A stretch of 64,000 bases of DNA from Rickettsiales bacterium (GTDB taxonomy: Bacteria > Pseudomonadota > Alphaproteobacteria > Rickettsiales > UBA3002). The notes beneath the pieces were generated by a model, which was not told the DNA's origin, did no database searches, and was given only the letters and a program-made list of their open reading frames with translations. The stretch is taken from the NCBI GenBank assembly GCA_046154225.1, contig JBJXEM010000006.1, forward strand, positions 46,124-110,123, written 5' to 3'. Each line of letters starts with the position of its first letter. Positions within the stretch are counted from its first letter, which is position 1. This document shows positions 1-64,000 of this stretch, piece after piece. Position numbers and translations under genes: made by a program.

Positions 1-475
1 TGGTGGCGGCACGACTAGCCTTTTGTATGATGCGCTGGTGCGCCAGCAGAAGCTCGCAAGTAACGTCAGTGCGGGTTACGATCCACTGAATGTCGGCCCG
101 TCTTTGCTGCGCATCGATGCCGTGCCGGCCGCCGGTGTCTCGCTCACTCAGCTTGAGGCGGCACTCGATGCGGTGTTGGCTTCATCGCTCGCCACACCGC
201 TCGACGAAGCAACGCTTGCACGCGCCAAAACCCAGTTAAAAGCCCAGACTATTTTTGCGCAGGACGGCTTGCAGCCCCTCGCGCACCTCATCGGCGAGTT
301 GTATGCGCTGGGCCAGAACGAGCAATATTTTTACGACTGGGCTTCGCGTATCGAGCAGGTGAGTGCCTCGCAAATTCAGGCGGCGGCGAAAGCGGTCGTG
401 CAGGAAAATTACAGCGTGACTGGCACGCTTGAGCCCGCCATCGCTCCGGCTACGGAGGCACCGCATGCGCCGTAA
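1..475 (+). CDS. M16 (pitrilysin) family peptidase, C-terminal fragment; 5' end lies upstream of the window
   Basis: Frame 2 is open from base 2 (GGGTTSLLYDALVRQQKLA...), which resembles the conserved C-terminal-domain region of M16 peptidases. Stop at 473-475. It overlaps a paralogous M16 gene downstream by 11 nt. Confidence 0.7.
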   Translation, partial: GGGTTSLLYDALVRQQKLASNVSAGYDPLNVGPSLLRIDAVPAAGVSLTQLEAALDAVLASSLATPLDEATLARAKTQLKAQTIFAQDGLQPLAHLIGELYALGQNEQYFYDWASRIEQVSASQIQAAAKAVVQENYSVTGTLEPAIAPATEAPHAP

Positions 476-1808
476 TCTCAGTTTTATCCTCGCAGTGATG
501 CTGCTTTCCACCCCGGCTTTCGCCGCCATCGAGGTGGAAACGACGCGGCTCGGCCACGGCGTTTCGGTGTGGTACGCCGCCAACAACCGCGTGCCGGTGG
601 TTGATGTGGTGCTGAGTTTCGAAGGTGCCGGATCGGCCAGCGACGCCGAAGGAAAAAGTGGCCGCGCCGCCTTCGCCGCCTCGTTGCTGAACGAGGGTGC
701 TGGCGACCTCGACAGCGCCAGTTTTCAACGCACGCTTGAAGAACACGCGATTACCCTGCAAGCCAGCACCGACCACGACCGGCTGCAAGTGCATGTGCAT
801 TGCCTGCGCGAGGACGCGCCGCGCGCCGGTGAGTTGCTGGCGCTGGCACTCAGCCGCCCGCGCCTTGATCCCGCCGATCAGGCGCGCATCAAGGAAGAAC
901 TGGGCGGGTTACTACAGCGCCTGGACGAAAGTGCGGGCTATCAGGCACAGCGCCTGCTTGAGAAGCGCGCTTTCGCGGGGCATCCTTACGCCAGCCCGCC
1001 TTATGGCACGCCGGAATCCATTGCCGGACTCGACGGGCAGGATGTGCGCGATTTCATGAAAACCTACATCACGCGCGGCAACGTCACCGTCGCGGCGGCG
1101 GGCGATGTGGATTCGAGCCTGCTCGACCAGATGCTGGGGCCGGTGATCGAAGCGCTGCCGGAAAACGATGCGGGGGCGGTCGCAGTGACCCCCATCACGT
1201 TACAAGGTGGCGGTGAAAATTTGCAGCGTAGCATGCCGCTGCCGCAAAGTGTGGTGGTGTTTGCCGCACCCGCAATCGCGCGCGACGACAAACGTTTTTA
1301 TGCGGCGTACTTGTTGAATCATATCCTCGGCGGCAGCGCGCTCGACTCGCGGCTAGCGCAGTTACGCCGGCAAAACGGGCTGGTCTATAACATCGATACC
1401 GACCTCGATATCCGTAGCGGCAGCGTGTTTTTCTATGGGTCGCTCGCAACGCGTAACCACAGTGTCGAGGCGGCGATTGCCCAAGCCAAAACCGTGCTCG
1501 GCACCCTGCGCGAAAAAGGCGTGACCACGCAGGAATGCGCCGATGCAAAAAGTTATGTGCTGGGCGCGCTGCCACGTCAGCTCGATTCCAGCAGTGCCGT
1601 CACCAGTATGCTGCTCACCATGCAAATCCAGCATCTCGGGCGTGAGTATCTCGACGAGCGCACCACGCTGTTCAATCGCGTGTCGTGCGGCGACATCAAC
1701 ACGCTGGCGGCGGAATTGCTTGCGCCCGAACATTTCCTTTTTGCCACGGTGGGCGGCACAGCCGATGGCCCGGCACCCATGGCGGACGTGCCCGCCGACG
1801 CACGATGA
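465..1808 (+). CDS. M16-family peptidase-like protein, secreted, probably the non-catalytic partner subunit
   Basis: ATG 465 is preceded by GGAGG (455-459). Signal peptide MRRNLSFILAVMLLSTPAFAA. Two-domain M16 layout, but AASLLNEG sits where HxxEH would be. The 429 start in the ORF track lacks a ribosome-binding site. Confidence 0.7.
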   Translation: MRRNLSFILAVMLLSTPAFAAIEVETTRLGHGVSVWYAANNRVPVVDVVLSFEGAGSASDAEGKSGRAAFAASLLNEGAGDLDSASFQRTLEEHAITLQASTDHDRLQVHVHCLREDAPRAGELLALALSRPRLDPADQARIKEELGGLLQRLDESAGYQAQRLLEKRAFAGHPYASPPYGTPESIAGLDGQDVRDFMKTYITRGNVTVAAAGDVDSSLLDQMLGPVIEALPENDAGAVAVTPITLQGGGENLQRSMPLPQSVVVFAAPAIARDDKRFYAAYLLNHILGGSALDSRLAQLRRQNGLVYNIDTDLDIRSGSVFFYGSLATRNHSVEAAIAQAKTVLGTLREKGVTTQECADAKSYVLGALPRQLDSSSAVTSMLLTMQIQHLGREYLDERTTLFNRVSCGDINTLAAELLAPEHFLFATVGGTADGPAPMADVPADAR

Positions 1809-3031
1809 GCGCCGCCTGGCAGTGGCAGGATGCCGCCTGCTTTCAATCCTGCAGCGCCTCTACACAACAGCGCGCTGCGCAATGGTTGGCCGATGCGCCT
1901 GCACTGCAACAAAAGCTCGTGGCACTCGCCGCCGAACAGCCGCTACTTCACACCGCAAGCGACGCCACGATGCTGCAGCACATAGTGCAGCATGCGGCAC
2001 AACTGGCGCAGCATAGTCAACAACTGGTGGTGGTGGGTACGGGCGGTGCATCGCTCGGCGCGCAGGCGCTGTGTGCGCTTTCGGCCGACCCCACGCGCGT
2101 GCGGTTTTTGGAGAATTGCGACCCGGAAACGGTCGCACGTTTTATGCAACTGCCTTGCGAGCACACCGCGTGGTTGATCATCAGTAAATCCGGCGAAACG
2201 GTGGAAACACTGGCCGCCGCCCTCAGCCTCATTGGTACGCACGGGCCAGCGCTTGCTTCGCGCCTGATGGTCATTACCGCCAACTCGGACAGCACGTTGG
2301 GCCAGCTTGCGAAGCAACAACATTGGCCTATTCTGACGCACCCCGCACGGCTGGGCGGGCGGTTTTCGGTGTTCTCGGTGGTGGGGCTTTTGCCGTGTGC
2401 CTATGCGGGCCTCGACATCATGGCCATCGCGCAGGCGGCGCAAAAAATGCTGCAACAATTGTTGCAGCAACCGGACGTTACCTTATGGCGCCACGCCAGC
2501 TGGATTGCGGCCACCATGGCAGAAAAACCGCAGCAATTATTGATGGCCTATGCCGACCGCCTGCGCCCAGCGACGCAATGGTGGAAGCAGCTTTGGGCCG
2601 AAAGCCTGGGCAAACAGGGCCGTGGCCAGACGCCCATTACCGCCATCGGGTCGATCGACCAACATAGCCAACTCCAGCTCTATCTCGACGGCCCGCACGA
2701 CAAATTGGTAACGCTGTGGCTGCCCGATGCGGCTGGCCACGGCCCGATTCTGCCGACGATGACACTGCCCGGCCTGCACTATCTTGGTGGCCACACCATG
2801 GGCGACGTGATGCAGGCGACGGCCGAAGCCACAGTGAAAACCCTCACCGCCACTGGGGTGCCATTGCGCGTGTTGCGCGGCGAATTAAGCCCCGCCAGCA
2901 TGGCCGAGTGGATGGTAGCGCGCATGCTCGAAACCCTCGCCGTGTCGGTCCTCATCGCGGTCGACCCCTTTTCGCAGCCAGCGGTGGAGGAGGGCAAAAA
3001 GCTGGCACGCGCGGCCCTTGGTGCGGCGTGA
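1805..3031 (+). CDS. pgi: glucose-6-phosphate isomerase (short SIS-type PGI, 408 aa)
   Basis: PGI signatures ISKSGETVET and GGRFSVFSVVGLLP. ATG 1805 overlaps the upstream stop (ATGA). Confidence 0.75.
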   Translation: MSAAWQWQDAACFQSCSASTQQRAAQWLADAPALQQKLVALAAEQPLLHTASDATMLQHIVQHAAQLAQHSQQLVVVGTGGASLGAQALCALSADPTRVRFLENCDPETVARFMQLPCEHTAWLIISKSGETVETLAAALSLIGTHGPALASRLMVITANSDSTLGQLAKQQHWPILTHPARLGGRFSVFSVVGLLPCAYAGLDIMAIAQAAQKMLQQLLQQPDVTLWRHASWIAATMAEKPQQLLMAYADRLRPATQWWKQLWAESLGKQGRGQTPITAIGSIDQHSQLQLYLDGPHDKLVTLWLPDAAGHGPILPTMTLPGLHYLGGHTMGDVMQATAEATVKTLTATGVPLRVLRGELSPASMAEWMVARMLETLAVSVLIAVDPFSQPAVEEGKKLARAALGAA

Positions 3032-4845
3032 CCATTCGCCGCCTACCGCAAACGCTGGTGAACCAGATTGCCGCCGGGGAAGTGATTGAGCGCCCGGCCT
3101 CGGTGGTGAAAGAACTGGTCGAGAACGCGATTGATGCGGGCGCGACCGACCTCGACATCGCGCTCGAGCAAGGCGGCGTGACCCTCATCCGCGTGCGCGA
3201 TAATGGGCGCGGTATGGGGCCGGGCGAGCTGCCCCTCGCCATCGAGCGCCACGCCACCTCGAAACTGCCCGACGACGATTTACTGGCGATTCACCATCTC
3301 GGTTTTCGCGGCGAAGCGCTTCCTTCCATTGGCTCCGTCGCGCGCCTGACACTCAGTAGCCGCGCCCGTGGGGCCGCCGAGGCATGGAGCCTGAGCGTGG
3401 AAGGCGGCCACGTGCAGCCGCTGATGCCCACCGCCATGAGCGAAGGCACGCTGGTGGAAGTGCGCGATTTATTTTACGCGGTGCCGGCGCGGCTGAAATT
3501 TTTGAAATCGTCGCGCAGCGAAATCAATGCGGTCGTCGACATCATCGAGCGGCTCGCCATGGCTCACCCCGACATTCGCTTTCGCTTGAGCCACGATGGC
3601 CGCGCGTTGCGCGACTTTCCAGCCCTCACCCGCGATTTTTTAAGTGCGGGGCCCGAACGGCTGGAGAAAATCATCGGGCACGGATTCGCCGCCAATATCG
3701 CTAGCATCGACATGGAGCGCGAGGGCATTCGCCTGACGGGCTTTGCGGGCCTGCCCACGTTTCACCGCGCCACCTCGCAGTCGCAATATCTGTTCGTCAA
3801 CCGCCGCCCGGTGCGCGACCGGCTGCTGCTCGGCGTCATTCGCGCGGCCTATCAGGATTACCTCGCGCGCGACCGCCACCCCGTCGCCGTATTGTTTTTG
3901 GAAGTGCCGGGCGAGCAGGTGGATGTGAATGTCCACCCCGCTAAATCCGAAGTGCGGTTTCGCGATGCGAATGTGGTGCGCGGCCTGATGATCACCGCCC
4001 TGCGCCATGCCATTGGTGCCACCGCCCAGCGCGCGAGCACCACGGTGGCCGATGCGGCGCTGCAGGCGTTTCGCAGTGAGGGTTTAGGGTCTAGGGTTTG
4101 GGGTATAGAAAATGGCGTGCGGCCCCAAGTACTTTCCAATTCAACAACAGAATTTGCTGCACCGAATGCTGCATTGTGGCGTGGTGAACAATTGCCACCG
4201 CAGCATCGTTCTGCTGAGTCAAAATCATCGCACACTAACCCCTATACCCTAAACCCTAGCCCCTCATTCCCCCTCGGCGCTGCCGTCGCGCAGTTGCACC
4301 ACACCTACATTGTGGCACAAACCGCCGATGGGCTCGTCATCGTCGATCAACACGCGGCGCATGAACGGCTGATGTACGAGAAATTCAAGGCCGAACTGGC
4401 GGGCGAAGGAGTGCCGCGCCAAATGCTGCTGCTGCCTGAAGTGGTGGAGTTGAACGAGGCCGAAGCGCACCGCCTGCTTTCGCGGGCGGAGGAATGGGCG
4501 AAGCTGGGGCTGCTGCTGGAGCCATTCGGCGAGCGCACCGTGCTGGTGCGTGAAGTGCCCAGCATGTTTGGGGATGGCGACATTGCAGGGCTGGTGCGCG
4601 ACCTCGCCGAAGAAGTAAGCCTCTATGCCGAAGGCCTTGCGCTGGCCGATAAACTTGAAGCCATTTTAAGCCGCATGGCCTGCCATGGCAGCGTGCGCGC
4701 CGGGCGGGTCCTGAACCTCAACGAAATGAACGCCCTGCTGCGGCAGATGGAAGCGACGCCCTTCAGTGGCCAATGCAACCACGGACGGCCGACTTACGTT
4801 TCGCTCGCGAAGGCGGATGTCGAAAAGCTGTTTGGGCGGCGATGA
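3028..4845 (+). CDS. mutL: DNA mismatch repair protein MutL (605 aa) carrying a repeat-derived in-frame segment in the linker
   Basis: GHKL ATPase N-terminus (VNQIAAGEVIERPASVVKELVENAIDAG, DNGRGM). C-terminal endonuclease/dimerisation motifs (DQHAAHERLMYE, ACHGSVRAG). GTG 3028 overlaps the pgi stop (GTGA). The 2716 start in the track is frame read-through inside pgi. Confidence 0.9.
   Translation: MTIRRLPQTLVNQIAAGEVIERPASVVKELVENAIDAGATDLDIALEQGGVTLIRVRDNGRGMGPGELPLAIERHATSKLPDDDLLAIHHLGFRGEALPSIGSVARLTLSSRARGAAEAWSLSVEGGHVQPLMPTAMSEGTLVEVRDLFYAVPARLKFLKSSRSEINAVVDIIERLAMAHPDIRFRLSHDGRALRDFPALTRDFLSAGPERLEKIIGHGFAANIASIDMEREGIRLTGFAGLPTFHRATSQSQYLFVNRRPVRDRLLLGVIRAAYQDYLARDRHPVAVLFLEVPGEQVDVNVHPAKSEVRFRDANVVRGLMITALRHAIGATAQRASTTVADAALQAFRSEGLGSRVWGIENGVRPQVLSNSTTEFAAPNAALWRGEQLPPQHRSAESKSSHTNPYTLNPSPSFPLGAAVAQLHHTYIVAQTADGLVIVDQHAAHERLMYEKFKAELAGEGVPRQMLLLPEVVELNEAEAHRLLSRAEEWAKLGLLLEPFGERTVLVREVPSMFGDGDIAGLVRDLAEEVSLYAEGLALADKLEAILSRMACHGSVRAGRVLNLNEMNALLRQMEATPFSGQCNHGRPTYVSLAKADVEKLFGRR
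4080..4264. repeat. heptamer-array palindromic element (GGGTNTA units) located inside the mutL reading frame
   Basis: Left arm GGGTTTAGGGTCTAGGGTTTGGGGTATAG (4080-4108). Right arm TAACCCCTATACCCTAAACCCTAGCCCC (4236-4264), the inverse orientation of the same unit. Same arm type as the intergenic copy at 20128-20208. Boundaries are good to a few nt. Confidence 0.8.
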
Positions 4846-4847
4846 AA

Positions 4848-5631
4848 CTAAAATAGCTTCCGATACGTGAGATTGCATTGTTTAGTGCTGTCGGTAAGCC
4901 GATAACTCGCCACCAAATCATTATTAGCGCTACTGCCATCATCCGCTGCGGCACAGGCATTGTTCCAATAGCGGGCAATAAGTTTGCCTGAAGCGGGCTT
5001 GCCATCATCCAGCTTGGTGTCGATATTCCACGCTTCTTCCGGCTTTAATGGTGGCCCCGATGGTCCTGAAAGCTCAATAAAATTACCATAATCGAGCGCA
5101 TAGGCCGATGCATCACCAGGAAAATTTACGGCATGTGAAATATAATAGCCGCCATTCGTCAGTTTACTGCGCGGCGTTTCGGTTCCATAAGTGAAGGTGC
5201 CTGAAGCGTTGAGTAAGCCTGAATAGGTTCCCTCAATTAGCCCTGCCAAGATTAACTGTCTCCAGAATTGCAGACCCTCATCCGTGGCCCCGGCAACACC
5301 AGCAAAGTTTGTAGGTACTAACCCGTCACCATTGCCATCGCAGGTTCCGGCCGCCGAAGCGCCGCCGCACGCCGTGCTTTTACCCCAAAACGCCGTTGCG
5401 TTGGTCATATCGCCGGGGATGGCAAAATATTTATCACGAAACGTTTGGCTGGCGGTGTAAAAGCGTGAAAATTCCGTACTCACTGCTCGCAACTCCGCTG
5501 CGCGGATGAGTGATTGGCCAGCGAGAATACCTCCGGTGAGCAATCCAAGAATTACCAATACAATCGATAATTCAACGAGGCTGAACCCCAGTTTTAGCGG
5601 GGGGGGGGGGTAAATTCTGAATCGTTTTCAT
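4848..5631 (-). CDS. prepilin-type (type IV pilin / T2SS pseudopilin-like) protein, leader out of frame at a C12 tract
   Basis: The frame ending at 4848 encodes ...LKLG|FSLVELSIVLVILGLLTGGILAGQSLI (Gly-Phe cleavage site, Glu+5, hydrophobic helix) followed by a Cys-containing variable domain. The only ATG (5631, MKTIQNL) is out of frame by one base across the C12 run. With 11 or 14 C the product would read MKTIQNLPPPPLKLGFSLVELS.... The gene is visibly AT-richer than its neighbours. Confidence 0.75.
5599..5610. repeat. G12 (C12 on the coding strand) homopolymer inside the pilin leader
   Basis: Counted directly: 12 consecutive G at 5599-5610. Confidence 0.95.
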
Positions 5632-5668
5632 AAATAAATAATACATGTTATTTATCCCGCAATCAAGC

Positions 5669-7339
5669 TCAATGCCGAAAATGCCTCGTACACGTCATCA
5701 GCATGGCGATGCCGTGTTTCTTGGCAGCCGCGATGACTTCGGCGTCGCGCACTGAGCCGCCGGGCTGGATGAGGAGGGTGATGCCGGCAGCAGCGGCGAG
5801 CTCCACATTGTCGGCGAAGGGGAAAAATGCATCCGATGCTAAGGTCGCGCCGCGCGGGTCGTGCCCATGCTGGCGGGCTTTTTCGATGGCGATGCGCACG
5901 GAATCGACGCGCGACATTTGCCCGGCGCCAACGCCGATGGTGGCGCCGTTTTTCACCAGCACAATGGCGTTGGATTTGACGAATTTGACCACATGCCAGG
6001 CGAGGGCGGCATCGGCCATGGCGCTGGGATTAAGGGGGCCGCCGCTGGCTTGCGTCCATGCGCTGGCGGGGGTGGAAGTGCGGTCTTGCTGCTGTACCAA
6101 ATACCCACCGCTGATGGCCTGAATCATCCACCCAGCTAATGGCGAAGCGTGGGTTTCAGGCTGGCACACGAGCAGGCGCAGGTTCTTTTTTGCGGCCAGT
6201 TTTTCGCGCGCTTCGGCGGTGAATTCCGGCGCGACGATGACTTCTAAAAACAAACTGCCAATGGCCTCGACTAGTGCCACATCCACCGGTTGGTTGACGG
6301 CAAGGATACCGCCGAAGGCGCTGACGGGGTCGGACGCTAGGGCTTTGATGAAGGCGTCCACGGCTTTCGCGGCGATGGCAACGCCGCACGGATTTGCATG
6401 TTTAATCAGCACGGCGATAGCAGTTTCGTTAGCGACAGCATAACTGCTGGCAATCGCCCACGCCGCATTGGCATCGGCGAGGTTGTTGTAGCTGAGTTCC
6501 TTGCCTTGCAGCTGCTGCGCGTTTGCGATGCCGCCTTTGGCATCGAGCCGGTTGTACAGGGCGGCCGACTGATGCGGGTTCTCGCCGTAGCGCAGGGGTT
6601 GGCCGAGTGCGGCGTCGAGCAAGTAGGCGGGGAAGACTCCTCCCCCCATCGGGGGGAGGTTGGGCCTGCCGTCCGAAGCCTTGGCGTAGGATGGTGGGGG
6701 GCTGCCATGAGGCGCAGAGCTTGGTTCAGCCCCCCACCTAGCCCCCCCCCGATGGGGGGAGGAATTACCGAGCCAACTACTAATCAGTGTGTCGTAGCTG
6801 GCGCAGCGGGCGAAGGCTTTGGCGGCGAATTTTTTGCGTTCGGTGAGGGGGACAGCACCGCCATTTTGCTGCAGCAATTGTTGCAGCATTTCGTAGTCGG
6901 CGACATCGACCACGACGGTGACAGATTCATGGTTTTTGGCGGCCGCGCGAATCATGGCGGGGCCACCGATATCGATGTTTTCGACCAAATGGTCGTAGTC
7001 GGTGGTGGCGTTCAGGGTGGTTTCGAACGGGTAGAGATTCACCACCAGTAAATCGATCATGCCGATATTGTGGGCGTTCGCAGATTGCATATGCGAGGGC
7101 TCGCTGCGCCGTGCCAGCAACCCGCCATGGATGGCGGGGTGCAGGGTTTTTACGCGCCCGTCCATCATCTCGGGGAACTGCGTCACCTCCGCCACATCGC
7201 GCACGGGGATGCCTGCTTCCGCGAGGGTTTTAGCGGTGCCGCCGGTGGAAAGCAGTTCGATGCCTTGTGCCACCAGAAAATGCGCAAACGGAATCAGCCC
7301 GGTTTTGTCGGAGACGGAAAGAAGCGCGCGGCGGATCAT
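5669..7339 (-). CDS. purH: bifunctional AICAR formyltransferase / IMP cyclohydrolase PurH (556 aa) with a repeat-derived in-frame insertion in the interdomain linker
   Basis: N-terminal MGS-like domain (ALLSVSDKTGL, MDGRVKTLHP). AICARFT domain (LRYGENPHQ, KHANPCG, GAGQMSRVDS, C-terminal MTCTRHFRH). An extra segment of about 43 aa (NSSPHRGGARWGAEPSS...PPMGGG) lies between ISSWLG and VFPAYL. Confidence 0.92.
   Translation of the reverse strand: MIRRALLSVSDKTGLIPFAHFLVAQGIELLSTGGTAKTLAEAGIPVRDVAEVTQFPEMMDGRVKTLHPAIHGGLLARRSEPSHMQSANAHNIGMIDLLVVNLYPFETTLNATTDYDHLVENIDIGGPAMIRAAAKNHESVTVVVDVADYEMLQQLLQQNGGAVPLTERKKFAAKAFARCASYDTLISSWLGNSSPHRGGARWGAEPSSAPHGSPPPSYAKASDGRPNLPPMGGGVFPAYLLDAALGQPLRYGENPHQSAALYNRLDAKGGIANAQQLQGKELSYNNLADANAAWAIASSYAVANETAIAVLIKHANPCGVAIAAKAVDAFIKALASDPVSAFGGILAVNQPVDVALVEAIGSLFLEVIVAPEFTAEAREKLAAKKNLRLLVCQPETHASPLAGWMIQAISGGYLVQQQDRTSTPASAWTQASGGPLNPSAMADAALAWHVVKFVKSNAIVLVKNGATIGVGAGQMSRVDSVRIAIEKARQHGHDPRGATLASDAFFPFADNVELAAAAGITLLIQPGGSVRDAEVIAAAKKHGIAMLMTCTRHFRH
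6639..6762. repeat. G/C-hairpin-bounded palindromic element inside purH
   Basis: Terminal near-palindromes CCTCCCCCCATCGGGGGGAGG (6639-6659) and CCCCCCCCCGATGGGGGGAGG (6742-6762). Internal 11-bp stem GTGGGGGGCTG/CAGCCCCCCAC. Boundaries are approximate. Confidence 0.75.
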
Positions 7340-9231
7340 GCGGCGGCCTGCTCGGTTTCGGGTTGGTATTCTGCTACAATGCGCTTGAGTAGTTGGCGCA
7401 TGGCTTGGGCGTCACCCTCGCGCGCGCGCTGCAGCAATTCGCGCAGGGCAGCGAGGATTTCAACGCGCGCTAAGGTGCGGGCACGGGCCAGGCGGATCGA
7501 CTGGTGCGAAGTGGGCATTAAATTTTCCGCGTCGTGGAACAATTCCTCGAACAGTTTTTCGCCGGGGCGCAGGCCGGTGAAGGTGATGGGGATGTCGTCG
7601 TAAGGTTTCAGCCCGGCGAGGCGAATCATCTGGCAGGCCAGCTCTTCGATACGCACGGGGTTACCCATGTCGAGCACGTAAATCGGTGCGCGGTCGGCCT
7701 CGCGGCTGCCCAGTACCGCGGCCTGCAACACCAGCTGCACGGCCTCGGAAATGGTCATGAAATAACGCACCATGTCTTTGTGGGTGACGGTAACCGGGCC
7801 GCCGCGCGCGATTTGTTTTTGAAACAGCGGCACCACCGAACCCGCCGAATTTAGCACGTTGCCGAAACGGACGGTGATGAAGTGGGTTTTTGCGCCGTCC
7901 TGCGCCAGCATCTGGCCGTAAATTTCGGCGGCGCGTTTGCTGGCACCCATCACGCTCGTAGGGTTCACCGCCTTGTCGGTCGAGATTTGTACCATGGCGG
8001 CGACACCGTGCGCCACGCAGGCATCGGCCAGTTGCTTACTGCCCAGCACGTTGGTGAGCACCGCCTGATCGGGGTTCGATTCCGACAGCGGCACATGTTT
8101 GATGGCAGCGGCATGGAATACGATTTCGGGGCGGAACATGGTGAAGGCGCGGCCCAGCTGGTCGATGTCGCGCACATCGCCCAACACCGCGTATCGGCGA
8201 AGGGTGGGCACCAGTTCACCCAGCTCGTGGTCGATCTGGTAGAGATTATATTCCGACTGTTCGTAAAGCAGCATTTCCGATGGCTGCAGGGCTGCGACTT
8301 GACGCACCAGTTCGCTACCGATGGAACCGCCGGCACCGGTAATCAATACGCGTCGCCCGGTCACAAATTCACGCATGGCGGGGCGGTCGAGCTCGGCTTG
8401 CGGGCGACCTAAAATATCTTCCACCGCCACCGGGCGAATGTCGTGCAGCCGGTCGCCGCTTTTCAGTTCGCCCATGTTTGGCAGGCGTGAAAGCGGCAGT
8501 TGGTGCGCGTGGGCGACGGCCAGCAGTGCGTTGAACTGGGTGCGCGGATAGTCGCTGTCGGCGATGATGATGCGACGCGGGCTGCGGCCTTTGCGTGCCA
8601 GCTTGCGCAAAATGTAATCGACTTCGCCGCTATGGCCGTAAATGCGCACATGGTGGATTTCGCGGCCGTGCTGGCGCGGGTCGTCGTCGATGAGGCCGAC
8701 GGCTGCGTAGGGGAAATCGGCGTTGCGCTCCGACTCGCGCAGGAACAGTTCGGCTTGCGCCGTGGCCCCCACCACCAGCACCGGCGTGCGGTTTGAGGGC
8801 CGCCCCATCAGGCGCGCCATCAGCGCCCGGTCATGCGCGAGGCGCCATAGCACGCGCCCGGCAGTCAGGCACAGCATCAGGGTCATCCAGTGAATGTAAG
8901 GCACCGAGCGCGGCAGGTTCTCAAGCCGGGTGAAGCCGAACATGCCGAGGTAGAATAGCAGTAGTGCCACGGTACCCGCGCGGGCGATAATCATCAGGTC
9001 CGACAGCGTGCAGTAGCGCCAGACATGGCGGTAGGTGCGGTAATACACCAGCACCACCAGCATCACGAGTGCGAAAGTGGCCGCCCCCTCGATACGGTAG
9101 CCTTGCGTATGCACCAGCGTGCGGTCGCCCAGGCGCAGGTAAAGCGCCAGCAGGAAACTCAGCGATGCCATCGCCATGTCGTGCAACAGGGCGAGCATAT
9201 TGCCAGAGGGGCGTTTAAAGGGCAGGCGCAT
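7336..9231 (-). CDS. polysaccharide biosynthesis protein, CapD/WbpM/PglF-type membrane-anchored NDP-sugar dehydratase/epimerase
   Basis: Four N-terminal TM helices followed by a Rossmann domain (VLITGAGGSIGSEL) and a short-chain dehydrogenase-like C-terminal part. Length 631 aa is typical of this family. Confidence 0.8.
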   Translation of the reverse strand: MRLPFKRPSGNMLALLHDMAMASLSFLLALYLRLGDRTLVHTQGYRIEGAATFALVMLVVLVYYRTYRHVWRYCTLSDLMIIARAGTVALLLFYLGMFGFTRLENLPRSVPYIHWMTLMLCLTAGRVLWRLAHDRALMARLMGRPSNRTPVLVVGATAQAELFLRESERNADFPYAAVGLIDDDPRQHGREIHHVRIYGHSGEVDYILRKLARKGRSPRRIIIADSDYPRTQFNALLAVAHAHQLPLSRLPNMGELKSGDRLHDIRPVAVEDILGRPQAELDRPAMREFVTGRRVLITGAGGSIGSELVRQVAALQPSEMLLYEQSEYNLYQIDHELGELVPTLRRYAVLGDVRDIDQLGRAFTMFRPEIVFHAAAIKHVPLSESNPDQAVLTNVLGSKQLADACVAHGVAAMVQISTDKAVNPTSVMGASKRAAEIYGQMLAQDGAKTHFITVRFGNVLNSAGSVVPLFQKQIARGGPVTVTHKDMVRYFMTISEAVQLVLQAAVLGSREADRAPIYVLDMGNPVRIEELACQMIRLAGLKPYDDIPITFTGLRPGEKLFEELFHDAENLMPTSHQSIRLARARTLARVEILAALRELLQRAREGDAQAMRQLLKRIVAEYQPETEQAAA

Positions 9232-9937
9232 CAGAACTCACGACGGGTTTGCGGACGAGGCCACCTAGCACAACCACGAGATAAAAGCCAATAGAGAGAC
9301 CCGCGCCCACAAACGCATGATGCGCGAGTGCCACCAGTATCAGCCAGCCGATGAGAAAGCCGTAGGGTTGGCGACACACGAGCCCGAGCGTTCCCGGGCC
9401 GGATTGCGCAAGTAGCACACCCACCAGCGGTGCTAGCAGCAGCAGCGCATCGAGCGCTAGGAAAGCAGGTGTTTCACCAAAGAGCGAACTTGCGGCCAAT
9501 GGAAAAAGCATGAGCGTGGCGGCCAGACTACCCCCGCGCGGTGTGTTGGGAAGGCCTGTGGCCAAAAATGTGGTGAGCAGCCACATGGCCGCCGCACCGA
9601 CATAGATGAGCCAAAGCGGGAGGCCCGAAATAGCGGGCAGATGCAGGGTGGTAAGGCCCAGCAGTACCGCGACGAGCGGCGCGGCGTATTGTATATAGGC
9701 AGGCAGCGGGTGTCGCATGGAATAACCGCCAACCAACACCAGCAGCAGCGAGGCGACCGCCAGCGTGGAAGGCATTGCTACAATAATGAGAAATCCGATG
9801 GCGCTGAGCACTGCAAACAGTCCCGTGGGAATGGCCGGCGCGCCAAGCATGGCCTCCAACCTGCGGCTGATACGCAGTGCAGCCCATGCGGCCAGTGCTG
9901 CCGAAAAAGCCAGAATGACAATATAGCTTGCGACCAT
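9215..9937 (-). CDS. polytopic membrane protein, unknown function
   Basis: 240-aa ORF that is hydrophobic almost throughout (7-8 predicted TM helices). It overlaps the downstream CapD-like gene by 17 nt. I recognise no catalytic motif. Confidence 0.5.
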   Translation of the reverse strand: MVASYIVILAFSAALAAWAALRISRRLEAMLGAPAIPTGLFAVLSAIGFLIIVAMPSTLAVASLLLVLVGGYSMRHPLPAYIQYAAPLVAVLLGLTTLHLPAISGLPLWLIYVGAAAMWLLTTFLATGLPNTPRGGSLAATLMLFPLAASSLFGETPAFLALDALLLLAPLVGVLLAQSGPGTLGLVCRQPYGFLIGWLILVALAHHAFVGAGLSIGFYLVVVLGGLVRKPVVSSDAPAL

Positions 9938-9991
9938 AGGGACAGACTAGCGGGCCCGGCGTGGATTGTCATTAGCGACGGTGAGGCATGC

Positions 9992-12900
9992 CTACAGGGT
10001 GGTGACGCCTTGTACCTGGCGCAAGGCGACAATCAGCATCGGGTAGTCGAGGCTGGGCTGCATGCGTAGCTCGCCGATGAACTGTAAAAACCGCGCGAGC
10101 GGCCCGCTGAATTCTTCGGCCCACAGCGCCATCGGCTCGGCTTTTTTGTTGCCATAGCGGGCGAGCACGTCCTGTGTCAGGCGGCGCTGGGCGTGGTAGA
10201 GTTCGACGATCAGCGACTTCACCGCCAGTTCCTGCCAGTAATTATCGGCGACCAGTTCGCGTGCCGAGCGGCGCAGCCAGCCAAGTTTCAGCGTTGCACC
10301 CAGTTCGAAATAGAGGCGGCCCACCTGTTCGATGGTGAGTTTTCGCGCACGCGCGATGTCGGCGATGTCGCAGGCCGATGCCATGATTTCGAGCTTGGCG
10401 ATGCGCACCGCGAGCGCTGCGGGCACTGCCTGTGCCAGCAATTCGTCGACCGCTAAATGGAAGGATTTACGCAGCGTTTCGCTCATCAGCGATTCTGCCT
10501 TTTTCTCGACCACCGCGATCGCATCGACGTAGGTGCTGAACACGCTGTCGAGCGCCATGGGTTGGGGCAGATGCGTTAAAAACCAGCGGCAGCTATGCTC
10601 GATGAAGCGGTTGACGCGCGAGAATAGCTGCGACTGCAACGCCGCACTGGTTTTGCCGTCGAGCGTCTCGATCATCGCCCAGAGCTCGCGCAGGCCGAAC
10701 GCGTCGCGGGTGGCAACATAGGCCTGTGCTACGTCGATGGCGGCAAGGCCCGTATCGCGCATCAGGCTGTGGGCGAAAGCGAACCCGGCGCGGTTGACGA
10801 TGGAGTTGGTAATCATGGTGGCGACAATTGAACGCCTGAGGCGATGCGCGCGGATTTCTCCCGCGTAGGATTTCTGCATGACTTTCGGGAAATAGCGCAG
10901 CAGGTCGGACTCGAAATACGGCCCGTCGAGCAATTCTGCGTCTTTCAGCCGGTTGTAAAAATCCATTTTGGCGTAGGCTTGCAGCACCGCAATTTCGGGC
11001 CGGGCAAGGCCGCGTTTGGCGGTGCGTAATTCACCGATTTGATGCGCCGAAGGCAACGCCTCGATGTCGCGATTCAAAAACCCGGTGGCTTCAAGCTGCG
11101 CCATGAGCTGTGCTGCGGGCTCCAGTGCTCCAGCCCCTTGCGCTTCGGCGATCGAGATGGCCTGGGTTTGCAGGCGGTTGTCGAGCAGCACCAGATCAGC
11201 CACTTCTTCGGTCATGGTTTTTAGCAGCGCATCGCGCTTTTTGGCATTCAGGCGTTTCGAATCAACGGCGAGGCGCAGCGCGATTTTGATGTTTACTTCG
11301 TGGTCCGAGCAATCGACGCCGCCGGAATTGTCGATGGCGTCGGTATTGATGCGCCCGCCGCGGCGCGCATATTCGATGCGGCCTGCCTGCGTGAAGCCAA
11401 GGTTGCCACCTTCACCCACGATTTTGCAGCGCAGATCGCCGCCATTGATGCGCAGCGCATTGTTGGTGCGATCGCCCACGTCGTCGTTGGTTTCAAACGC
11501 CGCTTTCACATAGGTGCCGATGCCGCCGTTCCAGAGTAAATCGACTGGGGCTTTGAGAATCAGGCGAATCAGTTCGTCGGGCGTGGCTTGGGTGACGCTT
11601 GTGTCGAGCGCTGCACGGATTTCGCTACTGAGCTTGATGGATTTAGCGGTGCGCTCGAACACCCCGCCGCCTTTGCTGATGAGCGCCGTGTTGTAGTCGT
11701 TCCAGCCCGAGCGCGGCAGGGCGAACAGGCGTGTGCGCTCGGCAAAACTGCTGGCCGCATCGGGCGTGGGGTCGATGAAAATATGGCGATGGTTGAAGGC
11801 AGCGATAAGGCGCATGTTGGCACTCAGCAGCGCGCCGTTGCCGAACACGTCGCCCGACATGTCGCCCACGCCGATGGCGGTGAATGTGTCGCGGCCAATG
11901 TCGCGCCCCATTTCGCGAAAATGGCGTTCGACCGATACCCAGCCGCCACGCGCGGTGATGGCCATGATTTTATGGTCGTACCCCGCCGAACCGCCGGAGG
12001 CGAACGCATCGCCCAGCCAGAACCCGTATTCGCCGGAGATGCCATTGGCAATGTCGGAAAAACTCGCGGTACCTTTGTCAGCGGCGACGACGAGGTAGGG
12101 GTCGTCGGCGTCGTGGCGCACCACGTGCGACGGCGGAATGATTTCGGTGCCCGCGAGATTGTCAGTAATGTCGAGCAAGCCGCGCAAAAAAATCTGGTAG
12201 CAGGCGATGCCCTCGGCCATCAGGGCGTCGCGCTCGGCGGGGGCGCGGCGCAGGATGAAACCGCCCTTAGCGCCTTGCGGCACGATGACGGCGTTTTTCA
12301 CCATCTGGGTTTTCATCAGACCCAGAATTTCGGTGCGGAAATCCTCGGGCCGGTCGGACCAGCGAAGCCCACCGCGCGCCACCGGGCCGCCGCGCAGGTG
12401 AATGCCTTCGACCCGCATGGAGGTGACAAAAATTTCGGCATAAGGTACCGGCTGCGGCATCTCAGGCACCGCCGCTGAGCGCAGCTTAATCGAGAGATAC
12501 GGCTTGGCATTGCCCGCCGCATCCGTCTGGAAGAAATTGGTGCGCAGGCTGGCTTGGATGAGGGCGAGGAACCGGCGGATAATGCGGTCTTCGGCGAGGT
12601 TGCTGACATTTTCAAGCGCCGCTTCAATGCGGGCCGTAATGGCGGCGGATTTTTCTTCGCGCCCGCGTATTTCAGGGTGGAAGCGGGCATGAAACAACGC
12701 CACTAAATCGTTCGCGGTGGCCGCATGGGCATTGAGTGCCGCCGCAATAAAACTTTGGCTATACGGGAAATCGAGCTGCTGCAAATAGCGGCTGTAAGCG
12801 CGCAGAATTTCAATGTCTCGCGCTGAAAGTTCAGCCGAAAACACGAGTGCGTTGAGCGTGTCGTTATCCACCAAGCCACGCCAAATCAGGCTGATGGCCG

Positions 12901-14758
12901 ATTCAATGCGCGCCTTATGTTGCGCGAGGTTCAGGCTTTCGGCACCGGGCACACGCAGCGTGACATCGCGCAACAGAAGCGGCGAGAGGGGCGGCAGCGG
13001 CGACACCACATAGGGCGTGGCATCCACTACCGTGCAGCCCATATTCTCCAGCAGCGGAATGATGGTTGAGAGTTCAGAATTCACATCGCGCGTAAAACAT
13101 TTCAGGTGCAGTTGGCCTTGCACGGCGGGCGCTTCGGCACGGAATAATTCGAGTGCCAGTCCGTCGCCGCGCAAACATTCCATGGCGCGGCGAATATCAT
13201 GCACGGCTTGCGCCGCGCTGTGGGTGTTGATGTAGGGCAGGGTGAAGGCATTAGCGAAACTTTGTGCCAGTTCCGGCCCGTCTTCCTCACCGCTGGTGGT
13301 GAGGAGTGTTTCGTGCAGTGCTTCGGCCCATAAATTGGTGCGCCCGGCGATTTGTGCTTCGAGCGCCGTTTCGTCGACCACCGGCACGGCACCCGGCGTG
13401 GTTTCGATGAGTAGCGTGAGGCGCGCCAGCGGCGATTCACCCAGCTGCGTGCCGAAAGTGACGTAACGCCCGTGATAGGCGCGCTCGAGCAGGCGCACGA
13501 TGGCTTCGCGCAGGTCGGACGAAAAGCGTTCGCGCGGGATGTACACCATGGCGCTGATGAAACGGTCGAACGGGTCGTGGCGTACGAAGAGTTTCACCTG
13601 CGGTTTGGCGTCGAGCGCGACGATGCCCATGGTCATGTGGAACAGGCGTTCCTCGTCCATTTGAAACAGCTCGTCGCGCGGCAGGAACTCGAGTGTGGCT
13701 TTCAGTGTTTTCCCCGAATGGCCGGACGCGGCGAAACCAGCGCGTTTCAAAATGGTGGCCGCGCGGCGGCGAATGAAGGGGATATGGTCGGTTTCGCGGT
13801 AATAGACGGTTGAAGTAAACAGTCCCAGAATGCGCGTTTCGCCGATGAGCGCGCCTTTCGTGTCGTAGCGGCGCACGGCGATGTAATCGAGCGGGGTGAC
13901 ACGGTGCACGAGGCTTAAATCCGACCCTTTAAACACGCTGACGGTTTCGCTGGCGGTGAAGCGCGGACCACGCTCGATGGCGTTTTCCACGTTTGCGGGC
14001 AAGCGGTAAATGCCGAGTGCGGATGGTGCGTCGAGCTGCAAATCGCCTTTGCTGTTGGCGCGGTAGTCGGCCATGCCCAAAAACACAAAATGTTTAGCGG
14101 CCAGCCAGTGCAGCAAATCATGCGCTTCGAGCGTATCTTCGGGGCTTACGTTTTTAATGGCGTGTTTAAAGGTCTGCGAGAGTGCGAGCGTTTGCTCATG
14201 CATGATTTTCCAGTCGGCCACCGCGTGCGCCACATGCTGCAACGTCAGCCGCATTTTTTCTTCCAGCTGGGCCGCCGATAGTTCAGCCGGCAGCGGCGAC
14301 AACTCGGCGTAAATCAGGGATTCGGACTGTGTTTTGCCGGAAGCGTTGAGCGCACCTTTGCCGTCGCGGGCCATGTCGAGCACGGGGTGCAACACGCGGT
14401 GAATGCTGAGGCCGAGCGAGGTAAAAAGCCCCGAAAGCGAATCGACCAGAAACGGCATGTCGTCGTTTAGTACCAGTAACTGCGTGCGTCGCTGGTCGCG
14501 TTTCTTCTCGCGCACCGTGACTGGTGTGATTTCGATTTTGGGTCCGCTTTTGGGGCGCTGGGCCGCGAATGCTTGCGCCAGGCGCGCGATTTCGGTGGCG
14601 TGTTTGGGCTCCAATGCCGAAAGATCCTGCACCGTGGCGCTGCGATAGAAATAGGTAACGAATTCTTTTGCCGCACTGTTCGCGGCTTTGGGCAGCGCGG
14701 CCGTCATGGCAGCAATCAGTTGGCGGTGCAGCGACGAATAGTTGGGCGACATGCGCAT
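9992..14758 (-). CDS. gdhB: NAD-specific glutamate dehydrogenase, large (about 180 kDa) type
   Basis: 1588-aa single ORF. Central catalytic region GGLRWSDRPEDFRTEILGLMKTQMVKNAVIVPQGAKGGF is typical of the Bac_GDH family. Confidence 0.88.
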   Translation of the reverse strand: MRMSPNYSSLHRQLIAAMTAALPKAANSAAKEFVTYFYRSATVQDLSALEPKHATEIARLAQAFAAQRPKSGPKIEITPVTVREKKRDQRRTQLLVLNDDMPFLVDSLSGLFTSLGLSIHRVLHPVLDMARDGKGALNASGKTQSESLIYAELSPLPAELSAAQLEEKMRLTLQHVAHAVADWKIMHEQTLALSQTFKHAIKNVSPEDTLEAHDLLHWLAAKHFVFLGMADYRANSKGDLQLDAPSALGIYRLPANVENAIERGPRFTASETVSVFKGSDLSLVHRVTPLDYIAVRRYDTKGALIGETRILGLFTSTVYYRETDHIPFIRRRAATILKRAGFAASGHSGKTLKATLEFLPRDELFQMDEERLFHMTMGIVALDAKPQVKLFVRHDPFDRFISAMVYIPRERFSSDLREAIVRLLERAYHGRYVTFGTQLGESPLARLTLLIETTPGAVPVVDETALEAQIAGRTNLWAEALHETLLTTSGEEDGPELAQSFANAFTLPYINTHSAAQAVHDIRRAMECLRGDGLALELFRAEAPAVQGQLHLKCFTRDVNSELSTIIPLLENMGCTVVDATPYVVSPLPPLSPLLLRDVTLRVPGAESLNLAQHKARIESAISLIWRGLVDNDTLNALVFSAELSARDIEILRAYSRYLQQLDFPYSQSFIAAALNAHAATANDLVALFHARFHPEIRGREEKSAAITARIEAALENVSNLAEDRIIRRFLALIQASLRTNFFQTDAAGNAKPYLSIKLRSAAVPEMPQPVPYAEIFVTSMRVEGIHLRGGPVARGGLRWSDRPEDFRTEILGLMKTQMVKNAVIVPQGAKGGFILRRAPAERDALMAEGIACYQIFLRGLLDITDNLAGTEIIPPSHVVRHDADDPYLVVAADKGTASFSDIANGISGEYGFWLGDAFASGGSAGYDHKIMAITARGGWVSVERHFREMGRDIGRDTFTAIGVGDMSGDVFGNGALLSANMRLIAAFNHRHIFIDPTPDAASSFAERTRLFALPRSGWNDYNTALISKGGGVFERTAKSIKLSSEIRAALDTSVTQATPDELIRLILKAPVDLLWNGGIGTYVKAAFETNDDVGDRTNNALRINGGDLRCKIVGEGGNLGFTQAGRIEYARRGGRINTDAIDNSGGVDCSDHEVNIKIALRLAVDSKRLNAKKRDALLKTMTEEVADLVLLDNRLQTQAISIAEAQGAGALEPAAQLMAQLEATGFLNRDIEALPSAHQIGELRTAKRGLARPEIAVLQAYAKMDFYNRLKDAELLDGPYFESDLLRYFPKVMQKSYAGEIRAHRLRRSIVATMITNSIVNRAGFAFAHSLMRDTGLAAIDVAQAYVATRDAFGLRELWAMIETLDGKTSAALQSQLFSRVNRFIEHSCRWFLTHLPQPMALDSVFSTYVDAIAVVEKKAESLMSETLRKSFHLAVDELLAQAVPAALAVRIAKLEIMASACDIADIARARKLTIEQVGRLYFELGATLKLGWLRRSARELVADNYWQELAVKSLIVELYHAQRRLTQDVLARYGNKKAEPMALWAEEFSGPLARFLQFIGELRMQPSLDYPMLIVALRQVQGVTTL

Positions 14759-14822
14759 TCCTTAGGCGAGTGCGCGCACGAGGGAAAGCAAAAAAGCTTG
14801 TGCGCTGCAGCGTGAATAATCG

Positions 14823-15755
14823 TTAGAGTGAGGCCTCAATCGTATCCCACACCTGCGCCGCGACGTTCACGCCGTAAAGCGCCCCCGCAGCGCGAAAGCC
14901 GGTGGGGGAGGTGACGTTGATTTCCGTGAGGTAATCGCCAATCACATCGACGCCGGCGATCAGCAACTTTTCGCGTTTTAAAAACGGCTTCAGCGCGGCG
15001 CAGATTTTTTCCTGCTTCGGTGTTAGCTCGGCCTTCACCGGCGTACCGCCGACGCGCATGTTAGCGCGGATGGAGCCGGATTCGGGTGTGCGGCCAAACA
15101 CGCTGGCCACAACGCCATCGATCATTAAAATACGCCGGTCACCTTGCGCCACTTCAGGCAAAAACGCCTGCCACATCAGCGGTTCGCGGCTTTGTTCGCG
15201 CCACTGCTCGATGAGGGTGGCGATGTTGGGGTCGTCGCGGTTCAGCTTATACACCGCCCGCCCGCCAAAGCCGTAAAGCGGTTTCGCGATGATGGCCGTG
15301 TGCGCGTCGGCGAAGGCGGCAATCGCCTGCGGGTCGATGCTGATGAGCGTCGGTGGCAGAAATTCCGTGAGCGGCAGGATGGAAAGTTTTTCCGGCGCGT
15401 TGCGCACGCCTGCGGGGTCGTTCACGACGCGCACCGTGTCGACGATGCGCTCCAGCAAATGCGTGGCGGTGATGTAGCTCATGTCGAACGGTGGGTCTTG
15501 GCGCATCATCACCACGGCCATTTCGCGTAACGAGCGGCGTTTTGTTTCGCCCAGCGCCCATACCGGGTTGTGGCTGAAATCGAGCGTGATGGGGGTGAGT
15601 GGTGCGCTTACATCGCCCGCCTGCCAGCTCAGCATCGGCGCTTCGTAAAAATAGACTGTGTGACCGCGTTTTTGGGCCTCTTCAATCAGCGCAAAACTGG
15701 TATCGCCACGCGCGTTAAGCTTGGCCGGGTGGTCGAGCTGAAACGCGATTTCCAC
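14823..15755 (-). CDS. gshB: glutathione synthetase (prokaryotic ATP-grasp type)
   Basis: N-terminus MEIAFQLDHPAKLNARGDTSFALIEEAQKRGHTVYFY plus an ATP-grasp C-terminal half. 310 aa. Confidence 0.88.
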   Translation of the reverse strand: MEIAFQLDHPAKLNARGDTSFALIEEAQKRGHTVYFYEAPMLSWQAGDVSAPLTPITLDFSHNPVWALGETKRRSLREMAVVMMRQDPPFDMSYITATHLLERIVDTVRVVNDPAGVRNAPEKLSILPLTEFLPPTLISIDPQAIAAFADAHTAIIAKPLYGFGGRAVYKLNRDDPNIATLIEQWREQSREPLMWQAFLPEVAQGDRRILMIDGVVASVFGRTPESGSIRANMRVGGTPVKAELTPKQEKICAALKPFLKREKLLIAGVDVIGDYLTEINVTSPTGFRAAGALYGVNVAAQVWDTIEASL

Positions 15756-15760
15756 GGGCG

Positions 15761-16462
15761 TTAATATCCGCCGTTAGCGGTAACCGGCGGAATCGGCGAA
15801 CTGTCGATCGGGTCGTTCGGCTGCACTACAGTGGCACGGCTGGCCGGTTGCGTCAGGTTCGCGCTTGGCGGGCTGGCGTTGCCGTTTTGCGTGTCGGGGT
15901 TAATTTGCAGGTGGCTGACCACGCGCTTCACGCCGCGGGTGGTGCGCGCTACGTTCAGTGCCCGGTTCAGCTCGGCTTGGTCGTGCACGCGGCCGATCAT
16001 GTAGGCGGTGCCGTCCGTCACGTCGAGCGAGTAATTGATAATCCAGACATCTTTGGTGAAGAGCAAGCGGCTTTCAAGGTTGCGCTTGGTGAGTGAATCC
16101 TGCGCGATGGTGGCATAGCTGCGCTCAGGCGCGACCACCAGTTCGTTGATGACTTCGAGCACACCCCGCGCTTTCCAGCTGAGGGCTACGGCGCGCTGGG
16201 CATCGGCCTGACTGTCGATAAAGCCAGTCAGCATCACCCGGCCGTAGCGAATGTTGAACGTTACCTGCGTCAGCAATTCGCCCGCGTCGTTTTGCAGGAA
16301 CACGTTGGTGAGGTCGGTGTAAATCACGGTATCGTCGACCTTGCGGCCCACCGAGCGGTTTTCGGCGAGGCTGACGCCGACTTCAGTACCGCCCGCCACG
16401 ATTGCAGGAATGCAGCCGGACAGCAAAATTGGGACGAGGGCGAGGGCAGAGTAGCGACGCAT
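15761..16462 (-). CDS. BON-domain lipoprotein (DolP/YraP-like)
   Basis: ATG 16462 is preceded by AAGGAGA. Lipobox LLSGC. Two BON-like repeats. Low-complexity Pro/Asn-rich C-terminal tail. The 16543 start in the track lacks a ribosome-binding site. Confidence 0.7.
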   Translation of the reverse strand: MRRYSALALVPILLSGCIPAIVAGGTEVGVSLAENRSVGRKVDDTVIYTDLTNVFLQNDAGELLTQVTFNIRYGRVMLTGFIDSQADAQRAVALSWKARGVLEVINELVVAPERSYATIAQDSLTKRNLESRLLFTKDVWIINYSLDVTDGTAYMIGRVHDQAELNRALNVARTTRGVKRVVSHLQINPDTQNGNASPPSANLTQPASRATVVQPNDPIDSSPIPPVTANGGY

Positions 16463-16488
16463 GGAATTCTCCTTGAAGTAAAGCGACG

Positions 16489-16842
16489 CTAAGAAAACGC
16501 CGCCGGAAGATGACGCGGCCAGTTGTACCACGCGATCAGGCAAACGTCGAATCGAACCTGCAGCGAATCGTATCGCGGATGCGCGCGCAGAAAATACTGT
16601 GCCGCGCGCACCACACGCGCTTGGTTTTTGCTATGTACGGCTTCCGCCGCGTCGGCCATGCGCGCGCGGGCTTTGACTTCAATCACCGCCAGCGTTTTGC
16701 CGCGCCGCGCAATCAGGTCGATTTCGCCCACCGGGGTTTTATAGCGCATGGCGACTGGCCAGTAGCCCTTCAGCATCAGCCACGCGGCGGCCGCATATTC
16801 GGCGCGGATGCCGGCGCGATGACTGCGGGCGCGGTTACGCAT
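16489..16842 (-). CDS. yraN: YraN family (UPF0102) endonuclease-like protein
   Basis: 117 aa with the motif GEIDLIARRGKTLAVIEVKAR. It overlaps the rsmI stop by 8 nt. Confidence 0.8.
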   Translation of the reverse strand: MRNRARSHRAGIRAEYAAAAWLMLKGYWPVAMRYKTPVGEIDLIARRGKTLAVIEVKARARMADAAEAVHSKNQARVVRAAQYFLRAHPRYDSLQVRFDVCLIAWYNWPRHLPAAFS

Positions 16843-17680
16843 CGCTCGCTTTTAAGGCCAGCGCGCGCGCATAAATATCGCTTTTGGCACGGCCGCTTAA
16901 TGTGGCGACTTCGGCCACGGCTTCCTTCATTTTGGCGCGGGTAAGCGCATCGTGCAGCGCGGCGTCGATGGCGTCATCGTCCATAGTGATCGCCGCCGCA
17001 CCCGCCACGACAATGACACACTCGCCGCGCGGTGCGTGGGCAGTAAAATGCGTCATTAATTCAGGCAGTGAACCGCGCACACATTCCTCGTGCAGCTTGG
17101 TGAGTTCGCGGGCGACGGCGGCGGGGCGGGGGCCCAGCCCTGCGTTCAATGCCGCGAGCGTTTCGCACAGCCGGTGCGGTGCTTCGTAAAACACCAGTGT
17201 GGCGGGCAGGTGGCTGAGGGCTGCAATGCGCGCGGCGCGTTCACCGGTTTTCGCACTTAAAAACCCGGCATAAAAAAATGTCTCGGCGGGCAGACCTGCA
17301 ATGCTGATGGCGGCCAGCAGCGCACTCGCGCCGGGCAATGGCGTGACGCGGATACCTGCTTCGATGGCAGCGGCCACCAGCCGCGCTCCGGGGTCGGAAA
17401 GTAATGGCGTGCCCGCGTCGGAAATCAGCGCGATACGTCCGCCTGCCTGCAGGGCGGTTACCAGCGTGGCAGTAGCAGTAGCTTCGTTATGGTCGTGGTA
17501 GCTGGTGAGCGGGGTGCGGATGCCGTAATGCTGCATCAGCACGCCGCTGGTACGGGTGTCCTCGCAGGCGATGCGGTCGACGGATTTCAGCACTTCAAGC
17601 GCGCGCAGCGTGATGTCGCCCAGATTGCCAATCGGGGTCGCGACGACGAATAATTCGCCGGGTTGGTTTTTTTCTCGCAT
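16835..17680 (-). CDS. rsmI: 16S rRNA (cytidine1402-2'-O)-methyltransferase RsmI
   Basis: Tetrapyrrole-methylase fold N-terminus LFVVATPIGNLGDITLRALEVL. 281 aa. Confidence 0.88.
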   Translation of the reverse strand: MREKNQPGELFVVATPIGNLGDITLRALEVLKSVDRIACEDTRTSGVLMQHYGIRTPLTSYHDHNEATATATLVTALQAGGRIALISDAGTPLLSDPGARLVAAAIEAGIRVTPLPGASALLAAISIAGLPAETFFYAGFLSAKTGERAARIAALSHLPATLVFYEAPHRLCETLAALNAGLGPRPAAVARELTKLHEECVRGSLPELMTHFTAHAPRGECVIVVAGAAAITMDDDAIDAALHDALTRAKMKEAVAEVATLSGRAKSDIYARALALKASDA

Positions 17681-17706
17681 GCTGTTATGCTCCCCACTTA
17701 GCTATA

Positions 17707-18954
17707 ATGAGGCCCGCCATGATCCGCTACCGAATTTGGCACCTGCTTGCCCTTTCGTCGCTCGTACTGGTTGCGGGCTGCAAACCATTGCCGCAAGACC
17801 AGGCCGATCGTAACCGCGTATTGCAGCAATCACCGAACATCAGCCACCCGCTGGCGATTGATGGGTCGGTCGCGGTGGCTGGGGCAGCCGAAGCGGCGGG
17901 CGACGTCCGCACGGTGAAAGTGGGTTTGCTGCTGCCGCTCACGGGCCGCAACGCTGAGCTTGGCAAAGCCATGCAGGACGCGGCGACGGTATCGCTGTTC
18001 GACAAATACGCGAGCCTCTCGGTGCGCCAGCAAAATATCCGCCTCGAATTATTGCCGCGTGACACGGGTGATTCGCCGCAGCAGGTAATGGCCGCCATGA
18101 ATCAGGCCGTGGCCGATGGCGCGCAATTCATCATCGGGCCGCTGTTTTCCGACGCCACGGAAGCCATCGCCCCCATTGCCCAAGCCAAAAATATCAGTGT
18201 ACTCAGCCTGTCGAGCAACCGGGCGCGGGCGCAGAATAATATTTACACGTTCGGGTTCGCCCCGCAGGAGCAAACGCGGCGAGTGGTGAGCTATGCGCTG
18301 CGCCACAATAAAACGCGCATCGCGGTGCTGGTGCCGGATTCGGCGCTCGGCAACACGGTACTGACCGCAGCGGTCGAAACCATTAAAGCCGCCGGGCAAA
18401 ATGTGGTGGCACAGGCGAAATACCAGCCGCTCGGCACGGGCGTGGAAAGCGCCATGAGCCAGCTTATTCCGCCCGGCAGCAAACCGAATTTCGATGCGCT
18501 GCTCATCCCCGAAGGCGGCCCCGCGCTCGATGTATTGCTCCGCGCATTGCAATCACGCGGCGTCACGCCCGCCAACACCCAGTTTTTAGGCACCGGCCTG
18601 TGGGACGACGCGACGCTGCTGCGCCGGGTGGGCCTGAACGGTGCATGGCTGGCCTCAAGCCCGCCCACGCTCACCGCGCAGTTCGAAGACCGGTTCCGCA
18701 CCACCTATCACTACACCCCGCCGCGCATCGCCAGCCTTTCGTATGACGCGGTGGCGCTGGCCGTCACGCTCATCACTTCGGGCCGTGGGTTCGAAGCGCG
18801 TTACCTCACCAACATCGGCGGTTTCAGCGGCCCGGCGAATGGCATTTTTCGACTCAAACCGAATGGGCTGGTTGAGCGTGGCTTAGCCGTGCTGCAAATC
18901 AATGGGCCCACACTCGAGGTGATTGAAAACCCACCGACGGGTTTTACCAACTAA
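17707..18954 (+). CDS. lipoprotein with type-1 periplasmic-binding fold, LpoA-C-terminal-domain-like (penicillin-binding protein activator-like)
   Basis: Lipobox LVAGC. Leu/Ile/Val-binding-protein-like core (VKVGLLLPLTGRNAELGKAM...). It is divergent from rsmI-yraN-BON, the gene neighbourhood that lpoA has in enterobacteria. Confidence 0.6.
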   Translation: MRPAMIRYRIWHLLALSSLVLVAGCKPLPQDQADRNRVLQQSPNISHPLAIDGSVAVAGAAEAAGDVRTVKVGLLLPLTGRNAELGKAMQDAATVSLFDKYASLSVRQQNIRLELLPRDTGDSPQQVMAAMNQAVADGAQFIIGPLFSDATEAIAPIAQAKNISVLSLSSNRARAQNNIYTFGFAPQEQTRRVVSYALRHNKTRIAVLVPDSALGNTVLTAAVETIKAAGQNVVAQAKYQPLGTGVESAMSQLIPPGSKPNFDALLIPEGGPALDVLLRALQSRGVTPANTQFLGTGLWDDATLLRRVGLNGAWLASSPPTLTAQFEDRFRTTYHYTPPRIASLSYDAVALAVTLITSGRGFEARYLTNIGGFSGPANGIFRLKPNGLVERGLAVLQINGPTLEVIENPPTGFTN

Positions 18955-20121
18955 TCAACGCAGCACTTGTTCGATTAGGGCGTTGAGCAACAGGCTGCCG
19001 CGCGGGGTGGCACGCAGGCAATCGTTGGTTGCCTCCAGCAATCCCTCGTCCTGTAAGCGCTGCAGGCGACCATCGCGCCACAGGTTCTCAAGGTAAGCAC
19101 GTTCGTCGGCGCGTAAACGGCCGAGGGCGATGCCCTCGTGCAGCCGCAATCCCATCAGCACCGTTTCCTCGGCGCGTTCGGCGACGCTGAGGGGTGTTTC
19201 CTCCTCCAGCCCGTGGCCCATTCGCTCCACCTGCTCCAACCAACGCTCGGGCGATTTCAAGTTGCGGGTGGCCAGTCTTTGCGGGGGACCGAGTAAGCCC
19301 GAAGCAGGAACGTCTACCCGCCCATGCGCCCCGGGGCCGATGCCGAGATAGGCTTCGCTGCGCCAGTAGCAAAGGTTGTGCTGACTTTCGTGCCCGGCGC
19401 GTGCGTGGTTCGAAATTTCGTAGGCGGGCAGCCCCGCTTCTTCCATCACCCGTTGCGTTAACGCATAAAATTCGGCGGCGAGTTCTTCGCTGGGCAGGGT
19501 GAAGGCTTTGTCGACATGGTAGGCGTGGTGGAACGCCGTGTTTTCCTCGATGGTGAGCTGGTAAAGCGACAGATGGTCGCGCGCGAGCTTAAGGGCGGCG
19601 CGCAATTCCTGCTCCCAGCCCTCCAGCGTTTGGCCGGGAAGGGCGTAAATCAGGTCGAACGTGTAGCGCGGGAATATTTTTTGCGCGAGGGCAATGGCGG
19701 CGCGTGCTTCGTCGGCCGAATGTTCGCGGCCTAAAAACGCGAGTGCTTCAGGCCGCAGTGACTGGATACCGAGCGACAGGCGATTCACCTCCGCCGCACG
19801 CAACTGCACGAATTTTTCGGCTTCGACCGAAGTAGGATTGGCCTCGAGCGTGATTTCCATCGCTTCGTCGTGCGACCATAATTGCTGCGCGCGGGCGATG
19901 AGTGCGGCGGCGGTTTCGGGCGCCATCAGGCTCGGCGTGCCGCCGCCGAAAAACAAGCTGTTCAGCTGAAAATCCGGCACGCGGGCATGCCAGTATTCCA
20001 GCTCGCGCACCAGCGCCGCCCGCCAGCGTGCATGGTCGACCCCCTCGCGCACATGCGAGTTAAAATCGCAATACGGGCATTTCTTTTTGCAAAACGGCCA
20101 GTGGATGTAGAGGGCGCTCAT
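18955..20121 (-). CDS. hemW: radical SAM heme chaperone HemW (HemN-like)
   Basis: CKKKCPYCDF radical-SAM cluster motif near the N-terminus and a HemN_C-like tail. 388 aa. Confidence 0.85.
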   Translation of the reverse strand: MSALYIHWPFCKKKCPYCDFNSHVREGVDHARWRAALVRELEYWHARVPDFQLNSLFFGGGTPSLMAPETAAALIARAQQLWSHDEAMEITLEANPTSVEAEKFVQLRAAEVNRLSLGIQSLRPEALAFLGREHSADEARAAIALAQKIFPRYTFDLIYALPGQTLEGWEQELRAALKLARDHLSLYQLTIEENTAFHHAYHVDKAFTLPSEELAAEFYALTQRVMEEAGLPAYEISNHARAGHESQHNLCYWRSEAYLGIGPGAHGRVDVPASGLLGPPQRLATRNLKSPERWLEQVERMGHGLEEETPLSVAERAEETVLMGLRLHEGIALGRLRADERAYLENLWRDGRLQRLQDEGLLEATNDCLRATPRGSLLLNALIEQVLR

Positions 20122-20127
20122 GGGCAG

Positions 20128-20208
20128 TAGGGTATAGGGTTTAGGGTATAGGGTATAGAGAAGAAACGTAGCTTCCCCTAGACCCTAAACCCTAAACCCT
20201 ATACCCTG
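20128..20208. repeat. heptamer-array hairpin (TAGGGTA/TAGGGTT units) filling the hemW / ORF283 divergent intergenic region
   Basis: Left arm TAGGGTATAGGGTTTAGGGTATAGGGTATAG. About 19-nt loop. Right arm CTAGACCCTAAACCCTAAACCCTATACCCTG. Confidence 0.9.
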
Positions 20209-20214
20209 CGCAGC

Positions 20215-21066
20215 ATGATCGACCATCAAAGCCAGTCTGCCATCATCGAGCTGATGCACGCGAAATACGAAAGCTTGCTGGCCATTGAAGCCGTGTGGGG
20301 CATTCGCCTGCATGAAGGCGACATGCGCCCGCGCATCGAGCATTTTCACGACGCGGTACGGGCCCTCACCTCCGGTTCGGCGAGCCTGTACGATAAAGAC
20401 AGCCGCCTGTCGGTCGAGAACCTCGCCTATGATTTAAGCCAGCTGCGCGGCGTGGCCGATAGGCCGCTGGGCCACGTCAACCGCATCAACGAAAAATCCG
20501 TGGGCACCGCGATTGTGAAGCAGGGCGACGCAGGCGCCAGCGGCCCGCGCATGCCGCCCCAACCCGTGCGCCACCAGCTGGTGAGTGATTATCGCGACTA
20601 CACGGTGTTTTTTGCCGCGTTATTCGCGCAGGCGGCCGACCGCAATTTCCAGTCGCGCGTTGATGAAATCGACAGCGCCGTTTCCGACATCGGCCTCATC
20701 GAGCAGGTGGTGAAGCAGTTGATTGCCGGTAAACTCACCAACGCGCAGGCCAGCGAACAGCTCATGCATGTCGAGCGCGACGATTTACGCGAACGCCTCC
20801 AGACCATGCTCGCACGCAAAACCATGAGCGCGCGCGAAAAGCAGGAAGTGCTGGCGCTGGTTGCGCAAATCGAGCGCGGCATGGCGAAAGAAAAAAAGAG
20901 CCTCGAACAGGCACATCTCAGCTACGCTACCGGTCAACTCGCCGTGTACGAAGACGCGAAGGAAACCGTGAAGCGCCTAGCTGCCGCGGGGCTGAACCTA
21001 GCTGGCAAATTCGTCGAAAACGCAGTACAGGCGGCCCAAGGCCAAGGCAAAGCGCGAGGAATTTAA
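20215..21066 (+). CDS. hypothetical protein (283 aa, predicted helical)
   Basis: Long ORF with codon usage like its neighbours. I recognise no motif and see no signal peptide. Confidence 0.5.
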   Translation: MIDHQSQSAIIELMHAKYESLLAIEAVWGIRLHEGDMRPRIEHFHDAVRALTSGSASLYDKDSRLSVENLAYDLSQLRGVADRPLGHVNRINEKSVGTAIVKQGDAGASGPRMPPQPVRHQLVSDYRDYTVFFAALFAQAADRNFQSRVDEIDSAVSDIGLIEQVVKQLIAGKLTNAQASEQLMHVERDDLRERLQTMLARKTMSAREKQEVLALVAQIERGMAKEKKSLEQAHLSYATGQLAVYEDAKETVKRLAAAGLNLAGKFVENAVQAAQGQGKARGI

Positions 21067-21956
21067 TTCCCTACCTTCGCCGCCCCCGTCATGCTTTGCA
21101 GAATTTGCTGGCTGATGTCGCTGACGGAGGCGGGCGAATGCGATAAAAACAGCGTGTTGGTTTTGTTGCTTTCGCCGATGGATTTCAGCGTGTCGAAATA
21201 CTGGGTGACGAGCACGAGCTGCATGGTTTCCGCCGCCGACACGCCACCTACCACTTTTTGCAACCCCTCGATGGAATTTTGCAGCCCCTCGATAATCGCA
21301 CGGCGCTGGTTGGCAATGCCCTGACCCTGCAGCGCCTTGCTTTCGGCTTCAGCTTCGGCCTTTTTCACGACCAGGATTTTATCGGCCTCCCCGCGTGCGG
21401 TGGCGGCGACTTGCTCGCGTTGCGCGGCGTTGATGTCGTTCATTGCCGATTTCACTTTTGAGTCGGGGATGATGTCGGTGACAAGCACGTTGACGATTTC
21501 GTAACCGAACTCGCTCATATCGACATCGAGTTCTTTTTTCACGGCGGCCGCAATGCCCGACTGGCTGGCGAACACTTCATCGAGGGTCATGCTCGGGACA
21601 TGGCCCAAAATCACCTGCTCGACATAGGACTGGATTTGCGCGACGGGGTTGGCGAGCTTATAAAACGCGTCGTAGGCTTTTTCCTCACGTACGCGGGTTT
21701 GCACCGAAATTGGGATGGTGACGAAGACGTTGTCGCGGGTTTTGGTTTCCATGGTGAGGCTGATTTGCGTGACGCGCAGGCTGACGCGCCCGGCCACCAT
21801 ATCCACCAGCGGGATTTTGACATTCAGGCCCGGCTCGGCAAGGCGCAAAAATTTACCAAAGCGCTGGATCACGCCAATTTCGGCGGTACGCACGGTGAAG
21901 AAAATCAGCGGTGAGAACACTAAAACCAATACGAATAGGGCAATAAAAAGGGCCAT
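21063..21956 (-). CDS. SPFH / band-7 (stomatin-prohibitin-like) membrane protein
   Basis: N-terminal TM helix then the SPFH core (VRTAEIGVIQRFGKFLRLAEPGLNVKIP...) and a coiled-coil Ala/Glu-rich tail. Confidence 0.8.
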   Translation of the reverse strand: MALFIALFVLVLVFSPLIFFTVRTAEIGVIQRFGKFLRLAEPGLNVKIPLVDMVAGRVSLRVTQISLTMETKTRDNVFVTIPISVQTRVREEKAYDAFYKLANPVAQIQSYVEQVILGHVPSMTLDEVFASQSGIAAAVKKELDVDMSEFGYEIVNVLVTDIIPDSKVKSAMNDINAAQREQVAATARGEADKILVVKKAEAEAESKALQGQGIANQRRAIIEGLQNSIEGLQKVVGGVSAAETMQLVLVTQYFDTLKSIGESNKTNTLFLSHSPASVSDISQQILQSMTGAAKVGN

Positions 21957-21981
21957 ATATATGTACTCCGGTTTGGGTCAA

Positions 21982-22127
21982 CGTCATTGCGAGGCTTGCA
22001 CCTGCATTTCAACCTACTCAAAGATGAAAGGCCGAAGCAATCCAGCTGCTACGCGGCGTTGAAAATGGATTGCCACGGCCTTTCATCGCAGTGCAAGCGG
22101 AGGGCGTATGCATGCCTCGCAATGACG
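21982..22127. repeat. MITE-like nested palindromic element, 146 bp, CGTCATTGCGAGGC termini
   Basis: 14-bp terminal inverted repeats CGTCATTGCGAGGC / GCCTCGCAATGACG. Inner inverted repeat AAGCAATCCA...TGGATTGC. No ORF. Confidence 0.85.
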
Positions 22128-22183
22128 ATGTGGTGAGATTAGTACTTCCCCAGAAAGCTGCAAGTGCCATGTTCGCAAAATAC

Positions 22184-22741
22184 TTACGCGTCGCGGCGAT
22201 AGAGATGCAGGGCGGCTTTGCCGTATTCGCGGCTGTCGCACAAAGTGACGCCGATGAGTGTTGGTAGCTTGGTGCCGCGACGCATTTCGGCGACGAGCAA
22301 TGCGCCGGGTGCAAACCATTGGCCGCGCTCCAGCGCGTCATAGGCGCTGGCTAAAATCGGGGTGTCGTAAGGCGCGTCGATCACCACCAGCTGGGCAGGC
22401 GTATGGGCCGGCGGCAGGCGGGTGGCATCGGCGGTGAGGAACTGGCAGAGCGGTAAGGTGCCGCAATGGGTGGCGTTGTCGCGGGCAAGCGCTATCGCGC
22501 GTTTATCCTTGTCGATAAACGTGGCCATGCGCGCGCCGCGCGACAAGGCTTCAAGCCCCAGCGCCCCGGTGCCGCAGCATAAATCCACCACGTGGCAACC
22601 GATAATATCGTCGCCGCCATACGCGCCGTGCATCAGTAAATTAAACAGCGATTCGCGCGTGCGATCGCCCGTCGGGCGAATGGCGTCGCCTTCGAATTCT
22701 TTCAGTTTGCGGCCTTTGAAGGCTCCGGCGATGATGCGCAT
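22184..22741 (-). CDS. rsmD: 16S rRNA (guanine966-N2)-methyltransferase RsmD
   Basis: MRIIAGAFKGRKL...RPTGDRTRESLFNLL N-terminus. SAM motif DLCCGTGALGLEALSRGA. VIDAPY motif. Confidence 0.85.
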   Translation of the reverse strand: MRIIAGAFKGRKLKEFEGDAIRPTGDRTRESLFNLLMHGAYGGDDIIGCHVVDLCCGTGALGLEALSRGARMATFIDKDKRAIALARDNATHCGTLPLCQFLTADATRLPPAHTPAQLVVIDAPYDTPILASAYDALERGQWFAPGALLVAEMRRGTKLPTLIGVTLCDSREYGKAALHLYRRDA

Positions 22742-22753
22742 AGCGTTTTACTG

Positions 22754-22820
22754 TGAGTGGTGAGTGGTGGGTAGTGAGTGGTTCAGCGTCACTACTCACT
22801 ACCCACTACTCACCACTCAC
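22754..22820. repeat. heptamer-array hairpin (GTGAGTG/GTGGGTA units) between rluB and rsmD, overlapping the rluB stop
   Basis: Left arm GTGAGTGGTGAGTGGTGGGTAGTGAGTGG. Loop TTCAGCGTC. Right arm ACTACTCACTACCCACTACTCACCACTCAC. The last four codons and the stop of rluB (VSGE*) lie in the right arm. Confidence 0.9.
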
Positions 22821-23555
22821 ATCAAGTGATTGCATCAGCTTATTCACCTGCGCGTGGGGCACTTCGCGGGCATTGCCGGGTTTGAGGTCGGCGAGTTCAA
22901 ACGGCCCGTAGGCGGTGCGGATGAGGCGGCTGACGGGGTAATCGAAATGCTCGAAAATACGGCGGATTTCGCGGTTCTTGCCTTCGGTGAGGGTGAGGGT
23001 GAGCCACTGGTTGCGGCCGTCTTTCTCGGCTTCGGCCACCACATGAATGGGCTGATAACGAACCCCCTCGATTTCCAGCCCGTTGCTGAGCATGTATAAA
23101 TGTTTGTCGCTCGGCACGCCACGCACGCGCACGCGATAAACGCGCTCCAAGGCATTGTCGGGCAGTTCGAGCTGGCGCGCGAAGCCACCATCCGTCGTGA
23201 GCAGCAACAAGCCTTCGCTGCTGAGGTCGAGCCGCCCGACCGACACGACGCGTGGGAAGTTCGCGGGCAAATGGTCGAACACGGTGTCGCGGCCCTGTTC
23301 GTCACGGTGGCTGACGACGAGCCCCGCCGGTTTGTGATACACCCATAGGCGCGTGCGGGTGGGCGTCTGGCCGATCACTACGCCATCGACCTCGATGCGG
23401 TCAGCAGCAGTGACGAGGGTAGCGGGCGTGTCGAGCGTTTTGCCGTTCACCGCCACGCGACCTTGTCCAATCAACCGCTCGGCATCGCGCCGTGAGCACA
23501 CTCCGGCTGCGGCGATGATTTTGGCGATGCGTTGGGGATTCGTGTCAGCGGTCAT
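22806..23555 (-). CDS. rluB: rRNA pseudouridine synthase, RsuA/RluB family with S4 domain
   Basis: S4-like N-terminus (RIAKIIAAAGVCSRRDAERLI) and catalytic motif GRLDLSSEGLLLLTTDG. Confidence 0.8.
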   Translation of the reverse strand: MTADTNPQRIAKIIAAAGVCSRRDAERLIGQGRVAVNGKTLDTPATLVTAADRIEVDGVVIGQTPTRTRLWVYHKPAGLVVSHRDEQGRDTVFDHLPANFPRVVSVGRLDLSSEGLLLLTTDGGFARQLELPDNALERVYRVRVRGVPSDKHLYMLSNGLEIEGVRYQPIHVVAEAEKDGRNQWLTLTLTEGKNREIRRIFEHFDYPVSRLIRTAYGPFELADLKPGNAREVPHAQVNKLMQSLDVSGE

Positions 23556-23577
23556 ACGTGCGCCAGCCTTTCCACCA

Positions 23578-23724
23578 CGTCATTGCGAGGCATGCACTGG
23601 CCTATCAGCAAACGCGGTGAGCGTTGGCCAAAGCAATCCATCTTCAGCACGGAGTTGCAGATGGATTGCTTCGGCCCCTCAACACTGTGTGCGCGGTTAG
23701 TGTAGCACTCGCCTCGCAATGACG
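23578..23724. repeat. MITE-like nested palindromic element, 147 bp, second copy of the CGTCATTGCGAGGC family
   Basis: Same 14-bp termini and the same inner AAGCAATCCA...TGGATTGCTT inverted repeat as the copy at 21982-22127. Confidence 0.85.
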
Positions 23725-23748
23725 ATGGGGCGGGCGTAGAGTAAAATT

Positions 23749-24069
23749 TCATGGCTGTAGCTCGGCGGACATATCGTGCCAGAAAGGGTTGCGTGTTTCG
23801 ATGATGTCTATCTTGCGTTGGCGGGAGCCGCCCTTAAGCTGTTTTTCACGCAGGATGGCAGACTCCATCGTTTCATGGACTTCGTACCACACCAGCAGCT
23901 TACAGCCATGCTTTTTCGTGAAGCCCTGAAGCATCCCGTGTTTATGTTGATAATCGCGCTGCACGAGGTTCGAAGTCACGCCTATATAAATTACCCCTCG
24001 AAACCGGTCAGCCATTATATAGACGGCGGGTAATTTATCGCGCCGCATACACGCGTGCAGCATCGACAA
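23749..24069 (-). CDS. small GIY-YIG nuclease superfamily protein
   Basis: AVYIMADRFRGVIYIGVTSNLVQRDYQH...LVWYE...REKQLKGGSRQRK matches stand-alone URI-domain proteins. The start may be 24048 (MRRDKL). Confidence 0.75.
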   Translation of the reverse strand: MSMLHACMRRDKLPAVYIMADRFRGVIYIGVTSNLVQRDYQHKHGMLQGFTKKHGCKLLVWYEVHETMESAILREKQLKGGSRQRKIDIIETRNPFWHDMSAELQP

Positions 24070-24769
24070 ACGCGGCGAAAATTTTGGTGTCGCCGCTGGT
24101 GATGGAAAATTCCGGGTGCCACTGTACGCCGAGGCAGAACGGGTGCTCGGGATATTCGATGCCTTCGATCACGCCATCACTCGCGCGGGCGTTGACGACG
24201 GCGCCGGGGGCAGGGGTGGCTACCGCCTGGTGGTGCGCGCTGTTCACGGCCAACGTGGGTGCGCCCACAATGGAATAGAGCCGTGTGTTGGCAAGGATGG
24301 CTACTTCGTGCCCCGGCTCGTGGCGCGGGTTGGGTTGCTCGTGCGCGAGGGGTTTTTCTACCGAGTCGGGGATGTGCTGGATCAGCGTGCCGCCGAGAAT
24401 GACGTTCAGCAATTGCTGCCCGCCGCAAATGCCGAGGATGGGCATGCGCCGCGCGAGTGCGCCTTTGGTGATAGCCCACTCGAACTGGCTGCGGCGGGGT
24501 TTGGTGCTCACGGTGTCGCTGGTGGTGGTTTGGCCATACATTTCCGGCGGCACGTCGAAATTCCCGCCGGTGATGACGAGCCCGTGCAGCGTGTCGAGGT
24601 AATGCTCTACCATCGCCACTTCATGCGGCAAAGCCAGTGGGGCCGCACCCTGCGCGCTGAGCGCCGTGCAGTAATTATCGCGCAACGCATACCACGGATA
24701 TTTCGAATAGCCGCCCGCGGTTTCGTAATCGAGCGTGACGCCGATGAAAGGGGTAGGTGGAGTGTTCAT
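24035..24769 (-). CDS. class I glutamine amidotransferase / peptidase C26 (gamma-glutamyl-GABA hydrolase family)
   Basis: Nucleophile elbow GICGGQQLLN and the catalytic His region QWHPE. 244 aa. Confidence 0.8.
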   Translation of the reverse strand: MNTPPTPFIGVTLDYETAGGYSKYPWYALRDNYCTALSAQGAAPLALPHEVAMVEHYLDTLHGLVITGGNFDVPPEMYGQTTTSDTVSTKPRRSQFEWAITKGALARRMPILGICGGQQLLNVILGGTLIQHIPDSVEKPLAHEQPNPRHEPGHEVAILANTRLYSIVGAPTLAVNSAHHQAVATPAPGAVVNARASDGVIEGIEYPEHPFCLGVQWHPEFSITSGDTKIFAAFVDAARVYAAR

Positions 24770-24788
24770 GCCATCAGCTTAGCCGGAT

Positions 24789-24862
24789 CGTCATTCCAGC
24801 GAAAGCTGGAATCCAACTTTTTATTGGCGATGGAATGGATTCCAGCTTTCGCTGGAATGACG
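24789..24862. repeat. MITE-like palindromic element, 74 bp, GTCATTCCAGCGAAAGCTGGAATCC arms
   Basis: Perfect inverted arms CGTCATTCCAGCGAAAGCTGGAATCC / GGATTCCAGCTTTCGCTGGAATGACG. Each arm is itself a hairpin. Confidence 0.9.
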
Positions 24863-24886
24863 AGCGCGAAATGGGTATGCTCAAAT

Positions 24887-24910
24887 CACCACTCACCACT
24901 CACCACTCAC
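24887..24910. repeat. solo heptamer array (CACCACT units) 6 nt upstream of motA
   Basis: CACCACTCACCACTCACCACTCAC is the reverse complement of the GTGAGTG-type arm. There is no partner arm nearby. Confidence 0.8.
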
Positions 24911-24916
24911 GGTTCT

Positions 24917-25765
24917 ATGTCACTCTCGTCATTACTGGGCGTTATTTTCGGGTTGGCCATGATTTTTTCGGCGATCCTGTTCGCCACCTCAAACCCGCTG
25001 CTTTATGTCGATGTATCGGCGTTGATGATCGTCGGCGGCGGCTCGATTGCGGCGGCGTTCATGGGCTATCATAGCCACGATGTGCGCAATGCCTTCCGCG
25101 CTATCGGCTGGATGTTGAAAAAACCCAAATCGACCCGCGAGGGGCTGAACACCGAAATCATGCGCCTTATTAAATGGGGCTACTTGGTACAACAGCGGGG
25201 CTTGCCGGCGCTTGAAAACGAAGTGAAAACCTTGGCCACGAACGACCCCGTGATCAAATACTGCATGGAGCTGGTGGTGACGAACCACACGCCCGCGCAA
25301 CTGAAGGCGATGATGCTGACGGCGGTGGAATCGAGCTTCCAGCACAAAACCGCGCCGGTGGCGGTGCTGCGCAACATGGGGGCCAGCGCCCCCAGCTTCG
25401 GCATGATCGGCACGCTCGTCGGGCTGATTGCGATTTTAAGCCAGATGGGCAGTGGGGCCACCAACCTGCAACATGTCATCGGCACCGGCATGTCGCTGGC
25501 GCTGGTGGCCACGCTATACGGGGTGTTTTTTGCCCGCATGGTGTTCATTCCGGCGGCCAACAAATTGCTACAAAAGGAAGAAACCGAGCGCTTTCGTAAC
25601 CTGATGGTGGTGGAGGGCTTAAGCATGCTGGCCGAGAAAAAATCGCCGCGTTTCATGCAGGACCGGCTAAATTCCTTCCTCGAGCCCAAGGACCATTTCG
25701 ACATCGACCGCCAGATACGCATGAAGGTGATGAGCGTGACGCCCGATTCTGCGTCGAGGGCGTAG
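24917..25765 (+). CDS. motA: MotA/PomA-type proton-channel stator protein (MotA/TolQ/ExbB family), 282 aa
   Basis: Two N-terminal TM helices, a cytoplasmic domain, and C-terminal TM helices (SFGMIGTLVGLIAIL, SLALVATLYGVFFARMVFIP). The upstream part of track ORF 24116 is translation of repeats and of antisense sequence. Confidence 0.78.
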   Translation: MSLSSLLGVIFGLAMIFSAILFATSNPLLYVDVSALMIVGGGSIAAAFMGYHSHDVRNAFRAIGWMLKKPKSTREGLNTEIMRLIKWGYLVQQRGLPALENEVKTLATNDPVIKYCMELVVTNHTPAQLKAMMLTAVESSFQHKTAPVAVLRNMGASAPSFGMIGTLVGLIAILSQMGSGATNLQHVIGTGMSLALVATLYGVFFARMVFIPAANKLLQKEETERFRNLMVVEGLSMLAEKKSPRFMQDRLNSFLEPKDHFDIDRQIRMKVMSVTPDSASRA

Positions 25766-25768
25766 CCG

Positions 25769-26476
25769 ATGGAGCCGGAAGAACTTCCCCTTTCCACCGA
25801 GGCGCTCAGCCGCATGCCGGAACTGCCCGAGGACGAAGGCTGGCTGATTACTTTCGCCGACATGTCGGCGCTGCTGATGTGCTTTTTCGTGCTGCTGTTT
25901 TCGCTGTCGAAGCCCGACGAAGGCCAGTTCAAAAAAGTCGCCGAAAGCCTGCGCAAACAAGGCTACGCCGTGGGTGACAACCCGATCGCCGACCCCTACG
26001 ACCAGACCAAGCGCGAGCTCACCATGGCGCTCGGCCAAAGCGGCTACGACAAATTCACCGCCGTCAGCACCAGCAAACAGGGGGTCGATGTCGAGCTGTC
26101 CTCGACCTCGTTTTTCCAGGCGGGTCAGGCGAAATTCACCGCCGAGGCCATCCCCGTACTCATGCTTATTTCGAAACAGATTGCACCGCTCGCCAAGCAG
26201 GATGTGCTGGTTGTGGTTGAGGGCCATACGGATGACACGCCGGTTTCAAGCGCGCAATTCCCCAGCAACTGGGAGCTATCCACCGCGCGCGCCGCCAATG
26301 TGGTGCGTTACCTCATCGCGCAAGGTTTCCCGGCCAACAAATTACGCGTGACGGGCTTTGGAGACACCCAGCCCAAAGCCGTGAACCGTGACAGCGCCGG
26401 CAACCCCATCCCCGCCAACCAGGAACTCAACCGCCGCGTGGTGATCCGCATGGTGAAGGGGGATGATAATCTTTAG
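25769..26476 (+). CDS. motB: MotB-type stator protein with OmpA-like peptidoglycan-binding domain
   Basis: WLITFADMSALLMCFFVLLF (conserved channel Asp in the single TM helix). OmpA-like C-terminus (VVVEGHTDDTP...NWELSTARAANVVRYL...NRRVVI). Confidence 0.8.
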   Translation: MEPEELPLSTEALSRMPELPEDEGWLITFADMSALLMCFFVLLFSLSKPDEGQFKKVAESLRKQGYAVGDNPIADPYDQTKRELTMALGQSGYDKFTAVSTSKQGVDVELSSTSFFQAGQAKFTAEAIPVLMLISKQIAPLAKQDVLVVVEGHTDDTPVSSAQFPSNWELSTARAANVVRYLIAQGFPANKLRVTGFGDTQPKAVNRDSAGNPIPANQELNRRVVIRMVKGDDNL

Positions 26477-26775
26477 GCACGCGATTCGGGTTTGGATGCG
26501 CGCGCGACGTAATCGCTGACCACCCGGCGAATCATTGCCTGGTACGGCACCTTATGTTTTTTGGCCTGCGTTTTAAAAAACGCAATCGCGTCCGTATCCA
26601 GTGCCAGCGTCACTTTCGAAGTGCGCAACGATGCCGCCACTTCGGCGGGCGAGGGAATACCAAGTGCATCCAGCTGCGCTCGGGTGAGCGGCGGGCCCAG
26701 TTGGGGATTGGGGCCGAGGCCAAACGGATCCTCCTCGTAAAAATCATCGTCGTCGTCAGGCATTGATTTTTTCAT
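26473..26775 (-). CDS. brnA: BrnA-type antitoxin (ribbon-helix-helix)
   Basis: C-terminal VTLALDTDAIAFFKTQAKKHKVPYQAMIRRVVSDYV. It overlaps the brnT 3' end. The start is uncertain (26775 or 26763). Confidence 0.7.
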   Translation of the reverse strand: MKKSMPDDDDDFYEEDPFGLGPNPQLGPPLTRAQLDALGIPSPAEVAASLRTSKVTLALDTDAIAFFKTQAKKHKVPYQAMIRRVVSDYVARASKPESRA

Positions 26776-27058
26776 AATACGCCCTTCCATAGCGCCAATA
26801 GCCGGCACCGATAATACGAATGATTCCACCGCGAAGCGTGAAGCGGACTGTCGCTACCCGATTGCCCACCAAGCCAAAACAATAAAACCGCTCCTCGGTG
26901 CAGCTATGGGCAGGATCTCCAATGACTACTTGCCTTGGGTCAACAAATGCCTCGGTTGCCTGAGTAAACGAAAGCCCATGCTTTTCCTGATTGGCGGAAT
27001 CTTTAGCGGGATCCCACTCAAAATTATTATACTCACTATCATACATACTATCCACCAT
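26756..27058 (-). CDS. brnT: BrnT-type toxin (DUF497 ribonuclease)
   Basis: FEWDPAKDSANQEKHGLSFTQATEAFVDP...RIIGAGYW. AT-richer than its flanks. The start is 27058 or 27046. Confidence 0.75.
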   Translation of the reverse strand: MVDSMYDSEYNNFEWDPAKDSANQEKHGLSFTQATEAFVDPRQVVIGDPAHSCTEERFYCFGLVGNRVATVRFTLRGGIIRIIGAGYWRYGRAYYEKINA

Positions 27059-27062
27059 ACTG

Positions 27063-27986
27063 TCAAGCGGCTCGCATGCCCAATATATGGCAAATGGCGC
27101 GGGTGAGTTCGGCGCGGTTGAGGGTGTAGAAATGGAATTCATTGACGCCCGCCAACATCAGCATGCGGCATTGTTCGGCGGCTACCATGGCGGCGATGGA
27201 ATGGCGCAGTTCGGGGTTTTCATCGAGCCCGTCGAACAGGGTGGCAAGCCATGTTGGCACGGCGGTGCCGCACATGGCGGCGAAACTTTTGAGCTGTCCC
27301 ACATGTGTCACCGGCAGAATGCCCGGCACGATTTCGGCAGTGATTCCCGCTGCCCGCGCGCGCTCGAGGAACCGCAAATACGTGTCCACATCGAAGAAAA
27401 ACTGGGTGATGGCGCGGTTTGCCCCGGCATCGAGCTTGCGTTTCAAATGGTCGAGGTCGGCTTGCGCCGAAGCGGCCTCCGGGTGCGCTTCGGGGTAGGC
27501 GGCGACGGAAATTTCGAAATCGGCAATGCGTTTCAGGCCCGCTACCAGTGCGTCGGCATAGGCATAGCCGCCCGGGGTCGGCACATAGGCCCCGCCACCC
27601 GGCATATCGCCGCGCAGGGCGACCAGGTGGCGCACCCCGGCTTCCCAATAAGTGTGGGCGATGGACTCGATTTCGGCCTGCGTGGCATTCACGCAAGTAA
27701 GGTGTGCGGCGGGCAGAATGGGTGTATCGCGGCGAATGCGGGTGACGGTGGCGTGCGTGCGCTCGCGCGTGGTGCCACCCGCGCCGTAAGTCACCGAAAC
27801 GAACCGGGGGTTAAGGGGCGCAAGTTCCGCAATGGTCTGCCATAATTTCTCCTCGCCCGCGTCGCTTTTGGGCGGGAAGAATTCGAACGAGACAGCTGGA
27901 GGGCGCTTGCCATAGAGTTCGCGCAACTCCTGCAGCAACGGGGCGCTGAAAGCGGCGCTAGAAGCGGATGTGGCGCGGTGGGGCAT
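27063..27986 (-). CDS. metF: 5,10-methylenetetrahydrofolate reductase
   Basis: VSFEFFPPKSDAGEEKLW and VSVTYGAGGTTRERT motifs. 307 aa. Confidence 0.88.
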   Translation of the reverse strand: MPHRATSASSAAFSAPLLQELRELYGKRPPAVSFEFFPPKSDAGEEKLWQTIAELAPLNPRFVSVTYGAGGTTRERTHATVTRIRRDTPILPAAHLTCVNATQAEIESIAHTYWEAGVRHLVALRGDMPGGGAYVPTPGGYAYADALVAGLKRIADFEISVAAYPEAHPEAASAQADLDHLKRKLDAGANRAITQFFFDVDTYLRFLERARAAGITAEIVPGILPVTHVGQLKSFAAMCGTAVPTWLATLFDGLDENPELRHSIAAMVAAEQCRMLMLAGVNEFHFYTLNRAELTRAICHILGMRAA

Positions 27987-28230
27987 GCGAGCAACTCCTG
28001 TGGCAATTTAGCAACAATCGGCTAAATTCGCCCCTTTCTGTAAAAAAATCGATACCAAAGAAATCCGCGCAAACAAAGGTGAAAAGCCGCTTCCTGTCAA
28101 CGGTGATCGGCGTGCATGACATATTTGTTAGTCTATTCTTTATACTTTATCGCTAGATTTCATGGAAGTGCTACGCTACTTGCGTGCTTGACGTAACTCG
28201 GCTATCGAACATGAAACTGAAGAATAACAT

Positions 28231-28971
28231 ATGGACAGTGGTATGAAAAAACTTTTGGGAATCGCAGCGTTGCTGGCATTCAGTGCCGTCATTACCCCTG
28301 CAAGCGCCGCCGTCAATGATTCCGCCCGGGCGGATGTGGTGAGCATCAACGACCCGTATGAATCCTATAACCGCTACATATTCAGCTTCAACCAAGGGGC
28401 CGATAAATATTTTCTGCGCCCCATAGCCAGCGGCTATCGCTACATTACGCCGGACCCGTTGCGTGAGCGCCTCGGCCATTTTTCCGACAATATGAACGAA
28501 CCGCTCAGCATGGTGAACTCGTTCTTTCAGGGCGATTTCGAGCGCGGCATGAAAACCTTCTGGCGCTTCATGATTAACTCAACCTTCGGCATCGGCGGCC
28601 TGAACGACGTGGCGACCAGCGCCGGCATTCCCGCACAGGAAGAAGATTTCGGCCAGACGCTGGCGGTATGGGGCTTCAGTCAGGGCGATTATTTCGTGCT
28701 GCCGCTGTTTGGGCCCTCCACCGCGCGCGATGGCGTAGGCATCGTCGGTAACTGGCTGACAAACCCCGTCAGCTGGGCGCTGATTAACGAGGGCTTCGTG
28801 CAGTTCGGTATCGGCGTTGGCCAAGCCGTTATCGTGCGCGAACGCTTTCTCGACCCGATCGACGACATTAACGACAGTTCGCTCGATCCGTACATCACCT
28901 ACCGCAGCATTTATCTGCAGCGTCGCGATGCGGAGATTCATAACCGCAACAGCGCCATGCCAGACTTTTAG
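28231..28971 (+). CDS. mlaA: MlaA/VacJ family outer-membrane lipid-asymmetry protein
   Basis: INDPYESYNRYIFSFNQGADKYFLRPIASGY...NMNEPLSMVNSFFQG...FGIGGL...FGPSTARDG. The start may be 28243 (MKKLLG). Confidence 0.82.
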   Translation: MDSGMKKLLGIAALLAFSAVITPASAAVNDSARADVVSINDPYESYNRYIFSFNQGADKYFLRPIASGYRYITPDPLRERLGHFSDNMNEPLSMVNSFFQGDFERGMKTFWRFMINSTFGIGGLNDVATSAGIPAQEEDFGQTLAVWGFSQGDYFVLPLFGPSTARDGVGIVGNWLTNPVSWALINEGFVQFGIGVGQAVIVRERFLDPIDDINDSSLDPYITYRSIYLQRRDAEIHNRNSAMPDF

Positions 28972-28981
28972 GGGTGAGGCC

Positions 28982-29548
28982 ATGCGTCGTTTTTACTCTC
29001 TGGCCGTTGCAGGCTTTTTAACGGCTGTAGTGTGCCAGTCCGCGCAAGCGGCTGACGCAAAAACCTTCGTCGATTCTGTCGCGAAGCAAGTGCTGGCCGT
29101 CGCGCAAACAGACGCGCCGATGGCGGACAAAGAGCAGAAAATCGAAGTGATTTTTTCGGACAAAATCGACATCGAATTCATCGCTAAATTCGTGCTGGCC
29201 AAACATTGGCGCACCGCAACACCGCAGCAGCAGGAAGCCTATCTCACCGCCTACAAGCCGTTTGTGCTGAAAAACTACGCCGGCAAACTCGCGAAATATT
29301 CCGGCCAGACCTATGAGCTTCGCAACGCCCGCTCCGATGGCGAAGCTTCCATCGTGACCATGGTCATTCACGATACTGGCAGAGACGTGCTGGTCGATTA
29401 CCGCATCCAGAACGACAAAATCACCGATATCGTGGTTGAAAATGTCAGCCTGCTCACCACCCAACGTTCCGAGTTCAACTCGATCGTGGAAAGCCAGGGC
29501 CTCGACTACCTCATCGGCCGCCTGCAAAAAGCCGCGGCGAAGAACTAA
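28982..29548 (+). CDS. mlaC: MlaC / Ttg2D family periplasmic phospholipid-binding protein
   Basis: ATG 28982 is preceded by GGGGTGAGG. Signal peptide MRRFYSLAVAGFLTAVVCQSAQA. Tol-Ttg2-like core (FIAKFVLAKHWRTATPQQQ...). Confidence 0.75.
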   Translation: MRRFYSLAVAGFLTAVVCQSAQAADAKTFVDSVAKQVLAVAQTDAPMADKEQKIEVIFSDKIDIEFIAKFVLAKHWRTATPQQQEAYLTAYKPFVLKNYAGKLAKYSGQTYELRNARSDGEASIVTMVIHDTGRDVLVDYRIQNDKITDIVVENVSLLTTQRSEFNSIVESQGLDYLIGRLQKAAAKN

Positions 29549-29572
29549 GCGAATCTTCTCGGGTAGTGTCGG

Positions 29573-31225
<1,653 letters not shown>

Positions 31226-31489
31226 ACCGATTCTCCGCTGCATTTCTAGGGACGCCTAGGGCGTCGGAACCTTCGCGCCGTTGCTCATGTAGCGCTGCTA
31301 CACTCCGCCCGTCGCGAAGAACCCTCCTACTATGCGCCTCCTATAAATGCAGCTATTTTGTGGGGTGTAAGCAAGAGAAAACGATCTGCGTGTAGTATCA
31401 ATCGTCATCAAAACGTCACACTGGCGGTGGCCCGAATGCGCTATGATGCATCTGAATAGCCGGATCAACCGGCAAGGGAGCAAACCACG

Positions 31490-32560
31490 ATGGATTTTCT
31501 TTTTGGCTGGGCCGAGTGGGCTTTTACGAAAGTAAAAAATTTCTTTTTTCCGGGCGACGAGCAGCATGTGCAAGCGGCCATGCAGACCGTATCGGAAAAA
31601 ATATTTTCGAGTAAACAAGCACAGGAATGGCTGAAAAGCTCGGGCTGGAGCGCCTGCGAAAATGTGGTGGCCTCGATGCGCAACCCGGCCACCCGCGAAG
31701 CGGCGATTTTCGACGCGATCAACAGTTTCTACCAATGCAACGACAACGCGGCAAAAATTCAGGAACGCCTTGCGTGCCACGGGCTGAATGGCGGCACCAC
31801 GACCCGCAGCTATCTGTTGAATTCCGGGCCCGGCAGTATCGGCCAGGGCAAAAGCAACCACCAGGCGATGCTACTGGTCGACGAAGGCGCCAGCCCCCCG
31901 CGCATTACACTGGCGTTCCGCGGCATGAACCCGTTTTCGGAATCGATTGGCGTGGGCGTGGGGCTCGCCCAAGCGGCGTTTGGCAACAAGGCGGAAGGAT
32001 TCCAACGTGAAGCCGATTTATTCTGGCAAAGCGCCGGGCCGGAGGTGCAGCGCATTATCGCCGAGGTAAGTGCGCGCACCGGGGCGGCGCCCGAAATCAC
32101 CGTGGCCGGGCACTCTTACGGCGCGGATGCAGCAGCGCGGATGATCCCGAAACTGGCGCAAATCATGCCGAAAACCCGGCTTCATTATATTGGCTATGGC
32201 GGCATCCAAAGCTTCACGCGCGCCGAGCGCGACCAAATTCAGGCCGCCTGTACCAGTGCGGTGCAATATATCGCGAGCAGTGATTTCGTCAAAGGTCTCG
32301 GTTTTGGCTACACGGTTGGCGAACAACGTAACATTCCCTCGAACGCTGGTCATGCCGATTACGGCCCGACCGGCAATGTGGCGTCCCTGATGGAAGCGCT
32401 GCAAGACATGATGCAGCGCGACCCCAAACATGTGGAAGCGCTGGCGAACAAAGTAGTGGCTGATTTCAAACGCGATAGCACCGCCACCATGAATGAACTG
32501 GCGGCGCTTGCCGCCCAAATTCCTCGTAGCGGTACGGTAAGCCAAACTTCCGTAAGCTAG
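31490..32560 (+). CDS. alpha/beta-hydrolase, class-3-lipase-like protein (356 aa)
   Basis: LAFRGMNPF (like the xAFRGT strand of the Lipase_3 family) and the nucleophile elbow VAGHSYGADAA (GHSxG). No signal peptide. Confidence 0.55.
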   Translation: MDFLFGWAEWAFTKVKNFFFPGDEQHVQAAMQTVSEKIFSSKQAQEWLKSSGWSACENVVASMRNPATREAAIFDAINSFYQCNDNAAKIQERLACHGLNGGTTTRSYLLNSGPGSIGQGKSNHQAMLLVDEGASPPRITLAFRGMNPFSESIGVGVGLAQAAFGNKAEGFQREADLFWQSAGPEVQRIIAEVSARTGAAPEITVAGHSYGADAAARMIPKLAQIMPKTRLHYIGYGGIQSFTRAERDQIQAACTSAVQYIASSDFVKGLGFGYTVGEQRNIPSNAGHADYGPTGNVASLMEALQDMMQRDPKHVEALANKVVADFKRDSTATMNELAALAAQIPRSGTVSQTSVS

Positions 32561-32997
32561 CGCCGCGCGGCGAAAAAATCCGTCAGTAACTGGCCGCATT
32601 CGGTTGCCATCACGCCGCCCACTATTTCCGGCACATGGTGACAAGTGGGGTGCGAAAACACCCGTGCGCCGTGCTCGACGCCGCCGGATTTTGGGTCGTA
32701 CGCCCCGAACACGATTTTCCTGATTTTGGCGAGGCTCGCCGCCTGCGCGCACATGGCGCAGGGCTCGAGCGTGACAAAAAGCGTGCACTCACTCAGATAC
32801 TTAGAGCCAGTTATCCCCATCGCCGCGCGCAGCACCAGCAGCTCGGCATGCTGGGTGGCGTCGCTTTGCTGTTCCACCTGGTTATGGGCCTGCGCCAGTA
32901 CCGTGCCGTCGCCCGCGACCACGCAGGCGGCGATTGGCACCTCGCCGCGTTCGGACGCGGCATGGGCGAGGGTGATTAGTTGGGACATTAATGTCAT
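32557..32997 (-). CDS. tadA: tRNA adenosine(34) deaminase TadA
   Basis: HAELLVLR and PCAMCAQA zinc motifs. Start chosen at 32997 (MTLMSQL) to give about 146 aa. Confidence 0.85.
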   Translation of the reverse strand: MTLMSQLITLAHAASERGEVPIAACVVAGDGTVLAQAHNQVEQQSDATQHAELLVLRAAMGITGSKYLSECTLFVTLEPCAMCAQAASLAKIRKIVFGAYDPKSGGVEHGARVFSHPTCHHVPEIVGGVMATECGQLLTDFFAARR

Positions 32998-33072
32998 GAA
33001 AGCGTCATACTTCGCATGCACCAGAAATGCTAGTAATCCGGCAGAAAACACATCAGTAAACAGGCAAGCGAC

Positions 33073-35187
33073 GTGCATTCAGACCCCATCGAGCCGCAGG
33101 ATTGGCGGCAGTTAAGCGACCCGGTGCTACAAGAATATGCCGTAAGGGAGGCGCAGCTTCGCGCGCAGCACAAGGCGGGCCTGTTGCCCGGACCTATGGT
33201 GATGCCGAATGGGTATGTGGTGGATGGCGTGGATTTCGCTTCCTATGCAGGCGCGGCCAAAGAGCTGGCCCGCCGCCATCGGCGAAACGGCACATTGCCG
33301 CTGGTGATGCCGCGATTAAAAAAGCCGCTGCTTGACGGCGATATTTTTAAAAATGGCGAGCTGAATAGCCCGACCTACTACAAGCTGACCAATCAGGACG
33401 TGGAGCGCATTCGCACCCGGCTGCGGGATGTCACGTTGCCGCTACTTGAGCAGGCGGTTGCCAACCGCATTCATCAGCTGATCACGCAGCAGGAAAAATA
33501 CACGCAGGCTGATGGCACAATCCCGCAGTCGGTTCAGCAGGCAACCGAAACGCTGTTGGCCGAATACCGGCCGATGCTCGAGAGAATTCGCCTTTGCCAA
33601 GCATTGAACAAGAAAGAAGTCAGGAAATATGTTAGCCACTTTGGCTACGATGTTGGCGGAAACATCGCGGCGGTGTTGAGCGTCAATAAGCCGTTCACGC
33701 TGGCAAAAACGCTGGCGGCCGTGAGAGAAAAACTGCCTGATATTCAAAAAGAGATACTTTATCAGCTGGTGCCGTGGAGCCGAAACGGGTTCGAAGGGCC
33801 GTCGCCCACGCCGCACCTGCAAGCGTTTTTCAAGCAGGATTTTCAGCAGGTGGTGGCGGCCATGATGCAGCCCGTGCTGGACGAATTGACTGAGGCGTAT
33901 CTGGCAATTGAGCAGAAGAAACAGCATGCCGCTCGCAAGGCCTCGGGTGAACATTTGGTGCCGATTGATTTGGAGTTCCAGCAGGCCCTGCGCAGCGGCA
34001 GAAAAGCCATGCTGCACGAAGCTCGAAAACTTGCGCGCGAAGTGACCGAGGGCGCCACGGAATTTGAAATTGAGTTGTTGGCCGACACGTATCGGGCAAG
34101 CAAAGATGCCGCTTTTGCCTGGGCGGAAAAAGAACGCGTCCGTCGCCAATCGCCCTCCACCACCATCCAGCTGCCGGTCGCTCAGCCAGAATATTCGGTA
34201 GGGCAGCAGCTGCGGCAGACTATGAGCCCGGGCTTTGTGAAGGCGCAGCAAACGCAGATGCAGCAACGCTGGGGCGGGGTGAAGATGGACCGGCGCGACC
34301 CGCCGCAAGCGGCGCTTTCGCCGGTTAGCATGCAGGCATTGTCGATCGCGATTGATGCGCATCTGCCGCTTGCGCTGGCGGCCCATGGGTTTCCGCTGGC
34401 CTGTGCGCAAGCCGTTTCGTTTGAGTTCGTGGCTGATTTGCTGGCAGATGTGCGCGGGCTGGAGCGGGTGAAGTCATCCTATGGCTGCCCCTACCATGCC
34501 ACGCTGACGATTGATAAGCCGCGCTTTGAGGCAGCAATGCAGCAAGCTGGCTTCAGCGATGATAAAAAAATAGCGCTGCGGCGCGACCTGCTGAAAACCA
34601 TCGCCATGATCGCCAAAGAGGCCACCCACAGCCTGACCGATCGGCGCGGCGGGTGCATGAACGTGAAAGGGTATTCGGCCGATTACTTATTTGCCTCGGG
34701 CCATGGCGATAAAAAACGCAACGGCGATGGGCGCGACAGAGGCTCGCATTTCAGACACTTACAGAAATGCTATGACGAAAATGCCGATGGGAAAATGACC
34801 ATCACGATGATTGGTGGGTGGTATTGCCGCATTTCGAATCCGTTTGAAGTGGCGGAGACGTTCAACCGCTTTTTCCATCAGGCAGGGTTGGACGGCGTGA
34901 ATCTGGCGCCGTTGCGTCGTGAGGAAAAAGCGCGGCAGCAGGCGATGGCGACGCCCGAGGATATCCAGCGGCACTTTATGCATCTTCCCAGTTGCTACGA
35001 TAATGCAAACCAACTCACGACAAGATTATTGGCTAAGCCGTATGGCTATTTAGACACCAATCAACGCTACAACACGATTAGCCGCGAGATCACTCAGGGA
35101 GTCGGCAATTTGTTTCAGCAAGGGACGCGGGCTTCCAGAGCGTCCCTGGCGGCACCACCCAAGCAGCAGCAACTGCCCGCCCGCTGA
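33073..35187 (+). CDS. hypothetical protein, 704 aa, no recognisable domain
   Basis: Uninterrupted ORF. Internal duplicated motif HFRHLQKCYDENADG / HFMHLPSCYDNANQL near the C-terminus. The start is uncertain: GTG 33073 has a weak ribosome-binding site, and the first ATG is at 33196. Confidence 0.55.
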   Translation: MHSDPIEPQDWRQLSDPVLQEYAVREAQLRAQHKAGLLPGPMVMPNGYVVDGVDFASYAGAAKELARRHRRNGTLPLVMPRLKKPLLDGDIFKNGELNSPTYYKLTNQDVERIRTRLRDVTLPLLEQAVANRIHQLITQQEKYTQADGTIPQSVQQATETLLAEYRPMLERIRLCQALNKKEVRKYVSHFGYDVGGNIAAVLSVNKPFTLAKTLAAVREKLPDIQKEILYQLVPWSRNGFEGPSPTPHLQAFFKQDFQQVVAAMMQPVLDELTEAYLAIEQKKQHAARKASGEHLVPIDLEFQQALRSGRKAMLHEARKLAREVTEGATEFEIELLADTYRASKDAAFAWAEKERVRRQSPSTTIQLPVAQPEYSVGQQLRQTMSPGFVKAQQTQMQQRWGGVKMDRRDPPQAALSPVSMQALSIAIDAHLPLALAAHGFPLACAQAVSFEFVADLLADVRGLERVKSSYGCPYHATLTIDKPRFEAAMQQAGFSDDKKIALRRDLLKTIAMIAKEATHSLTDRRGGCMNVKGYSADYLFASGHGDKKRNGDGRDRGSHFRHLQKCYDENADGKMTITMIGGWYCRISNPFEVAETFNRFFHQAGLDGVNLAPLRREEKARQQAMATPEDIQRHFMHLPSCYDNANQLTTRLLAKPYGYLDTNQRYNTISREITQGVGNLFQQGTRASRASLAAPPKQQQLPAR

Positions 35188-35304
35188 CGGCCGCAGTCCG
35201 CACGAGGGTGAGCAGATTGGGCGGAAATGTCATGCAAGTGTAATACTAATACGCAATTTTATTGCTAGAATGCTTATCAATAATAGCTACATTAGAAGGC
35301 AATA

Positions 35305-36198
35305 ATGGCCGACATCAAAGAAAAACTTCGTGAAATAGGACATAGTGGTTTTGATAAAGAGCCGCACCCCGAATTCACCTTCGATAAATCATTGCTTTCG
35401 TCGCGCGACCCGTTAACGCAGGCCGAGATTGATTATGTGAATATGCAGGTAGGCGATGCTGTCAGAAAACTGGCGGTTGAATATGGCTGCGAGCCCCAAG
35501 ATGCAGACAAGATCGAAGCGCGTTACTGGTATAGCAAAAAGGGACACGGGTTTTTCGGAAACGATCACGTCTGGGGCATCTTTTACGATCGCGACCAAAG
35601 CAATTTTGATGAGAAGCAGCTCGATGAACCGGTGCCGTACGCGATCAAAGATTTCATGCGTGAATTCGAACGCGCCATGGGCGAAGTCAATTTCAATAAA
35701 GGTAATACCACGCCTCTTGCAGAGGGCGGTCGTCGCGCCGTTGGCTTTTCACAACATGGATGGCACGGCAATTATGCTTTTATGCGCGGCGACTCACGCG
35801 ATGTGCTTCTACCCATGGTAAGGTTAATTCAGCAGTTTGATCCCGAGTTCACGATCCGTTTCGATGTGCCCGAGCAATATACCTCTTGCTACGACGGGAT
35901 CAGCGAAAAAGACCTGTCGGGCATGGCAAACGCGCATGCCTCCGTGTTCTGGATCGACCGCGAATGGGCGCAGGGCGAATTAGACAGACGTGCGCAGGGC
36001 GAGCGTTGGCGAATCATGCAAGAGCGTATCGACCATAGTCGGGTTGAAGCACAGGTGCTCGGTAAACCACAGCCCTTACTCACGCGCTTGAAAATAGCAC
36101 TGTCTAGCAAACATGTGAACACGGTCGACCCCGAAATGCCGTATGGGGGGGCAGAACCGCTGAACCCTACCGCTTGCGGAACGCTTCGAGGGAGATAA
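35305..36198 (+). CDS. hypothetical protein, 297 aa, AT-richer ORFan
   Basis: ATG is preceded by GAAGG and an AT-rich 115-bp upstream region. The gene is visibly lower in GC than the flanks. It contains QYTSCYDGISEKD, reminiscent of the CYD motif in the upstream ORF. Confidence 0.55.
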   Translation: MADIKEKLREIGHSGFDKEPHPEFTFDKSLLSSRDPLTQAEIDYVNMQVGDAVRKLAVEYGCEPQDADKIEARYWYSKKGHGFFGNDHVWGIFYDRDQSNFDEKQLDEPVPYAIKDFMREFERAMGEVNFNKGNTTPLAEGGRRAVGFSQHGWHGNYAFMRGDSRDVLLPMVRLIQQFDPEFTIRFDVPEQYTSCYDGISEKDLSGMANAHASVFWIDREWAQGELDRRAQGERWRIMQERIDHSRVEAQVLGKPQPLLTRLKIALSSKHVNTVDPEMPYGGAEPLNPTACGTLRGR

Positions 36199-36730
36199 CT
36201 TTCTCGTCGTTCGCGGCTTTGGTTTCTTCGCTGGGGGCATCTTCTTCAAAGGCGGCCATGGAGGGTTTTTCGGAGCCGTTTTTGCCGGTGACGGGGCACG
36301 CGACGGGTTCTTCGGCATTGCCGTTTGAAGCCGTGGATTTTGCGCCGTTGTTTGTGTCGCTCGCGCCTGCCGGTTTTTTGCCGTGGAATTGCAGGCCGAA
36401 TTTAATGCTGGGGTCGGCGAACGCCGTGAGTGCATCGAACGGCACCACCAGTTTTTCCGGGATGTTGTTGAAGCTGAGCATGATGGAAAACTGCGTGTCG
36501 GTAATTTTCAAATCCCAAAACTGGTGCTGCACCACGATGGTGATTTCCTCGGGGTAGCGCGCCTTTAACTGCGGCGAAATGCTGACGCCCGGGAAGTTGG
36601 TTTGAAACGAAATGAAGAAATGATGCTCGCCCGGCAGTCCGAATTTGTCGATATGCACTAACGCCTGGCGCACCACGCCGCGCATCGCCGAGTCGATCAT
36701 GCCGGGATAATCTATTGTTTCTTGGCTCAT
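36167..36730 (-). CDS. sspB: ClpXP adaptor SspB (alphaproteobacterial type)
   Basis: SspB fold region (GLPGEHHFFISFQTNFPGVSISPQLKARYPEEITIVVQHQFWDL...VVPFDALTAFADPS), an acidic/Ser-rich linker and a basic C-terminal tail ISLEAFRKR. Confidence 0.78.
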   Translation of the reverse strand: MSQETIDYPGMIDSAMRGVVRQALVHIDKFGLPGEHHFFISFQTNFPGVSISPQLKARYPEEITIVVQHQFWDLKITDTQFSIMLSFNNIPEKLVVPFDALTAFADPSIKFGLQFHGKKPAGASDTNNGAKSTASNGNAEEPVACPVTGKNGSEKPSMAAFEEDAPSEETKAANDEKVISLEAFRKR

Positions 36731-36750
36731 GGGCTTCTTATACAGTGGTT

Positions 36751-36774
36751 AGAGTCGAGAGTCGAGAGTCGAGT
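36751..36774. repeat. tandem heptamer array (AGAGTCG x3) between ssrA and sspB
   Basis: AGAGTCGAGAGTCGAGAGTCGAG read directly from the sequence. Confidence 0.85.
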
Positions 36775-36784
36775 GAAATTAACT

Positions 36785-37260
36785 AAAGTGTTTCAAGTGC
36801 CACCCGGGAGGCGACCGCCGACCCGCGAAAAATCATCCTACGCTAAAGCTACGGACGACGCTCCTTCGCCTAAGGCCGCCTTCGACCGGCGTAAGCCGTC
36901 CGAAGCCGGAGGCGAAGGGCGGTGGGGGGATTCTGTTGCCCAGCTCCCCCCGGGCTGCGTTTACGAGCTAGAGCTCGTCAAGCCACACTAAGCGGCGAGA
37001 CGGGCTGCTACGACGTTGTTGTCGTTAGCTGCAACGAGTGCTACGTTGTCGTTGGCACTTGAAAAGTGATCCGATTATGGGAGATCACCCCAAGCAAAAG
37101 CAGCGCCTTTATTGCGGTTGTCGATGCTAATTCACCCCCACAAAGCCACCGCGTTGCGGTGGCTTTGTGGAGGTGCCGGGCTCTGCCCCCGGGTCCAATC
37201 CGACTATTCCACGATACGTTTATTGCTATAGCCACTTGCGTGACAGTTCTAAATATAAGG
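36785..37260 (-). ncRNA. ssrA: tmRNA (ssrA), circularly permuted two-piece gene: acceptor piece - spacer hairpin - coding piece
   Basis: On the minus strand, ...GGAC-CCGGG-GGCAGAG-CCCGG-CACCUCC-A ends at 37168. A 27-nt hairpin follows at 37141-37167. GGGGGUGAAUUAGCAUCGAC starts at 37139. GGGGGUG pairs with CACCUCC and gives a G3:U pair. The tag frame 37056-36988 reads ANDNVALVAANDNNVVAARLAA*. The outer ends are approximate. Confidence 0.8.
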
Positions 37261-37382
37261 CAAAACGGCCGCGGGTTCAAGCCGCAACTGCGGTCAAAAA
37301 TCGACAATCCGACACGCAACCTTCACGCAACCGTCATCAAACTGTCACATCTGTTTGGTAGGGTGAAGGCTAGGAGAAACCC

Positions 37383-39869
37383 ATGGTCACTAAACCAGCT
37401 ACTACTATCCCACTAACGGACGCAGCACGTTATGCTTCGGCACTGGCCCAGTTGGGGCGTCCGCTTAGCCAAACGGAAGTGGCGCTGTTGAACCCGCAAA
37501 CCGGCAAGCTTGAAGTGGCGGATCTGAACGGGATTGCTTCTGCTCGCTTAGGCCAGTTGCGCACATTGCTACCCGCAGGCTATCAGGAGCAGTCGCGCCA
37601 GATTTCCCAGCTGCTCGAGAATTTCCAATCGACTTCGACCATTGAATTGCCCAATGGCCTAACATGGGAGGCAATCTTCGGTGCGGTTGGGTCTTACGTC
37701 AAAAAACCGGCAGGCGAAGCCTACACGCAGGCAGAAAAATTCATTGACGAGAATAAAGATAAAATCGAATTTTTGCGCGCGGCGGTTTCAGCCGGAACCA
37801 GCCTAAAAAACGGGGCCAGCAATACCGAAGCATTCTTTGCCAGCTGGAACAACGGCGCGAATGCGTCACAGAATTTTTTTGGGATTGGCCGTCAGCTCGA
37901 TATCATTAAATCCACCATCGGTGCGCGCAAGCTAACCAAGGCACAATGCGATGCTGTCGCCGACACAATTGCGCTTGCCACCTACCAGTCGGTGCAAAGT
38001 AACGGCACCGCATCGGCCGCCCTTGCCGTGTCGCCGGGCGACGCAAAGCCTAATTTTATCGATAACGTATGGTCGCTCGGCCAACGGCTGGGATCGCTTT
38101 TGGTGCATGCGCTGCCCGCTGAATGGGGCCAGTATGTACTGCAATGGGCGAACTACGCCTATGGCGGCTTTAAAGATTGGGATGCGGCAGGCGTCGCAGC
38201 GAAACAGGCCTTGGCGAACGAACCGCAGGCCGTAAGTTGGGATACGCTTGCCAAACAAAGTGCGCAAGAACGCGTGCGCAAAGCACAGCTCAGCGCCACC
38301 ACTCAAGGCCGTGCGGATGCGGCGGAAATGCTTGCCGGAGTGTCGTCAGTTGAAGGTGTTACGAATGTACCCGGCATTGCCAAGCTGGTAGCGGAAGGTG
38401 GGCCGTTCCGTGGCGCGCCCGAGAAAGACGCTAACGGCAAAACGGTTCAAAAACTCTACCTCGCACGCTATGTGAATGGCACGTTGCAAAAAGACCCGAT
38501 TCTGGTGACGGGCCCGGATGGGAAACAACGGCAAATGACCGTGGCCGATGAACAGACCCAGGCCAGTGCCAATATGGCGCCTGTGCTCGATCGCGGCGTG
38601 ACCCTCTTGAATTTGGCAAGCTACGCGGGCGGGGCAACGACGGATGCGGCGCTGACCTATGGCGGTGCCGCCCTGGCCATGACGACAGGTTACGGTATGC
38701 AGGAGGGCTTCCTGCGCCAGACACTGGGCGGCCATGCTGCGGCAGGACGTTCCGATCATCTTTATAACGGCAAATTAAAGCTCGGCAGCCAACACGCGTT
38801 GGAAGAAAAAGCCGAAGCCGCGACGAAGCGCGCCGATGCATTGAAAAACGGCGCACGTCGCTGGCCCTGGGAGCGTACGGAAGCGCAATACCGCGAACAG
38901 GCCGATGAGTTCACAAAGAAAGCCGCAAAAATTGAGGTTCGCAGTGACCATCAGCTGAAAGTGGCGATTGAGCGCAACGATCGATTCATCGACCCCAAAA
39001 CGAGCTTCAGCCCACTGAATGCGCACGCTGAAGAGTCACTCATCAAGGGCAGCAGCTGGTTCGAAAAAGCCCGTAGCGCCGTGTGGAATTCGCCGCGCAT
39101 CGTGGGCCGCTGGATGGGCGACGGGGCTGGAAAAGTTACCGATTTCGTAGCGTACCGCTCTGCGCAAGCGGGTCGCTTTGCAGTGGGCCTCGTTGAGAAA
39201 TTACCCGGTGGCGAAAAAGCGACCGAAGCCGTGGCTTGGGGAGTTAGCAAAGTTGCACCAGCACTGGTGCCTGTAGCCGAAGTAGGGGGGCGTCTGGTTG
39301 CGCCGGTTGGGGCTGCCGTTGGCGTGGGTCAGGCCGGCTACGATGTTTACCACGGCGTCAGCACCGGTGAGAAACACCACACCATTAAAGGTGTCGCGAG
39401 CTTCGGTACGATCGGTGCATCGGCCATGGCCGGTTTCTGGATGGGGGCAGGCGGCGGGACGCTCGTGCTGCCTGTAATTGGCACGATTGGCGGCGGTGTG
39501 GTGGGCGCAATTGGCGGCGCAGCGACCGGGGCACTTGCTGCCTGGGGCGGCGGCATGGTCTATGATAAACTTGATGTTGGCTACCAGATGCGTGAAGCGG
39601 AGCGGAACGCACGCACGGCGGAAATGCTGGCCAAGCGTGAGAAGCTGGCGGCCGACCCGGGCATTGCGATTGCCGTGAGCGATGTCGATGCTAAAACCCA
39701 GGCAGCACAGGCGCAGGCAAAATTGGCCGCCGCAAAAGTGCACACCACAGGTCTTGGTTCGATGACCAGCGTTGAAAATTTGATGATGTTAAATCCCGTA
39801 ACATTGCCGTTTGTTGCGGCCTCGAAAATGGCGGCGGGCATCACATCTTTCTTCACCGGAAAAGCCTAA
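37383..39869 (+). CDS. hypothetical protein, 828 aa, with C-terminal glycine-zipper membrane-insertion-like region
   Basis: ATG is preceded by TAGGAGA. No signal peptide. Residues around 640-720 form Gly/Ala-rich hydrophobic helices (GASAMAGFWMGAGGGTLVLPVIGTIGGGVVGAIGGAATGALAAWGGG). Confidence 0.6.
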   Translation: MVTKPATTIPLTDAARYASALAQLGRPLSQTEVALLNPQTGKLEVADLNGIASARLGQLRTLLPAGYQEQSRQISQLLENFQSTSTIELPNGLTWEAIFGAVGSYVKKPAGEAYTQAEKFIDENKDKIEFLRAAVSAGTSLKNGASNTEAFFASWNNGANASQNFFGIGRQLDIIKSTIGARKLTKAQCDAVADTIALATYQSVQSNGTASAALAVSPGDAKPNFIDNVWSLGQRLGSLLVHALPAEWGQYVLQWANYAYGGFKDWDAAGVAAKQALANEPQAVSWDTLAKQSAQERVRKAQLSATTQGRADAAEMLAGVSSVEGVTNVPGIAKLVAEGGPFRGAPEKDANGKTVQKLYLARYVNGTLQKDPILVTGPDGKQRQMTVADEQTQASANMAPVLDRGVTLLNLASYAGGATTDAALTYGGAALAMTTGYGMQEGFLRQTLGGHAAAGRSDHLYNGKLKLGSQHALEEKAEAATKRADALKNGARRWPWERTEAQYREQADEFTKKAAKIEVRSDHQLKVAIERNDRFIDPKTSFSPLNAHAEESLIKGSSWFEKARSAVWNSPRIVGRWMGDGAGKVTDFVAYRSAQAGRFAVGLVEKLPGGEKATEAVAWGVSKVAPALVPVAEVGGRLVAPVGAAVGVGQAGYDVYHGVSTGEKHHTIKGVASFGTIGASAMAGFWMGAGGGTLVLPVIGTIGGGVVGAIGGAATGALAAWGGGMVYDKLDVGYQMREAERNARTAEMLAKREKLAADPGIAIAVSDVDAKTQAAQAQAKLAAAKVHTTGLGSMTSVENLMMLNPVTLPFVAASKMAAGITSFFTGKA

Positions 39870-39959
39870 GCGCATATATTTCTCTGCGAATAACTTACCC
39901 TTTCGCGTTGGCAGGGCGCTGCGCTGTTGCTACGGTCTTTGCATAACCGGGGGCAAATA

Positions 39960-40895
39960 ATGGCGACAGCGGCAGCGATGAAAACCGAGCAAGACATTCC
40001 AAACAGCGAAACCCAGCCCACGAAACGGGCGACCAGCCCGGCGCTTGAGGAAATTCTCTACGACGCCATCCCCGTGCTCGACCACGGCTTCATCCGGGTG
40101 GTGGACTATATGGGCGACGACGCCGCAATTGTGCAGGCGGCGCGCGTGAGCTATGGCCGCGGCACCAAGCAGGTGAGCCAGGACAAAGGCCTCATCAACT
40201 ACCTGATGCGCCACTGGCACAGCACCCCGTTTGAAATGTGCGAAATCAAATTCCACGTGAAATTGCCGATTTTCGTGGCACGCCAATGGATTCGCCACCG
40301 CACCGCCAACGTGAACGAATATTCGGCGCGCTACAGTATTATGGACAAGGAATTTTACATTCCCGAACCCAGCCAGCTCAGCCCGCAATCAAAGAAAAAC
40401 CATCAGGGCCGCGGCACCGATACGCTTAGCCCCGCCGAGTCGGCGCGAGTGCTGGAAATTCTGAAGGGCGACTCCGAGCAGGTGTACGGCCATTACATGG
40501 AACTGATGGGGCAGGAAGACGAAACCCTCGCCTTCGACAACGACCGCCAGGGCATCGCTCGCGAGCTGGCGCGGATGAATTTAACGCTGAATTATTACAC
40601 CCAGTGGTACTGGAAAATCGACCTGCATAACCTGATGCATTTTCTCATGCTGCGCGCCGACCCGCACGCGCAATATGAAATCCGCGTGTATGCCGACGCG
40701 ATGCTCGACGTGGTGAAAAAATGGGTGCCGTTCGCCTACGAAGCGTTCGAAGAACACCGCCTACACGGCGTGCGTTTTTCGCGCTCGGGCGTTGGGGTGC
40801 TCAAGCGCATGCTGGCCGGTGAAACGGTTAGCCAAGAAACTTCCGGCCTTACCAAACGCGAGTGGGACGAGTTTCAGGCGGTATTGGCGAAGTAA
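39960..40895 (+). CDS. thyX: FAD-dependent thymidylate synthase ThyX
   Basis: ThyX motif [14 protein letters not shown]. 311 aa from ATG 39960. Confidence 0.88.
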
Positions 40896-41680
40896 TTGGC
40901 AATGTCTATAAAGATTGCTGCACCACTCGCCACAGCATTTTTTGCAATATAATTCTCTCCCGCATCGGCGGCGCGGCCCATGTCGGGGTCGAGGGGGAGT
41001 TGGGCGAGAAGTTTGGTGTGGTGGCGCGCCGCCAATTCGGCCCCGCCGCCGCTGCCGAACGGCGTGGCGCGCGCGCCGCCGGGGAGTGCGAGGTAGCTCA
41101 TATTTTCAATCACGCCCAAAAGTGGCACCCCCATTTTGGTGAACGCGACGGCGCATTTTTCGGCGTCGATGACGGCCAGTTGCTGCGGCGTGGTGACGAG
41201 CAGCACGCCATCCAGCGGCGCGTTCTGTGCGAGGCTGAGAGTGATGTCGCCAGTGCCGGGCGGCATATCGATGAGTAAAACATCCAGCGGTGCATCCGCC
41301 GTACCCCAGCGCACTTGCCGCAAGAATTGCACCAGCGCTTTCGTGATCATGGGCGCGCGCAGCACGGTCGCCTGATCGCCGGTAATCAGCGCCATCGACA
41401 TCGCACGAATCGCGTGGGCGGTGGGCGGCACCATCAACCCGTCGGCGATTTCGGGCTTGAGGTAGGTGTCGAGCCCGAGCAGACGCGGGATGGAGGGGCC
41501 GTAAATATCGGCATCCAGAATACCCACGCGCTGACCCACGGCAGTGAGCGCATGCGCGAGGTTCGCCGTGACGGTGGATTTACCGACCCCCCCTTTGCCA
41601 CTGGCCACCACAATGATGCGTGCGACATGAGGAAGCAGTCGGTGGTCGATCGTTGGCGGACGGAGTGGTTCTGGTGACAT
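40874..41680 (-). CDS. apbC: Mrp/NBP35/ApbC family iron-sulfur cluster carrier ATPase
   Basis: Deviant Walker [11 protein letters not shown]. ParA/MinD-like fold. 268 aa. Confidence 0.85.
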
Positions 41681-41699
41681 AGGCCTGATGTAGCGTATC

Positions 41700-41778
41700 C
41701 GTCATTCCAGCGAAAGCTGGAATCTATCGGCTTTTAAAAGTTGGATTCCAGCGCGCGCGGAGCTTGGCTGAAATGACG
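41700..41778. repeat. MITE-like palindromic element (GTCATTCCAGCGAAAGCTGGAAT family), right arm degenerated
   Basis: The left arm is identical to the copy at 24789. The right arm GGATTCCAGCGCGCGCGGAGCTTGGCTGAAATGACG is partly decayed. Confidence 0.8.
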
Positions 41779-41848
41779 CACGAGTTGTACTTGATGCGGC
41801 GTGGCAAGCGCTCTATATCAAAACGACAAAAGCAAAACGAGGCATCGC

Positions 41849-43018
41849 ATGGCGGAGATTAAAGGCCCGTGGGGCAAAGGCGGCGGGCGCGGGCCCACAG
41901 GCAGTGGGCCTACGGGTTCAGGCCCTTCGTCGCCATTTGGCGGCGGTAAAAATCCGTTCGAAAAAGCGATGCGCGATGCGCAAGGCAAACTGCGCGACAT
42001 GAAAGGCGGTGGCGGCGAGCAAAAACTGGCCGGAATGATTTTAGCCGTTGTGTTGGGCCTGTGGCTGGTTTCCGGCTTCTACCGCGTGAATCCCGACGAG
42101 CTGGGCGTGGTGCTGCGCTTTGGCAAATATAACCACACCGAAACTTCGGGCCTCAACTACCACCTGCCCTACCCCATCGAGCAGGTGATTATCCCAAGCG
42201 TCACGACGGTGAATAAGGTCGAGATCGGCCACCGCGTGGGCGGGGCGGAAAACCCGAATATCCGGCGTGATAAACTGAAGGCCGTCGCCGTAGATGCAAG
42301 CGTGCCGCAAAACCACGAAGGGCAAATGCTGACGGGGGATCGCAACATCGTCGACATCGATTTCGAAGTGCAGTGGAAAATCGACGCGGCCGCGCCCGAG
42401 AAATTTTTGTTCAGCATGCGCGACCCAGCGGGCAACGTGAAAGCCGTCGCTGAATCGGCCATGCGCGAAGTGATCGGCCGCACCACGCTCGACGATGTGC
42501 TCACCGGCGCGCAAAGCCAGATCGCCGAAGACACCAAAGCCCTGATGCAACAAATGTTCGACGAGTACGATGCGGGCGTGGAAATCATCGCCGTGAACCT
42601 TAGTCGCCCGGACGTGCCAGCACCGGTGATCGACGAATTCCAGGACGTAAAACGCGCCGAGCAGGACAAGCAAACGGCCGAGTCCGTCGCCGAAGGCTAC
42701 CGCAACCAGATTTTACCGCAAGCGCGCGGGGAAGCCGCGAAAATGATTCAGGACGCCGAAGCGTATAAAGCCCAAATCGTGGCCGACGCGCAAGGGAACG
42801 CGTCGCGCTTCAGCCAGATTTACACGCAATATGCACTGGCGAAAGATGTCACTAAGCGCCGCATGTATCTCGAGACGATGGAAACCGTACTGAAAGGCAT
42901 GCCGAAAGTGATTGTGGGTGCGAGCAAAAATGGCGGGCCGTTGCCGGTGTTGCCGTTGCAGCTGCAATCGCCCGCTGCGGCTAAGCCCACCGCCACCACC
43001 ACTACGGGAGGGCAATAG
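41849..43018 (+). CDS. hflK: FtsH protease modulator HflK
   Basis: Gly-rich N-terminus, one TM helix and an SPFH domain. It is immediately followed by hflC. ATG 41849 is preceded by ACGAGG. Confidence 0.85.
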   Translation: MAEIKGPWGKGGGRGPTGSGPTGSGPSSPFGGGKNPFEKAMRDAQGKLRDMKGGGGEQKLAGMILAVVLGLWLVSGFYRVNPDELGVVLRFGKYNHTETSGLNYHLPYPIEQVIIPSVTTVNKVEIGHRVGGAENPNIRRDKLKAVAVDASVPQNHEGQMLTGDRNIVDIDFEVQWKIDAAAPEKFLFSMRDPAGNVKAVAESAMREVIGRTTLDDVLTGAQSQIAEDTKALMQQMFDEYDAGVEIIAVNLSRPDVPAPVIDEFQDVKRAEQDKQTAESVAEGYRNQILPQARGEAAKMIQDAEAYKAQIVADAQGNASRFSQIYTQYALAKDVTKRRMYLETMETVLKGMPKVIVGASKNGGPLPVLPLQLQSPAAAKPTATTTTGGQ

Positions 43019-43019
43019 C

Positions 43020-43925
43020 ATGATGCGCTCATGGATTCCGCTGGCCGTTACCGCAGCCTTATTACTGCTGATTTTAAACACCACGCTGTTCGTTGTGCCG
43101 CAGGCGAGCCAGGCGCTGGTGCTGCAGTTCGGCGAAATTGTGCGAGTGATCGAGCAGCCCGGCCTCAACGCCAAAATTCCGCTGATTCAAAGCGTGGTGC
43201 GTTTCGATAAACGCATTCTGGAATTCGAAGCGCAGCCTGCCGAATTCATCACCCGCAACCGCGCCAACGACGTGGACGAGCGCGTGGTGATTGATGCTTT
43301 CGTGCGCTACCGCATCACCGACCCGGTGCAGTTTTACAAGTCGGTGAAAAACGAATCGAACCTGAATAGCCGCTTAAACAGCATTGTGCTGTCGAGCATG
43401 CGCCGCGTGCTGTCGACCCATTCGCTGGGCGATTTGTTGTCGACGGAGCGCAGCTCCATCATGCAGGAAATCAAGTCGAACGTGAATGCACAGGCGCAGG
43501 GCGTCGAGGTGGAAGCCGGGGCGCGGCTGAAGCAGGGGTTTGGGATTGAAGTGGTGGATTTACGCATCGTGCGCGCCGATTTGCCGAGCGATATTTCGCA
43601 ATCGACCTACGAGCGCATGCGTAAAAACTTCACCAAAGAAGCGCAACGTTTCCGCGCCGAGGGCGACCAGCAGGCGACGGAAACCCGCGCCAGCGCCGAG
43701 CGCGAACGTACCGAGCTGCTGGCGCAAGCCCGCAAAAAAGCCGAGACCACGCGGGGTGAAGGCGATGCAGCCGCCGCTAAAATCTACGCCGACGCGTTTG
43801 GCCGCGACCCCGAGTTTTTCAAATTCTATCGCAGCATGCAGGCCTACCGCAGTACTCTCTCTAAAGACGACACGACGATGGTCTTGACACCGGAGAGTGG
43901 CTTCCTAGATGAGATGAAACCGTAA
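43020..43925 (+). CDS. hflC: FtsH protease modulator HflC
   Basis: N-terminal TM helix plus an SPFH domain. The start is 2 nt after the hflK stop. Confidence 0.85.
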   Translation: MMRSWIPLAVTAALLLLILNTTLFVVPQASQALVLQFGEIVRVIEQPGLNAKIPLIQSVVRFDKRILEFEAQPAEFITRNRANDVDERVVIDAFVRYRITDPVQFYKSVKNESNLNSRLNSIVLSSMRRVLSTHSLGDLLSTERSSIMQEIKSNVNAQAQGVEVEAGARLKQGFGIEVVDLRIVRADLPSDISQSTYERMRKNFTKEAQRFRAEGDQQATETRASAERERTELLAQARKKAETTRGEGDAAAAKIYADAFGRDPEFFKFYRSMQAYRSTLSKDDTTMVLTPESGFLDEMKP

Positions 43926-43985
43926 TGGCGAGGTCTTCTTGCACGTAGGATGAAGCGATTTAATACAGGCTTAAACCTTAAATTT

Positions 43986-44050
43986 GTCATTCCCGCGAAG
44001 GCGGGAATCCACTTTTTTCTTTAGGAGATTCCCGCCTTCGCGGGAATGAC
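43986..44050. repeat. MITE-like palindromic element, 65 bp, GTCATTCCCGCGAAGGCGGGAATCC arms
   Basis: GTCATTCCCGCGAAGGCGGGAATCC ... GATTCCCGCCTTCGCGGGAATGAC. Each arm is a hairpin. Confidence 0.9.
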
Positions 44051-44092
44051 AACATGGATAGGTTGCTGCCAACAGAATAGACAGGGGGAATT

Positions 44093-45562
44093 ATGCTGCG
44101 CCGTTTTTTTGCGATTGCTGTCACTTGGTCATGCGTCTCGTTATTACCTCTAGCAGCGTTGGCAGCCCCACCGGAATCCTTCGCACCGATCATCGAACCC
44201 TTGATGCCTGCGGTCGTGAACATCTCGACCACGCAAAAAGTAGCGCCACAGCAAACCATGCCCATGTTCGATTTCGACGGGCTGCCCGACACGCCGCAAA
44301 CCCGCCAGTTCAAGCAGCTGTTCAAGCAGTTCGGCCAAGGGGGCGGCCAGCAGGCGCCAGCGCGCGAAGTCACGTCGCTCGGCTCAGGTTTCGTGATTGC
44401 GGCGGAAGGCTATGTCGTCACCAATAACCATGTGGTTGGCAACGCCGATAAAATCACCGTGATTTTTCACGACGACACGCGTTTAGCCGCCACCATCGTG
44501 GGCCGCGACCCGAAAACCGACCTCGCGTTGCTGAAGGTAAAAACCGATAAAAAACTGCCCTTCGTCAGCTTCGGCGATTCCGATGCCATGCATATCGGTG
44601 ACTGGGTGATTGCGGTGGGCAACCCGTTCGGCCTTGGCGGCTCGGTGAGTGCGGGCATCGTGAGTGCGCGTGGGCGCAACATCAATGCCGGGCCGTTCGA
44701 CGATTTCATCCAGACCGACGCGGCCATCAATCGTGGCAATTCCGGTGGGCCGCTGTTCAACGCCAAAGGCGAAGTGATTGGCATCAACTCGGCCATTTTC
44801 TCGCCCACAGGCGGCAATGTCGGCATCGGATTCGCGGTGCCAAGCGCCATGGCGAAAAGCGTGGTCGAACAATTACGCCAGTTCGGCACGATTCATCGCG
44901 GTTGGCTGGGTGTGAAAATCCAGCACGTGACCGATGAAATCGCGAATTCGCTAGGCTTTGGCAAACCGCGCGGCGCGCTGGTGATAGAAATCAGCAAAGG
45001 CAGCCCGGCCATTGGTTCGGGCCTGCAGCCGGGCGACATTGTCGTCGCCTTCGATGGCCGCGCGATCGACGAAATGCGCCAGTTGCCGCGCTATGTGGCC
45101 GACACCAAAGCGGGCAAGAAAGTGGAACTCACCGTGTGGCGTAAAGGCAAAACGGTGGCCATTCCGCTAACGGTGGGCGAACTGCCGGCCGACAAGGACA
45201 ACCCCGATACGAATGATGGCAGCGGCGACGATACGCCCAAAGGCAAAACGGGCGCAATCACCCCGCAAAAAGACACGCTGGGCCTTGCCATCAGCCCGCT
45301 CACGCCTGCCACGCGTCAACAGTTCGAGGTCGATGCATCAATCAAATCCGGCGCGCTGGTGGTCGATCTCGACCCCGCAGGCGAAGGCGCAAAACGCGGC
45401 CTGCAGCCGGGCGATGTGGTGCTGGATATCAACCAGCAGGGAGTCGCAAGCGCGGCTGACGTAAAAAAAGCCCTCGCCGAAGCCCAAAAATCCGGCCACG
45501 ATTATGCGCTGCTGCACATCGCCCGCGGTGGCGATACGGTGTTCGTGACGGTGGCGTTGTAA
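44093..45562 (+). CDS. degP: periplasmic serine endoprotease DegP/HtrA family with two PDZ domains
   Basis: Signal peptide, trypsin-like core (TNNHV, GNSGGPL) and two PDZ-like C-terminal repeats. Confidence 0.88.
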   Translation: MLRRFFAIAVTWSCVSLLPLAALAAPPESFAPIIEPLMPAVVNISTTQKVAPQQTMPMFDFDGLPDTPQTRQFKQLFKQFGQGGGQQAPAREVTSLGSGFVIAAEGYVVTNNHVVGNADKITVIFHDDTRLAATIVGRDPKTDLALLKVKTDKKLPFVSFGDSDAMHIGDWVIAVGNPFGLGGSVSAGIVSARGRNINAGPFDDFIQTDAAINRGNSGGPLFNAKGEVIGINSAIFSPTGGNVGIGFAVPSAMAKSVVEQLRQFGTIHRGWLGVKIQHVTDEIANSLGFGKPRGALVIEISKGSPAIGSGLQPGDIVVAFDGRAIDEMRQLPRYVADTKAGKKVELTVWRKGKTVAIPLTVGELPADKDNPDTNDGSGDDTPKGKTGAITPQKDTLGLAISPLTPATRQQFEVDASIKSGALVVDLDPAGEGAKRGLQPGDVVLDINQQGVASAADVKKALAEAQKSGHDYALLHIARGGDTVFVTVAL

Positions 45563-45571
45563 TAAAACGGG

Positions 45572-46456
45572 CTACTGCGCCCAGTGTTTCGTCTCGATAC
45601 CCTGCACATACAGCAGCGCGCTTAAATCGTTGAAATGGATGGCGGCGTGGGTGTGGGCGACCACGGCGGGTTTCGCGTGATAGGCCACGCCGAGGCCGGC
45701 GGTTTGCAGCATGGGTAAGTCGTTCGCGCCGTCGCCAATCGCTACGCATGCCGACAATGGAACGGCGCGTTGGCGGGCGAAGTGCAGCAATGCTTCGCGC
45801 TTGGCTTCGCGGCCCAGAATTGGCTCCACCACGCGACCGGTGAGCAACTCCCCTGCCATTTCCAGCCGGTTGGCCTCTTGCGCATCGAACCCAAGCGCTG
45901 CGGCTACGTGTGCGGTGAAAAAGGTGAACCCGCCCGATACCAACACCGTATACACCCCGCGCGATTTGAGGGTGGCGAGCAACGTGGCGGCACCTTGCAT
46001 GGGCGTAATTTGTTCGTCATACACGCGCTGTAAGGTGCTGGTGGAAAGCCCCTTTAGCAGTCCCACGCGCTCGCGCAGGGCGGTGGCAAAATCCAGTTCG
46101 CCGTTCATGGCGCGCGCGGTGATGGCCGACACTTCGGCGCGCAAACCCACGCAGGCGGCCAGTTCGTCGATGCATTCCTGCTCGATGAGGGTCGAGTCCA
46201 TGTCCGACACCAGCAGTTTTTTCTCGCGGGTGGCAAGCGGTTGCATCACGCAGTCGATGCGCTGCGCGTGCGCCGCGTCGCGAATTTTCTGCCACGCAAT
46301 TTCCGGTAGCCGGTGCTCCAGTTCGACATCGCAGGCCACCCCTGGCTCCAGCCAGCGTATCGGCATGCCCGCCACGCTCGCCGTGAGGCGGGTGACAGTG
46401 GCGCCAAGGTCGATTAAGTTCGGTTGCGAAGCAATGAAGGTGATAACGTGGCGCAT
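45572..46456 (-). CDS. serB: phosphoserine phosphatase SerB
   Basis: HAD motif I LVSDMDSTLIEQECIDELA. GDGANDLPML motif. N-terminal ACT-like region. Confidence 0.85.
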   Translation of the reverse strand: MRHVITFIASQPNLIDLGATVTRLTASVAGMPIRWLEPGVACDVELEHRLPEIAWQKIRDAAHAQRIDCVMQPLATREKKLLVSDMDSTLIEQECIDELAACVGLRAEVSAITARAMNGELDFATALRERVGLLKGLSTSTLQRVYDEQITPMQGAATLLATLKSRGVYTVLVSGGFTFFTAHVAAALGFDAQEANRLEMAGELLTGRVVEPILGREAKREALLHFARQRAVPLSACVAIGDGANDLPMLQTAGLGVAYHAKPAVVAHTHAAIHFNDLSALLYVQGIETKHWAQ

Positions 46457-47347
46457 GCGAAATCCATAAGCGTTTTGATGGGACCGACCGGCTCGGGCAA
46501 GTCGGCGCTAGCGTTGCGCATAGCGCAGGCCGCGCCCACTGTCATCATCAATGCCGACGCGATGCAGCTGGTGGCCGATCTGCGCATCCTCACCGCGCGG
46601 CCAACGCGTGCGGATGAAGCGTTGGCCGAACATGCGCTGTATGGTGTGCTCGACGCGGGCGAACCCACTTCCGTCGCCCGTTGGTTGATGCTCGTGGAAC
46701 CGGTGATCCGCACCGCGTGGGACGAGAATAAACAACCACTGCTGGTCGGCGGTACCGGCATGTATGTGCAGGCGTTGATGCAAGGGCTCGCCAGCATTCC
46801 GCCGATTCCAGAAGCAATTCGCGCCCCCCTGCGCGCCCTCACCGCACCCGAGCTTTATGCCCGCCTCAGCGCGCGCGATTCTGCTATGGCCGCAAGCCTC
46901 AAGCCCGGCGACACCCAGCGCCTCGCCCGCGCGCTTGAAGTTGTCGAAGCCACCGGCCAGAGTTTGGCGCACTGGCAGCAGCAAAAAGCGCAGCCGCTAT
47001 TCCCGGATGCAACCTATCGCATTTTCGCCCTCACGCCCGATCGCGCGCAGCTGTATCCGCGCCTGAATGCGCGGTTTGAAGCTATGCTGGCGGCAGGCGC
47101 GATGGATGAAATCACGCGCCTGATGGCCCGCCAGTTACCGCCCGACACCCCCATCCTGCGTGCCCACGGCGTGCCGGAGCTGATGGCCCACGCCCGTGGC
47201 GAAATAACGCTGGAAGCCGCCACCACCCACGCCCAGCAGCTCACCCGCAACTACGCCAAGCGCCAGCTGACCTGGATACGCCAGCAGTTGCCAGAAGTAC
47301 GCAAAGTGCAGCCGGACGAGAATCTTAACACATTCTTCACACTTTAG
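46424..47347 (+). CDS. miaA: tRNA dimethylallyltransferase MiaA
   Basis: P-loop LMGPTGSGKSALA and the IPP-transferase core. The start is uncertain (ATG 46424 or GTG 46448). Either one overlaps the divergent serB start. Confidence 0.82.
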   Translation: MRSNEGDNVAHAKSISVLMGPTGSGKSALALRIAQAAPTVIINADAMQLVADLRILTARPTRADEALAEHALYGVLDAGEPTSVARWLMLVEPVIRTAWDENKQPLLVGGTGMYVQALMQGLASIPPIPEAIRAPLRALTAPELYARLSARDSAMAASLKPGDTQRLARALEVVEATGQSLAHWQQQKAQPLFPDATYRIFALTPDRAQLYPRLNARFEAMLAAGAMDEITRLMARQLPPDTPILRAHGVPELMAHARGEITLEAATTHAQQLTRNYAKRQLTWIRQQLPEVRKVQPDENLNTFFTL

Positions 47348-47384
47348 GCGGCGTTCCTCTGCTCTATGAGTGGCAGGAGATTAT

Positions 47385-49319
47385 ATGGGTACTGAACCAT
47401 CAACAGAAATGCCAAGCGGCGAAGATTACGATGCCGTGCAACAATCGCTGCAAAAAGCTTTCAAAGTGGCCGATGAAAGCTTTGCTAAGCATTTTGCCGA
47501 CTGGTGGTCGGCGATGGGTACGGATGCGATGAATAAACAATTAAGTGGCGAGATCGATATTCCGGACTCGCGCTTTTCGCGCCGTCGTCTGGTCAACGCC
47601 CTCGGTGAAAGCCGTAAGCGACTGGAAGCGCGAATGCAAAAAGTCAGCAATCAGAATGCTTTTATCGAAGAATGCTACGATTCGATTGAAGCGGAAATGG
47701 AAGAGCTGTTTTTTGTCACGAATAACCGTGCCGAAGCCAAAATGGTGCAGGATTATTTTTTACGCTTCCTGGCAGCAGCCTCGGGTGAGCTCGAATTATC
47801 CGGCCACATGGAAAAAGAAGTGGCGGAGTATTGTCAGGCATTCAAGGAATATTACGATATTGGTTTTGAGTCGTACGACGACCTGCGTGAGATTGTGCAT
47901 GAAGTAAGCGGCGGCACCACTCACAGCATCGTTGCGCTGGCGATGTCTCAGCACGCATCGGATGAATCTTCCAAACGTGGGATCAGTAAACTGCCCAAGC
48001 TCTCGGAGCAGTCGCAACCCGCCCGGGATATGATCAAAGCCATGACCGTTCCTGCCTATAATGCGCTGCTGGCGAGCGAATATGGGCTCAGCTACGAACC
48101 TAACCAAGTATTTCACTACAGCACTCCTTGGATTTGTTATCAGGCGCGTGAACTTTCAGGGGCACAGTATGAACTTAATCTGCCGCGCCGTTTCAGCCGA
48201 TCGCAGCAGCAAACCAATGCGATTGAAGGGGTGAAACTCGAGCGTGAATTGATGCGTCATGTCAGCGAATTGATTGCCAAAGAAGGAAACATATTCGGGC
48301 TGATTGATGCGTCCGTCATGTTTAATCATAAACGGGCCGAAGCCAATCAGGTACCGGAAGGGTTTCCGGACATGCTGCACGAAGCCTGTGCCCGGGCCGA
48401 ACATATTGCGGCCGAGCAATTCAAAGAAATCTACAACAGTCATATTCAACGATGGGCCAGCCTGCCCGCCGCGAAAAGCCGCGAGCTTGGCAAAAACGCC
48501 TGGCCGCTGCTTGACACCTGGGACATGGATAACGGCGTCGCCAGAGATATCGGCCACTACCTGACGGAGGCCGTGATCAATGCCTCGTCGCCGTTGCGCG
48601 TGGCGCGTCGCGCCGAACAAATAGTGGATGAAATGGCCGCCGATGTCATGCTCGGCTGCGTCAGCCCGGTACAATTTCGCTATGCCGAACAATATCTGAA
48701 AACCCTGCGGCGCGAACTGGGGTCGCAACTGCACGATGTTGGTCAGTTCCAGGCAGAAGCGTTTGCGCCGTTACGTCAGTTAGAAGAAAAATGCCGTTAT
48801 GCCTATGAGAGTGCAGAAGTGCTGCGCGAATGGGTACTTGACAGTACCGACCATAAATTCGACCGTCTGATGCAGGAACAATATTTGAAGCATGCGTTGA
48901 AAACCGGGCAGGCAATCCACCAGCTTAACCCGAATGAATGGGCCGACACCATCATGCCGAAAACGGCAAAATCATATCGGAAGTTGCTCAAAAATTCTGG
49001 GTTTTACCAGCGCGGCAAGGACCATGTGCTGCTACCCGTCATTGTGCGGCATGCGCGTCGGGTGGTCGATGCTGAGCTGGGGGCGGCACCTACATCTGAG
49101 GCAGGGGCTTCGAATGAGGAAATTACCGATTTTGAAACACGCTACTGGGAGCGCACGCGGGCATTAGTACAGGAAGCGCTCTCTGCCATGCCAGACCGTG
49201 ATGCGCTGACGGGAAACAGTCATCGTCGCTATCCTTTTAGTGCCGAGGATATGCATGAAGCCATCACCGACCTTGATGGCAAAGCAGCGCTGTTGACGCA
49301 TCGCGGTACGCGTCATTAA
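47385..49319 (+). CDS. hypothetical protein, 644 aa, AT-richer ORFan
   Basis: ATG 47385 is preceded by AGGAG. Acidic, predicted helical, no signal peptide and no motif I recognise. Confidence 0.55.
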   Translation: MGTEPSTEMPSGEDYDAVQQSLQKAFKVADESFAKHFADWWSAMGTDAMNKQLSGEIDIPDSRFSRRRLVNALGESRKRLEARMQKVSNQNAFIEECYDSIEAEMEELFFVTNNRAEAKMVQDYFLRFLAAASGELELSGHMEKEVAEYCQAFKEYYDIGFESYDDLREIVHEVSGGTTHSIVALAMSQHASDESSKRGISKLPKLSEQSQPARDMIKAMTVPAYNALLASEYGLSYEPNQVFHYSTPWICYQARELSGAQYELNLPRRFSRSQQQTNAIEGVKLERELMRHVSELIAKEGNIFGLIDASVMFNHKRAEANQVPEGFPDMLHEACARAEHIAAEQFKEIYNSHIQRWASLPAAKSRELGKNAWPLLDTWDMDNGVARDIGHYLTEAVINASSPLRVARRAEQIVDEMAADVMLGCVSPVQFRYAEQYLKTLRRELGSQLHDVGQFQAEAFAPLRQLEEKCRYAYESAEVLREWVLDSTDHKFDRLMQEQYLKHALKTGQAIHQLNPNEWADTIMPKTAKSYRKLLKNSGFYQRGKDHVLLPVIVRHARRVVDAELGAAPTSEAGASNEEITDFETRYWERTRALVQEALSAMPDRDALTGNSHRRYPFSAEDMHEAITDLDGKAALLTHRGTRH

Positions 49320-49325
49320 ACCCCT

Positions 49326-49370
49326 CTAAACGATTTTAGCTCTTGATTGCGTTGTTTAGATAAACTAAAC
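49326..49370. promoter_or_regulatory. pair of CTAAA(C)/(G)TTTAG palindromes upstream of the HTH-ilvI reading frame (candidate operator)
   Basis: CTAAACGATTTTAG (49326-49339) and GTTTAGATAAACTAAAC (49354-49370) share the half-site CTAAAC. They end 8 nt before ATG 49378. Confidence 0.45.
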
Positions 49371-49377
49371 ATAGCAC

Positions 49378-51348
49378 ATGGATTTTAAAGAGCGCATTAT
49401 TACGAAATTCGGCGGCACCGGGGCGGTGGCGGAGATTTGTGACGTCACGCCCGGCGCGGTTTCGCAGTGGGACATGATTCCGGCGCGGCACCAGCGCACG
49501 CTGCTGGCCGAAGCGCGGGCGCGCAATATTCGCCTGAGCGCTGAGGATTTTATCGGCGCTGCGCCCGGCGCCCAACGCAAGACCGCACCCGCAAAAACGG
49601 CGACCGAGCGCGAGTTGACCGGCGCAGAAATCGTCATCCAGTCGATGCTCGATAACGGCACGGAAGTGGTGTTCGGCTACCCCGGTGGCGCGGTGCTGCC
49701 GGTGTATGACGCGCTGTTCAAGCAAAACAAACTGCGCCATATTCTGGTGCGTCATGAGCAGGGCGCAGGCCACGCGGCGGAAGGCTATGCGCGCTCGACC
49801 GGCAAAGTAGGCGTGCTGATGGTAACCAGCGGCCCGGGCGCGACCAATACCGTCACCGCGCTGTGCGACGCGTTGATGGATTCGATTCCGCTGGTATGCA
49901 TCACGGGGCAGGTGCCCACGCATTTAATCGGCACCGACGCGTTTCAGGAAGCCGACATTGTGGGCATCACCCGCAGCGCCACCAAGCATAATTACTTGGT
50001 AAAAGACGTGAACGATCTGGGCCGCATTCTGCACGAAGCGTTTCATGTGGCCGTGACCGGCCGCCCGGGCCCGGTGCTGGTCGATATCCCCAAAGACATC
50101 ATGAACGCGACGGGTATTTATCGTGGCGCCGAGGGCATTCGTCGCCAGAGTTACAACCCCGTGAAAAAGCCCGATGCGCGTATGGTCGAGCGCGCGGTCG
50201 AGCTGATGGCGCGCGCCAAGCGGCCGTTGTTTTACGTCGGCGGCGGGGTGGTGAATGCGGGCGACGCGGCCTGCGCAGGCCTCATTAAACTCGCGCACAT
50301 GACTAAATTTCCGGTGACGACGACCCTCATGGGCCTCGGCGCGTTCCCGGGTGACGACCCGCAGTTTCTGGGTATGCCCGGCATGCACGGCTCGCTGGAA
50401 GCCAACATGTGCATGAGCGAGTGCGACGTGATGATCAATATCGGCGCGCGATTCGACGACCGAGTGACCGGACGGCTCGACGCGTTCAGCGTGAAAAGCA
50501 AAAAAATCCATGTCGATATCGACGCCAGTTCCATCAATAAAATCGTACCGGTCGATATTGCCATCAGCGGCGACGCGGGCGAAGTGATCGCCATGATGAT
50601 TGCGCTGTGGCGCAAGAAAAAACTGGAGCCGCAACGCGACGCGCTTGTCAAATGGAACAAGCAGATAGCAGGCTGGCGGGCGCGCGATTCGTTTGGCTAC
50701 AAACAGGTGGGCAAGCATATTAAACCGCAGCATGCGCTGCGCCGGCTGAATCATTTTCTCAAAGCCAAAGATTTTTTCGTGACGACCGATGTGGGCCAGC
50801 ACCAGATGTGGGCGGCGCAGCACATCCTGTACAACAAGCCGAACCGGTGGATGACGTCGGGCGGGCTTGGCACCATGGGTTATGGGTTCCCGGCCGCTAT
50901 CGGCGTGCAAATTGCGCACCCGAAAGCGCCCGTGGTGTGCGTTACGGGCGAGTCGAGCTTTATGATGAATATTCAGGAAATGAGCACCGCTGTGCAATAT
51001 CGCCTGCCGGTGAAAATCATGATTCTGAACAACCAGTATATGGGCATGGTGCGCCAGTGGCAGGAGATGTTTTATTCCAGCCGCTATTCCGAATCCTACA
51101 TGGACTCGCTGCCGGATTTCGTGAAATGCGCCGAGAGTTTCGGCATGAAAGGCATTCGCTGCAAAGACCCGGCGAAACTCGACGAATGCATCAAAGAAAT
51201 GCTCGCACATCCGGGGCCGGTGCTGTTCGATTGCTGGGTCGACCCTAAGGAAAATGTGTATCCCATGATTCCGGCCGGTGCCGCGCACCATGAACTGGTG
51301 CTGGGCCCCGAAGAGCCGCAGCGCGTGCTGGATAAAAACCGGGTGTAG
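49378..51348 (+). CDS. ilvI: acetolactate synthase (AHAS) large subunit, read in one frame with an N-terminal Cro/YdaS-like HTH segment
   Basis: From [34 protein letters not shown] onward this is a canonical ThDP-dependent AHAS ([15 protein letters not shown]...). The preceding 79 codons ([38 protein letters not shown]...) have no stop. An alternative AHAS-only start is TTG 49615. Confidence 0.85.
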
Positions 51349-51358
51349 GAGGCAGATT

Positions 51359-51865
51359 ATGACCACCGATGAAATGGAGCGCATGCCGCACAAACGGCCG
51401 GATGATGAATTGGCTAAAATTGTGGCAGAATTCGCACCGCGCACCCGCGAGTTCGTGGACTATGCCGATACGCTGGGTGAAGACGTGTTCGCAGACGACG
51501 AAGTGAAAACACGATTCCATGACTACCGTACCCAGTACGAGGCCGCGCTCGGCGAGCATTTCGACCGCTATGTCGCGCAGCATGAGCTTCCCGAGTCGGC
51601 CACGGAACAGGACAAGTTCAACGCACGTGAGTCATTCGCCGAGCAGAGCGCAGAGTATAACGAAAATGAAGCAGTCACCGAGCACATAGCCGCTAAAACC
51701 CAGGGTGACAGTGACGCTAAGCGTCACGCCCACCAGATGCGGCTTGAAACGCATTTTGGCACCTTGCGTAATGACTACCTTCGGGACAAGGCGGTGGCCG
51801 AGCGGCAGAACGAATCATGGGTGGCGTCCAGCACCAGACGCACACCGAGAGAGCAGGGTATGTAA
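51359..51865 (+). CDS. hypothetical acidic protein, 168 aa, in the position normally taken by ilvH
   Basis: ATG 51359 is preceded by a strong TAGGAGG, 10 nt after the ilvI stop. Asp/Glu-rich helical sequence. The 51278 start in the track overlaps ilvI and has no ribosome-binding site. Confidence 0.55.
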   Translation: MTTDEMERMPHKRPDDELAKIVAEFAPRTREFVDYADTLGEDVFADDEVKTRFHDYRTQYEAALGEHFDRYVAQHELPESATEQDKFNARESFAEQSAEYNENEAVTEHIAAKTQGDSDAKRHAHQMRLETHFGTLRNDYLRDKAVAERQNESWVASSTRRTPREQGM

Positions 51866-52015
51866 TGCAATGGCTGGCAGTATTAGCGCCTTAGCCAGCG
51901 GGATTGAGCCCTAGGCTGCTTTAAAGCCCGACAGATTACGCAGATGGCGTAACGCGTGACAATTTCGGCCATTGCCCGCCGGGGTTAGCTAAGCAAGGTC
52001 GCTGCTAAGCGCGAA

Positions 52016-52699
52016 TTAAAGATTCCACGAAGCGCCGATGCCGAGCACTGGTCTTTCGAGGCTGCTGTTTTGAATCATGACGGGGTGGAAATGCACCTGG
52101 TATTGGTCGTAATCGCTGATCGGCCCACGCGGGGCGCTCCAAAACTGGATTTCGCCGATGACGAAGCCCGAGATGCCGGTCACCAGCGCGTCGTTCGTGC
52201 GGCCGATTTGTGAGATGACAATGCCCGATACAGCATTGAACCCAGCATTCGCCAAATGCGGCACGAGTTCATAAGGTTCGTGCGCGCGCTCGGCACTGTC
52301 GCGAAGTAACGACTCTTTGCGGTTGAGGCATTGCGCCGGACTGTCGAGGTCGCTGCATACCGTGTCGGCGTTGAAAGCGGGCAGGGGACGGAAAATCACA
52401 TCGCCGACACCGACTAGGCTTTGCACGGCGTTCACAATGTTGCCGTTGCGTTTTTTGGCGTCATTCTCGCCCACAGACAGCGCGGTGGTGTAAATGAGGG
52501 CGGCGCCGTTAAAGCTACCCCAGCCATATTGCCAGTAATCGGCCTGCTTTTTTTGTTCGTTTAGCAGACGGGTGGTTTCGAAATAACGCGTGTCGAATTG
52601 TGGGCCGTTCACGCCTACTTTGGCCGAAGGTTCGGCCTGCGCTGAAACGGCGAAGCTGATGACAAGCGCCATGTGTAAAACGAGCTGGCGTAGATGCAT
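52016..52699 (-). CDS. hypothetical secreted protein, 227 aa
   Basis: ATG 52699 is preceded by GGAGA. Signal peptide MHLRQLVLHMALVISFAVSAQA. No recognisable family. Confidence 0.5.
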   Translation of the reverse strand: MHLRQLVLHMALVISFAVSAQAEPSAKVGVNGPQFDTRYFETTRLLNEQKKQADYWQYGWGSFNGAALIYTTALSVGENDAKKRNGNIVNAVQSLVGVGDVIFRPLPAFNADTVCSDLDSPAQCLNRKESLLRDSAERAHEPYELVPHLANAGFNAVSGIVISQIGRTNDALVTGISGFVIGEIQFWSAPRGPISDYDQYQVHFHPVMIQNSSLERPVLGIGASWNL

Positions 52700-52871
52700 A
52701 CGGTATCTCCAAAGTTGTCCTGATCCGAGCGATCGATGCAGGCAAGGGCATAAAATTTCGAGGTAGAAAATACGACAATTCACATTTTTGTCCAGTTTTT
52801 ACGTACAGTCAGCCCCTAAATGCCGCAGTATTGGGCTTGTAACGGGCCCGCAGCTGCGTTAAAACGCGCGC

Positions 52872-53420
52872 ATGAGCCAAGAATCCCTCGATATCGTCTA
52901 TGACATCCCCGATGACGTGGTCGTCGAAGACCGCCATATTCTGGCGGTGCTGGTCGATGACGAATTCGGCGTGCTGAACCGTGTGGTGGGGCTATTTTCG
53001 GCACGCGGCTATAACATTGAGTCGCTCACCGTGGCCGAAGTGGATGCGAAGAAAAACTATTCGCGCATCACTGTCGTCACCCGCGGGTCGGCTTCTAAAA
53101 TCAAGCACATCATCGCCCTGCTCGAGCGCATGGTGCCGGTGCATAAGGTGCATGATTTAAGCGTCGAAGGCCCGTTCATCGAGCGCGAGCTGGCGCTGGT
53201 GAAAGTGGCCGGCACCGGCGACGAACGCGTGGAAGCCCTGCGCATCGCCGATATTTTTCGCGCTAAACCTGTAGACACCACTATCGAGAGTTTCGTGTTC
53301 GAAATCACCGGCACTACGGAAAAAGTCGACACCTTCATCGGCCTGATGAAACCTCTGGGTTTGGCAGAAGTATGCCGCACCGGGGTGGCCAGCGTGGCGC
53401 GCGGGCCGAAGGGCATATAG
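52872..53420 (+). CDS. ilvH: acetolactate synthase small (regulatory) subunit
   Basis: ACT domain HILAVLVDDEFGVLNRVVGLFSARGYNIESLTV plus the ALS_ss_C region. 182 aa. Confidence 0.88.
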   Translation: MSQESLDIVYDIPDDVVVEDRHILAVLVDDEFGVLNRVVGLFSARGYNIESLTVAEVDAKKNYSRITVVTRGSASKIKHIIALLERMVPVHKVHDLSVEGPFIERELALVKVAGTGDERVEALRIADIFRAKPVDTTIESFVFEITGTTEKVDTFIGLMKPLGLAEVCRTGVASVARGPKGI

Positions 53421-53462
53421 CTTTTGCTTTTTTTGTCGGGCCCAATCGGCTAAACTCGACCC

Positions 53463-54674
53463 ATGACAGCAGCGACGATGGCAATGCCCAGGGGTGGCAA
53501 TATTTTCACGGCGCGGCAGTGGCGCGGGCGGCCTTATCTTATCAGCCCCGTGGCCGATTTTCTGATGGTGGGCGGGCTGGCGCTGATTCTCATTGTGCTG
53601 ATGGCTTTTTGGGTGCCGCGCGGCGTGATTAACGACGTGACGGCGCTGTCATTTTCACCGCTACTGGCGGCGCTGCTAACCTACCATATTTTCGCCATCA
53701 ATTACCCGCATTTCGCCTATTCTTACCAGATTGCCTACCGGCGCATGCATTATATTCGCGCGGCAAGCGGCCTGCGGCGCATAATCCGCTGGCGCTATGC
53801 GTTTGCATTGGTGATTTTCCCCATTCTGTATGTGGCCTATTGCGCTTATGCGCTGGCGTTAAAGGAACATTCCGGACTAGTGCTGCTGGGGCTGCTCATC
53901 AACCTCATGTATTTCACCGTCGGCTGGCATTACTGCAAACAGAGCTTTGGTATTTTGTTGGTGCTGTCGGCCTTGAAGGGCCTGTATTTTACGTCGGGCG
54001 AGCGGCGTGTACTGTTAGTGCATGCAGTGCTGGCCTGGCTGATGGCGTGGCTGGGCGGGAATATCTACCTGTTTGGCGACCAGTTTTGGGGGTTGCCCTA
54101 CCACTCGGCAGGCCTTAGCCGCTATGTGGCCGACTGGCAGCTCGAGACGTTCCACACATTGGGGGTGAACCTGACCTTCATGCTTGGGGTGCTGTGCGCT
54201 GTGATGCTAGTCCGCAGCGCCTATCGGGCCAGAAAATTCCCGTCGCTTACCGGGGCGCTCGGCTATTACATGATGTACCCGCTGATGCTGGTCTCGAGCG
54301 TGTTTCACCCCCTGTGGCTGTGGGTTTTACCCGCCATGCATTCGCTGCAATATTTGCTGTTCGTGTTCGCCTACCGGCGCGGCGAAGTGGTGCACATGCT
54401 GCCTGAACAAAACCACCCAAGCCCCGCGCCCAGCCTTCGCCTGCACGCCATCGCCGGTTTTGCAGCGCTTGGCGTGCTTATCGGCGCCATCCAGTTCAGC
54501 TGGCTGCCAAATTTGCTCGACGCGCTGGTCAACCCGGACAACAAACTCCACGTGCCCCTGTTGTTCATGGCGCTGTGCCAATTATTCGTGAATATTCATC
54601 ACTACTTCATCGACAACGTCATCTGGCGGCGCGAAAACCCCGAAGTGGGGCGCTATTTGATGGGGCGGGGCTAA
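53463..54674 (+). CDS. polytopic membrane protein with His-rich motifs, unknown function (403 aa)
   Basis: About 10 hydrophobic helices. Recurrent His motifs WHYCKQSFG, PAMHSLQY and VNIHHYFIDNVIWR suggest a membrane metalloenzyme. I cannot name the family. Confidence 0.55.
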   Translation: MTAATMAMPRGGNIFTARQWRGRPYLISPVADFLMVGGLALILIVLMAFWVPRGVINDVTALSFSPLLAALLTYHIFAINYPHFAYSYQIAYRRMHYIRAASGLRRIIRWRYAFALVIFPILYVAYCAYALALKEHSGLVLLGLLINLMYFTVGWHYCKQSFGILLVLSALKGLYFTSGERRVLLVHAVLAWLMAWLGGNIYLFGDQFWGLPYHSAGLSRYVADWQLETFHTLGVNLTFMLGVLCAVMLVRSAYRARKFPSLTGALGYYMMYPLMLVSSVFHPLWLWVLPAMHSLQYLLFVFAYRRGEVVHMLPEQNHPSPAPSLRLHAIAGFAALGVLIGAIQFSWLPNLLDALVNPDNKLHVPLLFMALCQLFVNIHHYFIDNVIWRRENPEVGRYLMGRG

Positions 54675-54756
54675 CACAAAACCCTTCCAATTCTCAAAAA
54701 ACCCGCTAAAAAGCTCGCTCGAAACGCGCGAGCCAGCAGGTCGCGCAAGCCATTAG

Positions 54757-55890
<1,134 letters not shown>

Positions 55891-55893
55891 ATT

Positions 55894-56370
55894 ATGTGTC
55901 GTTATGCATCTTATTTTTTTCTAATTATTGTTCTCATATTTCCGACCCTAGCATCTGCGTTAAGTTGCGGTCCAGATCTGGAGGCAACGTTTAATGAGGC
56001 ATTTAACGGCGCAGATATTATAGCCGTTGTCCAGCCTTTGGAGTCTTTCGATTCGGCAGTTGGCACTCTTACTGAAAACTGTGCAGGTTGTGCGTCCACC
56101 GCGAAGCTACAATTTCAGGTGCAGCGTTCTTATTTAGGTGTGCCTGCAGGCAAGAAAATAATGGTGCAAACCCCTTTCTATGAAACGCGTAAAGTTTACC
56201 AAGCGAAAGAGGGAGAATATTTTTTGGTCGCTAATTCCTACAATGATTCTTACATATTAGCACCTTGTGGCGGGCATATGTTATTTTCTATCGATACGCA
56301 GGATGTTAAAATGCTTGAGTTAGGAATGCGGGTGCAAAATCGTCTGGCGGCCGCAAAAACAAAACCCTAA
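55894..56370 (+). CDS. hypothetical secreted Cys-containing protein, 158 aa, strongly AT-richer ORFan
   Basis: Signal peptide MCRYASYFFLIIVLIFPTLASALSC. Six Cys residues. Clearly lower GC than ilvC, which ends 4 nt upstream. Confidence 0.5.
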   Translation: MCRYASYFFLIIVLIFPTLASALSCGPDLEATFNEAFNGADIIAVVQPLESFDSAVGTLTENCAGCASTAKLQFQVQRSYLGVPAGKKIMVQTPFYETRKVYQAKEGEYFLVANSYNDSYILAPCGGHMLFSIDTQDVKMLELGMRVQNRLAAAKTKP

Positions 56371-56479
56371 TCCCACTAGTTTCTTCCCTGCTAAAATGTA
56401 CCGAACGCATTGCGAGTCGTTCGCGCTTTTGTTACGCAGCAAATCGGTATAAAAAAGGGGAAATCATCAGGAGATTTCC

Positions 56480-56938
56480 ATGGCCTATTCGTTCGACACT
56501 AAACCCGTCATCGACACGTTAAACCGCATTCTCGAGGCCGAGCTTGCGGGCGTCGTGCGCTACATGCATTACTCGCTCATGGTGTTCGGTTATAACCGCA
56601 TCCCCATTGTTTCGTGGTTGCGTGAACAGGCGACCGAATCGATGGGCCACGCGCAACAAGCGGGTGAGCTGATTACCCATTTCGGCGGCCACCCTTCGCT
56701 TGGCATTGGCGCGCTGCTGGAATCACACAACCACGATATTGGCGATATTCTGCGCGAGTCGCTGGCGCATGAGCAGGCGGGGCTGCAGCTCTATGTCGAT
56801 CTGCTAGCGTTGGTTGAAGGCAAATCGGTGATGCTGGAGGAATACGCCCGCACGTTGATTCAGCAGGAAGAAATGCATCTGGGCGAAGTCGACAAAATGC
56901 TACGTAAACCCGGGGCGATTGATAAGTTTACGGAATAG
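56480..56938 (+). CDS. bacterioferritin-family (ferritin-like di-iron) protein
   Basis: VIDTLNRILEAELAGVVRYMHY..., ...ESMGHA..., ...LAHEQAG... and ...QQEEMHLGEVD align by eye with Bfr helices A-D, including a Met at the heme-ligand position. The first ExxH is shifted (ESMGH). Confidence 0.6.
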   Translation: MAYSFDTKPVIDTLNRILEAELAGVVRYMHYSLMVFGYNRIPIVSWLREQATESMGHAQQAGELITHFGGHPSLGIGALLESHNHDIGDILRESLAHEQAGLQLYVDLLALVEGKSVMLEEYARTLIQQEEMHLGEVDKMLRKPGAIDKFTE

Positions 56939-56959
56939 TCCCGCTTTCGCGGGAAAGAC
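56938..56959. repeat. solo hairpin resembling one arm of the GTCATTCCCGCG...GGGAAT element family
   Basis: GTCCCGCTTTCGCGGGAAAGAC has stem TCCCGC/GCGGGA. It lies at the bfr-like stop and has no U-tract. Confidence 0.5.
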
Positions 56960-57156
56960 AAACAGAGCTACTCCAAAATCGTGCAAGCAGTCAGTTAGGC
57001 CTGTAAATGCACTCAAGCAGTGTTATTCAAAGCTCTCCCAGTTTGTTACAAATAGATGACGAAAATGCGCGTGGTGAAAGGCAATATTTCACCAAATCGT
57101 CGCAATTTGGGACGTAGCCTGATGTATACTGGAGGCGAATCACAGGGCATCATGCT

Positions 57157-57849
57157 ATGACTGAGTCGCCGGACAACGTAGTACAAGAAATAGAAATACA
57201 TAAGCCAAAGCTTGTGATTTTCGAAGATGAAGCCACGCAGCTGGTAAAATTTCGCCAAACCTATGAAGCGATGGGGTTTGACGTAATCCCCGTGCTGGTG
57301 GCACAGCATTGTGATGACAAATATGTAAAAGACGGCCATATCAACGCGGACGCCGTGCGCCACGATACGATTAACATGCCCGAAGATTCGACATCGAACT
57401 TGCTTGATATGCGCGAGATTGATTTAGCGGTGCGCTCGAAATCGGAAGTGCGCGAACTTCTGGCGACCATCAAACCGGATTATGTTCTCTCGGATTTAGC
57501 GATGCGCATGCCACTGAACAGAGAGGCACCGGAAGAAGATAATATTGCGGATGACGATGTGGTGCGCGGCACGGATGTCATGGCCATCGTCAAGGAGTTG
57601 GCGCCTAAAACGCCGCGCGCCATTCACACGACCGATTTTAACGGCTTACTGTACGCAAACGTTCCCAACAATCCTGAAAGACAGGCGGCCATGCGCGAGT
57701 CCGGCCAAAACAAACTTCGTGCGGCACAGGAGCTCGGTCGTCGCGAAGGATATTTGATAATGCCTAAAGACCGCGACGATCACACCAGCACTGAGGCGAT
57801 TGCCGAGCATTTTCGCAGCCAGCAGGAAAAAATAGTGCCACTAATGTAA
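57157..57849 (+). CDS. degenerate receiver (CheY-like REC) domain protein with a large internal insertion, 230 aa
   Basis: KLVIFEDEATQL (acidic pocket), PDYVLSDLAMRMP (phospho-acceptor Asp context), GTDVMAIVKEL, PRAIHTTDF (Thr) and GYLIMPKD (Lys). About 50 extra residues lie between beta2 and beta3. No output domain. Confidence 0.5.
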   Translation: MTESPDNVVQEIEIHKPKLVIFEDEATQLVKFRQTYEAMGFDVIPVLVAQHCDDKYVKDGHINADAVRHDTINMPEDSTSNLLDMREIDLAVRSKSEVRELLATIKPDYVLSDLAMRMPLNREAPEEDNIADDDVVRGTDVMAIVKELAPKTPRAIHTTDFNGLLYANVPNNPERQAAMRESGQNKLRAAQELGRREGYLIMPKDRDDHTSTEAIAEHFRSQQEKIVPLM

Positions 57850-57915
57850 TATCGGTAAAACTTTTTAGGGCTTTCGTGAATCAACAGCCTTGCTGCGTCC
57901 CGTGTAAATCGCTAT

Positions 57916-57942
57916 AAAACCCGGCCTAACTCCGGGGTTTTT
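57916..57942 (+). terminator. short GC hairpin plus T5 run ending exactly at the leuA ATG
   Basis: AAAACCCGG-CCTAACT-CCGGGGTTTTT, followed by ATG at 57943. It could terminate the upstream REC-like gene and/or occlude the leuA ribosome-binding region. Confidence 0.45.
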
Positions 57943-59532
57943 ATGGCAGACGACCGCATCATCATTTTCGACACCACACTTCGCGATGGAGAGCAGTCTC
58001 CGGGGATGTCAATGACGCGTGAGGAAAAACTCCTCGTGGCGGAACTGCTCGATTCCATGCAGGTCGACGTGATCGAAGCCGGGTTCGCCATGGCGAGCGA
58101 TGGCGATTTCGAGGCGGTACATGCCATTGCGCAGCTTTGCAAAAACACCGTGGTCTGTTCGCTGGCGCGTGCCAAGGAAGCCGATATTCGCCGCGCGGCG
58201 GAAGCCATCAAACCCGCTCGTCGCGGCCGCATTCACACCTTCATGAGCACCAGCGAGATTCATCTGACGCACCAGTTTAAAATCAGTCAGGCGCAAGCGC
58301 TCGAAGTGATTGCCGATGCCGTAAAACTCGCCCGAAGCTTCACCGACAACGTGGAGTGGAGCGCGATGGACGCGACCCGCACGGAGCTGGATTACCTCGT
58401 CAAAGCCGTCGAGACTGCGATCGCCGCCGGGGCCACTACCATCAACCTGCCGGACACCGTGGGCTACGGTACGCCGGAAACCATCGCGCGCATGTTCACC
58501 CACGTGATGGGCAACGCCAAAAACGCTGATAAAGCCGTGTTCAGTTTCCACGGCCAGAATGATTTGGGCTTGGCAACGGCGAACTCGCTGGCGGCGGTGC
58601 AGGCGGGTGCGCGGCAAATTGAATGCACCATCAACGGCATTGGCGAGCGCGCCGGGAACACAAGCCTCGAGGAAGTGGTGATGGCGCTGAAAGTGCGGCG
58701 CGATGTGTTTGGCCTGACCTGCGATGTGAAAAGCGAATACCTCATGCGCGCCAGCCGTTTGGTGACGCAGGTGACCGGGCAAGCGGTGCAGGTGAACAAG
58801 GCGATTGTGGGCGCGAATGCGTTTGCGCATGAAAGCGGCATCCACCAAGACGGCATGCTGAAAAACCGGGACACGTATGAGATTATGACGCCGGAATCCG
58901 TCGGGGTGACGAAGACGAATCTGGTGATGGGCAAACACTCCGGGCGCGCCGCCTTTAAAGATAAACTCAGCGAATTGGGCCTCGTGCTCGGCGACAACCA
59001 ACTGGAAGACGCATTCGTGCGTTTCAAAACCCTCGCCGATAAAAAGAAAGAAATTTTCGACGAAGATATTCTGGCCCTCGTCGAAACCGAAAGTGCGAAC
59101 GAGCGTTATGCGTTCGCCAGCCTGAACATCGAGTGCGGCACCGAGGGCCCGCAAATGGCGCGGCTTGGCATGGTGATCGACGGCCATGTGCGCACCACCA
59201 AGAAAGAGGGCAATGGCCCGGTGGACGCCATGTTCAAAGCCATTAAATCGCTGGTGCTCGACATGGAAGATGCCGAGCTGAAACTGTATCAGGTGCACGG
59301 CATCACCGGCGGCACCGACGCGCAGGCGGAAGTCACCGTGCGCCTCGCCCGCGACGGCAAACTCGTGACGGGCCATGGTTCCGACGTTGATACGCTGGTG
59401 GCCAGCGCCAAAGCCTACATCAGCGCGCTGAACAAGCTTGAACGTTTCGAGCGGCGGCTGTTGCTGACGGATCAGGATGAGGGGGCGGCGACCCCTTCCA
59501 AAGCTTCCAGAAAAACCAAAGCGGCCAGTTAG
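57943..59532 (+). CDS. leuA: 2-isopropylmalate synthase
   Basis: IIFDTTLRDGEQSPG N-terminus, HMGL-like TIM barrel (HxH region FHGQNDLGLATAN) and the C-terminal LeuA regulatory domain. Confidence 0.92.
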   Translation: MADDRIIIFDTTLRDGEQSPGMSMTREEKLLVAELLDSMQVDVIEAGFAMASDGDFEAVHAIAQLCKNTVVCSLARAKEADIRRAAEAIKPARRGRIHTFMSTSEIHLTHQFKISQAQALEVIADAVKLARSFTDNVEWSAMDATRTELDYLVKAVETAIAAGATTINLPDTVGYGTPETIARMFTHVMGNAKNADKAVFSFHGQNDLGLATANSLAAVQAGARQIECTINGIGERAGNTSLEEVVMALKVRRDVFGLTCDVKSEYLMRASRLVTQVTGQAVQVNKAIVGANAFAHESGIHQDGMLKNRDTYEIMTPESVGVTKTNLVMGKHSGRAAFKDKLSELGLVLGDNQLEDAFVRFKTLADKKKEIFDEDILALVETESANERYAFASLNIECGTEGPQMARLGMVIDGHVRTTKKEGNGPVDAMFKAIKSLVLDMEDAELKLYQVHGITGGTDAQAEVTVRLARDGKLVTGHGSDVDTLVASAKAYISALNKLERFERRLLLTDQDEGAATPSKASRKTKAAS

Positions 59533-59534
59533 CT

Positions 59535-59613
59535 GTCACCCCGGCGAATGCCGGGGGCCGCGCACTACGTAATAGCTGAAAGTGCACAGACCCCGTGATA
59601 AACACGGGGTGAC
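59535..59613. repeat. MITE-like double-hairpin element, GTCACCCC...GGGGTGAC termini
   Basis: GTCACCCCGGCGAATGCCGGGG (stem CCCCGGC/GCCGGGG) ... CCCCGTGATAAACACGGGGTGAC. The architecture parallels the GTCATT family. Confidence 0.7.
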
Positions 59614-59703
59614 ATCGTCTGGGTTTCGTAAAGAATGAAGTGACCGCACATTCCCTGTTGGAGACTCGCACATTCCCCTTGCGTGGGGGTGGTGGCGGCC
59701 TAA

Positions 59704-60843
<1,140 letters not shown>

Positions 60844-60888
60844 TGTAATTCTTCTTGAGCTTGTCTCAAGCAGTGCCATAGTCGCGCC

Positions 60889-61716
60889 ATGAGCAGGGAT
60901 CGGTACAGTTATAGCTATGGCAGCAGCGCCGCGCCAAAATTGTGGTGGCAGCGGGTGGTGACGTGGGTGTTGGTGCTGGTGGCCGTGCTGCTGCTGGTGC
61001 TGGCGCGCCAGCCATTTACGAGCGGTATCCGCGAGCGGTTGCTGGCCACGCTTACCCCGGCTTTGTCGCTGGTGTCGCAGCCGGTGCATATGTTTCGTGG
61101 GCTGGTGGCCGACAAGGACGCGTTCTTTGCCGCGATCGACGAAAATAAAATGCTGCGCGAGGAAAATGAAACGCTGCGGCACTGGCAGGCAGTGGCACTG
61201 GCGCTGAAGGCCGAAAACGAATCACTGCGTGCTTTAAGCGGTTACCAGCCGGTCGAGAATGTGAAATACGTGACGGCACGCGTGGTGGGCCAAAGCGCGC
61301 GCGGCTATGGCGCCACGATCACCATCAACGCGGGCACAAGCGAAGGCATCGCGCCGTACCAGCCGGTGGTGGATAGCGAAGGGCTGATCGGGCGGATTAC
61401 GACCGTGAGTGCCAATGCGGCACAGGTACTGCTATTGTCGGATGCCACAAGCCGCGTGCCGGTCATCACCGGCACCACGCGCCAGCATGCGCTGCTTTCG
61501 GGCACCGGCGAGGATTTGCTGCGCCTGACATTTCTCGAGGGTGATGCGCGCGCCATGACGCTAGGCGAGCCGGTCGCCACCACCGAGGAAGGGGCGCTGA
61601 TTCCCGGCGGTATTTTAGTAGGGAAAATATTCCGTCGCGATGCGCAGGGGTTGCTCGTGAAACCGCCGCGCCCACTCGCTAGCGCCGAATATGTACGGGT
61701 GGTGGTGAGTAAATGA
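60889..61716 (+). CDS. mreC: rod-shape-determining protein MreC
   Basis: N-terminal TM helix, coiled-coil (ENKMLREENETLRHW) and beta-barrel domains. Positioned between mreB and mreD. Confidence 0.85.
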   Translation: MSRDRYSYSYGSSAAPKLWWQRVVTWVLVLVAVLLLVLARQPFTSGIRERLLATLTPALSLVSQPVHMFRGLVADKDAFFAAIDENKMLREENETLRHWQAVALALKAENESLRALSGYQPVENVKYVTARVVGQSARGYGATITINAGTSEGIAPYQPVVDSEGLIGRITTVSANAAQVLLLSDATSRVPVITGTTRQHALLSGTGEDLLRLTFLEGDARAMTLGEPVATTEEGALIPGGILVGKIFRRDAQGLLVKPPRPLASAEYVRVVVSK

Positions 61717-61720
61717 GACA

Positions 61721-61808
61721 GGATTCAGCATTCAGCATTCAGCATTCAGCACGAAGCCGCGCGAGCCTATTCTTGAGCCCTCAATCCCGAATCCCAAATC
61801 CCGAATCC
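61721..61808. repeat. paired heptamer arrays (ATTCAGC x4 and AATCCCG/AATCCCA x4) between mreC and mreD
   Basis: GGATTCAGCATTCAGCATTCAGCATTCAGC ... CAATCCCGAATCCCAAATCCCGAATCC. The arms are only about 60% complementary and share a GATTC core. The element ends 2 nt before the mreD ATG. Confidence 0.85.
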
Positions 61809-61810
61809 TG

Positions 61811-62311
61811 ATGCGCTCCGTCTCCGACATGCTGCTGCTTGCCGCGCCGACATTTATTGGGGTGCTGCTGCTGTTGTTGTTTGCGATGCCGCTGGAGAGT
61901 GTTCTGCCATTTTCCCTCGCGCCGAATGTGTGTTTTGTGATGACGCTGGTGGTAGCCACGTTTTGCCCGCCCGCCTGGCCGCGCGGGGTGGCGTTTGGGT
62001 TGGGCCTCGCGCAGGATGTCATTTCCGGCACGCCGCTCGGGGCGCAGGCGTTGCTCGGGTTGCTGCTGGTGGGCATGGTTGCCGCCAACGCACGTCGCCA
62101 GCAGCACCAGTTATTTCGGGTACGCTGGATGGAAGCGGCGGGTGTGTTTCTGGCCCTGCATTTTGTGTTGTGGCTGCTGGTACGCGCAACCACGGGTCAG
62201 GCCCCATCGCCTGAGGCGATGCTGAGTGCGGGCGTGGTGAGCGGTTTGTGGTATCCGCTGTTTTATGTGCTATTGCGGCCCTTTGCCGACGCGACAACAG
62301 GAGCGGCTTGA
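61811..62311 (+). CDS. mreD: rod-shape-determining protein MreD
   Basis: 166-aa polytopic membrane protein in the mreBCD position. Its stop overlaps the mrdA start (TGATG). Confidence 0.8.
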   Translation: MRSVSDMLLLAAPTFIGVLLLLLFAMPLESVLPFSLAPNVCFVMTLVVATFCPPAWPRGVAFGLGLAQDVISGTPLGAQALLGLLLVGMVAANARRQQHQLFRVRWMEAAGVFLALHFVLWLLVRATTGQAPSPEAMLSAGVVSGLWYPLFYVLLRPFADATTGAA

Positions 62312-64000
62312 TGCGCGGGTCGGCACTTGAACGCAGCGTCAGCCGCCGGGCGATGATTTTTGGCGGCATTCAGGGTGCTGCGGGCGTGGCGCTACTAAGC
62401 CGCCTTTATTTTTTGCAGTTCGTGCATGGGGCCGAATTCACCACGCTCGCCGAAGGCAACCGCATCAAGCTGCAATTATTGATTCCGGCGCGTGGCATCA
62501 TCGCCGACCGTTTTGGCGTGCCGATGGCCGGTAACCAGGTGAATTATCGCCTCGTGCTGGAAGGCGACGACCGCCGTGCCGCGCGCGAAAGTTTGAAAAT
62601 TTTGGCACCGCTGATGCAGTTGCGCGATGCAGAAATAAAGCAGCTCACCGACGCGATTCGCCGCGCGAAGGTGGGCATCCCGATTCTGGTGCGCGAGCAT
62701 TTAAGCTGGGACGAAGTGGCGCGCATTCAGTTTCATTTGCCCGACTTGGCCGCCGCCTCGATCGACGAAGGCCAGTGGCGGAATTATCCGTTCGCCGACC
62801 ATGCGAGCCACCTGATTGGCTATATCGGCAAACTGAGCGAAGACGAAATCGACGACGACGACCCGTTATCGAAACATCCCGACATGAAAATCGGTAAAAA
62901 CGGCGTCGAGCAACTGTATGACGAGCAGCTACGCGGCATCGCCGGCAGCCGCCAGATCGAAGTGAACGCCACCGGCTCACCGGTGCGCGAACTGGGCAAA
63001 AAAGACGCCGAGCGTGGGGAAACTTTGCCACTCGCTATCGACAGCCGCCTGCAGGAATTCTGTGTCGCACGCTTGGGCGACGAATCGGGCGCGATTGTGG
63101 TGATGGATGTCGATAACGGCGAAGTGCTGGCGCTTGCTTCGGTGCCCGCGTTCGACCCGAATGAATTCAGTAAAGGCATTAAAAGCGATTATTGGAAAGC
63201 GCTGAACGCCAACCCCAAAGCGCCGCTGCTCAACAAAGCCATCGCGGGGCAATACCCGCCGGGCTCGACGTTCAAAATGATGACGGGACTGGCAGGATTG
63301 AAATCCGGCAAATTCACGGCCGACAGCCACGTGCATTGCAACGGCACGTTTTACTTGGGCAGCAAACCCTTTACCTGCTGGAAGGTTGAAGGGCATGGAA
63401 CGCTCGATATGGCACAGGCGCTCGAACAATCGTGCGACGTGTTTTTTTATACCGTAGCGCGTGAAATCGGCATCGAAGCGCTGGCGGCGATGGCGCATGA
63501 TTGCGGGCTCGGCGCCAAGTCGGGCCTTGGCCTGCGCGGCGAGCAGCCGGGCATTGTGCCAAGCCCCGAATGGAAGAAAAAGGCGCGCCACGAACCGTGG
63601 TATCCGGGCGAGACCATCAACAGCGCCATCGGCCAGGGCGACACGTTATGCACCCCTATTCAAATGGCCATCATGACGGCGCGGCTGGTGAATGGCGGCA
63701 AAAAAATCCTGCCCAAATTGCTGACCACGGAAGAAACCAAACTCGAGGGCGCGATTGACGTGTCGCCCGAACATCTGGCGGTGATTCTCGACGGAATGAA
63801 CCGCGTGACGAATAGCCCGCGCGGCACGGCGCATGCGGCAGCAATTAAAGAGGTGGGCTACGAATATGGCGGCAAAACTGGTACCAGTCAGGTGCGCAAG
63901 CTGTTGGTGCACGGGCAGGACCAGAATAAAATTCCGTGGGAGTTTCGTCACCATGCGTGGTTCGTGGGGTATGCGCCCGTGAATAAACCGCGCTATTGCT
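62311..64000 (+). CDS. mrdA: penicillin-binding protein 2 (elongasome transpeptidase), 3' end beyond the window
   Basis: Not in the ORF track because no stop falls inside the window. Translation from ATG 62311 reads MRGSALERSVSRRAMIFGG...IPARGIIADRFGVPMAGN..., with PPGSTFKMMT (SxxK) and GGKTGTSQV (KTG). Confidence 0.88.
   Translation, partial: MRGSALERSVSRRAMIFGGIQGAAGVALLSRLYFLQFVHGAEFTTLAEGNRIKLQLLIPARGIIADRFGVPMAGNQVNYRLVLEGDDRRAARESLKILAPLMQLRDAEIKQLTDAIRRAKVGIPILVREHLSWDEVARIQFHLPDLAAASIDEGQWRNYPFADHASHLIGYIGKLSEDEIDDDDPLSKHPDMKIGKNGVEQLYDEQLRGIAGSRQIEVNATGSPVRELGKKDAERGETLPLAIDSRLQEFCVARLGDESGAIVVMDVDNGEVLALASVPAFDPNEFSKGIKSDYWKALNANPKAPLLNKAIAGQYPPGSTFKMMTGLAGLKSGKFTADSHVHCNGTFYLGSKPFTCWKVEGHGTLDMAQALEQSCDVFFYTVAREIGIEALAAMAHDCGLGAKSGLGLRGEQPGIVPSPEWKKKARHEPWYPGETINSAIGQGDTLCTPIQMAIMTARLVNGGKKILPKLLTTEETKLEGAIDVSPEHLAVILDGMNRVTNSPRGTAHAAAIKEVGYEYGGKTGTSQVRKLLVHGQDQNKIPWEFRHHAWFVGYAPVNKPRYC

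Follow-up and report, generated by a model that had tools for sequence, protein, structure and literature searches.

A lineage-specific heptamer-array palindrome fills the divergent hemW spacer of an uncultured alphaproteobacterium

The spacer between a HemW-like gene and a divergently transcribed gene for a 283-aa protein, in a 64-kb stretch of DNA (hereafter the window) from an uncultured alphaproteobacterium, is filled by a palindrome made of two inverted arrays of a seven-nucleotide unit. The element adds a new unit and a new host clade to an already known class of heptameric simple sequence repeat (SSR) palindromes that lacks an explained function. It is neither a telomere relic nor a dedicated G-quadruplex switch. 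The explanation that we prefer, and to which we give a probability of roughly 70%, is a lineage-specific pair of inverted heptamer arrays of the Xanthomonas GGGAATC class, with an origin in slippage and template switching and a stem-loop in the untranslated regions (UTRs) as its consequence.

The spacer measures exactly 93 bp (20122-20214) between the ORFs at 18955..20121 (minus strand) and 20215..21066 (plus strand); calling genes independently on Logan contig L048, which is identical, reproduced the gap. We call the minus-strand ORF HemW-like because it contains Radical_SAM and HemN_C domains; the 283-aa product had no Pfam match. The palindrome is imperfect and takes up about 80 of the 93 bp, with arms of roughly 4.5 copies each of GGGTWTA and TAWACCC. 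Its parts and neighbors are as follows, with the strand given for the genes:

18955..20121, minus strand: HemW-like radical-SAM gene; ATG 6 nt from the left arm; lacks the N-terminal extension of relatives
20122..20214: whole divergent spacer, from the sequence, the ORF table and a second gene call
20128..20158: left arm, G-rich on the plus strand, reading TAGGGTA TAGGGTT TAGGGTA TAGGGTA TAG, with (G3N4)4 at 20130-20153
20159..20175: loop of 17 nt with a small inner stem, GAAG...CTTC
20176..20207: right arm, C-rich on the plus strand and G-rich on the minus strand, reading CCCTAGA CCCTAAA CCCTAAA CCCTATA CCC
20215..21066, plus strand: conserved hypothetical gene, 283 aa; ATG 7 nt from the right arm; no Shine-Dalgarno sequence

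Tandem Repeats Finder described the arms as 4.4 copies of TAGGGTA (20128-20158) and 4.6 copies of CCCTAAA (20176-20207). They pair over 26 nt with 92% complementarity, and over 47 nt with 81% when the pairing is carried through both CATG start-codon tetranucleotides. Each flanking gene has the C-rich arm on its own sense strand, 6 and 7 nt from the respective ATG. The pattern GGGTWTAGGGTWTAGGG, with up to two mismatches, has 11 matches in the window versus 0.02 expected. The hairpin ranks first among 24 inverted repeats of the window; predicted RNA folds of its two strands are -59.9 and -57.6 kcal/mol (z = -10.6 and -8.2) and predicted DNA folds -33.7 and -29.4 kcal/mol. An earlier note on this DNA had described a hairpin that fills the gap, with a second arm that is the matching C-rich strand. 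Both the coordinates and the folds agree with that description, which amounts to a very stable, cruciform-capable palindrome next to both start codons.

Since the hairpin is identical in L048 (0 mismatches over 3674 nt) and an orthologous hairpin occurs in a separate ENA assembly (L052), an assembly artifact is ruled out. Sigma-70 promoter and intrinsic-terminator scans of 19800-20550 found nothing within the element, the sole promoter-like consensus match in that interval lying inside hemW (19854-19882). The hairpin was also rejected as an intrinsic terminator, as it contains no terminator-like site and stands upstream of both genes. At the gathering threshold, an Rfam search of the window reported nothing at the hairpin and only a tmRNA, which is permuted and of the alpha type. 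HemW is at most 68% identical to proteins of metagenome-assembled genomes (MAGs) labelled Rickettsiales, Alphaproteobacteria or "Azospirillum", and the window's MutL has an exact match in an NCBI MAG protein annotated "Rickettsiales bacterium".

The spacer element belongs to a family. A periodicity scan of the window gave 16 period-7 runs, compared to 0-2 for periods 5, 6, 8, and 9. Tandem Repeats Finder and direct reading placed heptanucleotide tandem arrays at seven loci in the 64 kb, with at least five different units:

4079..4108: A, left array of the GGGTTTA type; encodes EGLGSRVWG in the mutL reading frame, within the linker
4235..4264: A, right array of the CCCTAAA type; encodes NPYTLNPSP in the mutL reading frame, within the linker
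20128-20207: B, GGGTWTA hairpin in the spacer between hemW and the 283-aa gene
22753..22820: C, GTGAGTG/CACTCAC hairpin between an rsuA-like gene and rsmD (both on the minus strand); the rsuA-like stop codon is inside an arm
24882..24912: D, (TCACCAC)n array without a partner arm, C-rich in the sense orientation, whose end is about 4 nt from the motA ATG downstream of it
36749..36776: E, (AGAGTCG)n array without a partner arm, 18 nt ahead of the sspB start and pyrimidine-rich on the sense strand of that gene
60774..60843: F, hairpin of GTGGGTG/CCACCAC units in the mreB-mreC gap; its first unit contains the mreB stop codon
61719..61808: G, (CAGCATT)n and (AATCCCG)n arrays that fill the mreC-mreD gap

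Hairpins B, C, F, and G have no common consensus, each locus having its own unit; the family is defined by the 7-nt period and not by sequence. All intergenic copies overlap a start or stop codon or stand within 18 nt of one, and the gaps that they occupy are largely filled. Heptamer hairpins make up four of the best five inverted repeats of the window. The arms of G are each homogeneous inside and differ from each other at the same two positions per unit. All window hairpins, together with those of L052 and two further loci described below (L009 and L083), have the same polarity, a 5′ G-rich arm followed by a C-rich arm at the 3′ side, on both strands, a pattern based on about eight independent cases. 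This constancy probably reflects selection against G-rich sequence directly upstream of starts, or against unpaired C-rich RNA after stops. The window also contains palindromes of the CGTC-type REP family (CGTCATTCC...), which are separate from the heptamer hairpins.

The closest known counterparts are the GGGAATC repeats of Xanthomonas, which number about 185 per genome, favor about four units, and form 70-75 convergent pairs (Rehm et al., 2015, PMC4692102). These intergenic repeats are found no more than 50 bp from either end of an ORF: ahead of an ORF the G-rich strand is the antisense strand, and past a stop codon it is the sense strand. They vary extensively between close species, and their seven-nucleotide period has been the subject of a polymerase-footprint conjecture cited by the same authors (PMC4692102). 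The spacer element resembles these repeats and the GGGGAYT repeats of Nostoc in its tandem 7-nt units, present in 4.4 and 4.6 copies where about four are preferred, and in its convergent pair of a G arm and a C arm able to form a stem-loop. It likewise adjoins ORFs, in front of which its G-rich strand is antisense, and the same gene pairs vary in sequence and length among close relatives. One G tract per unit, a further likeness, is found in the spacer element and in arrays A and G but not in the rest of the window family. The differences are of several kinds. The unit is GGGTWTA rather than GGGAATC or GGGGAYT, which makes it a new unit without excluding it from the class; the window uses several unrelated units, some of which have no G tract; the spacer copy stands between divergent ORFs, a position under-represented in Xanthomonas; and the host is an uncultured alphaproteobacterium.

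Cyanobacterial STRR sequences comprise several heptamer units per genome, arranged in tandem in non-coding DNA and even within an RNA gene. To our knowledge, they are mostly direct arrays and are confined to heterocystous cyanobacteria. The presence of multiple heptamer units per genome is shared with the window, whereas the inverted pairs and the units themselves set the window apart. REP and BIME sequences are extragenic palindromes tagged with GTAG or CGTC and linked to RAYTs, and within operons they can stabilize upstream mRNA. Like them, the heptamer hairpins are abundant, imperfect intergenic palindromes that fill gaps, also inside operons; however, REPs share a consensus and a tetranucleotide head, while the heptamer hairpins share only period and polarity.

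Two other systems place heptamers at the 5′ ends of genes. In Haemophilus influenzae hmw1A, the (ATCTTTC)n heptamer SSR is one arm of a long 5′-UTR hairpin that is cleaved by RNase III, and both the hairpin structure and RNase III influence expression and changes in repeat number (PMC12721329). The spacer element, whose transcript is only predicted, similarly puts a heptamer array into a long hairpin directly upstream of a gene; hmw1A differs in having a single SSR arm with at least ten units at a phase-variable adhesin locus. The TAACTGA repeats of Beggiatoaceae and cyanobacteria, which belong to unrelated phyla, form runs of two to six units that end a few nucleotides before start codons (PMC4679880). 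They too are heptamer arrays adjoining start codons, but consist of one conserved unit, nearly always in direct orientation, that is neither G- nor C-rich.

A metagenome scan for GGGTWTA hairpins, which covered one polarity only (the opposite polarity being CCCTAWACCCTAWACCC-N-GGGTWTAGGGTWTAGGG), gave at least 120 matches. Most were low-GC (TTTAGGG)n palindromes with few long ORFs; these are not homologs of the spacer element and are probably eukaryotic telomeric sequences or assembly palindromes. Only coding-dense contigs with a GC content of about 0.6 were taken as comparable. One of these, L083, contains eight period-7 arrays, including three hairpins with the units GGTTTTC, GGGTTTA, and TGAGTTC, two of which begin 0-2 nt past a stop codon and end 11-12 nt ahead of the next start. 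Another, L117, assigned to Hydrogenedentota via its TrpRS, has a GGGTATA/GGGTTTA hairpin between co-directional genes as well as further arrays. Several heptamer hairpins of differing kinds are present on each of these two bacterial contigs. The copies that we checked (L083 6137-6227 and 7026-7088; L117 7422-7498) are at or near stop and start codons. BLASTP of the ORFs of contigs of this type against those of the window and the alphaproteobacterial loci found no shared genes.

Relatives of the window organism provide a series of states for the spacer itself. At 72-76% identity the element is missing and the two start codons are 11-23 nt apart: the gap is 23 nt in L053 (76%) and 11 nt in L056 (72%), where it reads cat-AAGGAGCAACT-atg and includes an AAGGAG Shine-Dalgarno sequence before the 283-aa gene. 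Most relatives that we read have an N-terminal HemW extension (M-x-x-A-[IS]-T-Q...). In this lineage the element stands in place of the extension and of the L056-type AAGGAG. The 20.8 kb of L056 that are syntenic with the window contain no period-7 arrays, and its rsuA and rsmD genes overlap. Other, more distant relatives that we examined mostly have no hairpin. The exception is L009 (64%), which has a hairpin with GTGAGTG arms at the orthologous junction, flanking about 105 nt that are apparently translated as the HemW N terminus; we read it as an independent origin at the same junction.

Closer to the window, L052 (91%) has kept the hairpin with the same architecture, including periodic mismatches, and folds at -59 and -62 kcal/mol. 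Its outer units are GGGTATC GGGTTTC GGGTTTC on one side and three copies of GATACCC on the other. The same substitution is present in about six units across both arms and is compensatory. Units change in concert both within arms and between them. The window loop may be inverted relative to that of L052, although the signal in a flip-flop test is weak (score 2 versus -1, shuffle p ~0.009) and the loop itself is quasi-palindromic.

A contig from a sibling sample, L050, shows a different kind of change. From the ATG onward it has only four mismatches in 1229 nt (the 852-nt coding sequence and its downstream flank), an identity of 99.7%. Upstream of the ATG it differs from the first base on and carries a (GTGACAG/GTGACGG)n array, a unit (GTGACRG) with no copy in the window or any other locus that we compared. 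In the same sample, hairpin F and its flanks, located via mreB, are unchanged. Exact-protein look-ups of mreC, mreD, and motA for further strain alleles returned no record.

Lineage-specific presence with empty sites in relatives, a different array at the same site in a near-identical strain, and an independent hairpin at the orthologous L009 site could all be expected of a non-autonomous mobile element, similar to a MITE, a REP, or a Rickettsia palindromic element (RPE), placed at junctions by a transposase or RAYT-type enzyme. The genome also has CGTC-type REP palindromes, and GTAG at 20125-20128 heads the left arm. However, target-site duplications are absent at B, C, and F; the CATG on either side of B represents the two start codons, a pair that is not duplicated in L052; and the copies have no common terminal or internal sequence. 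None of the 20 window ORFs that we examined encodes a transposase or RAYT, and one encodes a small GIY-YIG protein. We rejected a MITE for the lack of target-site duplication at B, C, F, and L052, and also because the element replaces ancestral sequence instead of adding to it.

The arrays in mutL bear on the same question. Both are in-frame, in the disordered linker between the Pfam domains DNA_mis_repair and MutL_C, and the 126-nt interior between them encodes FAAPNAALWRGEQLPPQHRS, a motif that is also conserved in relatives without arrays. In relatives at 77-80% identity the arrays have been kept and whole units have drifted (GGGGTTA/CCCCTAT). As the interior is a conserved, native MutL linker motif, we rejected a MITE for this element too, and likewise the insertion of a whole RPE-like sequence, since the arrays are in-frame as in such elements, yet what they enclose is native. 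Arms that enclose native coding sequence in this way argue against a mobile element carrying cargo. Overall, we consider a mobile element unlikely.

The palindrome was instead most likely made by slippage and template switching. Arrays would expand and homogenize through slipped-strand mispairing of the 7-nt units, and the complementary arm would be made, and kept matched, by intramolecular template switching. The mutL arrays and the arms of G, uniform within but different from each other, show patterns consistent with these two processes. Template switching is an established mutational mechanism at quasipalindromes, where it is known as quasipalindrome correction. With such a mechanism, compensatory change needs no selection for structure, and the arms can flank native coding sequence, as they do in the mutL linker. 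Slippage and template switching cover the gradual, concerted change, but the wholesale exchange of the unit in the strain of 99.7% identity is not accounted for by them alone and may call for recombination or re-insertion.

The G-rich arm had suggested to the earlier note that the element alternates between duplex, cruciform or hairpin, and G-quadruplex (G4) or i-motif states. Its observation of four G3 tracts with 4-nt loops is accurate: (G3N4)4 is present on both strands, as GGGTATAGGGTTTAGGGTATAGGG at 20130-20153, which includes one TTTAGGG unit, and as its counterpart on the other strand, GGGTATAGGGTTTAGGGTTTAGGGTCTAGGGG. A switch of this kind would have G arms that form three-tetrad quadruplexes and C arms that form i-motifs, in alternation with duplex or cruciform, and would control both genes. 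Canonical (G3N1-7)4 motifs are found on both strands here and also in arrays A and G, and L052 retains its G3 tracts. The predicted energies speak against it. The ViennaRNA G-quadruplex model gives -8.4 and -10.5 kcal/mol for the isolated G arms, whereas with quadruplexes allowed the minimum-energy fold of the full element is still the hairpin (-59.9 and -57.6 kcal/mol), and on a single strand the quadruplex should lose to the hairpin. C3 tracts, moreover, make only weak i-motifs at neutral pH. Among the copies, the four-tract motif was restricted to A, B, and a single arm of G. Four G3 tracts are lacking in arrays C, D, E, and F, in the spacer allele of L050, and in the L009 hairpin. Although Xanthomonas and Nostoc heptamer oligonucleotides give quadruplexes and i-motifs in vitro, with four units preferred, Rehm et al. 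found no regulatory role (PMC4692102). Taken together, a G4/i-motif switch is very improbable.

The likeness to plant telomeres, also pointed out in the earlier note, holds insofar as TTTAGGG is present in the arm, but it is coincidental, L052 reading TTTCGGG/TATCGGG where the window has TTTAGGG/TATAGGG. We rejected a telomere repeat, as the sequence, which lies between two bacterial genes, has only one or two exact TTTAGGG units among TATAGGG and TCTAGGG ones. Since most family members and the L050 allele cannot form a three-tetrad quadruplex, and since TTTAGGG becomes TTTCGGG in the ortholog, the telomere and G4 look is incidental to one unit type. Heptamer arrays can mislead G4 or telomere scans of metagenomes.

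The earlier note further took the element to leave no room for ordinary divergent promoters. This argument fails, because relatives without the element have starts only 11-23 nt apart and promoters outside the spacer are therefore the ancestral condition. With the promoters of the two window genes presumably also beyond the spacer, as in relatives, both divergent mRNAs probably carry the whole stem-loop, with a predicted ~35 bp, about -58 to -60 kcal/mol, and the AUG within the closing CAUG/CAUG pairs. With the AUG paired in a full hairpin in both 5′ UTRs, strong inhibition of translation would be expected, although both hemW and its neighbor are conserved genes. By analogy with H. influenzae hmw1A (PMC12721329), a duplex of ~35 bp would be an RNase III-type substrate. 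Were it cleaved, or were transcription to start in the loop, each gene would have a C-rich leader that is unstructured and has no Shine-Dalgarno sequence; the C arm alone has predicted folds of only -2.6 and -2.2 kcal/mol. That the element affects expression of both genes, as the earlier note supposed, is plausible.

An element of this kind could also be a selected RNA structure, a processing or stability hairpin or a translational gate, in which selection and not a mutational mechanism keeps the pairing. The stem-preserving compensatory changes in L052 fit this explanation, as do the hairpins that separate cistrons of mreBCD, or the rsuA-like gene from rsmD, at points where it would be useful for mRNA segments to differ in stability. 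The heptamer hairpin of hmw, processed by RNase III, provides a precedent. However, the sense strand has no consistent advantage: C is more stable in antisense (-60.7 versus -53.3 kcal/mol in sense), and G folds in antisense only (-44.5 versus -18.6 kcal/mol). Furthermore, the single-arm arrays D and E make no hairpin, a different array allele is present in a strain that co-occurs and is nearly identical (99.7% over the aligned 1.2 kb), and close relatives manage without the element. The pairing is explicable without selection for RNA structure, and such selection is not consistently visible, C and G being favored in antisense. We therefore regard a selected RNA element as doubtful.

The regular 7-nt spacing and the preference for about four units would also suit a binding-site array for a protein that reads heptamer direct repeats, such as a regulator or a cold-shock-type single-strand binder; CspB, discussed in PMC4679880, binds one heptamer per protein. 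Because loci, and even alleles of one locus, have entirely different units, no single sequence-specific protein could read all arrays, and we find such an array hardly credible.

Our findings move attention from the telomere and G4 look of one spacer to polarity-fixed, period-7 palindromes that colonize junctions in several bacterial phyla. To what is known of the class, the window adds arrays that are tolerated in-frame in MutL and arrays that stand where L056 has a Shine-Dalgarno sequence. A practical consequence is that heptamer arrays break short-read assemblies, as in the case of contig L050, whose end falls within such an array. The most interesting residue is the allele swap at 99.7% identity, together with the invariant polarity and the 7-nt period across phyla. 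A bolder reading, which we consider improbable, combines the fixed period, the roughly four units, and the invariant polarity with the wholesale rewriting of arms between 99.7%-identical strains and the replacement of ribosome-binding sites and protein termini. Under it, heptamer palindromes would be actively generated, hypervariable junction fillers across Alphaproteobacteria, Hydrogenedentota, Xanthomonas, and cyanobacteria, produced by an unrecognized templated DNA turnover and not by passive slippage; if true, this turnover could require transcription or RNase III, for which hmw gives a hint. The hemW junction offers a natural series at a single locus, consisting of an empty site, an ortholog in which compensatory changes occurred in concert, and a near-identical strain with the allele swapped, which makes it useful material on how long SSR palindromes arise and whether expression is tuned by them.

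From the ATG of the 283-aa gene onwards, the window and L050, a contig from the sibling sample SRR28962027, differ at 4 positions over 1229 nt, a level of identity that marks the two strains as near-identical in sequence. Directly 5′ of this shared ATG, L050 (1-40, compared with window 20175-20214) carries a wholly different array, (GTGACAG/GTGACGG)n, within which the contig ends. The orthologous hemW junction of a 64% relative (L009, 2827-3006) contains an independent GTGAGTG/CCACTCA hairpin. As the L009 hemW ORF has no canonical start codon other than those at the end of the hairpin's G arm, the hairpin interior and the C arm seem to be translated. In a 91% relative that keeps the window's hairpin (L052, 200-215), hemW has a 4-nt deletion (ttgcaaaacagtgg, compared with ttgcaaaacggccagtgg in the window). 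Since the coverage of this contig is only 2x, the deletion is probably an assembly error and not the mark of a pseudogene.

Further features of the window
4079-4264: two complementary GGGTTTA-type heptamer arrays inside mutL (true CDS about 3028-4845)
21979-22130: further palindrome cluster
24788-24863, 41704-41723 and 43984-44052: CGTC-headed REP-like palindromes
35305-36198: ORF of 297 aa, no Pfam match
36747-37284, minus strand: permuted (two-piece) alpha-type tmRNA
37383-39869: ORF of 828 aa, no Pfam match
47370-49319: ORF of 649 aa, no Pfam match
52016-52783: ORF of 255 aa, no Pfam match
60852-60872: second small stem-loop, CTTGAGCTTGTCTCAAG, immediately 3′ of the mreB/mreC hairpin (F) and 5′ of mreC

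Both mutL arrays read in-frame, lie in the MutL interdomain linker and enclose the conserved motif FAAPNAALWRGEQLPPQHRS. Relatives at 77-80% identity (L059) keep these arrays, with units that have drifted.

The arms of the mreC/mreD arrays (61719-61808) differ at two positions of each unit (AGCATTC versus GGGATTC). With the help of G-U pairs they form a good stem in minus-strand RNA only (-44.5 versus -18.6 kcal/mol), the strand opposite to that of mreC and mreD, which are plus-strand genes. The small stem-loop 5′ of mreC has no U tract. The tmRNA encodes the tag peptide EGASSVALA; its ARAGORN call covers heptamer array E (36749-36776), while the Rfam match begins only at 36921.

The REP-like palindromes (CGTCATTCC[A/C]GCGAAAGC...GGAATG) form a family separate from the heptamer hairpins and are arranged as perfect inverted pairs, resembling BIMEs. 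The further palindrome cluster lies within the 227-bp gap before rsmD. In three of the four sizeable ORFs that Pfam left without a match, GC3 is below that of most neighbouring ORFs (0.56-0.61).

Several heptamer hairpins and arrays with differing units also occur in two unrelated, coding-dense JGI metagenome contigs (L083, 4385-11550; L117, 5737-7498), placed at or close to start and stop codons of genes that run in the same direction. Judged by its TrpRS, L117 is from Hydrogenedentota. Many other contigs matched in the metagenome scan (within L062-L141) are low in GC, have few long ORFs and carry palindromes of the head-to-head form (GGGTTTA)n...(TAAACCC)n. These are probably derived from eukaryotic telomeres or are assembly palindromes, and they present a pitfall for scans of metagenomes for telomere or G4 motifs.

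Follow-up and report, generated by a model that had tools for sequence, protein, structure and literature searches.

Among the closest described systems is the two-piece tmRNA of Caulobacter crescentus, which was reportedly described by Keiler, Shapiro and Williams in 2000. In the alphaproteobacteria the adaptor gene sspB is linked to ssrA, and the NDN motif of the tag is said, in work attributed to Lessner and to Chien in 2007, to be read by the alphaproteobacterial SspB. The Caulobacter tag is AANDNFAEEFAVAA, counting the alanine carried by the tmRNA itself, and deletion of sspB slows degradation of the tagged protein (PMC9393093). The modal length of tmRNA tags is 10 residues (PMC11915505), and the choice of the resume codon is set by positions -6 to +1, which are read by SmpB (reviewed in PMC3985003).

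Here we describe an ssrA gene in a 64-kb stretch of DNA, the whole of which is referred to as the window. This kind of gene is itself textbook, and it is the doubled tag that is the notable part. Comparison with related sequences makes it probable that the gene works as a circularly permuted, two-piece ssrA of the alphaproteobacterial type and that its tag is read as 22 residues.

Gene identity and architecture

Positions 36921-37284 of the minus strand, on which all features described below are located, match the Rfam alpha_tmRNA model RF01849 over its full length in Infernal (196.7 bits against a gathering score of 50), and the general permuted-tmRNA model RF04321 is also matched at full length (116.6 bits against a threshold of 47). 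This is the only ssrA copy within the 64-kb window. The gene order is permuted, with the T-arm, acceptor 3' strand and discriminator (37192-37168) upstream of the acceptor 5' strand (37139-37133) and an intervening sequence (37167-37140) between them. A permuted two-piece alphaproteobacterial ssrA had been proposed in an earlier, sequence-only reading of this DNA; the two models and the gene order bear this out, and the T-arm position given by the covariance model agrees exactly with that reading. The same reading had extended the gene to 36785, but both conservation and RF01849 stop at about 36921, so the 3' side is shorter than was supposed. ARAGORN also calls a permuted tmRNA (36747-37258) and in this sense finds the gene, but mis-calls its tag as EGASSVALA followed by a stop codon (36867-36838), a candidate that we reject, as relatives have nothing equivalent to it and it falls within the unconserved terminator-like hairpin that follows PK2. 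The program further missed 10 of the 18 double-tag ssrA genes in relatives, and because of these misses and the wrong tag in the window, automatic annotation of the double-tag lineage is unreliable.

A promoter-like element, TTGAAC-17-TATATT (37252-37280), matches the consensus at 9 of 12 positions, overlaps the conserved 5' portion of RF01849 (model positions 1-33) and may serve ssrA. The acceptor piece (37168-37245, its 5' end approximate and placed from the putative promoter) consists of a 5' hairpin, the P2 3' strand, the T-arm, the acceptor 3' strand CACCUCC (37175-37169) and the discriminator A (37168). The T-arm CCGGG/GGCAGAG/CCCGG (37192-37176) has a 5-bp stem (37192-37188/37180-37176) and a 7-nt loop of the GGC type (37187-37181). 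Then comes the intervening sequence (37140-37167), putatively removed on maturation, which holds a CAA in place of CCA (37167-37165) and the perfect 27-nt spacer hairpin of 12 bp with a 3-nt loop (37167-37141), present between the acceptor halves as the sequence-only reading had said; the CAA pairs with UUG within this helix. In the precursor the acceptor stem and spacer hairpin would form one continuous helix of 20 bp (37133-37152/37156-37175; 95% complementary). The coding piece (36921-37139), delimited by the end of RF01849 at 36921 and by covariation in relatives, starts with the acceptor 5' strand GGGGGUG (37139-37133), followed by the P2 5' strand, PK1 (about 37091-37066), the tag frame (37056-36988), helix 5 with the stop codon in its loop (36996-36982), a further hairpin (36978-36963) and PK2 (about 36955-36924). 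The tag frame is thus placed after PK1, starts with alanine, ends in hydrophobic residues and terminates within the loop of helix 5.

Beyond PK2 lies a compound hairpin of 63 nt (36921-36859), a second hairpin (36858-36833) and a run of five U residues (36832-36828), which together are probably the ssrA terminator (fold z = -2.6), although a consensus scan gave no flag here (loop >8). The stretch 36828-36921 is unconserved; in relatives PK2 is immediately followed by a different hairpin-plus-U terminator, and the intergenic sequence is otherwise unrelated. The alpha-type adaptor gene sspB (36167-36730) is found directly downstream of ssrA.

Relatives were gathered via the neighbouring SspB protein, not via the tag, in order to avoid bias. 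A genome scan with the SspB of the window gave 79 loci. Rfam was run on 20 of these, and in 18 an alpha_tmRNA lay just upstream of sspB; the SspB proteins of these 18 relatives are 43-83% identical to that of the window. The relatives are metagenome-assembled genomes that carry the submitter labels Rickettsiales, Azospirillum, Rhodospirillaceae or Alphaproteobacteria. Covariation was read directly from their sequences. The acceptor 3' strand takes six forms among the 18 (CACCUCC, CGGCUCC, CAGGUCC, CGCCUCC, CAGCUCC and CGUCUCC), each of which has its exact complement 82-85 nt upstream of the tag, giving a 7-bp stem in which G3:U is always kept. An acceptor stem between two pieces is thus supported by covariation, with six compensated variants, and the pairing GGGGGUG/CACCUCC across the pieces that the sequence-only reading had drawn holds in relatives. 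The spacer varies in length from 8 to 183 nt; at one locus (L004) the hairpin is as in the window, with a compensatory change of G-C to A-U. Compensated changes are likewise seen in stem 2 of PK1 (GUGAUC/GAUCAC and GUGACC/GGUCAC), helix 5 (GCCGC/GUGGC, GCGGC/GUCGC and GCUGC/GUAGC), PK2 (GGGGGGA/UCCCCCC and GAGGGGA/UCCCCUC) and the hairpin after helix 5.

Two further features had been singled out as unusual from the sequence of the window. The T-loop GGCAGAG was read correctly, but a loop of the GGC type is the alphaproteobacterial norm: the RF01849 consensus is GGCgGUA, and GGCRGNN fits every one of the 71 alphaproteobacterial tmRNAs compared (GGCGGUA in 39, GGCAGUA in 14 and GGCRGAR in the rest). 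AG or AA in place of UA at loop positions 6-7 marks a wider group that includes single-tag lineages. The missing CCA is also real, in that CAA is encoded instead, but it is not exceptional, since 14 of the same 71 sequences lack a perfect CCA; the three nucleotides after the discriminator are CCA in 57, CCC in nine, CCG in two, CCU in one and CAA in two (the window and L004), and the tmRNA database paper describes the position as "not always encoding CCA" (PMC11915505). The CCA is presumably completed by the CCA-adding enzyme.

The doubled tag frame and its resume codon

The tag frame ANDNVALVAANDNNVVAARLAA comprises 22 codons and a stop (37056-36988). Its first repeat, codons 1-9 (37030-37056; GCC AAC GAC AAC GUA GCA CUC GUU GCA), encodes ANDNVALVA, and codons 10-22 with the stop (36988-37029; GCU AAC GAC AAC AAC GUC GUA GCA GCC CGU CUC GCC GCU UAG) encode the second repeat and tail, ANDNNVVAARLAA. 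The NDN motif therefore occurs twice, at residues 2-4 and 11-13. A repeat search found the direct repeat at 27-nt spacing in this frame, and Rfam aligns 27 nt of the tag as an insertion relative to the alphaproteobacterial consensus; the tandem in-frame duplication of ANDN noticed in the sequence-only reading is confirmed.

Each of the 18 SspB-anchored relatives has a frame of 22 codons in which the two ANDN motifs are spaced by exactly 27 nt, so that the upstream copy, which that reading had proposed to compare with the ssrA of relatives, is in frame throughout. The remaining loci of the SspB scan, mostly from Hyphomicrobiales, have ordinary tags of 12-13 residues such as ANDNYAPVAVAA and ANDNYAEARLAA. 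A second sample, also independent of the tag, came from a metagenome scan in which the T-arm sequence GGACCCGGGGGCRGARCCCGGC served as the query; it gave about 30 further double-tag genes, some of them with tags of 21 or 24 residues, together with single-tag genes (for example ANDNRLALAA and ANDNVALRAAA). Other alphaproteobacterial lineages with the same T-arm have long tags of 27-34 residues that are non-repetitive and in which NDN is not repeated. Two NDN motifs are present in 50 of 138 alphaproteobacterial tmRNAs with an NDN-coding motif, at a spacing of 27 nt in 48 cases and of 24 and 21 nt in one case each, a multiple of three in all 50. A low-GC lineage has a tag of the form ANDN-x(3-5)-A-CNDN, with different nucleotides and a spacing of 7-9 codons, which favours the view that two NDN motifs are selected for as peptide; no sspB was found within 2-3 kb of these genes. 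The doubled tag is real, ancient within its uncultured alphaproteobacterial lineage and clade-wide. We found no description of a doubled ssrA tag in the open-access text of the literature, nor one in the tmRNA database paper (PMC11915505), and the curated tmRNA database probably contains these double-tag sequences already.

Such a frame could be read in two ways, which the sequence-only reading had left side by side: as a tag of 22 residues with two NDN motifs, starting at the first GCC (37056), or as the 13-residue ANDNNVVAARLAA, starting at the second GCU, with the upstream copy as an untranslated structural element that presents the resume codon in a hairpin (CAACGA/UCGUUG). The shorter tag has some attraction, in that the second copy with its tail resembles a complete ordinary alphaproteobacterial tag (compare ANDNYAEARLAA and ANDNNAKGYALAA), the predicted consensus fold contains a 5-bp AACGA/UYGUU hairpin, and codons 2 (AAC) and 8 (GUU) hardly vary at their third positions. 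The position of the two candidates within the RNA speaks against it, as the first ANDN of the double-tag clade starts 82-85 nt from the 5' end of the coding piece and the single ANDN at 83-86 nt in 51 of 52 single-tag alphaproteobacterial sequences, whereas the second GCU lies at 109-112 nt, 27 nt beyond the first copy. The context before copy 1 has A at -4 and U at -1 in all 46 unique double-tag sequences, A at -3 in 44 of the 46 and a pyrimidine at -5; copy 2 is preceded by GUUGCN, without A at -4 and U at -1.

Copy 1 also varies like coding sequence. In the 19 SspB-anchored sequences it has two, one and seven variable sites at codon positions 1, 2 and 3 (of nine sites each), and codons 1, 3, 4, 6 and 9 show synonymous changes only, with Ala1, Asp3, Asn4 and Ala9 freely synonymous. 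In the pooled 46 sequences Ala1 is encoded by all four codons and Asp3 by GAT and GAC at 23:23, while Ala6 (46/46), Val8 (45/46) and Ala9 (46/46), residues that were not part of the selection pattern, are kept. The pooled set was picked by a pattern requiring both ANDN motifs, which makes the invariance of codons 1-4 and 10-13 in it circular in part; this bias spares only the 18 SspB-anchored relatives and codons 5-9, and the sequences are phylogenetically related, so that counts overstate independent events. That every spacing between the NDN motifs is a multiple of three, and that the C3-G25 pair of the proposed hairpin is A-G in 22 of 41 sequences with a compensatory change in no pair, also argue against an untranslated copy. 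The 22-codon frame is under peptide-level selection in both repeats. Position, context and pattern of change together point to the first GCC as the codon in actual use, and the tag is most likely one of 22 residues with two ANDN motifs; a 13-residue tag appears improbable. The occurrence of AANDNVALVAANDN in peptides from tagged proteins would fit the 22-residue reading.

Selection on the peptide does not seem to be the only constraint within the frame. Codons 1, 3 and 9 vary synonymously, whereas codons 10-12 (GCU AAC GAC), 15 (GUC) and 8 (GUU) hardly do so, a pattern that indicates an additional constraint at the RNA level. The consensus fold predicts one small hairpin in each copy (AACGA/UYGUU in copy 1 and ACGAC/GUCGU in copy 2), and no compensatory change was found in any pair of either. 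The six-pair CAACGA/UCGUUG helix of the sequence-only reading does not hold up well, as it is only 5 bp long in most relatives, the sixth pair being the C3-G25 position noted above. Structure inside the tag frame is plausible, yet it is no argument for an untranslated copy 1.

A perfect 12-nt complementarity links the start of the tag to a downstream site. The sequence UUUCAAGUGCCA (37064-37053), which spans positions -8 to +4 of the resume codon, is complementary to UGGCACUUGAAA (36791-36802), located 26 nt downstream of the U-run, with the sspB ATG another 61 nt further on. The sequence-only reading had noticed this match at 36792-36801, but as 10 nt rather than 12 and at the 3' end of the tmRNA, the conserved part of which stops at about 36921. 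Pairing of the sspB leader, or of a read-through ssrA precursor, with the resume-codon region could in principle couple adaptor expression to tmRNA activity, and the match, which covers the resume codon itself, is not a likely product of chance: the 12-mer occurs at these two places only in the 64 kb, and when the intergenic region was shuffled 200 times no match of that length arose. In the 17 relatives that could be compared, however, the corresponding regions are no more complementary than expected by chance, the downstream arm lies beyond the terminator-like hairpin and U5 site, and UGGCACUUGAAA overlaps GTGGCRCTT, a motif also present upstream of sspB at four other loci (L003, L005, L006 and L022), where it does not match the tmRNA. 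We regard a functional pairing as very improbable; the match is probably a lineage-specific, fortuitous extension of the GTGGCRCTT motif and not part of the tmRNA. At L005 this motif forms part of a palindrome, AAGTG-G-CACTT. The TGGCAC within the 12-mer was also considered as part of a sigma-54 promoter and rejected, since its spacing to any GC element is wrong.

Proposed function of the two motifs

In the mechanism that we propose, one precursor would be transcribed and then cut and trimmed at the long helix of acceptor stem plus spacer, yielding an acceptor piece and a coding piece. With the CCA completed enzymatically on the former, the two would pair into an alanine-accepting tRNA-like domain, trans-translation would resume at the first GCC, and the 22-residue tag, ANDNVALVA-ANDNNVVAARLAA, would be added after the tmRNA-borne alanine. 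The frame probably originated when the first 27 nt of an ordinary alphaproteobacterial tag of about 13 residues were duplicated in tandem and in frame, with the upstream resume signal left attached to the new copy; this fits a second copy that resembles a complete ordinary tag and a first that represents an N-terminal addition of nine residues. Selection on the peptide would since have maintained the duplication. ClpX presumably recognises the C-terminal LAA as its degron, and the two ANDN motifs would most likely be recognition sites for the SspB encoded downstream, providing either higher affinity or bivalent engagement of the SspB dimer.

The SspB of the window matches the Pfam SspB family (9.2e-43) and the SspB structures of Agrobacterium (2NYS, 3.8e-38) and Caulobacter (2QAZ, 6.5e-29; also 2QAS), aligning with 2NYS and 2QAZ across the whole substrate-binding domain. 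A connection between the tag and SspB is suggested by the adjacency of the genes, by the Caulobacter tag and the effect of its sspB deletion, and by the reported reading of the NDN motif mentioned at the outset. Although sspB lies directly downstream of ssrA in the window and in most double-tag loci, this linkage is equally present in single-tag lineages and so lends no specific support to a role for two sites.

Whether both motifs are read is thus a separate question from the length of the tag. The 22 residues might be translated with only one ANDN being read by SspB, the first repeat acting as a spacer or extender or serving another protease or factor. Length does occur without repeats, as the non-repetitive 27-34-residue tags of lineages with the same T-arm illustrate; in Escherichia coli, residues inserted between the SspB and ClpX sites strengthen delivery (PMC9963277; PMC8138137), and the low-GC ANDN..CNDN lineage has its double motif without an adjacent sspB. 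A mere spacer, on the other hand, needs neither a strict N-D-N, which is invariant in the 18 relatives that were not selected by tag, nor retention of the A-[LF]-V-A linker, and a second lineage keeps the double motif with different nucleotides and spacing. We consider a first repeat that acts purely in this way rather unlikely. A role for the double ANDN as two adaptor sites, taken alone, is from these comparisons a tentative proposal that falls somewhat short of an even chance. The more specific possibility that the lineage uses a natural bivalent tag, in which two ANDN motifs at a fixed spacing of nine residues fill both grooves of the SspB dimer or recruit two adaptors, is more doubtful still; if true, such a tag would change the stoichiometry and affinity of ClpXP delivery relative to every characterised ssrA system.

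Comparison with known systems

The gene has much in common with the Caulobacter crescentus tmRNA (RF01849): the permuted order of acceptor piece, intervening sequence and coding piece, the G3:U acceptor stem across the two pieces, the GGC-type T-loop, the order PK1, tag, helix 5 and PK2 only, the presence of sspB, and a tag with an ANDN start and a hydrophobic AA end. It differs in the 22 codons with an internal nine-codon repeat, where Caulobacter has AANDNFAEEFAVAA (PMC9393093), in T-loop positions 6-7, which are AG or AA and not UA, in the CAA encoded instead of CCA, and in the context before the resume codon, which is YAARU and not UAGUU.

An adaptor-type motif on the N-terminal side of the tag, combined with LAA at its C terminus, resembles the SspB/ssrA delivery to ClpXP known from E. 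coli, Caulobacter (2QAS/2QAZ) and Agrobacterium (2NYS). Like long tags elsewhere, the tag of the window is well over the modal length of 10, and unlike the 27-34-residue alphaproteobacterial tags it is internally repetitive. An in-frame duplicated tag across a deep uncultured lineage offers a natural experiment on how the number and spacing of adaptor sites tune ClpXP delivery, a question so far addressed mainly with engineered E. coli tags. Known natural tags have one adaptor site, whereas that of the window has two putative sites nine residues apart, and its nearest functional analogue would be the engineered tags with extra spacing, such as DAS+4.

Annotation of the tmRNA and its intervening sequence

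ARAGORN proved an unreliable guide to these two-piece genes: within its tmRNA call at 36747-37258 the tag of the window was wrongly given as EGASSVALA*, and 10 of the 18 tmRNAs that Rfam detects in the clade sharing the doubled ANDN tag were missed altogether (L001, L002, L004, L008, L012, L014, L015, L017, L019 and L022). At a further relative locus, L016, the program returned a spurious tag of 30 residues.

The intervening sequence that separates the acceptor piece from the coding piece lies at 37140-37167 on the minus strand of the window, and ranges from 8 to 183 nt among close relatives (L001-L022, L045), with apparent lengths of 342 and 543 nt in metagenome matches to the T-arm (L082 and L143). 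The long versions in L015, L017 and L022 have common termini, CCNAAGUUCG...CGAAUUUCGGC, and because these are shared the sequences suggest an inserted element.

Other tag types in related tmRNAs

Alphaproteobacterial tmRNAs with a T-arm identical to that of the window also include genes with long tags of 28-34 residues that are not repetitive, such as AKASTGEVTVSGKNVKFSARTAKAESFAV and AKKYNAFGQMVANLNASNLNGERVAVAVAA, on contigs of 39-47% GC (L082, L087, L098, L115, L132, L140, L141, L144, L149, L155, L171, L174, L190 and L196). A second double-motif type, ANDN-x(3-5)-A-CNDN with a spacing of 7-9 codons, occurs in a low-GC lineage (34-39%; L134, L154, L166 and L188), and no SspB gene was found in the 2-3 kb downstream of these four loci.

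Linkage to sspB and the sequence between the genes

The ssrA-sspB pair is flanked in the window by three plus-strand ORFs without a Pfam match, of 704 aa (33073-35187), 297 aa (35305-36198) and 828 aa (37383-39869), the last of which gave no record in an exact-sequence look-up of its product. Two close SspB relatives (L007 and L013, 75-77% identity) have no tmRNA in the available sequence 5' of sspB, which means either that the linkage does not hold everywhere or that the two contigs are incomplete.

Just 5' of the sspB ribosome-binding region, the window carries three tandem copies of the heptamer GACTCTC (36750-36770, minus strand); the matching position holds four copies of GAACTCT in L001 and three of CTCAARG in both L008 and L011. 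A recurrent motif and possible operator, AAGTGGCRCTT, is also found 5' of sspB in L003, L005, L006 and L022, the L005 copy being a perfect palindrome (AAGTG-G-CACTT). The window counterpart (36791-36803) overlaps the 12-mer complementary to the resume-codon region of the tmRNA.

Repeated tmRNA 3' ends

In L008, L009 and L011 the tmRNA 3' end, CCGGGCAACAGAAUCCCCUCAC, is present in one or two additional copies between the tag stop and sspB, with 100-200 nt of unrelated sequence between the copies. These additional copies resemble the att-type duplications that arise from insertions at the 3' end of ssrA.

Follow-up and report, generated by a model that had tools for sequence, protein, structure and literature searches.

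Acetolactate synthase (AHAS), which opens the pathway to the branched-chain amino acids, is encoded in the 64,000-nucleotide stretch of DNA analysed here (the window) by a gene that opens with a helix-turn-helix (HTH) segment. The locus raises the question of whether a DNA-binding domain is made as part of the enzyme, where such a domain would have come from and what it would do. The ORF extends from an ATG at 49378 to 51348 on the plus strand and encodes 656 amino acids. No stop codon separates its HTH-like segment from the AHAS core, which bears out the claim of the original prediction that the HTH reads without interruption into the AHAS large subunit. Residues 1-58 (49378..49551, plus strand as are all parts of the ORF) correspond to a Cro-type all-alpha HTH domain by profile match and predicted fold, with the recognition helix at approximately residues 25-30 (PGAVSQ, 49450-49467). 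A flexible, basic Pro/Ala/Lys/Arg linker recognised by its low pLDDT and variable length follows at residues 59-79 (49552..49614), and the AHAS large-subunit core, assigned from TIGR00118 and the TPP_enzyme domains, takes up residues 80-656 and the stop codon (49615..51348). The gene lies between an ORFan and ilvH.

A Pfam search with the N-terminal residues matched residues 4-39 to PF14549 (P22_Cro) at 37.6 bits for the segment alone and 33.6 bits within the full protein, where the gathering score is 30.2. The segment had been described as a small HTH protein of the Cro/YdaS family, and of this description the Cro part stood while the YdaS part did not, as the score for PF15943 (YdaS_toxin) was 21.4 bits and under the cutoff of 30. 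The NCBIfam model NF046037, named ‘carph-isopro’, scored 38.4 against a cutoff of 38 and so stood at its threshold; stand-alone phage-type relatives scored 21-47 bits with the same model. No papers using this name were found in a literature search. The name may refer to fusions with carbamoyl-phosphate or isopropylmalate synthases, a guess made from its wording, and the LeuA of the window does not carry such a domain. A six-frame search of the window turned up no further copy of the HTH domain.

The AHAS models span residues 73-648, with TIGR00118 scoring 776.3 bits against a cutoff of 538.35. The Pfam TPP_enzyme_N, M and C domains are all present, as is the catalytic glutamate context RHEQG. 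The ThDP motif reads GESSF...NN in place of GDG...NN, and its GE[AS]S form was common to all 119 relatives with a detectable motif, whether fused or not. The core shares 84-89% identity with the corresponding part of relatives and, judged by these models and motifs, is a complete biosynthetic AHAS large subunit. The ordinary AHAS III large subunit (IlvI; TIGR00118/PRK09107) has the same core and the same usual alphaproteobacterial context of miaA, ilvI, ilvH, ilvC and leuA, and the fused protein differs from it by 79 extra N-terminal residues.

An AF2 model of the HTH domain alone had a pLDDT of 92.3 and five helices at residues 3-10, 14-20, 25-30, 36-48 and 55-58. The nearest PDB entries by sequence were P22 Cro (1RZS) and N15 Cro (2HIN), and the top nine Foldseek matches in the PDB were all Cro proteins of Xfaso 1, N15 or P22, with TM values up to 0.72 and probabilities of 0.97-1.0. 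The HTH is thus confidently predicted to adopt a Cro-like fold. In a model of the full-length protein the HTH had a pLDDT of 80-91, the AHAS core was confident and residues 60-74 were below 50; the Cro domain is modelled here as a separate domain on a flexible tether.

A full-length protein search recovered the window protein itself (P0001), which NCBI labels as a plain AHAS large subunit. Current annotation treats the fused proteins as ordinary AHAS and misses the Cro domain. The architecture of P22_Cro joined to a TPP enzyme was found in 49 of the 120 top-ranking AHAS clusters, namely P0001 and 48 further clusters at 90% identity, and a precomputed PF14549 annotation was present for 49 relatives. 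Fused proteins of these clusters were 649-685 aa long, shared 69-90% identity and came from many independent assemblies. Their first 58 or so residues were well conserved in all fused clusters, with nineteen invariant positions that include V23, T24, G26, A27, V28, S29, Q30 and W31 and are concentrated in the HTH and recognition helix. The segment after the HTH was basic, 20-50 residues long, variable in length and unalignable. A word-indexed protein search gave no match when the query was the 79-aa segment by itself, and a scan of genome contigs, dominated by ordinary AHAS genes, yielded two fused loci.

For twelve fused genes the DNA was compared, and the HTH block had a pN/pS of 0.29 and a median dN/dS of 0.16. 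Variation was found at 53 of 55 third codon positions, 28 first positions and 23 second positions. Linker lengths were 63-75 nt and a multiple of three in all twelve genes, and the other two linker frames were mostly closed by stops. Not one stop or frameshift was found between the HTH and AHAS in the 49 clusters. By these measures of codon change, purifying selection acts on the HTH.

When the 79 residues were used as the query of an exhaustive HMMER search, 82 proteins were returned. Setting aside fragments of the AHAS fusion and a few low-complexity linker matches, nearly all of them were stand-alone and 60-100 aa long. No other enzyme fusion of the Cro domain was found in this search, the library of which held one representative per 50%-identity cluster, so that fusions to conserved enzymes may hide. 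Plasmid records gave no match. The closest stand-alone homologues, at the loci L092, L094 and L147, are P22_Cro-family genes of 71-75 aa with 54-61% identity. They are divergent from an HTH_3 cI-like repressor, adjoin VRR-NUC, T5orf172 and GapR-like genes, and by this gene arrangement occupy the classic cro position of a phage immunity region. Their promoters read CTTGCA, N17, CTAAAT with TTTAG-N5-CTAAA, and the ATG is 7-8 nt past the -10. More distant phage relatives carry three TTTAG-N4-CTAAA operators between repressor and cro, and as the half-site is the same the recognition sequence is probably shared across the Cro family. Versions at approximately 35% identity occur in the cultured alphaproteobacterial phages phiLM21, where the product is called a ‘putative Cro-like protein’, and phiKM1. 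The C-terminal tails of free Cro proteins are basic and resemble the fusion linkers in composition, which suggests that such a tail became the fusion tether. Taken at the level of sequence, these comparisons show both the Cro domain and its promoter/operator to be phage-derived.

The likeness to the all-alpha Cro proteins of phages (P22 1RZS, N15 2HIN/6ON0, Xfaso 1 3BD1; PF14549) covers an above-gathering family score, the best PDB matches of the window domain in sequence and fold, and a five-helix HTH, which is a prediction in the case of the window. It extends to a short palindromic operator overlapping the early promoter, for which there is a candidate equivalent at fused ilvI. Phage Cro is a free protein of roughly 65-75 aa with a partner repressor gene adjacent, whereas the window domain forms one chain with a metabolic enzyme of 577 residues encoded on a bacterial chromosome, and no repressor gene was found near the fused gene in the window. 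P22_Cro as a free phage protein in an immunity region accordingly describes the genes of L092, L094 and L147 but not the window domain. Dimerisation is by the C-terminus in phage Cro and would be by the enzyme in the fusion.

The DNA ahead of the ATG has a promoter-like arrangement. A -35-like hexamer, CTTGAT (49342..49347, plus strand), matches the alphaproteobacterial consensus CTTGAC at five of six positions, and a -10-like hexamer, CTAAAC (49365..49370, plus strand), matches CTATAT at four of six and ends 7 nt before the ATG at 49378. The main operator-like palindrome, GTTTAG-ATAAA-CTAAAC (GTTTAGATAAACTAAAC, core TTTAG-N5-CTAAA, 49354..49370, no strand assigned), spans the spacer and the -10, so that its right half-site is the -10-like hexamer. 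It extends to 12-nt arms at 49348-49359 and 49365-49376 with 83% complementarity. An upstream element, CTAAAC-GAT-TTTAG (CTAAACGATTTTAG, 49326..49339, no strand assigned), has a conserved CTAAAC half-site.

The hexamer CTTGnn was found exactly 17 nt before CTAAA(C/T) in 13 of 15 fused loci and in all three phage loci, with a poor -35 match in L004 and L093, and the TTG of the -35-like hexamer was invariant in the upstream alignment. This layout fits the rhizobial sigma-70 consensus CTTGAC-N17-CTATAT (PMC2873474). An E. coli-type promoter scan of the window did not call a promoter at 49342-49370, and the assignment therefore rests on conservation and the rhizobial consensus.

Within the 64 kb, palindromes of this kind numbered one against 0.7-0.9 expected with one or two mismatches allowed, which is the chance level, and significance was therefore drawn from conservation in relatives. 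An exact TTTAG-N5-CTAAA was located directly upstream of the HTH start codon in 15 of 15 fused loci and in none of the 79 non-fused AHAS loci scanned; it was also absent from four more non-fused loci inspected by eye. The operator-like palindrome is, in the loci compared, strictly associated with the fusion. The pattern TTTAG.T.A.CTA was invariant in sixteen aligned sequences, two of them phage cro promoters. RNA polymerase has no sequence requirement in the promoter spacer. The left half-site TTTAG lies in this spacer and is nonetheless invariant, which is the key sequence argument for protein binding. The right half-site coincides with the -10 hexamer, so promoter function alone may account for some of its conservation.

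Paired palindromes with the half-site CTAAAC had been described upstream of the gene. Both are present, and only the downstream one is conserved as a palindrome. A CTAAAC half-site was found 28-29 nt before the main palindrome in 11 of the 15 fused loci and 30 nt before it in a twelfth (L004), while the TTTAG partner that makes the element palindromic was kept among the fifteen only in the window, L001, L085 and L089. A possible role for the upstream element is that of an auxiliary or weak operator half-site.

The distance from the -10 to the ATG was 7-11 nt in nine fused and three phage loci, and no functional Shine-Dalgarno (SD) sequence was found upstream of the ATG in these loci; the AAGGA of L084 overlaps the -10 of that locus. 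A leaderless or nearly leaderless mRNA is therefore likely in many fused members. The remaining six fused loci have leaders of 20-55 nt with an SD-like motif in three (L004, L082 and L085).

The reading that we favour, with a probability of roughly 0.6, is that AHAS, much like PutA, has become its own repressor through domestication of a phage promoter-operator-cro module. Early promoter, operator and cro would have been captured together from the immunity region of a temperate phage, placed ahead of ilvI and fused to it in frame. Translation from the cro ATG would then give a single chain in which a disordered basic tether of 20-35 residues links a Cro-type HTH to a complete AHAS catalytic subunit. 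Since these subunits are obligate dimers, the enzyme body would pair two tethered HTH domains in place of the Cro C-terminus. The HTH pair would bind the 17-bp palindrome TTTAG-N5-CTAAA. As the palindrome lies over the spacer and -10 of the gene's own promoter, bound AHAS would act as a transcriptional repressor of ilvI, and also of ilvH wherever the two share a transcript; binding and repression are both what we infer from the conserved site and its position.

The original prediction had left two alternatives, an HTH-AHAS fusion protein or AHAS started internally from the TTG at 49615 behind a dead regulator gene, and the former is favoured. At the position of the canonical AHAS start the window has TTG and four relatives have ATG, as would suit two separate products, but 7 of the 12 fused loci have CTN there, and since CTN is not a start codon translation from the HTH ATG is supported by the comparison. 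In L082 and L087 the sole in-frame start after the HTH is ten codons inside the conserved core. No conserved internal start codon was found across the twelve fused loci and no conserved SD in the linkers of the fused loci compared. The low dN/dS, the coding-type codon pattern of the HTH and the absence of stops or frameshifts in linkers that vary in length and always stay in frame likewise argue against a small regulator remnant followed by AHAS, or against the variant in which the upstream region is an untranslated leader. Such readings are very unlikely. Relatives did not have a separate small ORF with a stop, as either the fusion was present or the whole module was absent, and the frame-breaking changes that an untranslated leader would accumulate were not seen in the twelve linkers. 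A still slighter chance is given to the palindromes being an RNA hairpin or terminator of the upstream gene (47370..49319) and not a protein site. The region does fold at -12 kcal/mol with a z of -2.0. The terminator or hairpin reading was nevertheless rejected, since the stem is AU-rich without a T-tract, a terminator scan made no call and the palindrome keeps the same spacing to the -35 and to the ATG whether the upstream gene is miaA, one of various ORFans or a phage repressor.

Other readings accept the fused protein and differ from self-repression in what the Cro domain does. The phage promoter and leaderless cro start could have been recruited for expression only, with the HTH kept as a non-binding translation-initiation or solubility tag. 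Promoter, short or absent leader and ATG would in that case have been inherited together from the phage layout, and the right half-site would be conserved regardless because it doubles as the -10. This is quite improbable given the HTH dN/dS of 0.16 and the concentration of the nineteen invariant residues in the HTH and recognition helix, given that the left half-site does not vary in sixteen sequences, and given that loci with long SD-led leaders still keep both domain and operator. Alternatively a functional Cro domain could have its main target elsewhere, either other genes in trans or the operators of related infecting phages, the latter making a housekeeping gene the source of an immunity or exclusion factor. 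Phages sharing this operator type (L092, L094 and L147) occur in the same kinds of sample, and one fused locus, L084, carries the exact palindrome a second time, in the intergenic region that separates a pilin-like gene from the divergently oriented ilvC. This extra ilvC-side site was seen in only one of five fused loci with ilvC in view, however, no further site turned up in the 64-kb window when one mismatch was allowed, and the site that is always retained is in the gene's own promoter. We consider a main target elsewhere unlikely, and the self-repressing enzyme remains the reading followed below.

An extension of self-repression is that the AHAS holoenzyme itself serves transcription as a sensor of branched-chain amino acids. 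Valine, leucine or isoleucine on IlvH, or substrate or cofactor occupancy of IlvI, would alter the presentation of the tethered Cro domains. This link to amino acids, valine and IlvH is conjectural and on balance doubtful. If it were true, end-product feedback would act both on activity and on ilv transcription through a single protein derived from a phage switch. Separately, simple autorepression alone would not sense amino-acid supply.

PutA of Enterobacteria carries an N-terminal ribbon-helix-helix domain on a proline dehydrogenase/P5C dehydrogenase and represses the put operon. It would be the closest functional analogue of the AHAS fusion, being a metabolic enzyme with a DNA-binding domain at its N-terminus and operator sites in its own promoter region; autorepression is predicted for the AHAS fusion on the same pattern. 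The two differ in that PutA is catabolic with a ribbon-helix-helix fold, whereas the AHAS fusion is biosynthetic with a Cro-type HTH. The switch in PutA is membrane association on proline oxidation and has been demonstrated, whereas a switch in the AHAS fusion is only hypothetical. Unlike PutA, the module of the AHAS fusion, including its promoter, is recognisably derived from phage. The biotin ligase/repressor BirA and NadR also combine catalysis and repression of their own pathway in one polypeptide, as is predicted for the AHAS fusion. BirA and NadR are ancient and widespread, with winged-helix or HTH domains and binding controlled by a co-repressor. The AHAS fusion differs from them in being a lineage-restricted and patchy acquisition.

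Among the features of a trigger enzyme, the AHAS fusion has enzyme and HTH in one polypeptide, as deduced from sequence evolution, and an operator-like palindrome in its own promoter. Neither an HTH-AHAS fusion nor an AHAS trigger enzyme came up in literature searches, and to our knowledge only a small number of enzymes also serve as transcription factors, most of these being ancient. Cro-AHAS would be a trigger-enzyme variant with an unusually legible phage origin, in which a phage early promoter, operator and cro are joined to a core biosynthetic gene and the origin can be read directly from the sequence. The fusion occurs in a group of uncultured alphaproteobacteria, where it is under selection across roughly 50 species-level lineages, and offers a concrete case of phage regulatory DNA domesticated for host metabolism. 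At approximately 300 bp the module would also be a compact and portable autoregulatory part for synthetic biology.

The history of the module was traced on a neighbor-joining tree of AHAS cores without support values, in which the fused genes formed a single large clade, in which at least six groups of non-fused genes were nested, and two fused genes were outliers. The Cro module is dispensable, since the fused state is patchy on this tree. Distances in the HTH and in the core co-varied (Mantel r 0.41, reached in 0 of 2000 permutations). The pattern fits an old acquisition followed by loss or recombinational replacement in some lines, and transfer of the module between lines could also have contributed, given a tree of this kind. 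Five non-fused close relatives start at an SD-led ATG in the sequence MTE(A/P)RELTGAE, and no remnant of the promoter-operator-cro module was found in them. As these close relatives are cleanly without the module, they provide a natural with/without comparison for the value of enzyme self-repression.

A wider regulon was unsupported, as the window has no second site and an extra site upstream of ilvC was found in L084 only. The conserved gene order is degP, serB (on the opposite strand), miaA, a variable segment, ilvI, a second variable segment, ilvH, ilvC and leuA. In the window, ilvH encodes the small regulatory subunit of AHAS (52872..53420, plus strand; ALS_ss_C and ACT_AHAS_ss domains) and two ORFs of unknown family lie between it and ilvI; in L001 and L090 ilvH directly follows the fused ilvI.

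Second exact copies of the TTTAG-N5-CTAAA palindrome, the predicted operator at the promoter of the fused ilvI, were located in the three phage cro loci L092 (3237-3251), L094 (1887-1901) and L147 (1466-1480). In each locus the second site lies beyond the repressor gene, 0.75-1.5 kb from the cro promoter, a placement resembling that of an OL-type operator, and in L092 it falls inside another divergent intergenic region. The TTTAG and CTAAA half-sites are shared by two phage Cro subgroups that differ in their spacing, N4 versus N5, when L149, L150, L152, L156 and L180 are compared with L092, L094, L147 and L109. The N4 spacing accompanies C-termini of the "...GIPK..L.FL..RP..F" type while the N5 spacing was found with the IPA(R/K)HQxTLL-type proteins of L092, L094 and L147, and also with L109 although its C-terminus is unlike theirs. 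The two subgroups form a natural pair for examining how operator spacing follows from dimer geometry.

Among the loci with a fused acetolactate synthase (AHAS), L084 carried a second exact operator copy, CTAAAC-N14-TTTAGTTTATCTAAAC (9794-9827), in the intergenic region from which a prepilin-like gene (8933..9709, minus strand) and ilvC (start 9949) diverge. In the window, L001, L086 and L087, ilvC has no such copy upstream. The ilvC gene is preceded by a conserved motif, ttcaatt..aaaa.c.gCTAAAA.gct.gc, in five fused loci. At its N-terminus, the IlvC of the window (54820-55890; KARI_N/KARI_C) bears approximately 16-28 additional residues, a segment that was also present in L086, L087 and L090 and absent from IlvC of L183 and L185.

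Between nearly all neighbouring pairs in the window run of miaA, ilvI, ilvH, ilvC and leuA are ORFs without a Pfam or NCBIfam family, namely 47370-49319, 51278-51865, 52016-52783 (minus strand), 53463-54674 and 55894-56370. The same intergenic slots in relatives were occupied by other ORFans, including those of 355-726 aa in the miaA-ilvI slot, or were empty, and ilvI-ilvH-ilvC-leuA are contiguous in L185. For the 649-aa ORFan protein of the window, L081 has a counterpart at only 27% identity. The miaA-to-leuA neighbourhood looks like a hotspot where unknown genes insert.

The ThDP/Mg motif of the fused AHAS (approximately 50945-51040, residues approximately 523-554) reads GESSF...NN, where the textbook form is GDG...NN. 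Every one of the 119 relatives in which the motif could be detected, whether fused or not, has the GE[AS]S form, so this form is a clade trait and not evidence of inactivation. In several non-fused AHAS large subunits of sister lineages (proteins P0090, P0077, P0087 and P0071), the N-terminus is extended by a long stretch rich in Lys, Ala, Thr and Pro (for example, MAKAATKKTVTKKVATKKTATKKAAK...), which resembles a histone-H1-like basic tail. The linkers of the HTH-AHAS fusions are likewise basic in character.

A two-piece (permuted) alphaproteobacterial tmRNA in the window (36921-37284, minus strand; Rfam RF01849, 196.7 bits), a GC content of 58.6% and a full ilv/leu pathway suggest that the "Rickettsiales" label of the source MAG is only nominal.
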